Shown: positions 1-30,830 of the stretch, one piece after another
Layout: each line of letters starts with the position of its first letter
Numbering within the stretch: position 1 is the stretch's first letter
IMG/VR virus record: IMGVR_UViG_3300037247_000086
Location: 1 to 30,830 of that record
Reading direction: 5' to 3' (one strand)
Source of the DNA: a virus
Lineage: Duplodnaviria > Caudoviricetes
Length of the DNA: 30,830 bases
Made by a program: the position numbers and the translations under genes
Notes under the pieces: generated by a model
What the model was told of the DNA's origin: nothing
The model's database searches: none
Seen by the model: the letters and a program-made list of their open reading frames with translations, nothing else

Positions 1-3000
1 TGGCTTTACCGTCAATCTTGAGCATGAATACTTCGTCAGCATTCTGGACTTCACCATAATCAATGCGCTCTACAACCATACCGGTCTTTTTGTCCAAATC
101 CTTACGCATCTTGAACGTGCCAACCTCCCATAAATCCTTGTTTGGATTTGCCTTGGCAAGTTCGTATAATCCGCGCCCAAGAGAGTTCTTCTCACCACGG
201 ATTAATGATGCTTTGTAATCGGCTGTGATGTTGCTCAAAATATCTGCCGGTCTGGTTGTCCTGCCTAAAGCCCTACGGACTTCAGTGCCACGAATATCCA
301 TACCCTTGCCAACTGAACCAAACTTCTCGTCTTCGGGTGACTCTTCCCATCCCTTCAACGGTACATAGGTTTCGTTAAAGTTGGTTTTCTTTCCCCAATC
401 AGCCAAGACTTCAGGTATTAACAACTGGTAATCAGAATAGTTTTTGCGGGTTGCATCGGTTATCTGGCGCACATATTCAGCCAGTTTTTTGTACGTCTTG
501 GCCTGTGGCCCTGATTCGATTTCCTTAACAATTTTTGCAGCCTCGGCATTGGTCATGCCTGAACCGGAATCATTCGATGGGTCGCGTGTGCTTATCAGCG
601 CATTGCGCGAAGGCGCGTGCAGAGCGTATAGATAATTGCCAATCTCGGAATTTGTAATACCGTTACGCGCTGCCAATTTCAGCATAGGCTCAAGAGTGTT
701 GCGCTCAAGTTGTTCAAACCTGTCACCGACGCGTCCGTAAATCAGAGACTCGCGCTCATAGACCTGCATAAAATCGGACACAGCATTGCCGCCAGATTCT
801 ATCGCTTCAATAATTCGCCTAACCGGAATCATCCTATCCTGCAATTGTTGACGCAAATCCATGCGTACTTTCTTGGTGCCTTCGTCCAACTTCTTCCAGA
901 ACTTTAATTCATCATTATGCAACGCCTGTTTCAGCGTCATGGAAGGTAATGTCCAGTTATCGAAAGCGGTTTCAGGATTGTGCGATGGCTTTGTGCTCAA
1001 TAGCGGCTTTTCACTAGCAAGCAACCTAGCACTCTCACTCTCTGCCGGTGCGAAGGCTGCGTTTATTGAGCGTATGTTTTTAGGGTCGAAAATAACGGTT
1101 ATATCTGTTATCACATGCCCCTCATCGGTATATCCGTCTAGTGTGTTTTCCAACAAAACAGAGTCATGCCCACTCTCTTTTGCCTTAGCAATAACGTCAG
1201 CGTAACTCGCATCTCTATACTCACGCCCTTTGTAGTCGTGCGTGAATTGCTTTCCTGTCCTCAAATATACGGGCAGCACATTCCCCCCATAGGGGTCTAT
1301 GATACTTGGCAGTCCCAGCAGTTTTAGTATGCCCTCATTAAATTTCTTGTATCCGCCAAAGGTTGCTTTGTTTAGTTTCTCGATAAACTTGAATGACCCA
1401 TCAGTGTACGGGTCGGAACGCTCTGCATAACTTGAGGCTGTGCCTGCGTCCCGCACAAAGAAGAACCCCATTTTAGCTGACTTGGCCTCGGTTTTTTTGC
1501 CCATCATTTCTACATCAAACGCACGTATGTCGCCCGATGTTCCGTGATACCAAATAAACTCTGTATCGAACCCTTGCTCTTTTGCTCTTTTCGCTTGACT
1601 TTCGTAATCCATCGGCAGGGTTGACGGTGGTGCGCGTTCAGCCTGTGCGCCAACCAGTTCGCCACCAGCGGCTTCAGATGACCTCCGAATGATACCGTAT
1701 ATGTCAGCATCAGACATGCCGCTTACGTCACGCTTAAGCAGTTTGGATAGGACTCGCTTAACCTTTTCGTAATAGCGCGCAAGTGCTCCGCGCCATGCCG
1801 ATTTCATTCCGGTCGGAACCTTGACCTGATACCTGTCCTGAATATTCTCGTAGTTCTCGGTCTGACGGGCTGCATCCAGTTCGGCCAAGGCTTCGTCGGT
1901 TGCGATACGTTGCGCTATCTGTTCGCTGTACTCACCCTTTTTAACATCGTCGGCAAGTTTACGTTGCTGGTAAACCTTGTTGGCAATGCGGTCTACAACC
2001 TTGTTGGTTCTCGCTTCGTCAAGGGCTTTTGTAATGGTGCTACCGTAGGCTACGCGCATCCCTCTATGCAGAGCTTCATGATAGCCTACCCACACAACTC
2101 GGTCTTCATTACTAAACTGGTCAGCAAATAAGAAGATAGTATCCGCATTCGGGTCGCCCTCAATATTCGGATAGTACATGCCCTCGATTACATCACCCGT
2201 CTGAGTGCGTAACGGTTCGGCTAATTCGCTTTTCTCCAAATCAGCAATAGAACCCACAACCTTAATCTTATCCGCTACCGGCTTGTTGAAGGTTTTGTCT
2301 ACTATAGCTTGGGTTTTCTCTACTGATAGACCGGATGGGGTTGCTTTGGTTTTGCTTGCGAGTAAATCTGCGCTGCTTTTCTTGGCGGGGTCAAATGCTG
2401 CTTCTGTCTTCCGCGCCTGTGACGGGTCAAACATAACAACGTGCTCAGTATCTTGGTCAATGCCTTCCATAGCATGAGGACGCTTAGAACCATATCCAAA
2501 TTTGTCATATACAGTTGCGTCAATAACGCCATCAAAACCAGCGTCCTGAAGGGCTTGACGGTAAACCTCGGAATTAATAATTCTTCCTTGGTCATCCTCT
2601 GCGTACCAAAGTAACGAGTCATCCTTAGCCATCTCAGTGCCACGCATGATTTTGTCTAAGTCTTTGGCTGAAATACCGCCGTCATACACATAGTCTGCAA
2701 GACGGTCAATCAGTCCGTCAACATCATGTCCTGAGTATCGCAATGAATTTATGAAGTCAGGCAATGCGCCTTCAGGCTCGTTCTCATAACCAGCCTCTAT
2801 TGCTAAGTCTCTGGCTTCTTCTTTTATGGCATCATCGTATTCTTCTTCGGTATCAAAATCCTCACGACTTTGACTTGATGTGCTCCGCGCCTCATCCATG
2901 AAATCAGCAGGGTCTTCTTGTTCAGATTCAGACTCAACGAACGAAGGCTTTTCACCACCAAGTCTAAACGGATTGTCCAACTTGACCTTCAGTTGCATAA

Positions 3001-5869
3001 TGTTTTCTTTGCCGCCTGCCAATTCTTCTTCTGCAATCTCTTTGGCCGCTACATCTGGCAAGTCTTTTAGGGCATCGCCCTGATAATAAAAGCCCTCACC
3101 ATATTCACTTTCGCTTTGGATTTCTTCTGCTCTGCGTTCAATCTTGTTGGTTAGGTCTGCCCCCTCAAGACTTGAATAATTGATGCTCGCATCGTCTTCA
3201 GATGTCGTGCTGTAAATTCCCACACCCCAATCGCTTTCAGGGTTTGATTTTGACATATCAAAAGCGTCAATGTCGTATGTCGTGGCATGGAATACGTCTC
3301 TAGTGAACCCCATATCTTTAGCACGCGCCATGCGACTTGCTTCATCCATTGGCAGGGTAGAGAGCAACGGCTTTTCAGGTTTCAGCTTAACAACCGCTTC
3401 CTGCTTTTCCTCAAACAAGTCAGCCGGTCTTTCACCAGCAAATAACTCACCCTTGCCTGCTTCTACAGGTACGGTTTCAATTCCAGGTTTGCCACTGCGC
3501 TTTTCAGTCTTCTCACGCGCTTTGTCGGCGAGTGCTTGTTGCTTGCTTACGTCTTCGGTGAGGGGGCTGGGCGGGATTTCAGCGGCTTCTTCTGCTTGAG
3601 CAGTTTCCGTGCGTGCGCCAATATCTCTTTCGCTGTCTTGTTCACTTACAGTCTCCATAGCGGCGGCAAGTTGCTGAACACCTTGCGCTACCGTAATCTC
3701 TTTATTATCAATCTTTTCGGCAATAGAATCAACATCTACGCCTGCCGATAGCCCTTGTGTCATCCAATCGGTGAGTGCGCGTGTTTCGCTATCTGATTCC
3801 GGTATGTAATCTTCTTTTGCGTATAACGGCTCTTTGCTGAGTTCAACTTCCTGCCAATCTTCCTCTACCTTCGCCCGTTCAATTTCACCAATGGCGTTTT
3901 CAGCTTCATTGATTTGGTTTTCAAGACTGATAGCATCAGCGTACCGTCCATCGGCATTGCCGTTAATAACGTCATTGATAAACGCTAAGGCATCATTGGC
4001 ATCGACACGCCCGTACTCATCGTATATTTCCTGCGGGATAGCAAAGCCGTTTTTAGAATCCCGTTCTTCCATCAGGAACTCAGCAACATCATCTAGCGTC
4101 ATGCCGCCCTTCGCCCTGAATAAAGGCTTACTGAACGGCATACCTGTCTTCGCACCTATCCGGCTTTCAAGCCTCCTGTCCTTAACCGCTTCAGGGTCAA
4201 TGCCGTTTGAAATCCAATCATCACGATTCAACCCGCCACGCTTGGCAAGGTAAGTCAGGATGTCATCCTTGAGCGTGTCAATCTTGATTGTTTCAACACC
4301 AGCGCCCATGCCAATTTCAATATCCAGTTTGCGCCCTACCTGCTGTTTCAGCTTGCGAACATGCTGTTGGATGGAATCAATATCGTCGGGCTTGTATGGC
4401 GCAACCTTCGGCATTTCGGTTGGAGGCTGAACAACATCTTCCTCAATGAGCGCTTCCGCACGCGCACGCTGTCCCAATACCGCATCTGGAAGCTCCGTAT
4501 CGGCTACGAAAGGCTTAACCAATGCTGGGATGGCAGTTTCGGGAGATATGGGCTGTATAGGCTCTGCAACGCGCTTAACGGCAGGAACTACAGCCCTTGC
4601 ACCCGCAGCATCAATGTCTTTCTTCGCTTGGTTAAAGCCTGCGTCGAAAGTAGGCAATGCTCCGCCCGTTGGGGCTTCTGTGTATTCAATTTGTGGGGCT
4701 TCTGTTGCACCCATTAAAGAGGCTTCAGGTAGCGCAATACCCGGTTGCGCCCTGCCCCGCCGCTTAATACCGAATGCTGATGTTATCGTGGTCAGCAAGA
4801 AACCAAGAACGCCGCCGACTTCGGCTGACTCATCCACGCCTTGCCATAAACTACGCTCTTCATCGTAGCCAACAATCTCTTTTGCGGTCCAGTTGTTTGC
4901 GAAATCCATCAAGCCCTCTTGGAATGCCTCTCCAATAGCGCCTACCGTTCCGGCAATACCAACCTTGGCTATCTTGCTTTTCACGCGGTCAGTGACGTTT
5001 CTGCTAAACCAACCGCCCGTAGCCTTATTCAAGCGAGAGAAAGCGAACTCAATTGGGGCAACTTCCGTTAAGCCCCATGCAGCGCCAATGTTTGCTGAGT
5101 GCATGGCATCTTCAAATGAAGCGCCACTCTGGATAGCGTCTGCAAACTGAGCGTCGGCATTCATTCCAGCACCCGCCAAAGCACCAACAAAGGGACTAAC
5201 CAATGTTGTTCCCATAAATACCGCCATTGAACCAAGCCCCTGTGCCGCCTTTGACAAAAACAGTTCATCATACTTAGGGTTGGTTTCAAACGTCTTGTTA
5301 GACCAATCGACTAATTTCTGACCCTCTTTGTAAACACGCGCATCTTGTATTTCGGCCAATCCTGGCGCTGTTTCCTGTGCGATCCTGCGAATGCTGTCTA
5401 GTTCTTCTTGCGCCTTATCACCACGTAGCGCCCTGAATCCGCGAATATCAATAGCCTGTTCTTTCGGGTCTGTGAACTGTGGGGAGAAAGGATGGTCTAG
5501 TTTTTCTCTGCGTTGGCGTAGGTCATCAACTATTGAAAATCCTTTTACCATTCCACCAGCGCCACCGACAAAACCCCTGCCGACCCTTGCCGCTAAATCT
5601 TCACCACGCCCAATCTCAGGCTCTCCGCCCATAAGAGAAGCATCAGGAACTTCAGCCGGTCGCCCCACATCGGATGGGTCAAAATCCAAGGTTGTCTTTA
5701 TTGCAGGCGTGAACTCGCCAAACGCCGCATCGGGCATCGGCATGAAGGCGCTTACGAACTCCCTCTTGTCGGAACCAGAATAGAATTTGTTGTACAACGC
5801 ATCCGCTAAATCGGTATCGGACGTACTTTCATACTGCGGATACTGTTGACGGAACTCTGTAATGTTCAT
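1..5869 (-). CDS. Giant polyvalent virion/ejected protein, 3'-truncated (>1956 aa): N-terminal ejection-protein region, ART-like domain 1, zincin metallopeptidase, ART-like domain 2, LPD38-like region
   Basis: ATG at 5869 abuts the upstream TAA. Manual translation (MNITEFRQQYPQYESTSDTDLADALYNKFYS...) shows no stop before the window edge, which explains its absence from the ORF track. Motifs: VFHAT...GIYST...GFDGV...HVVMFDPSQAR (~2370-3360); VGYHEALHRG (HEALH 2066-2080); WYHGT...GFFF...NVLPVYL...GHDSV...TVIFDPKNIRS (~1015-1625); YLYALHAPSRN...GSGMTNAEA...YVPLKG...RRALGR (<850). Confidence 0.88.
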   Translation of the reverse strand, partial: MNITEFRQQYPQYESTSDTDLADALYNKFYSGSDKREFVSAFMPMPDAAFGEFTPAIKTTLDFDPSDVGRPAEVPDASLMGGEPEIGRGEDLAARVGRGFVGGAGGMVKGFSIVDDLRQRREKLDHPFSPQFTDPKEQAIDIRGFRALRGDKAQEELDSIRRIAQETAPGLAEIQDARVYKEGQKLVDWSNKTFETNPKYDELFLSKAAQGLGSMAVFMGTTLVSPFVGALAGAGMNADAQFADAIQSGASFEDAMHSANIGAAWGLTEVAPIEFAFSRLNKATGGWFSRNVTDRVKSKIAKVGIAGTVGAIGEAFQEGLMDFANNWTAKEIVGYDEERSLWQGVDESAEVGGVLGFLLTTITSAFGIKRRGRAQPGIALPEASLMGATEAPQIEYTEAPTGGALPTFDAGFNQAKKDIDAAGARAVVPAVKRVAEPIQPISPETAIPALVKPFVADTELPDAVLGQRARAEALIEEDVVQPPTEMPKVAPYKPDDIDSIQQHVRKLKQQVGRKLDIEIGMGAGVETIKIDTLKDDILTYLAKRGGLNRDDWISNGIDPEAVKDRRLESRIGAKTGMPFSKPLFRAKGGMTLDDVAEFLMEERDSKNGFAIPQEIYDEYGRVDANDALAFINDVINGNADGRYADAISLENQINEAENAIGEIERAKVEEDWQEVELSKEPLYAKEDYIPESDSETRALTDWMTQGLSAGVDVDSIAEKIDNKEITVAQGVQQLAAAMETVSEQDSERDIGARTETAQAEEAAEIPPSPLTEDVSKQQALADKAREKTEKRSGKPGIETVPVEAGKGELFAGERPADLFEEKQEAVVKLKPEKPLLSTLPMDEASRMARAKDMGFTRDVFHATTYDIDAFDMSKSNPESDWGVGIYSTTSEDDASINYSSLEGADLTNKIERRAEEIQSESEYGEGFYYQGDALKDLPDVAAKEIAEEELAGGKENIMQLKVKLDNPFRLGGEKPSFVESESEQEDPADFMDEARSTSSQSREDFDTEEEYDDAIKEEARDLAIEAGYENEPEGALPDFINSLRYSGHDVDGLIDRLADYVYDGGISAKDLDKIMRGTEMAKDDSLLWYAEDDQGRIINSEVYRQALQDAGFDGVIDATVYDKFGYGSKRPHAMEGIDQDTEHVVMFDPSQARKTEAAFDPAKKSSADLLASKTKATPSGLSVEKTQAIVDKTFNKPVADKIKVVGSIADLEKSELAEPLRTQTGDVIEGMYYPNIEGDPNADTIFLFADQFSNEDRVVWVGYHEALHRGMRVAYGSTITKALDEARTNKVVDRIANKVYQQRKLADDVKKGEYSEQIAQRIATDEALAELDAARQTENYENIQDRYQVKVPTGMKSAWRGALARYYEKVKRVLSKLLKRDVSGMSDADIYGIIRRSSEAAGGELVGAQAERAPPSTLPMDYESQAKRAKEQGFDTEFIWYHGTSGDIRAFDVEMMGKKTEAKSAKMGFFFVRDAGTASSYAERSDPYTDGSFKFIEKLNKATFGGYKKFNEGILKLLGLPSIIDPYGGNVLPVYLRTGKQFTHDYKGREYRDASYADVIAKAKESGHDSVLLENTLDGYTDEGHVITDITVIFDPKNIRSINAAFAPAESESARLLASEKPLLSTKPSHNPETAFDNWTLPSMTLKQALHNDELKFWKKLDEGTKKVRMDLRQQLQDRMIPVRRIIEAIESGGNAVSDFMQVYERESLIYGRVGDRFEQLERNTLEPMLKLAARNGITNSEIGNYLYALHAPSRNALISTRDPSNDSGSGMTNAEAAKIVKEIESGPQAKTYKKLAEYVRQITDATRKNYSDYQLLIPEVLADWGKKTNFNETYVPLKGWEESPEDEKFGSVGKGMDIRGTEVRRALGRTTRPADILSNITADYKASLIRGEKNSLGRGLYELAKANPNKDLWEVGTFKMRKDLDKKTGMVVERIDYGEVQNADEVFMLKIDGKA

Positions 5870-6604
5870 TTACTGTCCAGATAGCCCAAGCCCTAATGGG
5901 TCATTGTTGGCTGGTTTTGGCGAAGTGCCACCCATCAAGGGTTGCTGCTGACCGGGATACTCGCTCCGTAGAGTCTTCTGATACTCTGTAATCATATCCC
6001 TATAAGACATATTGGCAACCCGTTCTTGCGGTAAGCCATACATAATCAGCGTTTGTCGCATTGCATCCTCGCCGTTGTCCTTGAATAGTGCGGTTTCTTC
6101 AGCAATGAATTTTGACCTGTTCGCCCCGCTTAATGATGATGACGGCGCTTTTGGTACGAGTTCAATGTATCCGCTTGCAATCGAGTAGGCTTCATCCGGC
6201 AACATGCCTTCAGTTTCTACAAGCTTGTTGACCTCGGACATCATCTTGCGCCCACTCTCAGGAGTCCACTGGCTTAGATTAAAATTAGACAACATCCCGC
6301 TACTGCCGTAGGACGCACCACGCGCCTTCAGTAACTCAAGCGCATCTGTCTGTTTTTCTTCCCGCCCCATTTGACGGGCAGTATATTCCGGCGAACCCTC
6401 TCTAAAGGCTTCCAAGGCATACTCACGCTTTTCATCGCGCACACCTAAATTGTACTGGTTCTGAATGTCCTGTAGGCTTTGCTGACGGGTCGTAGTGCGC
6501 TTGTCAGCCTCCTTTCTCATAGCCTCAGTAGCGAACATGGCCCCCGTCTTGGTGATGCCCTCGCCAGCACCCATCAATGCGCCCCATCCTGCTTTCTTGC
6601 CCAT
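5870..6604 (-). CDS. Putative internal virion (ejection) protein, 244 aa
   Basis: Gly/Ala-rich N-terminus, charged helical middle and C-terminal NDPLGL; lies directly upstream of the giant protein in the podovirus ejection module. Confidence 0.6.
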   Translation of the reverse strand: MGKKAGWGALMGAGEGITKTGAMFATEAMRKEADKRTTTRQQSLQDIQNQYNLGVRDEKREYALEAFREGSPEYTARQMGREEKQTDALELLKARGASYGSSGMLSNFNLSQWTPESGRKMMSEVNKLVETEGMLPDEAYSIASGYIELVPKAPSSSLSGANRSKFIAEETALFKDNGEDAMRQTLIMYGLPQERVANMSYRDMITEYQKTLRSEYPGQQQPLMGGTSPKPANNDPLGLGLSGQ

Positions 6605-6605
6605 T

Positions 6606-7139
6606 TTAAATTGCCTCGTCCATTAAACCGCGCTGTATGCCAGCCGTAAGCGGTTTCTGTTTTGGTGCTACCATCTGCTGACCGGCTACCTGCATTTCTT
6701 TGGTGGATGCATCAGCCTTACCGTCGATATGAGCCATGCTTTTCTGCATTGTTCCGTCTTCGGTCAACACAGCTAACATTTCCTGTGCTGCTGCCTTCTG
6801 TTCAGGGTCATCACCTACCGATTCCATGTGAAGCATGACAACCTTCAGTAGCGACTCTTCCCGCACTTCACCTACGTTCAACTCAATGCCCATTGCCTGC
6901 ATAATCTCAATCAGCATGTCAATGGTTTCGGTTGCCACGCCCATTAACACATCAAGTTCAACAGGTGCACCGCGCTCGCTCGCCTGTGCATCAATCGCCA
7001 TAACGGCCTTGTGAGTGACCTCGGCAACAGCATCAGCCGTTGGACTCTGTTCCAATAGGGCAAGTATGTCCTCTCGATGCGGCCCGTGAATGTATTTCTC
7101 TACCTGAGAGTTTAAGCTGTCTACAAGTTGCTGAGTCAT
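6606..7139 (-). CDS. Hypothetical acidic helical protein in the ejection module (~177 aa)
   Basis: The track starts it at 7169. ATG 7139 is preferred because it overlaps the upstream TGA (ATGA) and has AGGAG at 7150-7154. Confidence 0.6.
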   Translation of the reverse strand: MTQQLVDSLNSQVEKYIHGPHREDILALLEQSPTADAVAEVTHKAVMAIDAQASERGAPVELDVLMGVATETIDMLIEIMQAMGIELNVGEVREESLLKVVMLHMESVGDDPEQKAAAQEMLAVLTEDGTMQKSMAHIDGKADASTKEMQVAGQQMVAPKQKPLTAGIQRGLMDEAI

Positions 7140-7900
7140 TGCCCTGGTACTCCTACTGGTTCTAACCAAGGCATATCCATCAGCCCCGGTTGCCGCATTG
7201 GTTGAGGCGCTTCGGGATATGGCACGGTCGGCGCTATCGCTATACCCTTGACGGCTTCTTTTTCCTTCTTCTTGCGTAAGTCAACACCCCAAAACGCTTT
7301 CGGGTCATCTTCTTCCAGCATCTTGCCTTGAGCAAATCCAGAAAGTGCGCTGCCGCCCGTGGTTATAAGTGCTGCCTTGGCTAAATCCCCCATGCCTGCT
7401 TTTGCTGCTACTGGTGCTGCCGATGTTAATGGCTGACCAACTACCGGTGCTCCCGGTATCGCTGATGTGGTTACTGATGTTGGTGCGGTCGCCAATGGAG
7501 TTAAGGTGACTCCCGACCCCGGCAATGCTGCTGTCTGCGCTGCAATACCCGCTTTCGCTGATTCAGAACCCAATGCTGCCGCCAAGTGACCGCCCATCAA
7601 TCCAGCACCCTCAACTCCACCCGCAATAGCCGCCGCGCCCTGTGCGCCACCACCAATGCCAAGTGAACCCAATGCCGCCGTTGCGCCTGCGTACATGGTT
7701 GAGCCAACTGCCGACATGAAACCGCCGAAACCGCCTGCACCCATCGCCCCGGCAAAGCCAGCAAAACCAACGGTAGCTAGGCCCATTGTGAAGACTGATA
7801 ATCCAACCACAACCAGCGTTCGCCAGTGCTTTTTCACCAGTGAAGCCGCGCCCTTAACCAGTTTACCGATTGCCTTCGCGCCCTTTTTCAAGATACTCAT
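7136..7900 (-). CDS. Putative membrane-interacting ejection protein, 254 aa
   Basis: Basic amphipathic N-terminus (MSILKKGAKAIGKLVKG) followed by long hydrophobic Gly/Ala-rich segments; synteny with the ejection module. Confidence 0.62.
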   Translation of the reverse strand: MSILKKGAKAIGKLVKGAASLVKKHWRTLVVVGLSVFTMGLATVGFAGFAGAMGAGGFGGFMSAVGSTMYAGATAALGSLGIGGGAQGAAAIAGGVEGAGLMGGHLAAALGSESAKAGIAAQTAALPGSGVTLTPLATAPTSVTTSAIPGAPVVGQPLTSAAPVAAKAGMGDLAKAALITTGGSALSGFAQGKMLEEDDPKAFWGVDLRKKKEKEAVKGIAIAPTVPYPEAPQPMRQPGLMDMPWLEPVGVPGQ

Positions 7901-8337
7901 CAGATTAACTCCATTCGATATGTCTTGCCCACGGTTTCAAACCCAAGGCGATTGTATAGTTTTTCAATCCTGTCTTCGTCCTTGCCATTGAAGGTTCCCA
8001 TGCCTATCTCACAGCAATTCCTTTCAATGGCCCACTTCTTGAACGCCCTTATCAGAATGTCACCACCCTGTTCAGCAACCGTATGTAAATCAGTCGCGTA
8101 GGGGCGTTTGTTCCACAACAACGGCTCATGCCACGCAATTAATAGTCCACGAATCTGACCGGATTTATTGACAGCAAGCAGAATGTCACCGTTGCCGCCT
8201 TTGATTATCTCGCGCAAGTTTTTCCGAAGCAGTTGACGATTGAAAGCCAAGTCCTTGAAGGATGACTTCCCATGCTGTGTCCCGCCAAATATCACAATTG
8301 CCGTTATATCGTTAAATTTTGCTGTCCTGATTTTCAC
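7900..8337 (-). CDS. GNAT-family acetyltransferase, 145 aa
   Basis: Starts MKIRTAKFNDITAI; has a motif A-like GGDILIRAFKKWA and a C-terminal EKLYNRLGF, all typical of GNAT folds. Confidence 0.8.
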   Translation of the reverse strand: MKIRTAKFNDITAIVIFGGTQHGKSSFKDLAFNRQLLRKNLREIIKGGNGDILLAVNKSGQIRGLLIAWHEPLLWNKRPYATDLHTVAEQGGDILIRAFKKWAIERNCCEIGMGTFNGKDEDRIEKLYNRLGFETVGKTYRMELI

Positions 8338-9728
8338 GTTAAACCAAAGTCAAATTCCATGTCTTGCCGTTGTGTTCTGCGCCCACCCGTTCGATCTCCA
8401 TTAACGGGAGAGATTACAGGTGCCGGTATGCTTGGCGGTGGTGGCGTGTCAATTGGTGTTGCTGTGTCAGCCGGTGGTTCGCCGCCCATCAGTGGCGCGC
8501 TTCCCGCCCCGTAACTTGAAGGAATGTCAGGGGTGATCCCCTCAAAGAAGCCTATCATGTTCTGAATAGCCTGCTGCTGCTGTGCTGCCGTTAAATCGGT
8601 ATTGGAGTAAATAGCCGAACCCGCTGCACCGATTGAATTGAACTTGCCCATTTCAACCATTGACCATGCCTGTAAATATGCCTCTCTGTCAGCTTGCGAA
8701 ATACCGGCGTACCTGATGGCTTCGTCCATCTGAGCCAATCGCATGTTGAAATCTTCGCCTGCTGCACGCTGTAAGTCTTCCCAATCTTGTGCACCCAACC
8801 GTTCACCGGTCTGCCATTTTTGGGTGTCTACGCGCTGGAATGCCTCCCAATCCTGCGAACCAATCCTTTCTGATGTCTGCCAATTCTCAACTGCGCGCCG
8901 TTGGTCATCCGTCCAGTTCTGCGTGTCAAGACGCTCGCCACGTTGGAAGGCTTGGATTGCCGCACGTTCTGAAGCACTAAAGCTCTGTGCATCCTCGCGG
9001 TCTTCAACATTCAATGCTGCCCTGCGTAAATCTGTACTCGCACCATACAGGTGTTCCCTTTCTGCTATATCACGCGCTGCATCGTAACCAACCTCTCGGA
9101 CATTGGCCTCAAACCTTTGCTGTGAATCCTGTAAAGAACCAACATTGGTTGCTGCCATGTTCTCAGAAGCGGTACGCTGGTATGCGCCTGCTTGGTCTAA
9201 TGCAAATGGTTGTGCCGCATCCACCCATGAACCATACGCACTCGCGCCACCAAGGGTTGTATTCATTAATCCACGCCCCGCCGCCCGGTCTTCACCAAAC
9301 TGAATAGCTCTACGGGATAACTCGCTGTCACGGTCAAGTAGACCCTCAAGCTGATAACCAGCTAATTCTTTCTCACCAACCTCGCGGGTTGCAACATCAG
9401 TCCCAGGAGTTTCAATGGTGTATCCATCAGGGCCGACCTGTCCGGCTTGTTGGTAATACCCTTCTGCCTCAGTGTTATAGCCTGACTCTGTTGACCCGCC
9501 CGTATTCTGTGGTGCTGATGTATAGGGATAATTGGATGGCGTGTAATCGCTATCCATTAACGGGGCAGTGCCGCCACCTCCAACTTGAGGCGTATAGCCC
9601 TGATACGCTATATCCGGTCCCGTTCTTCCCCCGTCAGTCGCAACACCAACATCTTGCCAATTTGGGCCGGGGCCACCGGGAGTTGTGACTTCAATCGGGT
9701 TGCCGTTTTCGTCATATGTCGTTGCCAT
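8334..9728 (-). CDS. Putative DNA-pilot/ejection protein with hendecad repeats (~464 aa)
   Basis: The track starts it at 9764. ATG 9728, just after the nozzle stop and behind a purine-rich GGAAGGA, is preferred. Gln/Ala-rich, with 11-aa repeats and disordered Pro/Gly-rich ends. Confidence 0.65.
   Translation of the reverse strand: MATTYDENGNPIEVTTPGGPGPNWQDVGVATDGGRTGPDIAYQGYTPQVGGGGTAPLMDSDYTPSNYPYTSAPQNTGGSTESGYNTEAEGYYQQAGQVGPDGYTIETPGTDVATREVGEKELAGYQLEGLLDRDSELSRRAIQFGEDRAAGRGLMNTTLGGASAYGSWVDAAQPFALDQAGAYQRTASENMAATNVGSLQDSQQRFEANVREVGYDAARDIAEREHLYGASTDLRRAALNVEDREDAQSFSASERAAIQAFQRGERLDTQNWTDDQRRAVENWQTSERIGSQDWEAFQRVDTQKWQTGERLGAQDWEDLQRAAGEDFNMRLAQMDEAIRYAGISQADREAYLQAWSMVEMGKFNSIGAAGSAIYSNTDLTAAQQQQAIQNMIGFFEGITPDIPSSYGAGSAPLMGGEPPADTATPIDTPPPPSIPAPVISPVNGDRTGGRRTQRQDMEFDFGLT
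8748..8987 (-). repeat. Seven-plus 11-aa (33-nt) coding repeats, consensus Q-x-W/F-x-x-x-E/Q-R-x-x-x
   Basis: QSFSASERAAI|QAFQRGERLDT|QNWTDDQRRAV|ENWQTSERIGS|QDWEAFQRVDT|QKWQTGERLGA|QDWEDLQRAAG|EDF. Confidence 0.85.
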
Positions 9729-9729
9729 T

Positions 9730-12700
9730 TTATTTGTCCTTCCTTCCCGCTTTCTCATCGACAAGCGTTATATGTTGCAGAATGTGGGGTAACTCTCTAT
9801 CGCTTTCATTCTGGAACCTGAGTGATAGTAATTTGCCATTACCCTTGAATGCGTCCTTATCCCAAAAGGCAAGCAGTTTTGTGGTTACTGCATGGTCTGG
9901 TGCGCCCAACTTAATATCGTATTCTGAATCTTCGGTTGTGCTGTCAGCGTCCAATGGATGAGCAAAGTTCTCGTCAATCGTAACCGCAGTGGTTACAGAC
10001 AAATTAGCCCATCCGTGCGCCATGCCGTATAAGTGCCATACCGACCATGTTGTGTCTTCATAAAGGTATTTACCGGACAAGGCATTAAGCTCAATCCACC
10101 GTTTGTATGAATCGCCGTTGAAGCTGGTTCCACGGTCATCTTCATAAACAAACCCAAGGTCATCGCCGTGGTCGTAATCCGGGTTAACATCCATCGTGAA
10201 GAAGATTCTATCCCGGTTGTCATCGTCAACATCGGCATCAGTAGCCAATACCTTGATAAACTGTGACTCGGTTGCATCTGTATACAATTTCTGGATTGAG
10301 TATTCAGCCGCAACTTGGTCGCCAAATATCGTCATGGTCAACCTGTAGCCGTCTGCAAAATACATGCGGTACTGTGACTTCAGCCTCGCAACCGAAACCG
10401 CTACTATCCGGTTATCCCGTATTGAGTCATTTCTTAAACCCTGTAGTCGCTCAAGTAGCCAAGGGTGTATCTTGTGGCTTGTACGCGCTATCTCGAAATC
10501 TGCATAGCGGTCTGTTGAAAATGGAGTGGGAACACCACGCGGGTCAACGTATATCGGCATGTTGCCAACATCCTGAACTGTGTACTCAATTGCGCCGTTT
10601 CGGTGCGATAGAACCTGCTGGTCAAAGTTTGAACCATCCAAGCCAACCGTGACCGTGTAGGTTACTTGGTCGGTCAGAACGCCCATTGTCTTGCCGGGGA
10701 GTTTGGTCAGTCCGGTAATCGGTCTGCCAAAACCCGTGGCTACAGCATTCAGTGAGCCGTCAAAACTCAACGGATCGCCAGCAACCGAAATCGCCATTTC
10801 ACCAAACTTGAAGCCAAGCCATAACCTGAACTGGAATAACTCAACATGACGCGGCTTATCCAAATCAGGTGACAGCCCCGTGTTTATCTGACGAACATAA
10901 AACCTATCGTAGGAAAATGCCCTGCCTGCACCCGAAGCAGCATAGACAGCTTCAAGGTCATCACGCGCATAGACGTTCTCGGCAATCATTTCATACTTGG
11001 ACTTTTCAGCCGCCAACAACGAACTTCCCGGTAAACTGAGCAGGCTTTCATTTCCGTCAAGATTGGCTATCAAGTTGCCAGCGCCAGCGGCAGTATCCCG
11101 TATCTGTATGTTCTTAGTGGGTATTTGACTTTTGAGCAAGTCGTATATCTGCATCGTACCAACAGCATCATTGTCTGCCCACGCGCCGCTTTCGAGATTG
11201 AAATGAACCAGTCTCGCAGTTGTGTAATCAGCCACCGCAACCGTATCATGGAAATATATCAATGAACCTTGTTCAACGTAGTGAATACGCATTCGGATAA
11301 GGTCACATTGTTGTGCCGTTCCAGCGGTCGCAGCGCCCCATTCCAGTTTGAACTTTAAACCAAAATCAGAGCTTTCAACCGTATCTTTATCAATAACCGA
11401 ACCCCATAAGTCGTTCTCGCCACCAAAGGCATAGGCAACCTGTGATGTGGTTAAGTCACCAAGAGCCTGACGTTTTGCAACCACACCATTAAGTACGCCA
11501 CCCTCATAACTGGCTGAATTGTCTGTATAGGGCTGAACCTTTGTAATTGCACCGCCGCTTGTTGCTGCCGCCGTGTTCTTTGCCGTAATCTCGATTTCAA
11601 CACCAACAACACGCGCACCTTCAGGTAAGTCAAAACCAAAGTTGTTGACCGCAAAGTAATTCCGTGCTTCCTCTACAGATAGATGTCCTATTTCCTCGTC
11701 TGGAAAAACATAAGCCCCACCGGATGAATTGACCGCATCCAGTTCCGAGCCTGCAGAAGCCGCCCACCCGGTTAAATCCCTCTGTGTCCCGGCTTTCAAC
11801 CAGTCCGTTGTTACTACTGTCTGCGTGTCCGTGTCAGCACCAAACTTCACAGGGTCAGGTTCAGTTGTGCCGGTATCAAAGCGGATTTCCCACCCAAGCT
11901 CTACCTTGTTCCATCCTGTTCGGGAAGACCGATAAAGGCCAGCCATTGAATGACCATCATTGTCGGTTGATGCGTAATTTATATTTGGGCCACCGGATGC
12001 TCCAAAATTAACATCGCCAGCGGTTAGTACATTAACGGTCGATGGTGAAACCAAATCCATTAACTCGCCCGATGTAAGTACGCCATTTAGATTGGTGCAG
12101 TAGATAACACCCACCGCATCCCCATCTGCCCATGCCCCTGAGTGGAGTTGAACCCGGTAAACTGTTGCTGTTTTTGCCGATGTCTGTCCGATTAACTGCT
12201 GATCTACCGTAGGCTCTGTTGAACCGGATGTAAAATAAACCTCGGATAATGTAATGAGCGTGTTTTCAAACGCGCCTGTCCCAAGTTTTGTGCTGAAATC
12301 AAACGAGTTACCCAATGGGTCAATGACAATACAACCTGCCCCCGTACCAAGAGAAAAGCTGCCGGAGGTTAAATCCAAGTCCCTGACAATGCCCTCATCG
12401 CCATAATCGGTACTTGCTCCACCATCGGCAATCAATACATGCTGGCCTATCTGTGGTTCGGCTATGTCGCCATCGGAGTAAACAAATTTGAAGTAGTCCC
12501 TGACCGCCGTCTGCTGGTTTTTATACCACTTGATGCCCGGTACTACCCCTGAGCCTGGAACCGGCGTTATCGCGCTCCTGAGTATCGTAGAGGCAGCATA
12601 CAACTGGTCGAAGTAATCACTTTGGTCGGTGGCTATGTCCTGTAACGCAGCAAAGGTTGGTGTTGCGCTAAAGCTCGCGCCTGAATCATCACCCGTTACC

Positions 12701-13851
12701 GTTGCGCCTGTAGGTATATGATCCGTCTGGTTCCAATAGCCAAAGCGGATGACCGTGTTCGTTGCGCCGATGGTAGTTGAAATCACCACCCCAAGGTTGC
12801 CGGTGTTCACGCCGTCAACCCATGTCATGTTTTCGTTGGGCAGGAACGTCCAGTAGTATTGATAAACCGTGTCGCTACTAACCCCCATCACGTATAGTTC
12901 CGGCCCCTTGAAATAAATCCCATAGGGGTCTGAGTCTTCATTTGATACGTCTAGGGTGATGCTGTCATCAGACCCGGTGCTGACATCCCATGCCGTAGAC
13001 ATCGTGAATTGACGCACTAGGTCTGTCGTAAAACCAGACGTAAATAACCGAAGTCCGTCACTGCTGAAGCCCAACCCCCTGGGCGCGGTTTCGGCAACAT
13101 TATTGGCAACCGATTTGCTGGCATAAGTGCCTGTTGACGCATCCCCCGCCGTAGAGAGCGTGTATTGATATACCGTGTTGTTGGCGGAACCAATCACGTA
13201 TATTTTAGTGCTATCACTACTGATGTCCAACGCCTTGGCATTGCTCTCTTCGCCAAAGGTGCTAAAGGATTTGCTGGCATACGCTCCGGTGCTAAGGTCG
13301 CCGGGAGTGGATAAATCGTACTGAAAAACCGTGTTTGGATTTAGTAAATATAACTTGCTGTCATCTGAACTCAAGCAAAATGATTGTTCGTCGGTTGCCT
13401 CACCACTAATGTCTAGTGACTTGCTTGCATAAACCGCCGTGCTTGCATCCCCCGCCGTAGACATGGTGTACTGGTAAATCCTGTTGTTGGTCGCGCCCAG
13501 CACGTACATCTTTGTGCCATCACCACTAAGCCTCACGCCTAACGGTGTAGCATCTTCGTCAGCCAAATAGGACTTGCTGGAATAGGCAGCGGCAATAGCA
13601 CTATTGGCTAAAGTCAGTTCCCAAATGTCCCTTGTGGATGGCGACATGTGACCGTCAAAGGCTTCAAAGCCCTCGATGTTGGTCAGGCCAAAGTCGCGTC
13701 CGACTTCGTAATTGAAACAATCATCAAGCGACCCATCAGGGCATATCGCCCTTGGGGTTAGTTGGTCAACACCGCCACGTAAGAGTATGTTTTTGCTCAC
13801 ATTTCTACCAACTGTAGACTTCAGAAGTGCTGAGATAGTCGTCATGGACAT
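9730..13851 (-). CDS. Tail nozzle / DNA-stabilisation protein with large inserted domains (~1356-1373 aa)
   Basis: Follows the adaptor gene. The N-terminal LRGGVDQLTP and a beta-rich C-terminal body (FQFRLWLG...SVAGDPLSF) resemble podovirus nozzle proteins. The real start may be GTG at 13800, just after the adaptor stop. Confidence 0.7.
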   Translation of the reverse strand: MSMTTISALLKSTVGRNVSKNILLRGGVDQLTPRAICPDGSLDDCFNYEVGRDFGLTNIEGFEAFDGHMSPSTRDIWELTLANSAIAAAYSSKSYLADEDATPLGVRLSGDGTKMYVLGATNNRIYQYTMSTAGDASTAVYASKSLDISGEATDEQSFCLSSDDSKLYLLNPNTVFQYDLSTPGDLSTGAYASKSFSTFGEESNAKALDISSDSTKIYVIGSANNTVYQYTLSTAGDASTGTYASKSVANNVAETAPRGLGFSSDGLRLFTSGFTTDLVRQFTMSTAWDVSTGSDDSITLDVSNEDSDPYGIYFKGPELYVMGVSSDTVYQYYWTFLPNENMTWVDGVNTGNLGVVISTTIGATNTVIRFGYWNQTDHIPTGATVTGDDSGASFSATPTFAALQDIATDQSDYFDQLYAASTILRSAITPVPGSGVVPGIKWYKNQQTAVRDYFKFVYSDGDIAEPQIGQHVLIADGGASTDYGDEGIVRDLDLTSGSFSLGTGAGCIVIDPLGNSFDFSTKLGTGAFENTLITLSEVYFTSGSTEPTVDQQLIGQTSAKTATVYRVQLHSGAWADGDAVGVIYCTNLNGVLTSGELMDLVSPSTVNVLTAGDVNFGASGGPNINYASTDNDGHSMAGLYRSSRTGWNKVELGWEIRFDTGTTEPDPVKFGADTDTQTVVTTDWLKAGTQRDLTGWAASAGSELDAVNSSGGAYVFPDEEIGHLSVEEARNYFAVNNFGFDLPEGARVVGVEIEITAKNTAAATSGGAITKVQPYTDNSASYEGGVLNGVVAKRQALGDLTTSQVAYAFGGENDLWGSVIDKDTVESSDFGLKFKLEWGAATAGTAQQCDLIRMRIHYVEQGSLIYFHDTVAVADYTTARLVHFNLESGAWADNDAVGTMQIYDLLKSQIPTKNIQIRDTAAGAGNLIANLDGNESLLSLPGSSLLAAEKSKYEMIAENVYARDDLEAVYAASGAGRAFSYDRFYVRQINTGLSPDLDKPRHVELFQFRLWLGFKFGEMAISVAGDPLSFDGSLNAVATGFGRPITGLTKLPGKTMGVLTDQVTYTVTVGLDGSNFDQQVLSHRNGAIEYTVQDVGNMPIYVDPRGVPTPFSTDRYADFEIARTSHKIHPWLLERLQGLRNDSIRDNRIVAVSVARLKSQYRMYFADGYRLTMTIFGDQVAAEYSIQKLYTDATESQFIKVLATDADVDDDNRDRIFFTMDVNPDYDHGDDLGFVYEDDRGTSFNGDSYKRWIELNALSGKYLYEDTTWSVWHLYGMAHGWANLSVTTAVTIDENFAHPLDADSTTEDSEYDIKLGAPDHAVTTKLLAFWDKDAFKGNGKLLSLRFQNESDRELPHILQHITLVDEKAGRKDK
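12856..13590 (-). repeat. Five ~50-aa beta-propeller-blade repeats (YASKS...S.DG.K.YV.G....VYQYT.STA.D.STG)
   Basis: Directly visible in the translation, e.g. IYQYTMSTAGDASTA, VFQYDLSTPGDLSTG, VYQYTLSTAGDASTG, VRQFTMSTAWDVSTG, VYQYYW. Confidence 0.85.
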
Positions 13852-14545
13852 CTTCTGGAAGTTGCTCGATGCTCATTCGGTTTAACATTTTCTTGTACTG
13901 ACGGTCTGCGCGTTTATAGCGCCCGCCGCTCTCATCATAGTCCATCAGGTGAATCATCGCGTACCAGACTATCAGCATGTGAAAGTGTGCTGGCATATCC
14001 GGCGTAGTCGCATCAGCGATAAGCTCATTGGGAACCTGAACCCAATCAAGGTTCAGCGTGTAAGCCACATCAGGAGTGGGATCAAACTCCAAAGTGCCGT
14101 CCTTGAGTATGGTGAACCGCGTAGGCTTTGATGTAGGGCGCGCCCCCCTGTCACGATAGCCCCTGAAGAAATCATAAACCTTGAACTCGCACCGATGTAC
14201 AGATTCAGTTGTTGGGTTCTTCAGCAGGATATACCGCAAAGGCACTATGTCATGGGCAATGAACGGTAAGACCGTCCGTGCTGTTGCGTCAATGGTTGCC
14301 ATTGCCAAAGTCCTAGTCCCGATTGTCAGCGCAACAGAATCATCATCCAGACTCTTACGCATCCAGTTCCAGCGATTGTTCTGTGATATTTGGATGTCTA
14401 TCCACGCCTGACTTACCCACTCTACTAAATCGGCTACCTGAGCCGTGTCAGGGGTTACTGTGCTAGTCACTTTAGCTGGCGACAGTTTCCCCGACCATTG
14501 TGCAAGTTTTTTGGTTAGGTTCAGGCGTGTGATAGACGTTGACAT
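13805..14545 (-). CDS. Head-tail adaptor / tail tubular protein A-like, 246 aa
   Basis: Lies before the nozzle gene; PTPDVAY and PDMPAHFHMLIVWYA motifs resemble podovirus adaptor proteins. Confidence 0.7.
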   Translation of the reverse strand: MSTSITRLNLTKKLAQWSGKLSPAKVTSTVTPDTAQVADLVEWVSQAWIDIQISQNNRWNWMRKSLDDDSVALTIGTRTLAMATIDATARTVLPFIAHDIVPLRYILLKNPTTESVHRCEFKVYDFFRGYRDRGARPTSKPTRFTILKDGTLEFDPTPDVAYTLNLDWVQVPNELIADATTPDMPAHFHMLIVWYAMIHLMDYDESGGRYKRADRQYKKMLNRMSIEQLPEDVHDDYLSTSEVYSW

Positions 14546-15402
14546 TATGCTGCTATTGCCTCCATTCCAATATCAGAACGTTTTTCGTTACGGATTTGTT
14601 CGCGCACTTCAAGCGTTGCACCATCCTCCTTTTCCTCTGACTGAGCCAGCGGGAGATTCAGGTGGTAATGTATGGAGTTGCGCCGTACATCGACTTCTTT
14701 TTCAGGACTCATGCCTGCGGAGATATTTGCCTGATCGTCGGAAATCTCCCACAGGATGCACAGTTGCCGCCACTTGCGAACCGTGTAGCCGGGGAAGTCT
14801 TTGACATACATATCAAGCGTGTACTCCCACGGGCTTTCGGGTAGGTCTTCCGTGCCAGGGGTTACACCAATACACGTAAACGGGTACTTGTCAAAGTATG
14901 AAATATCCTTGATGTTTTTAACCCTACCCTTGTTGCGCGGGTCTTCCTCTTGCCGGATTTCCATTTCCATACCTCGGCACTTCTGGATAATCTCATAGAT
15001 GGGCCATGCCACATCAACCCACTTGTCAATCGGTATAATGCAAGGCCAGCCGTTCCAGTTGAACATAGCTCCCTGCATATCGTTGTGTCCTGTCTTGGTT
15101 CGTTTTAGATGCGCCCGTTTACCCTCCCATTGTCCGGTGGGTGACAGGTTCGGGATGTTCATTAAATCTGCGACCACGGGACCGGATGCTTTTGCTACTG
15201 CTTCCTCTCCGTGCTTGGTGATAGTTGCTACATGCGAATCAAGTATTCTTTTATCCAGATTATCGTCGCCCGAATCAGATTTACCAAGCTTCTCATTGAT
15301 TGCTTTATCAATTTCATCAATAGGTGTATTCTCATTCAGCCCACTGATTCCCAAGATTTTAGCTGCCATCAACTTGGCTTTTGTATCCTGTTTAGTGCTC
15401 AT
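14545..15402 (-). CDS. Hypothetical phage protein downstream of the capsid genes, 285 aa
   Basis: Long ORF with a GAGGAAGGA RBS. The FNWNGWPCIIPIDKWVDVAWPIYEII segment resembles capsid-adjacent hypotheticals in phages with N4-gp56-type capsids (recalled, not searched). Confidence 0.65.
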   Translation of the reverse strand: MSTKQDTKAKLMAAKILGISGLNENTPIDEIDKAINEKLGKSDSGDDNLDKRILDSHVATITKHGEEAVAKASGPVVADLMNIPNLSPTGQWEGKRAHLKRTKTGHNDMQGAMFNWNGWPCIIPIDKWVDVAWPIYEIIQKCRGMEMEIRQEEDPRNKGRVKNIKDISYFDKYPFTCIGVTPGTEDLPESPWEYTLDMYVKDFPGYTVRKWRQLCILWEISDDQANISAGMSPEKEVDVRRNSIHYHLNLPLAQSEEKEDGATLEVREQIRNEKRSDIGMEAIAA

Positions 15403-15423
15403 ATTCCTTCCTCAAAGTTAAAG

Positions 15424-15449
15424 TTAAAAGAAATGCCCCCGAAGGGGCA
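15424..15449 (-). terminator. Rho-independent terminator with UUCG tetraloop
   Basis: Minus strand reads TGCCCC-TTCG-GGGGCA followed by TTTCTTTT, 15 nt after the stop of 15465..15956. Confidence 0.85.
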
Positions 15450-15464
15450 AATCTCAGTTCAGCC

Positions 15465-15956
15465 TTACGGCGCTGTTACCGGCATATTGATGTAATCATG
15501 GAACGTGTCGGTGATACCAGCAGCACCAAAACTCGTTGTGCCGATGGTAAAGGTGGTTGACGCATTCGTGGTAATTTCGACAATACTAATCAGGCATTCA
15601 GTTTCAGCAAGTCCAGGCAGGTCGGTTGTTTCATCGTCCTTGCCCTTGGTTGCGTTTTCAGTGCCAGCAGCGTTGACGGAAAGCAGGTAAAAGCATGTCG
15701 TGCCTTTCGCCTGTACAACTGTCTCACCGTAGAAATCCAGTACCGTCAATGCTTCGTCAGTACCAGCGGCCTGTGCGTATGCCGCACCCTTGATTTTGAA
15801 ATCAAACGCATCGTAGTCAATGGCACTTAACGTACCAGAGCCGATTACAACGGCAACTTGATTCAAGGCATGGGTTCCAAGTTCCGCAATCAATGCTCGG
15901 TGGTTAATTCCAGCTAACCCATAATGGGGGCCGGTCAATCTGTTATGTTCACTCAT
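15465..15956 (-). CDS. Putative capsid decoration/cement protein, 163 aa
   Basis: Immediately after the major capsid gene; AAGGAG RBS; Thr/Ala/Gly-rich beta character; own terminator. Confidence 0.6.
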   Translation of the reverse strand: MSEHNRLTGPHYGLAGINHRALIAELGTHALNQVAVVIGSGTLSAIDYDAFDFKIKGAAYAQAAGTDEALTVLDFYGETVVQAKGTTCFYLLSVNAAGTENATKGKDDETTDLPGLAETECLISIVEITTNASTTFTIGTTSFGAAGITDTFHDYINMPVTAP

Positions 15957-15967
15957 TTAAAAACTCC

Positions 15968-16045
15968 TTCCCGTGTGCGGGAATTATAGTAAAAGGTCAG
16001 CAATTTGTCTGACCTTGTTAAAGGCTTACCCGCCCGAAGGCGGGT
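15968..16045 (-). promoter_or_regulatory. Three consecutive hairpins between the capsid and decoration genes
   Basis: ACCCGCC-TTCG-GGCGGGT (16028-16045); AAGGTCAG-N8-CTGACCTT then TT (15993-16016); TTCCCG-CACA-CGGGAA (15968-15983), which overlaps the AAGGAG RBS. Confidence 0.65.
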
Positions 16046-16064
16046 TCACCCGTGATTCCTCTTA

Positions 16065-17060
16065 TCATGGATTCAAGGTAACAGCGAACTCGCCGCGTGC
16101 CAGCCAAGTTTCATTGAGGATTTGGTTAACCTGATACCAGAGAACGCCAATATCGACGAACTTGCCAGTAGGATCGGCACCCTTAACAGGACCGGTCAAG
16201 ATGTTAGGCTTAACAGAATCAAAGCCTGCCAAAATGCACGTTCCATAGGAGTCCATTCCAGCAACTACCAGTGGGTATACATCATTCTTGGTTCCGTTGT
16301 TGATCTTGGAACCATCGGACGTTGCACCGCCACCGCTTACAGGGAATAACTGCGGTGTCAGCACGAAGCAAACATCTTCCACCTGACCAAACTCGTAAGG
16401 TACTGACTTGCCGTTACCCTTTTCGGATACGTGGACAAAGCCAGGAAGATTACGAATGTCAGACTTCATGTTGGTATGACCCAACGCGACATATGCTGCC
16501 TCGGTTGGAACTGTGCCTTCAAAGTTGCCGCCCTTGTTGATTTTGTTAAACCAACTGGCCTTGGCATCATCCAGTGCGCGGGTGATCTTGCGAATTCGAC
16601 CCAGCGTAATGGCGGTGTCAACCTGTGCACGTGCGGTATGAGCCGCTGTGTCGTAAAATACTGACGTACCGGTGATGATTTCGTTCCATGTCAGAAGTTC
16701 GTTCACGTTTATGATGAACTCAGCCTGCAAGGTAGCTGCATCTTTCACAGCCGCCTGTTCAGACAAACGCCACTTCTTGCTTGAAACCCGTACAAGGTGC
16801 TCGTATTCCTTGATAGCCATCTGGACATTTTCATAGTCCATACCTACGGCTTCAGGGACCACGCCCTCAGTAGCTTCGGTATCATCGAAACCAAAAGGAA
16901 CCAGACGGTCAATGGAGAGTGTGTCAGACTCGTTTTGTGGCAAAGTAAATTTCTTTGCATACCTGTCAAGACAGGCAATTGGTCCCGCATGTTTCAACAG
17001 TTCTTTTTTGTGAAGAACGTTTGTCGCTTGGGCGGGATTACTATATGTTGCAATAGGCAT
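16065..17060 (-). CDS. Major capsid protein, N4-gp56 family, 331 aa
   Basis: Motifs LPQN...TEGVVP, YVALGHTNMKSDIRNLPGF, EFGQVEDVCFVLTP, DVYPLVVAG.DSYG, ADPTG and ILNETWLARGE match the family pattern; GGAGG RBS; follows the scaffold gene. Confidence 0.9.
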   Translation of the reverse strand: MPIATYSNPAQATNVLHKKELLKHAGPIACLDRYAKKFTLPQNESDTLSIDRLVPFGFDDTEATEGVVPEAVGMDYENVQMAIKEYEHLVRVSSKKWRLSEQAAVKDAATLQAEFIINVNELLTWNEIITGTSVFYDTAAHTARAQVDTAITLGRIRKITRALDDAKASWFNKINKGGNFEGTVPTEAAYVALGHTNMKSDIRNLPGFVHVSEKGNGKSVPYEFGQVEDVCFVLTPQLFPVSGGGATSDGSKINNGTKNDVYPLVVAGMDSYGTCILAGFDSVKPNILTGPVKGADPTGKFVDIGVLWYQVNQILNETWLARGEFAVTLNP

Positions 17061-17080
17061 TATTTAGCCTCCGTATTGGA

Positions 17081-18346
17081 TTATGGTATGTCTGGGTCTG
17101 CGGCAATAAGCTGATTGTAATAAGCTCTTTGCCCCGCTTCCGTATCAAGGTCAAGTTTTGTTCCTGGCTTGATAGGGCTGCGCTTGCTGCCCGGACTCCG
17201 GTCTTGTAACTGTTCGCGCCTTCTGCTTTCCAGCTTTGTAACCTTTGGGTCGGCCTTCTGTTCTGCTTCGGAAATAACAACACCCAAATCAGTTTTGAAT
17301 CGGGTCAAGATAGTGTCACGTTGGAAATCAGCGATTGTCCTGACATCCACATCTGGATTAATCCCCTCACCTTCAGCCCATCCACGGAACAGCGGAGAAT
17401 GCTGTGCTTGCTGTAGGCTGTGGAAGTCTTCTGGCTTCTGGGGTGGTTTCCAGTCTGGGTTGTCGCGGGTGAACGCATCCAATAACGCAATGTTATCGGC
17501 AGCATACGCGCTGTTAATCAACTTAACTGTATCTTGTGATTGCTTGCCTAGCCACTCATTTAGTTCAGGTGAAAAACGTCTTTCGCCCCAATCTGAATAA
17601 GCGGTTGCCAAGTGTTGTATTTCTTCCTGTTTATCAGGGCCAACTATGGTTTCTTGCTGTACAGCAGGAGTCGCAGTCTCAAGAACTTCGGCTACACCAT
17701 CCAATGAATCTTTAAAAAGTTTCTTTAGTTTGGTTGCTTCTTCTGGAAACTCTGAAAACTCCTTATCTATCTTTTCGTTGTGATCCTTAATTATGTCCTC
17801 AACGTTAACGCTTGGTCGCATTTTCTCAGCGGCTTCCCTGAGTGTCCTGTTCTCTCTGGTCAATCGGGTTATCGCTCGCTGTGCAGGCTGCAACTGGCCT
17901 AAATGTGAGTCAACTCTTTGGTTTGAACGGGCGAGCACTTCACTCGACCTTTCAATAAATTTATCCGCCTTTGTCCTGTCTTCTTCGGACAAGGTATCCA
18001 GCCACTCCAAACCCGTTGGTTTCTTTTCTTCTTTGGCTACGGGCTTGCCGTCTTTGTCTAATTCTTCCTCGACAACCGGCTTGCCGTCTTCGTCAAGTTC
18101 CTGCTCAACAACAGGTTTACCATCTTCACCAAGTTCTTGCTCGACGGGCTTTTCGTCCTTCTCTTCCTCTTCAATCTCAACAACAGGCTCAGCCTTAACC
18201 TCTACCTCAAGGTCAGGGTCAGCTTCAACCGCTTGGTCGTACATCGCCCGTTCAATCTCTTCAACGGACTTGCCTTCCATATCGGTTCCTTCCGTACCGG
18301 GAACGATTACGGCTTCTTCTTCAACAATCTGTTCTGTCTGGCTCAT
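17081..18346 (-). CDS. Putative capsid scaffolding protein, 421 aa
   Basis: Very acidic disordered N-terminus, coiled-coil middle, located between portal and capsid genes. Confidence 0.72.
   Translation of the reverse strand: MSQTEQIVEEEAVIVPGTEGTDMEGKSVEEIERAMYDQAVEADPDLEVEVKAEPVVEIEEEEKDEKPVEQELGEDGKPVVEQELDEDGKPVVEEELDKDGKPVAKEEKKPTGLEWLDTLSEEDRTKADKFIERSSEVLARSNQRVDSHLGQLQPAQRAITRLTRENRTLREAAEKMRPSVNVEDIIKDHNEKIDKEFSEFPEEATKLKKLFKDSLDGVAEVLETATPAVQQETIVGPDKQEEIQHLATAYSDWGERRFSPELNEWLGKQSQDTVKLINSAYAADNIALLDAFTRDNPDWKPPQKPEDFHSLQQAQHSPLFRGWAEGEGINPDVDVRTIADFQRDTILTRFKTDLGVVISEAEQKADPKVTKLESRRREQLQDRSPGSKRSPIKPGTKLDLDTEAGQRAYYNQLIAADPDIP
18039..18150 (-). repeat. Three tandem 12-aa (36-nt) repeats, KPVVE(Q/E)EL(D/G)(E/K)DG
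   Basis: KPV-EQELGEDG KPVVEQELDEDG KPVVEEELDKDG KPV within the scaffold. Confidence 0.85.
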
Positions 18347-18357
18347 TTAAATCTCCA

Positions 18358-18633
18358 TCAAGTGTTGTCGGTGTTGAGATTGGGTATACCAAAATCATCA
18401 CCGGTTACAGGTGTGCGGTTGCGCTCCTGCTTGATAAGTTTGGGCAGTCTTAACAGTTCCTTTAACCTGATAATGTCGCCAAGTGCTAAATCTAATTCAC
18501 GCTGTTCAAGCTTCTTGTCCTCGCGGATTTCTCTCATTCGCCCCAATTCAAAATTAGCCCACGCTTCAACTGACTGCCATGCGGGATTGCCGGGTTCGAT
18601 AACCGCTAAATCTTGTAGTTTGAATTTAGCCAT
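18358..18633 (-). CDS. Small hypothetical protein between portal and scaffold (~91 aa)
   Basis: ATG 18633 overlaps the portal 3' end. A small helical gene at this position is typical of these podoviruses. Confidence 0.65.
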   Translation of the reverse strand: MAKFKLQDLAVIEPGNPAWQSVEAWANFELGRMREIREDKKLEQRELDLALGDIIRLKELLRLPKLIKQERNRTPVTGDDFGIPNLNTDNT

Positions 18634-20941
18634 GAGAGTCAAAACCCATTTCCATGTTCTTGCGCGTCTGTGCGAGTTTCTCTGCTTCCAGGCTTGCCAT
18701 GTAACCCTTCGTCAGTTCTTCACGGCGTTCCTTTAACCGCCCCAAAAGAAGCTTCGTTTCATTTGCGCGGTTGCCAAGTTCAAACTTGGATTGAATGTCT
18801 GACAGCTTAATGTCTCCGGACTTGGCCGCTTCAATGGCGCTGCCCTGTAGTTTCATGTCCTGAACTTTGAGTTCAACTTCCATGCGGTCATAAGACAACT
18901 GAGTTTCCGTGTACTCTTTCTCACTCATGCCGCCATCGCCTTCACCCTTGCCATTTGCTCTGGACATAAGCTCGGCTGCCTCTGCCTTCAACTTATTAAG
19001 CTCGGCCATTTCTTTCTCGCTCGGCTTCTGGGCATCCTTCATTTCTTCTTCGGATTTCATCAGGTCATCAGCGTCAACCTCTGCTGCCTTCAGGATGCTC
19101 TTTAACAGTTTGTCGTCCTTCATGTACGGTGCAAAGCGGTCATTGGTGGTCATGTCAGCAATCATTATCAAGTTCTGGGTCTGCATGTCCTTCACAACCA
19201 ACTTGGTTGCGCCCATTGGCTTAATCGTCATGTCGCCCTTGGCTTCATCATCGTCAAGGTAAATCATGTTGTAATCGTACAAAGCTGATATTGACGGCTC
19301 GATAATCTCATCGTCGTAGGACTGGGCAATACGGCGCTGAATAACGTTCTGTGTATTTATTAACATCGCCACCGACTTGAGCGCCATCTTAGTCTCTGCT
19401 TCTGTGGGCGCTCCCTGTGCAAGTTGCGTCCAAGACAGTTCTTCGTCGGCGTTCTGCCTTGCGCGCTCATGGACTGCGGTCAGTGCATCAATTCGGGTAT
19501 CAATCTGGAACATCTGGAATGCGTCATTAACTTTCTTTTCAGGGTCGGTCAAGTACCACTGTTTCATGCCACCAGCTATTTCTTCAGAACCATCAGCAGG
19601 CTCTACAGCGCCCTTATCGCGCACCAACATCGGCCCAGCACTCAGGGCAGCGTTGTGTAGAATCATGTGCCATGTGGACTGTATAACGCGGTCTGAGTCG
19701 CGCATGAAGTAAGGTACACCATAGCCAAATACGGTGGTTTCTGATTCTTCGTAGTTCCAGACGTAATACGGTAGTCGGTACGCGCCTTCAAGGGCATGTC
19801 GTTTAATCTTCAGCAGGCGGGTATTGCAGAACCAAGCTTCGATAATCGGGTCAACAATATCCAGTTCATCGTCAACATCAACGCCAAGATTCTCCATGTC
19901 CTCGCGGTTTAACGATCCGGTGTACTTCCATACTGAATAGCGGTTATCGGTCGGCATGGTTTCGCCGGTTACATTCGCACGCTGAATCAATGAACTCGAA
20001 TACTCTCCGCTATGGTTAGGTTGTTCCTTCAAGACCTCCGCAATCATTTCGTGGTCAAATCCAGGCAGAAGCCTTAATTCCTGAATCTCGCGCCGGTTCA
20101 TCAACTGGTCAATGAATACCCCTTCACACCTAGAGATATGTTCTGCCGGTAATGGATAGAAGCTCCACGGGTCAATGCACTTGAACTCAGGCATTGGCTC
20201 TTCTTCCATCTGGACAACCCACTGACCATCAGGTAGACGGTGACGGGCTTTCTTGTATGAGCCTGCAACCACCGGCCCCTCAAGTACGCCAGTGCCAATC
20301 TTGCAGCCATCCATGATGACTTTGCGCTGTTCGGAGTTATACCGGCTTTCAGTAAGTTGGTCATCCATGTGAGTACGCATATGGTCTGCGCGTTTCTCTG
20401 CGTCCTCAATCTCCTGCTTTGCCAAGTCAGCCTTGGTTACCGGTCGCATTTGGGGCATAGGCGGCTGTGGTCGTGTCTGTGGTGCGCCTTGCACTACTTC
20501 AGGATTCTGTTCCGGCCCCGGTTGCTGGCTCTCATCTGGAACCATCGCTATCTGACCGGTGCTCGGGTCAGTGACGTATGAATTGTCATCCATCATCTTG
20601 ACCATGCTCGGAACCGGCGTGCTGGAAATATCCCAACTGCGCTCATTGCTCGGAACCAGCATATTGATAATGCGTGCTGCAATGGAGAGTGTTCGGGTTC
20701 GGGTCAGGTGAACAACCGGTGGAGAACGGCGTACTGCGCTTCGATAGTCGGTATCACCTTTGGATATTCGGTCAAGGGTATTGCCCTCGAACTGCTGTAG
20801 GTCACGCAACCATCTGGACTCTACTTCTGACCTGTCGCTTACTGCTGTGTCCCGCTTGCCCTCAAGTACCTGTACTATCTCGGTAATGGGCGCATCCTGC
20901 TTGGACATTTCCAGCCCTTGCTTGTGCTCGTACAAGTCCAT
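18626..20941 (-). CDS. Portal protein, 771 aa
   Basis: Size and position; motifs DGCKIGTGVLEGP, IDPWSFYP and FGYGVPYFMRD; long C-terminal coiled coil (barrel). Confidence 0.88.
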   Translation of the reverse strand: MDLYEHKQGLEMSKQDAPITEIVQVLEGKRDTAVSDRSEVESRWLRDLQQFEGNTLDRISKGDTDYRSAVRRSPPVVHLTRTRTLSIAARIINMLVPSNERSWDISSTPVPSMVKMMDDNSYVTDPSTGQIAMVPDESQQPGPEQNPEVVQGAPQTRPQPPMPQMRPVTKADLAKQEIEDAEKRADHMRTHMDDQLTESRYNSEQRKVIMDGCKIGTGVLEGPVVAGSYKKARHRLPDGQWVVQMEEEPMPEFKCIDPWSFYPLPAEHISRCEGVFIDQLMNRREIQELRLLPGFDHEMIAEVLKEQPNHSGEYSSSLIQRANVTGETMPTDNRYSVWKYTGSLNREDMENLGVDVDDELDIVDPIIEAWFCNTRLLKIKRHALEGAYRLPYYVWNYEESETTVFGYGVPYFMRDSDRVIQSTWHMILHNAALSAGPMLVRDKGAVEPADGSEEIAGGMKQWYLTDPEKKVNDAFQMFQIDTRIDALTAVHERARQNADEELSWTQLAQGAPTEAETKMALKSVAMLINTQNVIQRRIAQSYDDEIIEPSISALYDYNMIYLDDDEAKGDMTIKPMGATKLVVKDMQTQNLIMIADMTTNDRFAPYMKDDKLLKSILKAAEVDADDLMKSEEEMKDAQKPSEKEMAELNKLKAEAAELMSRANGKGEGDGGMSEKEYTETQLSYDRMEVELKVQDMKLQGSAIEAAKSGDIKLSDIQSKFELGNRANETKLLLGRLKERREELTKGYMASLEAEKLAQTRKNMEMGFDSHG

Positions 20942-21095
20942 TTTCTATGATTGCTCCACGGGTTGTCCCTAATATATCACGCGGGTGGGAGATTTCCTAC
21001 CCGGATAGTAAATACCCACACTTTAGACAGGCTTTCGCCTACCCGTAGGTATAGTTATTTGAGAGTTATTCTACTAAATGAGAATTACTGTAGAT

Positions 21096-21278
21096 TAAGC
21101 GGGGCAGGCCAGCATATATTCGGCAATGAACAACTGACATTGAACCGCAAAGACGCGCCCTTTTGATTTAAGGGTATGACCTGCCTTATTTAGCTGCCCC
21201 GCTTAGAAGTGCTGGCTTGCGGGAGAATGGTTAACAACTCCACTTGCGAGACCTTAAGACTCGCTACAAAACCAGCAC
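21096..21278. ncRNA. Candidate structured RNA elements: two adjacent multibranch folds
   Basis: Perfect 12-bp inverted repeat 21096-21107/21194-21205 enclosing two hairpins, then a 7-bp stem 21209-21215/21272-21278 enclosing two hairpins, all in a 383-nt gap with no convincing ORF. Confidence 0.45.
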
Positions 21279-21324
21279 ATCTAAACAGTCGGGGTTGCTG
21301 GCAGGCGTATCTTGTATCCGAACC

Positions 21325-21690
21325 TCAGTTCCAGCCTTTAATCGGAACCCCAATTTTAACCTTCTTGCCGACTAAATCGTGACCGTACTTGATATTATGC
21401 TCTAATTGCTTGGTCCTTGACATCCCTAAGCTCGGATTGTGTGACCATAGGCCATTTTCGTTCCACGAGCCTAAAGGACAAATGCCAGGTACTTCCTTCT
21501 GTGCGTCTGGATGAAACGCCCCATGAAACTGCGGATAATTCCTTGTTATCTCGCATGTGTCTTCTTTTTCATCGCCACAAAAACAACATTGGGAATAAAT
21601 GGTTAGCGTTTTCTTTGTCCTGCTAGACGCGACATCATGCCAACAACAAGTAGGGTCAGCGCCTTTCTTGCCCTTGCAACTCACGACCAT
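21325..21690 (-). CDS. Hypothetical Cys-rich protein, 121 aa
   Basis: Overlaps the upstream gene end; CCWH...CCFCG is a possible metal site. Confidence 0.55.
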   Translation of the reverse strand: MVVSCKGKKGADPTCCWHDVASSRTKKTLTIYSQCCFCGDEKEDTCEITRNYPQFHGAFHPDAQKEVPGICPLGSWNENGLWSHNPSLGMSRTKQLEHNIKYGHDLVGKKVKIGVPIKGWN

Positions 21691-22025
21691 CTACCCTGTG
21701 GCGGCATTAGGTTTGTCTTGTTGTAGAAGCGTTCAGGCTTATATGCCCTTCCTGCTCGGTTTGGAATCTTTAACAGGTCAGCGGCAAAGTCTGGATGTCC
21801 GTATGCGTAATACACATCGGTTCCTTTTGAAAGCTCTCGCCACACAAGCTTATCCGTAATCCTCCGAATGTCCTCAGCGGTCAGGAGCGGAGCCTCAATG
21901 AACTTAATGTCCTCAACCCTACCATAACTCATGCCTGCACGATTCGTCCCAAACAGCAAAGCAGTGGGAACCGCTACAGCCGCAGCACCTATGCCTACTT
22001 TCTTTAGGAACTCTCTGCGTTTCAT
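21681..22025 (-). CDS. Twin-arginine-signal protein carrying capsid-like and terminase-Walker-A-like segments, 114 aa
   Basis: MKRREFLKK plus a hydrophobic stretch (Tat consensus RRxFLK). Three segments align by eye to the major capsid of this window. Confidence 0.75.
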   Translation of the reverse strand: MKRREFLKKVGIGAAAVAVPTALLFGTNRAGMSYGRVEDIKFIEAPLLTAEDIRRITDKLVWRELSKGTDVYYAYGHPDFAADLLKIPNRAGRAYKPERFYNKTNLMPPQGRWS

Positions 22026-22306
22026 AATTTAGCCACCCACTTTGAACACTCAACTACGATAGAATCTGTCCCTGCATAGTCGTTAACCGATAACGGTACA
22101 TCGCCCCATGTCTTAGCGTCCGGTGGATTCATCATGCGATTGATTCTTTCTGCCGCCTTGCGTTGCTGATTTTCAGCATCCACCAACATTGACAGACCTG
22201 ACGCGGTTCGCTCTGCTGGATGAATCACACCAGCCGCCACCGTCATAGGAATTGCGACTACCGCAGCGCCCATTGCTGTGTTCTTTATGAAGTCTCGACG
22301 TTTCAT
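22022..22306 (-). CDS. Twin-arginine-signal protein carrying portal-like segments, 94 aa
   Basis: MKRRDFIKN, hydrophobic stretch and VAA possible cleavage site; RTASGLSMLVDA motif; ATGA-type overlaps on both sides. Confidence 0.72.
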   Translation of the reverse strand: MKRRDFIKNTAMGAAVVAIPMTVAAGVIHPAERTASGLSMLVDAENQQRKAAERINRMMNPPDAKTWGDVPLSVNDYAGTDSIVVECSKWVAKL

Positions 22307-22770
22307 GATTTTAGTCTCACAGGGAAAGCACCGGTAATTATGCCCTTGTCAGGAAAACCGTAAGGCTTGCCGTCTTTGTCTAAGTATTTGGTGTTTGGTG
22401 GAACTGTCACTTTATACTTTCCGTGAGCGGGAGGCCCTATTCTTGCTATCTTGCTTCGCGGAATAAAGCTCCATCCATCACCACCTGAAACCCTAAAGCA
22501 TCCACTGCCGTCTTTTGTTATGTTGTCAGCCGCCTCCCAAATATAGTGAGGCTCTACCACCGCCACCCCTGACCAGTCTGTTTCCCCGTCCTCGCGCACA
22601 ACCGCAAACTGTTTCCCTATCCTTACGGGAGACTGAACGATGTCGCAAAGCTCTAGGCCGCTTTCGTCAGAGTATTTAACCACAAACGGCAACTCTACAA
22701 ACCCGTGTCTTATCTCGTATTCCGGAATCGGTTTATCATTAACTAAAAATTGCGTCTTTTTTGAAAACAT
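22303..22770 (-). CDS. Hypothetical protein (~155 aa)
   Basis: The track starts it at GTG 22779. ATG 22770, behind AAAGGTGAAGATT, is preferred. Confidence 0.6.
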   Translation of the reverse strand: MFSKKTQFLVNDKPIPEYEIRHGFVELPFVVKYSDESGLELCDIVQSPVRIGKQFAVVREDGETDWSGVAVVEPHYIWEAADNITKDGSGCFRVSGGDGWSFIPRSKIARIGPPAHGKYKVTVPPNTKYLDKDGKPYGFPDKGIITGAFPVRLKS

Positions 22771-22786
22771 AATCTTCACCTTTGCT

Positions 22787-23050
22787 TCACCAATAAAATG
22801 TACGTGGATTATAACTCTCTACCTGAATAAGCAACCTACTCTTTATCCAGTAATCCCTTATGTCTATCAACCAATACCATTTTCTTATGTGCTGTTTGAG
22901 TATGTAGATTGCTCGATTGCTGACCATGTACCAATCAGTATGCGTTGGCGTTATTGGGAGTTTGAATGGTGAAACTATTTGCAAGTCTTCGCAGAACCGC
23001 TTTTTGTCGCTTTCTGATACTTGGTCCCAGTTGATGTCCTGATTTGCCAT
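22787..23050 (-). CDS. Hypothetical Trp-rich protein, 87 aa
   Basis: ORF with an AAAGGCGAAGATT leader, co-oriented with its neighbours. Confidence 0.55.
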   Translation of the reverse strand: MANQDINWDQVSESDKKRFCEDLQIVSPFKLPITPTHTDWYMVSNRAIYILKQHIRKWYWLIDIRDYWIKSRLLIQVESYNPRTFYW

Positions 23051-23106
23051 AATCTTCGCCTTTCAATTAATCACTGTGAGTATACACCCAAATAGGGGGT
23101 TAGGTC

Positions 23107-23265
23107 TTATGTGTTAAAGCCGGTGAAGGTTTGGTGTGCGCCGGAAACCTTGCCGCAACCAGAACACTGGAATGCTACCCAGAGCCGACCGTCATCATCA
23201 TACTTGGTAACAACCCTGCCACCGTTCCAGCCGAACAGGTGGGCTATAAGGTGGATAATGCTCAT
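23107..23265 (-). CDS. Small CxxC protein, 52 aa (below the track cutoff)
   Basis: ATGA overlap with the terL stop; MSIIHLIAHLFGWNGGRVVTKYDDDGRLWVAFQCSGCGKVSGAHQTFTGFNT. Confidence 0.6.
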   Translation of the reverse strand: MSIIHLIAHLFGWNGGRVVTKYDDDGRLWVAFQCSGCGKVSGAHQTFTGFNT

Positions 23266-24716
23266 ATGCTATACCCATCACCAAACTTAGGAACCGATAC
23301 CCTGGATGACGAACGCTTGACCGGCTTGGTCTTGAATGTGGTCATGTTCGATAGCAGGTAGAGTGTTGCGTCCATCAGGTCATCGAAGCTCTTGTCAATC
23401 TTGCCTTCATTGCGGTGGTACGATTCGTATTCCTCGCGCCACATCTGTAGTGTATTAAAAACCTTTAAGTGTCCGGTTTCAACTCTTTGGCGCATTCGGT
23501 AGATATTTGATTCTTGGTCCTGCTTATTAGCCTTGATGAGCTTTAAACCCAAACCCTTGTAAATGTCTATCATCCGCTTGCCATCAGAGGCATTCGTTCC
23601 TGCGGTTTCGGAATTACCCCTAATCCACTTGCCTCGCATATCAATTGCCGAAGCATGGATAGCGGGAAGCTCCTCTTTCATCCGGTGCTCAGAATACAGG
23701 TAGACAATATCATTCTCTCTGTCCCACGCGCCCCACACAACCGCTGTAGGATGAGGACTCCACCCGAAATCCATTCCATACGCTCTGGGCCAGAAATCCG
23801 GTATCTTGAACGGCTTGCAACTTAGAACTTCATCAAAATCTGTAGTGAAGATAGCTCCACTCCCCATTTTAGGTATGCCCCATCTTCGGGCTTTCATTTC
23901 ATGTGCGGGAAACCGTCCTTTGTAAATCTCAATCTTTTCAGGCGTGATATGCGGTACGTTATCCCATGTCAATACACCCTTGTAAACCGAAGGGTCTTGC
24001 CCATTCGCCCGTTTCGTCAGGTCGAGTGTAAGCTCGGTCTGTCCCTTCATTGGGGTATAGGTATTAAACACTACACCCATGTAGTCAAATACGCGCTGTA
24101 CGTTCTCACGATGGATGTCTATGGGTGCCTCTTCGTCTTCCCAAACGTAATGTCGCTTGGTTGCTTCAAATGCGGTCCTGCCTGAATCATACGACTTCAG
24201 GTTGATAATTGAGTTATCACCGGATACGTGCTTGACCATCAGCGTGTCATATAGGTTCGGCGTACCCATAGCTTTCTTGCACTCACCAATAATTAGCCTG
24301 TCTCTAGGGATTAAGCCGGTTCCCATTTCGCGCTCAGGAAAGCCTATCAGTTTAATTTGAACAGAGTCACGTACCGTCTTGCCGTCCTTGCCTGCTACAA
24401 CGCCCGAAGTAGCCCCATCGAACCGCCTACCCTCCCACCAACTCGGATAATCCCCGGTGGCGAAAAGTGCCGCAAGATAAGCACCCGCCTCAGTTTTGCC
24501 CGTTCGATTGCCGCCCAAAATGAAACTTTCCATGAAGGTTTTTGTGGAATTGAAGAAGTTGACAGTCTCACCATACAGGTCACGTCTTAACGGCCCATCA
24601 TCAGGAAACAGGAAGTCTATTCGCCTGAACTTCATACGCTCAAGCATTTCAATCTTCTGCTGTGCCTGCGCTTGGTAGAGTTCTTCCAGATACTTTGGGT
24701 CTGTCTTTTTTGTCAT
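23262..24716 (-). CDS. terL: Terminase large subunit, 484 aa
   Basis: Walker A GGNRTGKT, Walker B YVWEDEE, motif III TYTP, nuclease GMDFG...HPTA and DDLMDATLY. Confidence 0.95.
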   Translation of the reverse strand: MTKKTDPKYLEELYQAQAQQKIEMLERMKFRRIDFLFPDDGPLRRDLYGETVNFFNSTKTFMESFILGGNRTGKTEAGAYLAALFATGDYPSWWEGRRFDGATSGVVAGKDGKTVRDSVQIKLIGFPEREMGTGLIPRDRLIIGECKKAMGTPNLYDTLMVKHVSGDNSIINLKSYDSGRTAFEATKRHYVWEDEEAPIDIHRENVQRVFDYMGVVFNTYTPMKGQTELTLDLTKRANGQDPSVYKGVLTWDNVPHITPEKIEIYKGRFPAHEMKARRWGIPKMGSGAIFTTDFDEVLSCKPFKIPDFWPRAYGMDFGWSPHPTAVVWGAWDRENDIVYLYSEHRMKEELPAIHASAIDMRGKWIRGNSETAGTNASDGKRMIDIYKGLGLKLIKANKQDQESNIYRMRQRVETGHLKVFNTLQMWREEYESYHRNEGKIDKSFDDLMDATLYLLSNMTTFKTKPVKRSSSRVSVPKFGDGYSI

Positions 24717-24889
24717 CTAGGTTGCAGTCTGAATGCCTCAGAGATATACCGCCCCCGTGAGCATTTAATAGTCTCATTAATTTCTTTAAGCAATAACACG
24801 TACTCTGGGTTACATGCTGTTAATGGCAGCTTTCCATTTGCCATTGCATTACTTTTCAGCAAGAGTAAATATTCTGAAACGCTACTCAC
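24713..24889 (-). CDS. Hypothetical protein (~58 aa)
   Basis: GTG 24889 overlaps the upstream TGA; the 3' end overlaps the terL start. Confidence 0.4.
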   Translation of the reverse strand: MSSVSEYLLLLKSNAMANGKLPLTACNPEYVLLLKEINETIKCSRGRYISEAFRLQPR

Positions 24890-25014
24890 TTCCGCAAGCC
24901 CCTCACCCAAGGCAGGAACCTGTCCCTAATCAACGGACGCAGCTTTGGAACTGAATAGAAAGTAGCCAGACCTAATAGCCAGCCTAGAAATATTCCTGTT
25001 AGAAATTGTGTCAT
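24886..25014 (-). CDS. Small single-pass membrane peptide, 42 aa
   Basis: MTQFLTGIFLGWLLGLATFYSVPKLRPLIRDRFLPWVRGLRK; ATGA-coupled to the upstream gene. Confidence 0.5.
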   Translation of the reverse strand: MTQFLTGIFLGWLLGLATFYSVPKLRPLIRDRFLPWVRGLRK

Positions 25015-25274
25015 TGCGTTGTCCCTGTAAACGTTACCCCCGTTGTGTTGTCGGGCGAGAATGAGCCAGAAATAGCGGTGACATCACTGCACCAAGTATC
25101 CCATAGACCCGGCCAAGGCGTTGTTGGTGCTGGTGACGGATAGTACGGATATGGATTATACGGCGCTGCACCACGACCACAGTGAGGGCAATAGCCACAG
25201 TTTGGGCAGGAGTGTTTGCCGTTATGCTCGTCAGCCAACTTCTTTAATACTTCAAATAGTTCGTCATTAGTCAT
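25011..25274 (-). CDS. Hypothetical protein with CPNCGYCPHCG and a Pro/Tyr-rich tail, 87 aa
   Basis: GGAG RBS, ATGA coupling, double CxxC. Confidence 0.65.
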   Translation of the reverse strand: MTNDELFEVLKKLADEHNGKHSCPNCGYCPHCGRGAAPYNPYPYYPSPAPTTPWPGLWDTWCSDVTAISGSFSPDNTTGVTFTGTTQ

Positions 25275-25426
25275 GTCTGCTTAACTCCCAACTTAATGCC
25301 GCCGCCGAAGCCCGTTATTCCACCGTGATTGCCGTCAACTTGGGGCCTTGGGCCGGGGTCTGATGGGTCAATAAATCTGTGGTCTTTATCAATTAGGTAA
25401 TTTTTCTCAATGTATTCTATGCTCAT
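25271..25426 (-). CDS. Hypothetical protein, 51 aa
   Basis: MSIEYIEKNYLIDKDHRFIDPSDPGPRPQVDGNHGGITGFGGGIKLGVKQT; ATGA overlaps at both ends. Confidence 0.5.
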   Translation of the reverse strand: MSIEYIEKNYLIDKDHRFIDPSDPGPRPQVDGNHGGITGFGGGIKLGVKQT

Positions 25427-25593
25427 GATGCCTTCCATCCTTTAGCCTGCCAATCGTTAGGAAACCGCTTCAAGTGCCGAGCAACCTTGCGTATCTTGTT
25501 TCTCATCCGCACATTGCGGTCACGGTATATCTTACATATTGATCCGTTGCGGCCAATCTTTTTCTTGCCGCCAGAAGAGGTTTGTGATGTCAT
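25423..25593 (-). CDS. Small highly basic protein, 56 aa
   Basis: MTSQTSSGGKKKIGRNGSICKIYRDRNVRMRNKIRKVARHLKRFPNDWQAKGWKAS; fills the gap in the coupled gene chain. Confidence 0.6.
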   Translation of the reverse strand: MTSQTSSGGKKKIGRNGSICKIYRDRNVRMRNKIRKVARHLKRFPNDWQAKGWKAS

Positions 25594-25595
25594 TA

Positions 25596-25814
25596 TTACC
25601 AATTTCCCTGTAATGGAAATTCTTTATCATACATGGCTTCCGTTCTGCCAAATGGTTTAGTGGTGCGCCACTCAGTAGCCATAAATTCAGCCGGTTCCAT
25701 TTTTAGCCCAACTAATTCTTTAAAGCACTCATCACAAATGTAGCCATGATCTTCCGATAGGCGGCTACACATTATGTTGTTACATCCGCGTCGATCACAC
25801 TCTAAAACGCTCAT
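25596..25814 (-). CDS. Cys-rich putative zinc-binding protein, 72 aa
   Basis: CDRRGCNNIMC...YICDEC; AAGGAG RBS. Confidence 0.65.
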   Translation of the reverse strand: MSVLECDRRGCNNIMCSRLSEDHGYICDECFKELVGLKMEPAEFMATEWRTTKPFGRTEAMYDKEFPLQGNW

Positions 25815-25826
25815 CGCCTTTTCTCC

Positions 25827-26036
25827 TTAAACCCAATCCGCCTCGTCTTCATCATGCCATATGCTTCCGATTATATCGTATTCGTATGACCATGCCATTA
25901 GTGACTGGTATGCGTTGTAAACGGGCTTGTGAAGCCACTCAGGCCATGAATCAGGCATGACATTCAAAAGCATTGAGGTTACATGACCCGTCCAGTAGCA
26001 TATCCATGCTAGTGCTTGCTGTGAGTAGGTGCTCAT
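25827..26036 (-). CDS. Hypothetical Trp-rich protein, 69 aa
   Basis: ATGA-coupled ORF. Confidence 0.55.
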   Translation of the reverse strand: MSTYSQQALAWICYWTGHVTSMLLNVMPDSWPEWLHKPVYNAYQSLMAWSYEYDIIGSIWHDEDEADWV

Positions 26037-26326
26037 CCCCTTAATTTTCTCATTCGATTGTCGTAATCTGCTTTCTGTCTAGTTATGTCGTTTGGAAACA
26101 GGGCTTCGGATTCTTTGAATGCGGTGTGCATTTCTTCATCCGTGGGTTCCGGCTTAGGCTTAGGCATTAATATCCCTTCCGAGTGTCCAACCCCTACTAA
26201 CGCAAGCCCAGGGACCACCTCGTCCATGAGTCGCTTCTTGAATGCTTGGTAAATCTCTTCGATGCTTGGAGACTCGTCTGAGCCATATTGAATCAGTAGC
26301 CGCTTTTCCCACATATAGGTTTTCAT
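26033..26326 (-). CDS. Hypothetical protein, 97 aa
   Basis: ATGA-coupled; its C-terminal motif is shared with the upstream gene. Confidence 0.6.
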   Translation of the reverse strand: MKTYMWEKRLLIQYGSDESPSIEEIYQAFKKRLMDEVVPGLALVGVGHSEGILMPKPKPEPTDEEMHTAFKESEALFPNDITRQKADYDNRMRKLRG

Positions 26327-26493
26327 ATCCCCAATATCCTCTGATACTCAACGCACTGCTCCACGATGTCATCAGGGAACATGGCCTTGGATTTCTTAAA
26401 TGCAGCAGCACATTCTTGCTTCCTGTCGCCCTGCAGCCTCTCAACCCACGCAATCAAGCGCTCAAGGGATATTTTCAGCTTACCGGCGCTCAT
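26323..26493 (-). CDS. Hypothetical protein, 56 aa
   Basis: MSAGKLKISLERLIAWVERLQGDRKQECAAAFKKSKAMFPDDIVEQCVEYQRILGI; GGAG RBS; ATGA overlaps at both ends. Confidence 0.6.
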   Translation of the reverse strand: MSAGKLKISLERLIAWVERLQGDRKQECAAAFKKSKAMFPDDIVEQCVEYQRILGI

Positions 26494-26705
26494 GAGTACT
26501 CCCCCAAACTACCCCACGGAAGATATTTGAAGTCAGACTCAGTTTGTAAATCAGGATAGTTCTCTCTAATCCAAATCAACCCGTTCTCTGTATCTGTGCC
26601 TAAGCCTTCATCCCAACAAATACGCCACATCTGCACAAACTCACGGGCAATCTCTCTTGGTATGTACATCTGATTCAAATCCATGCCCATCGCCTTGTCA
26701 CTCAT
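26490..26705 (-). CDS. Hypothetical protein, 71 aa
   Basis: GAGG RBS, ATGA coupling. Confidence 0.6.
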   Translation of the reverse strand: MSDKAMGMDLNQMYIPREIAREFVQMWRICWDEGLGTDTENGLIWIRENYPDLQTESDFKYLPWGSLGEYS

Positions 26706-26893
26706 GCCAGCACCTCGCTCTCCGTGGGTATGGGGTTCTCATCAATGCCGGAAGATAGCGCTCGTGCAATTATAATACAGCCCTCTTTATTGCCTGCACA
26801 TAAAATCTTTCCTACAGATTTAATTCTAACGACATGACTGTATTCGCCGTTTAAATTGCCTGGTTTCTTTCTTACATAAAAAGGAGTCTTCAT
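26702..26893 (-). CDS. Hypothetical protein, 63 aa
   Basis: AAAAGGCGAAAGATT leader; ATGA-coupled to the downstream gene. Confidence 0.55.
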   Translation of the reverse strand: MKTPFYVRKKPGNLNGEYSHVVRIKSVGKILCAGNKEGCIIIARALSSGIDENPIPTESEVLA

Positions 26894-26907
26894 AATCTTT
26901 CGCCTTT

Positions 26908-27039
26908 TCAGTTGAAGTAGTTAACCACCCCCGCAAGCAAAACCAAAATTCCTGCACCCACAAGGGCTACTGATAGTGTACCAAATATCCAGCCACTTAA
27001 CCAATATGTAAGTGTAAATAATGACTTAATCGTTTCCAT
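26908..27039 (-). CDS. Small hydrophobic membrane peptide, 43 aa
   Basis: METIKSLFTLTYWLSGWIFGTLSVALVGAGILVLLAGVVNYFN; its GGAGG lies in the 3' arm of the upstream terminator. Confidence 0.45.
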   Translation of the reverse strand: METIKSLFTLTYWLSGWIFGTLSVALVGAGILVLLAGVVNYFN

Positions 27040-27042
27040 AAG

Positions 27043-27073
27043 AAAAACCTCCCCCACCGTTAAGCAGGGGAGT
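27043..27073 (-). terminator. Rho-independent terminator
   Basis: Minus strand reads CTCCCC-TGCTTAACGGTG-GGGGAG-G-TTTTT, about 10 nt after the stop of 27083..27952. Confidence 0.7.
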
Positions 27074-27082
27074 CTCCTTTAC

Positions 27083-27952
27083 TTACGCATTGCTGGATGG
27101 GCGAGCCTGGGTGAATCTGATTAAGTCAACACTCAGGGTCGTGGATACCGGTGTACCATCTTCAGCAGTTGCAGCGATGTACGGCACAAGTACCGCAGTC
27201 GTGGCAACAGCGGTTAGTTCGGTGAACAACAACACACCGTCGATGTAGTACATTGCATCACCTTTGGCATTCACAACTATCTTCAACATCTGATAGGTGT
27301 TTACCGTTGGTTTGCCTGTTGCAAGCAAGCAATCAAAAGCAGCAGCGGCGTGGGCGATTGTCCCGCCGTTCTCGCTGGTGCAATACCAGTTGGTGACGTT
27401 GGTCGCCTCAGAATCCTGACAGAAGCTCAGGGCATCATCAACCGTCAGTCCGTCATCGGCAATAACATCGGCCTTAACCGTATGGAGCACAGCTTCTGCT
27501 GAATCATCAGCTATCTTGTCACTCAAGCCAACACACAGGGTTGCCCCGGTAATGTGGGATGTAGACACCCGCGCCTCGAAAACTATCTCTCCAAGGCTTA
27601 CAAGTTGTCCGTGAGTCAATGTCAACGCACTCATGACGGTTGCATCAGCTACACCAGCAGTACCAGCAGTACCACTCACTAAATTAACCTTGCCTTCCGG
27701 TGCCAACACAATCGCAGCCGATGCCGCAGAAGTGCCACCACCATCAAATGAGAGCCATTGGTTTGCCCAACTATCATCAGCTACCGCCGATTGCTTGAAG
27801 TCATCAAACAGCACCATTGATTCCGATATATCTATAACGCCGGTATCAAGTGCCAGTGTATCGACCAAATCCAGCAGTGCTCGCTCGACGCGCTTGTTAA
27901 CGTGTATGTTCTGTACGACTAGCCTTAGTTCGGCTTTTGTTTCTCTGTCCAT
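27083..27952 (-). CDS. Beta-rich virion-like protein (possible lectin/ConA-like fold), 289 aa
   Basis: AAGGAG RBS and own terminator; Ala/Thr/Val/Gly-rich; LFDDF...IVFEARV...MYYIDG...LSVDLI pattern. Confidence 0.55.
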   Translation of the reverse strand: MDRETKAELRLVVQNIHVNKRVERALLDLVDTLALDTGVIDISESMVLFDDFKQSAVADDSWANQWLSFDGGGTSAASAAIVLAPEGKVNLVSGTAGTAGVADATVMSALTLTHGQLVSLGEIVFEARVSTSHITGATLCVGLSDKIADDSAEAVLHTVKADVIADDGLTVDDALSFCQDSEATNVTNWYCTSENGGTIAHAAAAFDCLLATGKPTVNTYQMLKIVVNAKGDAMYYIDGVLLFTELTAVATTAVLVPYIAATAEDGTPVSTTLSVDLIRFTQARPSSNA

Positions 27953-28130
27953 CTTTAAAACTCCTTGCCTACGTAGCCTGATTATTCGGCATGGTTATGA
28001 AATACGCCCCTAGGCGGAGCGATTAGCCCGGAAGTGGGCAAATTCTGTGTTGTTGTAACTTACTGATTCTTAACGTATCGTATATTACGTTATCTGAATG
28101 TGTGCCAGAAATCACGGGGATATACAAGAT

Positions 28131-28205
28131 TGGCAGGACGAGCTGGATTCGAACCAGCGATGACAGCAGTCAAAGTGCTGTGCCTTACCACTTGGCTACC
28201 GTCCT
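28131..28205 (-). tRNA. tRNA-Gln (anticodon UUG) with encoded CCA
   Basis: AGGACGG TA GCC AAGTGGTAA GGC A CAGCA CT-TTG-AC TGCTG TCATC GCTGG TTCGAAT CCAGC TCGTCCT G CCA folds into a complete cloverleaf. Confidence 0.95.
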
Positions 28206-28328
28206 ACTTCGCTTTAACGTGTATTCAATTCGCTTTGTCTCATTGGTGAGATTTCTGTCTGTTGTGGGTGTATCTTGTAATCAGACCTAACGTGATTAGG
28301 CTTATCCACTCAACAAGGCAGGTAGAAT

Positions 28329-28520
28329 ATGGCAGGCAGAACAATCTATGTTGACCAAGGAGATGTGATTAAAGTCCGTTTCGTTAATCGAAAGCATTAT
28401 CCTATGAACTCGAAAGGCTATTTTGACCAACCATTGCAATCATCCATGCTAATAAGATTGGGCGTGGAAGATATTAGCGTTGCTGATCATAGAGTGCGGC
28501 TTACCCCTTGGCTGTCATGA
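28329..28520 (+). CDS. Hypothetical protein, 63 aa (first gene of the inverted island)
   Basis: AAGGCAGGTAG upstream; ATGA-coupled to the next gene. Confidence 0.6.
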   Translation: MAGRTIYVDQGDVIKVRFVNRKHYPMNSKGYFDQPLQSSMLIRLGVEDISVADHRVRLTPWLS

Positions 28521-28678
28521 GCCTAATCCGCGCCATTGACCACGCTATAGATAACGGCTCGAAGCATGTGTGTCTATCGCCTAAGCAGTTCCGTTGGTTA
28601 TCACGTACTACACCATTGCTTAACCTTGACGGGACTTATTCTTATCGTTCTATTCTTATCACTATATGGAGTAAATGA
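28517..28678 (+). CDS. Hypothetical protein, 53 aa (below the track cutoff)
   Basis: MSLIRAIDHAIDNGSKHVCLSPKQFRWLSRTTPLLNLDGTYSYRSILITIWSK; ATGA overlaps at both ends. Confidence 0.55.
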   Translation: MSLIRAIDHAIDNGSKHVCLSPKQFRWLSRTTPLLNLDGTYSYRSILITIWSK

Positions 28679-28908
28679 GTATGTACGACGATTATCCAGA
28701 AGTTTATGACGATGGTGACTACAGCATGTTTGCTGACCCTAGCGGCAATAGCGCCCTGAGAGCGGCTAGTAGGCGTAACCCCCGAAACTTGCCTTGCCCT
28801 ACATGTGGCGAGCCAAACAGGCTCACGCCTAAAGATAAGGCGCTTGGTTACCAGTGTGATTCATGCGCCGATAAAGCTGAGGGTGGGTATGGCGAAGGCG
28901 AATACTAA
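28675..28908 (+). CDS. Small zinc-ribbon protein with acidic ends, 77 aa
   Basis: CPTC-x16-CDSC; GGAG upstream; followed by a plus-strand terminator. Confidence 0.7.
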   Translation: MSMYDDYPEVYDDGDYSMFADPSGNSALRAASRRNPRNLPCPTCGEPNRLTPKDKALGYQCDSCADKAEGGYGEGEY

Positions 28909-28939
28909 GCAAAACAAACACTCCTAGTCGCCACCTACC

Positions 28940-28971
28940 AGCCCCGCGCCTGAGAACCGTGGGGCTTTCTT
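28940..28971 (+). terminator. Rho-independent terminator for the plus-strand island
   Basis: AGCCCCGCG-N9-CGTGGGGCT-TTCTT; one G:U pair is valid only on the plus strand. Confidence 0.65.
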
Positions 28972-29467
28972 ATAGCCGCTCTTCCGCCTCAGCTATCCTA
29001 CGGTCAAGGTCAGCAATAGATTCCTTCAATTCAGCCGTGCTCTGTGGCTCCTGGCCTACCTCACCAACATGTAACTCCTTAACATCTCGCATGTCTGTGT
29101 AGTTCTTCGCAACGAACTGGCTGAACTGTGGATTGTAGTGTCCGTGCAGTGCGTTAACGACAAGAATGCTCTCTGCAATTGCCTTCGCGCGTGCAGTCGC
29201 TACCAAAAACTCAGGGTTCTGCCTAGCCCAATTAGCAATAGTATTCGTGCCTATTCCAATCTTTCTACAGAAGCCTGCGAGTGTTGGTAGGTCGTTTGGT
29301 GTTATACATTGATATTCGTTACCGGTCTTCTCGTTGAGCTTTGTTACTTCTTTATATGGCTGTACGTCGAAGTGTTTAAGCAGTTGTTCGCAGTATTCAG
29401 GCTTGTACTTGGTTGGTTGTCCCCCTGCTGGGGGTAACAGGTCTTTGGGGTCTTTCTTGGCTGTCAT
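28970..29467 (-). CDS. terS: Terminase small subunit, 165 aa
   Basis: GGQPTKYKPEYC start, HTH-like PTLAGFCRKIGIGTNTIANW...PEF, helical oligomerisation region and FVAKN motif; upstream of terL. Confidence 0.82.
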   Translation of the reverse strand: MTAKKDPKDLLPPAGGQPTKYKPEYCEQLLKHFDVQPYKEVTKLNEKTGNEYQCITPNDLPTLAGFCRKIGIGTNTIANWARQNPEFLVATARAKAIAESILVVNALHGHYNPQFSQFVAKNYTDMRDVKELHVGEVGQEPQSTAELKESIADLDRRIAEAEERL

Positions 29468-29664
29468 TGCGCTTTCTCAACGAGGTGGTATGTGCCGGGA
29501 TAGTTAATAAGCAGCGCCCTTATGTTCGGTCCAGCCTCTACGCGCTCGCCATCCTGAAACAACTCAAGTTCTGTACCGTCATTTGCAACCAAGTTCACAA
29601 ATCGCGGTGTTGGTGTGTTGAACATGAACGGTGGGTTTTTCACGTTAATTGTTTCTTTGCGCAT
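29464..29664 (-). CDS. Hypothetical protein, 66 aa
   Basis: AAGGAAGGAAG RBS; ATGA-coupled to terS. Confidence 0.6.
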   Translation of the reverse strand: MRKETINVKNPPFMFNTPTPRFVNLVANDGTELELFQDGERVEAGPNIRALLINYPGTYHLVEKAQ

Positions 29665-29726
29665 CTTCCTTCCTTATCCACGCTATCGGGCGTTATGCTA
29701 CCGATTTGCTGGTTAAGTCTATTGTA

Positions 29727-30053
29727 TCACGGCATCTGGATTGTTACGACAACGCCCGTATCAGATGTGGATACACCGTAAGTACCTTCACTCAAAATCG
29801 CTTCTTGAGGATTGGTAGCAGTTAACTGTACTGCCACTCCACTGCCATCGTAAACCGCAACCCACACTCCGGCTGTCAGCTTCCAAAGGGATACCGTCTT
29901 TGCTCCGGTCACGCCCGATGACGCAAGATGTGGAATTGTGTTATTCCAGAAATGGAACGAGCCAATAACAAAGGAAGAGTCTACAAGGTCTTCAACATTC
30001 GATGGATCGCTAATTGCCGAGTCGGCTGCTGCTACAACGGTTTCATCCCGCAT
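29727..30053 (-). CDS. Hypothetical beta-rich protein, 108 aa
   Basis: AAGGAG RBS inside the 3' end of the endonuclease gene. Confidence 0.6.
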   Translation of the reverse strand: MRDETVVAAADSAISDPSNVEDLVDSSFVIGSFHFWNNTIPHLASSGVTGAKTVSLWKLTAGVWVAVYDGSGVAVQLTATNPQEAILSEGTYGVSTSDTGVVVTIQMP

Positions 30054-30700
30054 GGGGTTGCTCCTTTCTTATAAAATAGGTCTGCGTGTTTAAAAAGTGC
30101 TGACCTTATTGGTTCAGCTTCGGTTGCAGCTACGCTGCGTATGTAATCTGATTTGCCCTTCTTGTACGCTGTCTCGGCCTTTTCTGGTGTATCAAAAACA
30201 CCTAAATGTTTCCATTTGCCGAAGCAGCTTATATGTGCTCTAAACTTGTTGGTCTCTTTAATAAGATACACTCCTCTAGGCCAGTCTCCGCGTGCCGCCC
30301 GTCTGTCGTTAAGCAGAATATTCATTGCCCTGGTTACAAAATAACATGTGCTCGGTGAGTAAACTTTGTTGCCAGGAACCAGAATGTCTTTATCTAATTC
30401 TTTGCCCTGCCAATCCTGTTGCTGCATCCATGCCCTGAAGACACTGAATGTATGCCACTCTTTAACAACTGAGCAACCAATATATGTTGGGTGTCTTTTG
30501 TGCTCGTCTACTCTATAGCACCTATCAAGCATCCCCGTCCATGCTGAATAATACGGACACATCAATATGCCCCCATTGACCCTTGGGGCAACAAGATAAT
30601 CGGCATCATTAATACCCACACCATGAACGGGCTTCCGCTTGACAATTGATGCCTTATTAACTGGAAATGTTCTAAATTCTGTTACACTTGCTGTACTCAT
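30032..30700 (-). CDS. Free-standing HNH-like homing endonuclease with a C-terminal AP2-like DNA-binding domain (~222 aa)
   Basis: WTGMLDRCY...YIGCSV..EWH.FS.F...LDKDIL..GNKVYSP.TC.FV...N, then PRGV...KFRAHI...KHLG.FDTPE.A..AY. ATG 30700 has AAGGAG upstream; the track start at 30757 has no such RBS. Confidence 0.8.
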   Translation of the reverse strand: MSTASVTEFRTFPVNKASIVKRKPVHGVGINDADYLVAPRVNGGILMCPYYSAWTGMLDRCYRVDEHKRHPTYIGCSVVKEWHTFSVFRAWMQQQDWQGKELDKDILVPGNKVYSPSTCYFVTRAMNILLNDRRAARGDWPRGVYLIKETNKFRAHISCFGKWKHLGVFDTPEKAETAYKKGKSDYIRSVAATEAEPIRSALFKHADLFYKKGATPCGMKPL

Positions 30701-30732
30701 TTCGATAGTCTCCTTATCGTTGTGACAGGTGG

Positions 30733-30768
30733 CGGGATGTTCGTTCATCCCGTTCACCGATTATATCA
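30733..30768 (-). promoter_or_regulatory. Extended -10 promoter (TG-A-TATAAT) followed by a leader hairpin
   Basis: Minus strand TGATATAAT at 30768-30760; CGGGATG-N6-CATCCCG inverted repeat at 30733-30752, upstream of the endonuclease RBS. No good -35. Confidence 0.55.
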
Positions 30769-30830
30769 TTTTATTGCTTTAGGTTTTATCCCAATCGCAA
30801 GCTGATATGCCGTATCCACTGCCCCAACAC

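Follow-up and report, generated by a model that had tools for sequence, protein, structure and literature searches.

Two small, overlapping genes located between the large terminase (terL) and portal genes of a marine sediment phage were found to join a twin-arginine leader to rearranged segments of head proteins, with one parent family per gene. Sequence comparison confirmed that gene B contains three segments derived from the N4-gp56-type capsid family, in altered order, and gene A contains one clear and one borderline segment of the portal family. As a tentative explanation, which we consider plausible rather than probable, both products would act as bait routed to the Tat pathway, binding head-recognising proteins and removing them from the cytoplasm.

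The window, that is, the whole stretch of DNA analysed (30,830 nucleotides), is a 30.8-kb linear virus record, around half complete, found in one marine sediment run; no RNA datasets are listed for it. A Logan contig, possibly the source of the record, carried the same sequence with 0 differences. All virion genes of the window are on the minus strand, and those considered in this work, together with A and B, were as follows:

28970-29467, minus strand: terS
23262-24716, minus strand: large terminase terL (Pfam Terminase_6N/6C), upstream border of the variable interval
22022-22306, minus strand: gene A, 94 aa, twin-arginine leader plus portal-derived pieces
21681-22025, minus strand: gene B, 114 aa, twin-arginine leader followed by three capsid pieces in altered order
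18626-20941, minus strand: portal (phrog_332; Foldseek matches to Pa223, SU10, T7, and N4 portals), parent family of the A pieces
16065-17060, minus strand: major capsid protein, N4-gp56 family, HK97 fold (TIGR04387 175 bits, phrog_1357), parent family of the B pieces

The model of the window capsid gave Foldseek matches to the capsids of N4, B2, and Moo19. The label of phrog_332 is head-tail adaptor, yet the predicted model of the 18626-20941 product folds as a T7/N4/SU10-like portal.

The interval between terL and portal contains small ORFs of 52, 87, 158, 94 (A), 114 (B), and perhaps 121 aa. A and B are real genes, two translationally coupled ORFs whose overlap is ATGA, and the start of A sits in the TGA of the upstream 158-aa ORF, also as ATGA. 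Judging only from position and from this ATGA coupling, A and B are presumably expressed in the late operon; promoter-like sites presented no excess (3 found vs. 2.9 expected) and no lysogeny gene was identified in this half-genome record. In two close relatives, L002 (terL 75% identical) and L003 (68%), nothing or two unrelated genes were found between terL and portal. This indicated that the interval is variable, and A and B are optional genes that both relatives lack at this site.

Both genes begin with RR-x-F-(I/L)-K followed by a hydrophobic stretch, as the initial annotation had described for two overlapping small genes between terL and portal. No other gene in the record starts in this way. 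The leaders were delimited as follows:

22232-22306, minus strand: leader of A, residues 1-25 (TIGR01409 20.8 bits; 15-residue hydropathy peak 2.27)
21948-22025, minus strand: leader of B, residues 1-26 (TIGR01409 18.6 bits; 15-residue hydropathy peak 2.04)

Both scores pass the TIGR01409 cut-off (16.7 bits), the gathering cut-off of Pfam PF10518 was missed (15.9 vs. 22.7 for A, no match for B), and the h-region is moderately hydrophobic in both cases. By eye, a plausible small-x-small cleavage site is present at residues 23-25 of A, and no canonical one in B. Engagement of the Tat pathway by these leaders is predicted from such features. The two leaders share 73% identity over 64 nt; in their first 20 codons 12 residues are identical, 6 of which present a synonymous difference, suggesting selection on the leader protein sequence, and we infer that they are old paralogues kept at the protein level. 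Over 19 residues, the leader of B also shares 74-84% identity with those of ordinary, longer bacterial proteins.

In a blind scan of B against 38,880 PHROGs the sole match was phrog_1357, to which the window's own capsid belongs (E = 0.22 for the whole protein and 0.15 for its mature part). Mature B reached 13.4 bits with an HMM of 35 capsids, a score obtained by none of 5000 shuffles (shuffle maximum 5.7), and a jumping alignment that tiled B with 61 capsids gave 28.2 bits (0/1000 shuffles, shuffle maximum 13.2), as compared to 13.0 bits for the best of 75 real small control ORFs on the capsid profile. With 11 family profiles built from N4-type loci, B peaked on the capsid family (25.1, the next one being 6.2). 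The capsid fragments that the initial annotation had proposed for the gene pair were thereby upheld for B. The pieces were the following, with 19.1 bits as the 99th percentile of the best-single-segment null for the capsid tiling of B:

21882-21926, minus strand: B34-48, matching capsid 224-238 (21.9 bits, tiled as B35-48 on 225-238; strands E223-227 and E230-234 in the capsid model)
21798-21896, minus strand: B44-76, matching capsid 107-139 (28.8 bits over 33 residues; best HMM domain 11.2 bits)
21762-21812, minus strand: B72-88, matching capsid 190-206 (23.3 bits; strand 189-194 and helix 196-203)
21684-21761, minus strand: B89-114, tail, with a portal-like match that is not robust (p 0.02 with one profile, 0.35 with another)

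The tiling core of the middle piece, B50-71 on capsid 113-134, scored 19.0 bits and rose to 28.8 on extension to B44-76; in the capsid model, the corresponding region covers the latter half of the long helix H101-128 together with strand 134-136. This piece overlaps both neighbouring pieces by around 5 residues, where both parents fit. Along B the capsid segments thus follow the rearranged order 224-238, 107-139, 190-206, and they cover 55 of the 88 mature residues. In B72-88 the invariant Arg203 is lost and 4 of 10 conserved columns are matched. The pieces are about as near to the window's own capsid (7/14, 9/22, and 6/17 identical residues) as to the best other capsid (8, 10, and 8, respectively). 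A portal piece in B would correspond to the tail listed above and was not confirmed.

With 114 aa and no TIGR04387 match, B is not a colinear full-length HK97-fold subunit; judging from its sequence it cannot be a capsid subunit, since it retains around 60 of 331 residues, reordered and diverged, and lacks one that is invariant. We also considered whether B could be a clean circular permutation of the capsid axial domain, and discarded this reading: rotating the sequence did not improve the best domain (11.0 vs. 10.8), and B48-60 placed on helix 151-163 gave 8.4 in contrast with 28.8 for B44-76 on 107-139. Elsewhere in the window, a leaderless 63-aa ORF (26702-26893, minus strand) displayed weak capsid-like pieces (capsid 84-95 and 171-187) with 10.0 bits and 0/1000 shuffles, yet it remained under the best real control ORF (13.0).

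Gene A scored 17.7 bits against 60 portals, with 0/1000 shuffles reaching this value (shuffle maximum 16.1) and 12.0 bits for the best real control ORF; when the alignment was composed of 44 portals without cultured phages, the score was 14.8 bits (1/1000 shuffles). Among the 11 family profiles A peaked on the portal family (13.9, 2/100 shuffles; next 7.1). Portal pieces were retained for A, the second one being borderline:

22157-22216, minus strand: A31-46/50, matching portal 516-532/536 (25.5 bits, 30.2 in another scoring; null 99th percentile 19.9)
22103-22156, minus strand: A51-68, matching portal 87-104 (borderline, 16.2-17.1 bits, p 0.087 and 0.048)

In the predicted portal model, the region matched by A31-50 is the start of a long helix (H514-561), after a low-confidence loop, which from general portal topology we take to be the tunnel loop and kinked helix. 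Identity of A31-46 was 4/16 to the own portal and 10/16 to the best family member in other phages. The region matched by A51-68 would correspond to the end of helix H80-95, a loop, and the start of strand 103-107, and the near-invariant P97 and W103 are kept in it at the correct spacing. In A the C-terminal portal segment precedes the N-terminal one. With 94 aa, around 35 of 771 portal residues and no phrog_332 match, A does not have a full-length portal fold. Capsid pieces in A were not significant (149/1000 shuffles do as well), nor were the pairwise comparisons of A with the own capsid and the own terminase.

A and B had been described as looking like patchworks of capsid, terminase, and portal fragments, each gene being a string of 10-17-aa pieces of core phage proteins. 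The capsid pieces of B and the portal pieces of A stood, whereas terminase pieces, capsid pieces in A, and the portal piece in the B tail did not; each gene has one parent family, and the actual lengths are 14-33 aa. The comparison with shuffled sequences that had been proposed was thus passed by the capsid and portal matches and failed by the terminase ones, which on a profile of 18 terminases only were equalled by 47/1000 shuffles for A and 191/1000 for B. On this profile the scores were 5.9 bits (A) and 5.7 bits (B) vs. 22.8 for the best real control ORF, and a short W-containing motif (A66-71) fits the portal piece equally well. A role at the DNA level, as recombination cassette or CRISPR decoy, was likewise rejected: blastn gave no match to the own structural genes, and codon-aligned identity was 38-55%. 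No unrelated single fold emerged for A or B, and the design based on virion pieces recurs in unrelated phages; the Atlas models of both passengers were of low confidence (pLDDT 0.33 and 0.44), and Atlas searches gave no usable match.

The pieces are old, eroded copies that are no longer capsid-like, yet with motifs kept in open, coupled frames. Each capsid piece scored under all 61 sampled capsids (21.9 vs. a minimum of 25.7, 28.8 vs. 42.0, and 23.3 vs. 35.2), and third-position identity of the pieces to the own genes was 21-43% within the codon-aligned 38-55%. B still matches 15 of 28 well-conserved capsid columns, and both frames, A and B, are open. Two of the three capsid pieces come from the best-conserved parts of the protein (86th and 97th percentile), the third one from an averagely conserved region (28th-43rd percentile). 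No near-identical donor of the pieces appeared, which is weak evidence.

Homologues of A and B were not found among the protein sets, IMG/VR, GenBank phages, and genomes searched. The two large protein sets were searched with B only: in the set of 5.8 billion proteins, one of 21 candidates was confirmed, B itself, residues 33-90 of B gave 0/16 long candidates, and among 1.84 billion representatives B retrieved itself and two repeat proteins that scored through summed repeats. None of the pattern matches in IMG/VR was confirmed (0/29 for B and 0/9 for A), and GenBank phages gave only weak matches (E 2-9). From 14 genome matches, 13 share the leader and the remaining one is an unrelated frame.

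The same type of leader was then considered in other phages. One strict leader pattern retrieved 0 loci, and a degenerate one gave 120 IMG/VR loci from 29 of the 64 parts of the collection, with 108 distinct ORFs; 72 of these were kept (55-230 aa, with a hydrophobic stretch, two near-duplicates dropped). In L079 and L106 the leader stands on pieces of the phage's own coat, in L093 on its own capsid, weakly, in L067 on a tail-sheath piece (E = 7.5e-20), and in L152 on a capsid piece, as also in L090, weakly. The genes in L079 (3710-4024, minus strand) and L106 (560-814, plus strand) carry pieces of the N-terminus of the own P22-type coat, with 11/15 identical residues in L106, and they lie on the strand opposite to the coat gene; late co-expression is therefore not general. 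The leader gene is located between terL and portal, as in the window, in L037 and L057, and it adjoins the portal gene in the head operon in these two and in L093. In L099 (3482-5040, minus strand) three tandem leader genes directly precede terL and portal, and in L061 (4001-5575, plus strand) a whole 524-aa large terminase (phrog_2) starts with a twin-arginine leader.

Enrichment of ORFs with RR leaders for head-protein matches, a check proposed in the initial annotation, was modest. With a library of 26 head proteins, 10/72 leader ORFs exceeded z>2 vs. 2/59 controls (p=0.035), but the rank test of the same enrichment gave p 0.37 and the own-locus test 7/48 leader ORFs vs. 8/59 controls. The top PHROG match was a virion family for 5/72 leader ORFs and for 0/58 leaderless neighbours (p 0.049; these controls are the 59 minus one full-length protease), and 1/72 leader ORFs exceeded z>2 with non-virion proteins. 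Most of the 72 tails presented no detectable virion match. In a hand tally with no control, 21 of 46 leader loci with long flanks had a terL, portal, or capsid gene no more than 4 kb away. A set of 160 N4-type capsid loci yielded just 2 plausible leader genes, neither of them related.

Under the bait explanation, A and B would be made together with the late head operon, and their capsid- and portal-derived pieces would bind proteins of the host or of co-resident elements that recognise conserved head-protein segments; the leader would then route the resulting complexes to the membrane or out via Tat, at a distance from the genuine capsid and portal. Either passage or stalling at the membrane would clear the bound protein from the assembly site. 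Partner binding and a benefit to the phage are presumed in this scheme. According to the available part of one source, Tat can carry partners without a signal (PMC4273604), and the accessible text of another indicates that Tat tolerates small unfolded substrates, exposed hydrophobic stretches stopping transport at the membrane (PMC13673990); exposed hydrophobic pieces of A and B could thus stall export, which counts against the proposal. The decoys had originally been proposed to titrate defence sensors such as CapRel and Avs. An Avs decoy is unlikely, because Avs sensors read whole folds and the pieces are short and rearranged, with low-confidence models and no folded trigger core; in the part of PMC13581612 available, at least 12 of 14 Avs families envelop a folded target core, whereas short motifs are what Lit and CapRel recognise. 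If left in the cytoplasm, a mimic of such a motif would be expected to trigger the sensor, a further objection, so that a decoy is sensible only if the leader removes the complex or if the target is a stoichiometric assembly inhibitor, which could be baited without the risk of triggering. By analogy, the most plausible targets would be sensors of short motifs, or assembly inhibitors that act stoichiometrically in the manner of Tab/Tai, rather than fold-enveloping Avs sensors; prophage and satellite assembly inhibitors and late-expressed counter-proteins do exist, according to the portions of PMC10884400 and PMC11364771 at hand. In favour of bait are the significance of the capsid and portal matches, the origin of two capsid pieces in the best-conserved parts of the protein, the conserved columns and open frames kept despite low third-position identity, the apparent selection on the leaders, and the virion pieces behind the same leader in other phages. 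The loss of the invariant Arg203 in B, the average conservation of one capsid piece, the modest family-wide enrichment, and the leader genes opposite to the coat gene in L079 and L106 also speak against bait, and the decoy idea nevertheless stays our best single guess. The broader proposition, that phages build export-leader bait from segments of their own virion families and that sensors or satellite inhibitors leave as Tat hitchhikers, in a counter-defence by export, seems rather unlikely.

The tails could instead be eroding passengers of an old mobile leader gene that gains them by illegitimate recombination with nearby head genes, the leader alone working (for instance in an envelope or Tat-occupying function) or little work being done at all, as in neutral gene birth. 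We regard this as doubtful. The overlaps of around 5 residues between neighbouring pieces are those expected of recombination at short similarities, and the scores of the capsid pieces under every sampled capsid, the proximity of 21/46 leader loci to terL, portal, or capsid in the uncontrolled tally, the many tails without virion match, and the failure to find homologues of A and B in the searches fit as well. Silent sites are near background, however, while motif residues and two coupled frames persist, which would be hard to reach by long neutral decay; three capsid segments in a new order fill 55/88 mature residues of B, and the best piece of A is nearer to other phages' portals (10/16) than to its own (4/16). 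This last observation, along with the closeness of this A piece to the family consensus, would suit dominant-negative inhibitors whose pieces would bind capsid or portal subunits made by related competitor phages and hold these subunits at the membrane, a possibility that we consider unlikely. Assembly blockers encoded by prophages and satellites are known from the available parts of PMC10884400 and PMC11364771, and at some other loci the leader gene runs opposite to the late operon. Against such inhibitors, A and B are located in the late operon, ATGA-coupled and with no promoter excess, so that they would be made with the own head proteins; the B pieces resemble the own capsid roughly as much as they do any other, and no lysogeny gene was identified in the half genome.

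A role in the phage's own assembly, in which an uncleaved leader would keep newly made portal or capsid subunits at the inner membrane, is very improbable. The position in the head operon beside the portal, repeated in L037, L057, and L093, and the want of a clear cleavage site in B (by eye) would agree with it, but the close relatives L002 and L003 do without A and B between terL and portal, the 160 N4-type capsid loci gave only 2 plausible leader genes, neither related, and the pieces are diverged from the own proteins. Finally, it is extremely improbable overall that A and B are just ordinary small membrane proteins of the Tat type whose resemblances arose by chance. This would be in line with the weak PHROG E-values (0.15-0.22), with real control ORFs reaching 22.8 bits on the terminase profile, and with the choice of profiles after matches were seen; in contrast, the blind scan of 38,880 families matched B to the own capsid family alone, the scores of B were reached by 0/5000 and 0/1000 shuffles and surpass the best of 75 real ORFs (28.2 vs. 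13.0), and the result for A was obtained with both portal alignments (0/1000 and 1/1000 shuffles). As far as these comparisons indicate, chance is very unlikely, and largely refuted, for B, and somewhat less unlikely for A.

The individual parts of A and B are known, and the design appears to be undescribed, outside the capsid, portal, and Avs-decoy classes. With Tat signal peptides (TIGR01409, PF10518) and hitchhiker co-export (PaoABC and hydrogenase 2, in the part of PMC4273604 available) both share RR-x-F-(L/I)-K and a short hydrophobic region ending near a proline; unlike Tat substrates, the passenger is a phage-encoded mosaic of virion segments of 70-90 residues with a low-confidence model, not a folded enzyme, and its export is only predicted. 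B shares three homologous segments with N4-gp56 capsids (TIGR04387, phrog_1357; 9e99, 9d82, 9d7z, and 9bgn), but it is more diverged than any sampled member, with around 60/331 residues in a changed order. A shares one clear and one borderline segment with T7/N4/SU10-like portals (phrog_332; 7z44, 6qwp, 9lc1, and the Avs4-bound portal 8dgf), but it retains around 35/771 residues and has no portal fold. Tab/anti-Tab (PMC10884400) and Tai/Ati (PMC11364771) are likewise small accessory phage genes that act on virion assembly or counter such an action during the lytic cycle, a functional analogy; those systems target tails, and the available portions of both papers mention for them no Tat leader or derivation from virion fragments. 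By family name, no Tab/Tai-named family appeared in the Pfam, PHROG, and NCBIfam scans. Imitation or sequestration is shared with mimic anti-defence proteins (the DNA mimic Ocr, antitoxin mimics, and nucleotide sponges; 10.1101/2025.06.06.658234, PMC13728456, and PMC12409349), although in the accessible parts of these sources known mimics copy DNA, antitoxins, or signals, and none is an own virion protein with an export leader. A Tat-type leader on virion-protein pieces was not described in the literature as available, recent anti-defence reviews included (mostly open-access texts without supplements), nor in the portions seen of PMC9712102, PMC13412088, and 10.64898/2026.06.04.730250; in the second of these, as far as its available text goes, tatC had an effect on three Klebsiella phages in which no Tat motifs were found.

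Among the core signals that set off bacterial immunity are the capsid and portal proteins, which assembly inhibitors also target and which are hard for phages to change. If the design is widespread, an export leader with conserved capsid or portal pieces would represent a new form of counter-defence or of interference between phages. If the bait proposal is true, mosaics such as B would mark the head-protein segments recognised in nature, that is, a natural epitope list; if the tails are only passengers, they would reveal a way in which new genes arise repeatedly in head operons. Under standard annotation, members of this leader-gene family are just a "twin-arginine signal domain protein."

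Several minor features were observed around A and B. The 121-aa ORF (21325-21690, minus strand) overlaps the end of B, with no family match and no clear ribosome-binding site; it displayed a weak tiling score of 9.6 on a joint profile (0/100 shuffles) and may not be a gene. Around 380 bases upstream of the portal (20942-21325) contain no convincing ORF and gave no Rfam match, and a perfect 12-nt inverted repeat (21096-21107 and 21194-21205) is located in this region. In L003 the same slot between terL and portal (2209-3230, plus strand) is occupied by a look-alike DNA methyltransferase and endonuclease, read by eye and without family assignment. A 16-nt repeat (94%) at 22768-22783 and 23048-23063, where the 158-aa and 87-aa ORFs start, suggests a shared translation start motif and a start of the 158-aa ORF slightly downstream of the listed GTG. 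The sole Rfam family found in the window corresponded to one tRNA gene (28134-28205, minus strand).

Follow-up and report, generated by a model that had tools for sequence, protein, structure and literature searches.

An ORF of 114 aa in a metagenomic phage genome, here called P0001, encodes a twin-arginine (Tat) type leader followed by a cargo assembled from motifs of the N4-gp56 family of major capsid proteins (MCPs). The similarity of P0001 to the capsid protein is real and far above chance. Judged from the alignments, the order of the matching pieces is permuted relative to the capsid protein under every map.

The window, by which we mean the whole stretch of 30,830 nucleotides that was analysed, is a 30.8 kb virus record (Duplodnaviria; Caudoviricetes) from a marine sediment metagenome, with an estimated completeness of 50%. 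The genes for the terminase large subunit, a portal-like protein, a scaffold-like protein and the MCP are all located on the minus strand. The structural model of the 331-residue MCP matches the N4-like capsids of N4, B2 and Moo19 with E values of about 1e-20, and among cultured phages with a named host, those of Stenotrophomonas, Pseudoalteromonas and Xanthomonas have the closest capsids, at 30-35% identity. The terminase and portal genes flank an accessory island of small ORFs, two of which, P0001 and the tandem gene P0056, start with twin-arginine leaders. Of 19 loci, the two with the most similar terminases lack both Tat genes: L010 (terminase 75%) has about 0.2 kb between terminase and portal, and L011 (terminase 68%) carries, at the island site, two ORFs that by eye resemble a methyltransferase and a nuclease. 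Our filter retrieved no comparable leader gene from 108 loci that surround a related capsid or terminase gene, with eight metagenome loci being too short to cover the island. In run X1, possibly the source sample, the island region lies on a single contig and shows no differences. A promoter scan gave 3 matches where 3.1 are expected by chance.

Elsewhere in the window, a very large virion-type protein (2..5869, minus strand, 3' end open) has a match to an ART-PolyVal domain (PF18760, 46 bits). Two ORFs upstream of the terminase gene (27083..27952 and 29727..30053, minus strand) resemble, by eye, beta-rich virion decoration or lectin-like proteins, with no family match passing E 0.05.

Capsid similarity of the P0001 cargo

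The best one, two, three and four ungapped pieces of P0001, taken in any order, scored 61, 95, 127 and 151, respectively, against the window's own MCP, and none of these scores was reached in shuffled sequences (0/3000 at each number of pieces). For comparisons across the family we used three N4-gp56 profiles, representing 35 close MCPs, 85 distant MCPs and 56 MCPs of an "HPD" type. The three- or four-piece score in the three profiles was reached by 0/500 shuffles and by 0/102 natural leader ORFs. The HPD set was fetched by a motif picked after the query was known, so that part of its score arises by construction; 104 motif-bearing ORFs gave 61 distinct ones of 250-450 aa, 56 of which matched the first profile. 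In a ranking by an MCP profile of 22,163 stop-to-stop ORFs, taken from the 108 loci and the window, P0001 was the top non-MCP match below 260 aa, apart from two cut MCPs (E 0.048). None of the curated capsid families in Pfam, PHROGs and TIGR04387 scores P0001 at default filters, as would be expected of a chance resemblance, but this explanation is hardly credible: both the shuffles and the natural controls refute it, and each of the three subfamily profiles assigned the same MCP positions to the pieces.

All three profiles place aa33-47 on MCP 223-237, aa60-73 on MCP 123-136 and aa72-88 on MCP 190-206 (Table 1). The hairpin at aa33-47 scored 16-19 bits, with 0/400 shuffles in each profile. The piece at aa60-73 scored 22.7, 18.7 and 11.7 bits in the close, distant and HPD sets (0, 0 and 3 of 400 shuffles), and that at aa72-88 scored 14.5, 21.1 and 21.8 bits (0/400 each), the third figure being inflated by selection. 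The start of the aa60-73 match lies in helix 101-128 of the MCP model, the long spine helix, and this helix is described as part of the P-domain (bioRxiv 2022.09.09.507160). The strongest match to the window's own MCP, which has aa60-73 as its core, extends from aa44 to aa73 against MCP 107-136, with 12/30 identical residues, a score of 61, a BLASTP E value of 3e-5 and 0/3000 shuffles. The helix at aa47-60 was placed at MCP 150-163 by all three profiles, with 8.7, 10.7 and 15.7 bits (34, 7 and 0 of 400 shuffles), a placement significant only in the distant and HPD sets, and the spine register, MCP 110-123, reached 7.9 bits in the close clade, near the 8.7 bits of 150-163. From these scores, an origin from MCP 150-163 is plausible but contested.

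A three-piece map (hairpin, spine helix and strand-helix; MCP 224-237, 111-136 and 192-206) amounts to a circular permutation plus a deletion, whereas the four-piece map is a true shuffle without circular permutation. A two-piece map confined to the A-domain also has the order of a circular permutation, and leaves the strong match to the spine end unexplained. With any single profile, the gain from the fourth piece is no more than chance (9.0-12.1 vs 9.5). The joints of the four-piece map fall on residues common to both neighbours (Leu47/48, Leu60 and Tyr72/73), and in the MCP model they link helix to helix and strand to strand. Shared-residue joints may be the expected trace of recombination at short homologies, but local alignments also yield such overlaps.

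The first-pass annotation of this DNA had aligned three segments of P0001 to the window's MCP, and its coordinates, sequences and identity counts (7/15, 6/13 and 6/17) are correct. The segments score 40, 23 and 38. The hairpin and the strand-helix hold up, whereas aa48-60 against MCP 151-163 falls, at 23, below the shuffle mean of 27.7 for the best single piece and is significant against other subfamilies only. Their sum of 101 was reached in 2/3000 shuffles; with L48 counted once, the sum of 97 was reached in 12/3000 shuffles and also by 4/119 natural 114-aa pieces of other ORFs in the window. The strongest match, at aa44-73, had been overlooked. Local alignment with shuffling, which the annotation proposed, does yield a significant combined match for the best pieces (0/3000), and the permuted order that it described is retained in every surviving map. 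Its suggested search with the N4-gp56 family HMM came out negative, in that TIGR04387 had no match to P0001 as compared to 175 bits for the real MCP.

The N4-gp56 family (TIGR04387; HK97 fold; PDB 9e99 and 9d82), of which the window's MCP is a member, is the source of aa33-88. P0001 covers about 55-60 of the 331 MCP residues, out of order, and since it is missing the N-arm, the E-loop and the P-domain sheet it would be unable to build a shell.

Table 1. Positions of P0001, its segments and the genes discussed, in window coordinates.
Feature	Position	Strand	Match or score
MCP, N4-gp56 family, HK97 fold (donor family)	16065..17060	-	TIGR04387 175 bits, cut-off 60
Portal-like gene	18626..20941	-	
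Accessory island with both Tat genes, terminase large subunit to portal (2.3 kb, small ORFs)	20942..23261	-	
P0001, 114-aa ORF, Tat-type leader + capsid-motif mosaic	21681..22025	-	
C-terminal tail, aa89-114, without capsid match	21684..21761	-	at most 2.3 bits, reached by 171-285 of 400 shuffles
Piece 4, aa72-88 = MCP 190-206, strand + helix	21762..21812	-	
Piece 3, aa60-73 = MCP 123-136, spine-helix end + G-T-x-V-x-Y strand	21807..21848	-	
Piece 2, helix aa47-60, contested between MCP 150-163 (A-domain helix) and 110-123 (spine helix)	21846..21887	-	
Piece 1, aa33-48 = MCP 223-238, beta-hairpin (A-domain by reading of model)	21882..21929	-	
Twin-arginine-type leader, aa1-27, K-R-R-E-F-L then hydrophobic stretch	21945..22025	-	TIGR01409 18.6 bits, cut-off 16.7
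P0056, tandem 94-aa Tat-leader gene, related leader, different cargo	22022..22306	-	TIGR01409 20.8 bits
Terminase large subunit	23262..24716	-	

Fold, age and conservation of the cargo

The AlphaFold2 model of aa31-114, predicted from the single sequence, was unconfident (pLDDT 45.5, pTM 0.26). A Foldseek search with this cargo model gave no capsid match and no match at E 0.001, and the rows of so unconfident a model are meaningless; the Atlas model of P0001 is likewise poor. The structure prediction that the earlier annotation had called for thus matched no capsid, and its view of the cargo as a permuted A-domain survives in part: the capsid origin and the permuted order stand, while aa60-73 corresponds to the end of the spine helix and not to the A-domain. 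The A-domain of HK97 is described as a five-stranded sheet (bioRxiv 2022.09.09.507160). Strands 261-267 and 320-325 of the MCP have no counterpart in P0001, so that the core of this sheet is not retained, the A-domain borders being our reading of the MCP model with no residue-level mapping. From these models, a folded permuted A-domain is not established.

If aa33-88 did form a circularly permuted mini A-domain, the product could bind capsid protein or procapsids and poison head assembly of related phages, a form of superinfection exclusion. We consider this unlikely. The hairpin and a collinear aa47-88 together reach 54.3 bits in the HPD-type profile, in which aa43-86 aligns ungapped on the A-domain helix-loop-strand-helix with 15.8 bits, partly by construction; in a language-model comparison, aa30-105 fall next to small capsid-family clusters (scores 0.76-0.79), which we take as a lead only. 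Prophage proteins that block virion assembly do exist, such as the tail assembly blocker Tab of Pseudomonas prophages (PMC10884400). Tab is similarly an accessory prophage protein acting on virion assembly, but it blocks the assembly of tails, and the consulted part of that report mentions neither a Tat leader nor a capsid origin. Evidence opposing the exclusion of related phages by such a domain is that aa60-73 fits the spine end, that inclusion of aa61-71 lowers the score in the A-domain register from 15.7 to 12.9 bits, that two sheet strands are lacking and that the unconfident model has no capsid match. Export would also take the product away from the site of head assembly.

Over 55 mapped codons, the P0001 and MCP genes share 30, 35 and 19 nucleotides at the first, second and third positions, respectively, compared to about 50, 51 and 29 between the window's MCP gene and four relatives, which indicates that the copy in P0001 is old or derived from another phage. 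Third positions are far more diverged than first and second positions, part of that divergence having arisen on the MCP branch. The low codon identities and the lack of a blastn match between the two genes led us to reject a recent duplication of the MCP gene, as the first-pass annotation had also concluded from the divergence. For the spine piece, the best fit is to the close clade (mean 61 vs 40), and the window's own MCP ranks 6/120 over three pieces.

The four donor windows fall at the 97th, 84th, 91st and 98th percentile of cross-subfamily conservation, a sum attained by 0.08% of four-window random draws (1.9% for the three-piece map), and this enrichment is partly ascertainment because conserved pieces are the easiest to recognise. 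Residues kept in P0001 track conservation in the family (13/18 vs 4/19, Fisher p 0.003), and the changes are more conservative than under neutral drift (26/3717 simulations). P0001 differs from the MCP at E121 and R203, two residues that are invariant in the family, and 8/33 of the changed residues are found in distant family members. These signals would fit selection for a capsid-like surface; in part they would also fit ascertainment or an unsampled N4-gp56 donor lineage.

No homologue of the cargo was found in 5.8 billion proteins (of near length, or longer for aa30-105), in 1.84 billion 50% representatives, where two unrelated repeat proteins appeared at E 5e-4, or in IMG/VR, where a fixed-spacing pattern for the junction of pieces 3 and 4 had 0 matches. 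Searches for P0001 homologues in cultured phages (best E 3) and among PDB sequences returned nothing usable. Because the cargo has no homologue, selection between copies is not measurable. Gene shuffling in a tolerant accessory site might have left this gene as a by-product that is non-functional or decaying, as its singleton status, its absence from the two closest phages and the alteration of E121 and R203 would allow. We regard this as improbable, given the open frame, the start-stop coupling at the 5' side, the intact leader and the contrast between 19 identical third positions and 30 and 35 of 55 at the other two, even though part of it arose on the MCP branch.

The Tat-type leader in P0001 and other viral genes

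The ATG of P0001 overlaps the stop codon of the upstream gene (ATGA), and its GC3 of 0.50 is like that of the MCP gene. The sequence K-R-R-E-F-L at aa2-7 satisfies, near the N-terminus, the Tat motif Z-R-R-x-hydrophobic-hydrophobic (PMC13673990); Pfam PF10518 gave no match to the leader. The cargo is hydrophilic (best 19-aa hydropathy 0.28), and the Tat system is reported to tolerate hydrophilic cargo even if unfolded (PMC13673990). Tat targeting of the product is likely, since the leader fits the motif and the cargo is hydrophilic. No clear A-x-A signal peptidase site was seen by eye after the hydrophobic stretch, and the product may for that reason remain anchored in the membrane. P0001 thus resembles Tat substrates (TIGR01409/PF10518) in its N-terminal motif, hydrophobic stretch and score above the TIGR01409 cut-off, but differs from them in being encoded by a phage, in lacking a clear A-x-A site (by eye) and in carrying a short capsid-motif mosaic and no cofactor enzyme.

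A single DNA pattern for the leader, applied to about a third of IMG/VR, identified 121 viral loci with 118 distinct ORFs, from which we kept 92 ORFs of 50-220 aa with a hydrophobic stretch, some of them cut at the locus edge. The cargos of the sampled ORFs are mostly unrelated to each other. Eight of the 92 match head, tail or packaging families at E values up to 0.05; two of these eight are cut and perhaps represent complete terminase or protease genes. In L187, a leader ORF just after the terminase gene contains an N4-gp56 N-arm piece (E 0.009). Among 55 leader ORFs with wide flanks, phmmer detected a similar protein in the same locus for only one (BLASTP 0/55), many of these loci perhaps not reaching the structural genes. 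A search of open-licence PMC and bioRxiv texts found no description of a Tat-signal or capsid-fragment type of phage gene, and P0001 apparently belongs to an undescribed class of leader-plus-virion-fragment genes.

Twin-arginine leaders were also observed on apparent terminase large subunits and a prohead protease (L145:8001, L153:8001, L221:301 and L223:324). The leader-fused terminase large subunits of 457 and 524 aa were recognised by eye, and that in L221 by PHROGs. These fusions suggest that the leader is a mobile 5' module.

The leaders of P0001 and P0056 are identical at 13/27 amino acids and 45/66 nucleotides. Searches for P0056 homologues in IMG/VR gave nothing usable. Further into the island, the 3' end of a 158-aa ORF (22364..22383) is identical over 20/20 nucleotides to a repeat in the scaffold-like gene (18042..18061; E 4e-4). 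Both copies are located on one contig, and the match suggests that a short patch of a structural gene was recently copied into the island.

The leader itself could be the working part, occupying or perturbing the Tat translocon or anchoring a small peptide in the membrane, with the cargo an exchangeable filler taken from neighbouring structural genes. This we hold to be possible, if somewhat doubtful. It would account for similar leaders on unrelated cargos across the sampled ORFs, for tandem genes with a common leader and different cargos and for the singleton cargo of P0001; the 20-nt copy of the scaffold gene in the next island gene indicates that capture occurs, and poorly folded Tat substrates are reported to stall transport and slow growth (PMC13673990). 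A filler would, however, not be expected to consist of 56 consecutive residues tiled in frame by conserved capsid motifs, with secondary structure matching at the joints, nor to have changed by conservative substitutions.

A possible capsid look-alike bait

The explanation that we tentatively favour, while far from assured of it, is that P0001 encodes a bait made of capsid motifs, and that Tat targeting removes the bait and a bound partner from the cytoplasm. A twin-arginine-type leader would have been fused to three or four pieces of 14-30 residues each from an N4-gp56-type capsid protein, with recombination at the shared residues Leu47/48, Leu60 and Tyr72/73 linking the pieces in frame. The joining was presumably ancient, leaving time for third codon positions to decay, and the gene was probably then retained by selection. 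The product is predicted to be expressed and Tat-targeted, with the cargo adopting a small beta-beta-alpha-beta-alpha fold. In the cytoplasm, the product would bind a protein that recognises capsids and then take it to the Tat machinery or through the membrane. The most likely partner would be a host defence sensor of capsid protein; a capsid subunit from a competing phage is a less likely candidate.

We favour the bait because hosts sense capsid proteins in the cytoplasm and because bound partners can be transported by the Tat system. CapRel, Avs7, Thoeris and Lit are described as sensing capsid proteins (PMC13728456, PMC12926258), and Tat export of a partner without a signal of its own is reported (PMC10924467). 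The same leader type with virion-derived cargo in other viral contigs (8/92, as above) also argues for a bait. Sensors such as CapRel SJ46, Avs7, Thoeris and the Lit/Gol peptide are plausible targets of a capsid look-alike, but the escape described in the consulted parts of these sources is by capsid mutation and not by a capsid-derived bait (PMC13728456, PMC12926258). It weighs against the bait that Avs sensors are described as reading folds, not short motifs (PMC13728456/PMC12926258), that a capsid mimic could trigger a sensor rather than block it and that 84/92 of the sampled leader ORFs have no match to a virion or packaging family.

Bacterial defences recognise conserved virion proteins that are hard for phages to change. 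If the bait explanation is true, the phage would have a new evasion route, in the form of a gene whose product combines the most conserved motifs of its own capsid family and is sent to the envelope. P0001 also illustrates clearly how a new gene arises by the shuffling of pieces of 14-30 residues. Even if the cargo is filler, widespread Tat-leader genes in phages would point to an as yet unrecognised use of the host Tat pathway.

P0056 contains a weak portal-like motif at aa34-46 (22169..22207, minus strand), with scores reached by 8/1000 shuffles against the portal of L011 and 9/1000 against that of L010, compared to 220/1000 against the window's own portal, which is changed and two residues longer at this place. 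A motif that matches the portals of relatives but not its own would fit self-avoidance. An N-arm-like motif seen by eye in P0056 was rejected (p above 0.6 in all profiles). In its broadest form, the bait explanation would have uncultured phages run a general "bait-and-export" system, in which a reusable twin-arginine leader is combined with shuffled signature motifs of virion proteins, here the capsid and next door possibly the portal, and the baits bind those host sensors that detect phage structural proteins and drag them to the Tat translocon or through it. So general a system seems to us a rather long shot.

A Cys-rich ORF of 121 aa (21325..21690, minus strand), which overlaps the 3' end of the P0001 gene, has two stretches similar to MCP 293-306. 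The first, aa9-22, shares six identical residues with synonymous differences and scores 19.7 bits (0/300 shuffles), and the second, aa102-115, scores 14.1 bits (p 0.04), both in the close-clade profile only. By these matches, the ORF may be a second capsid-derived mosaic.
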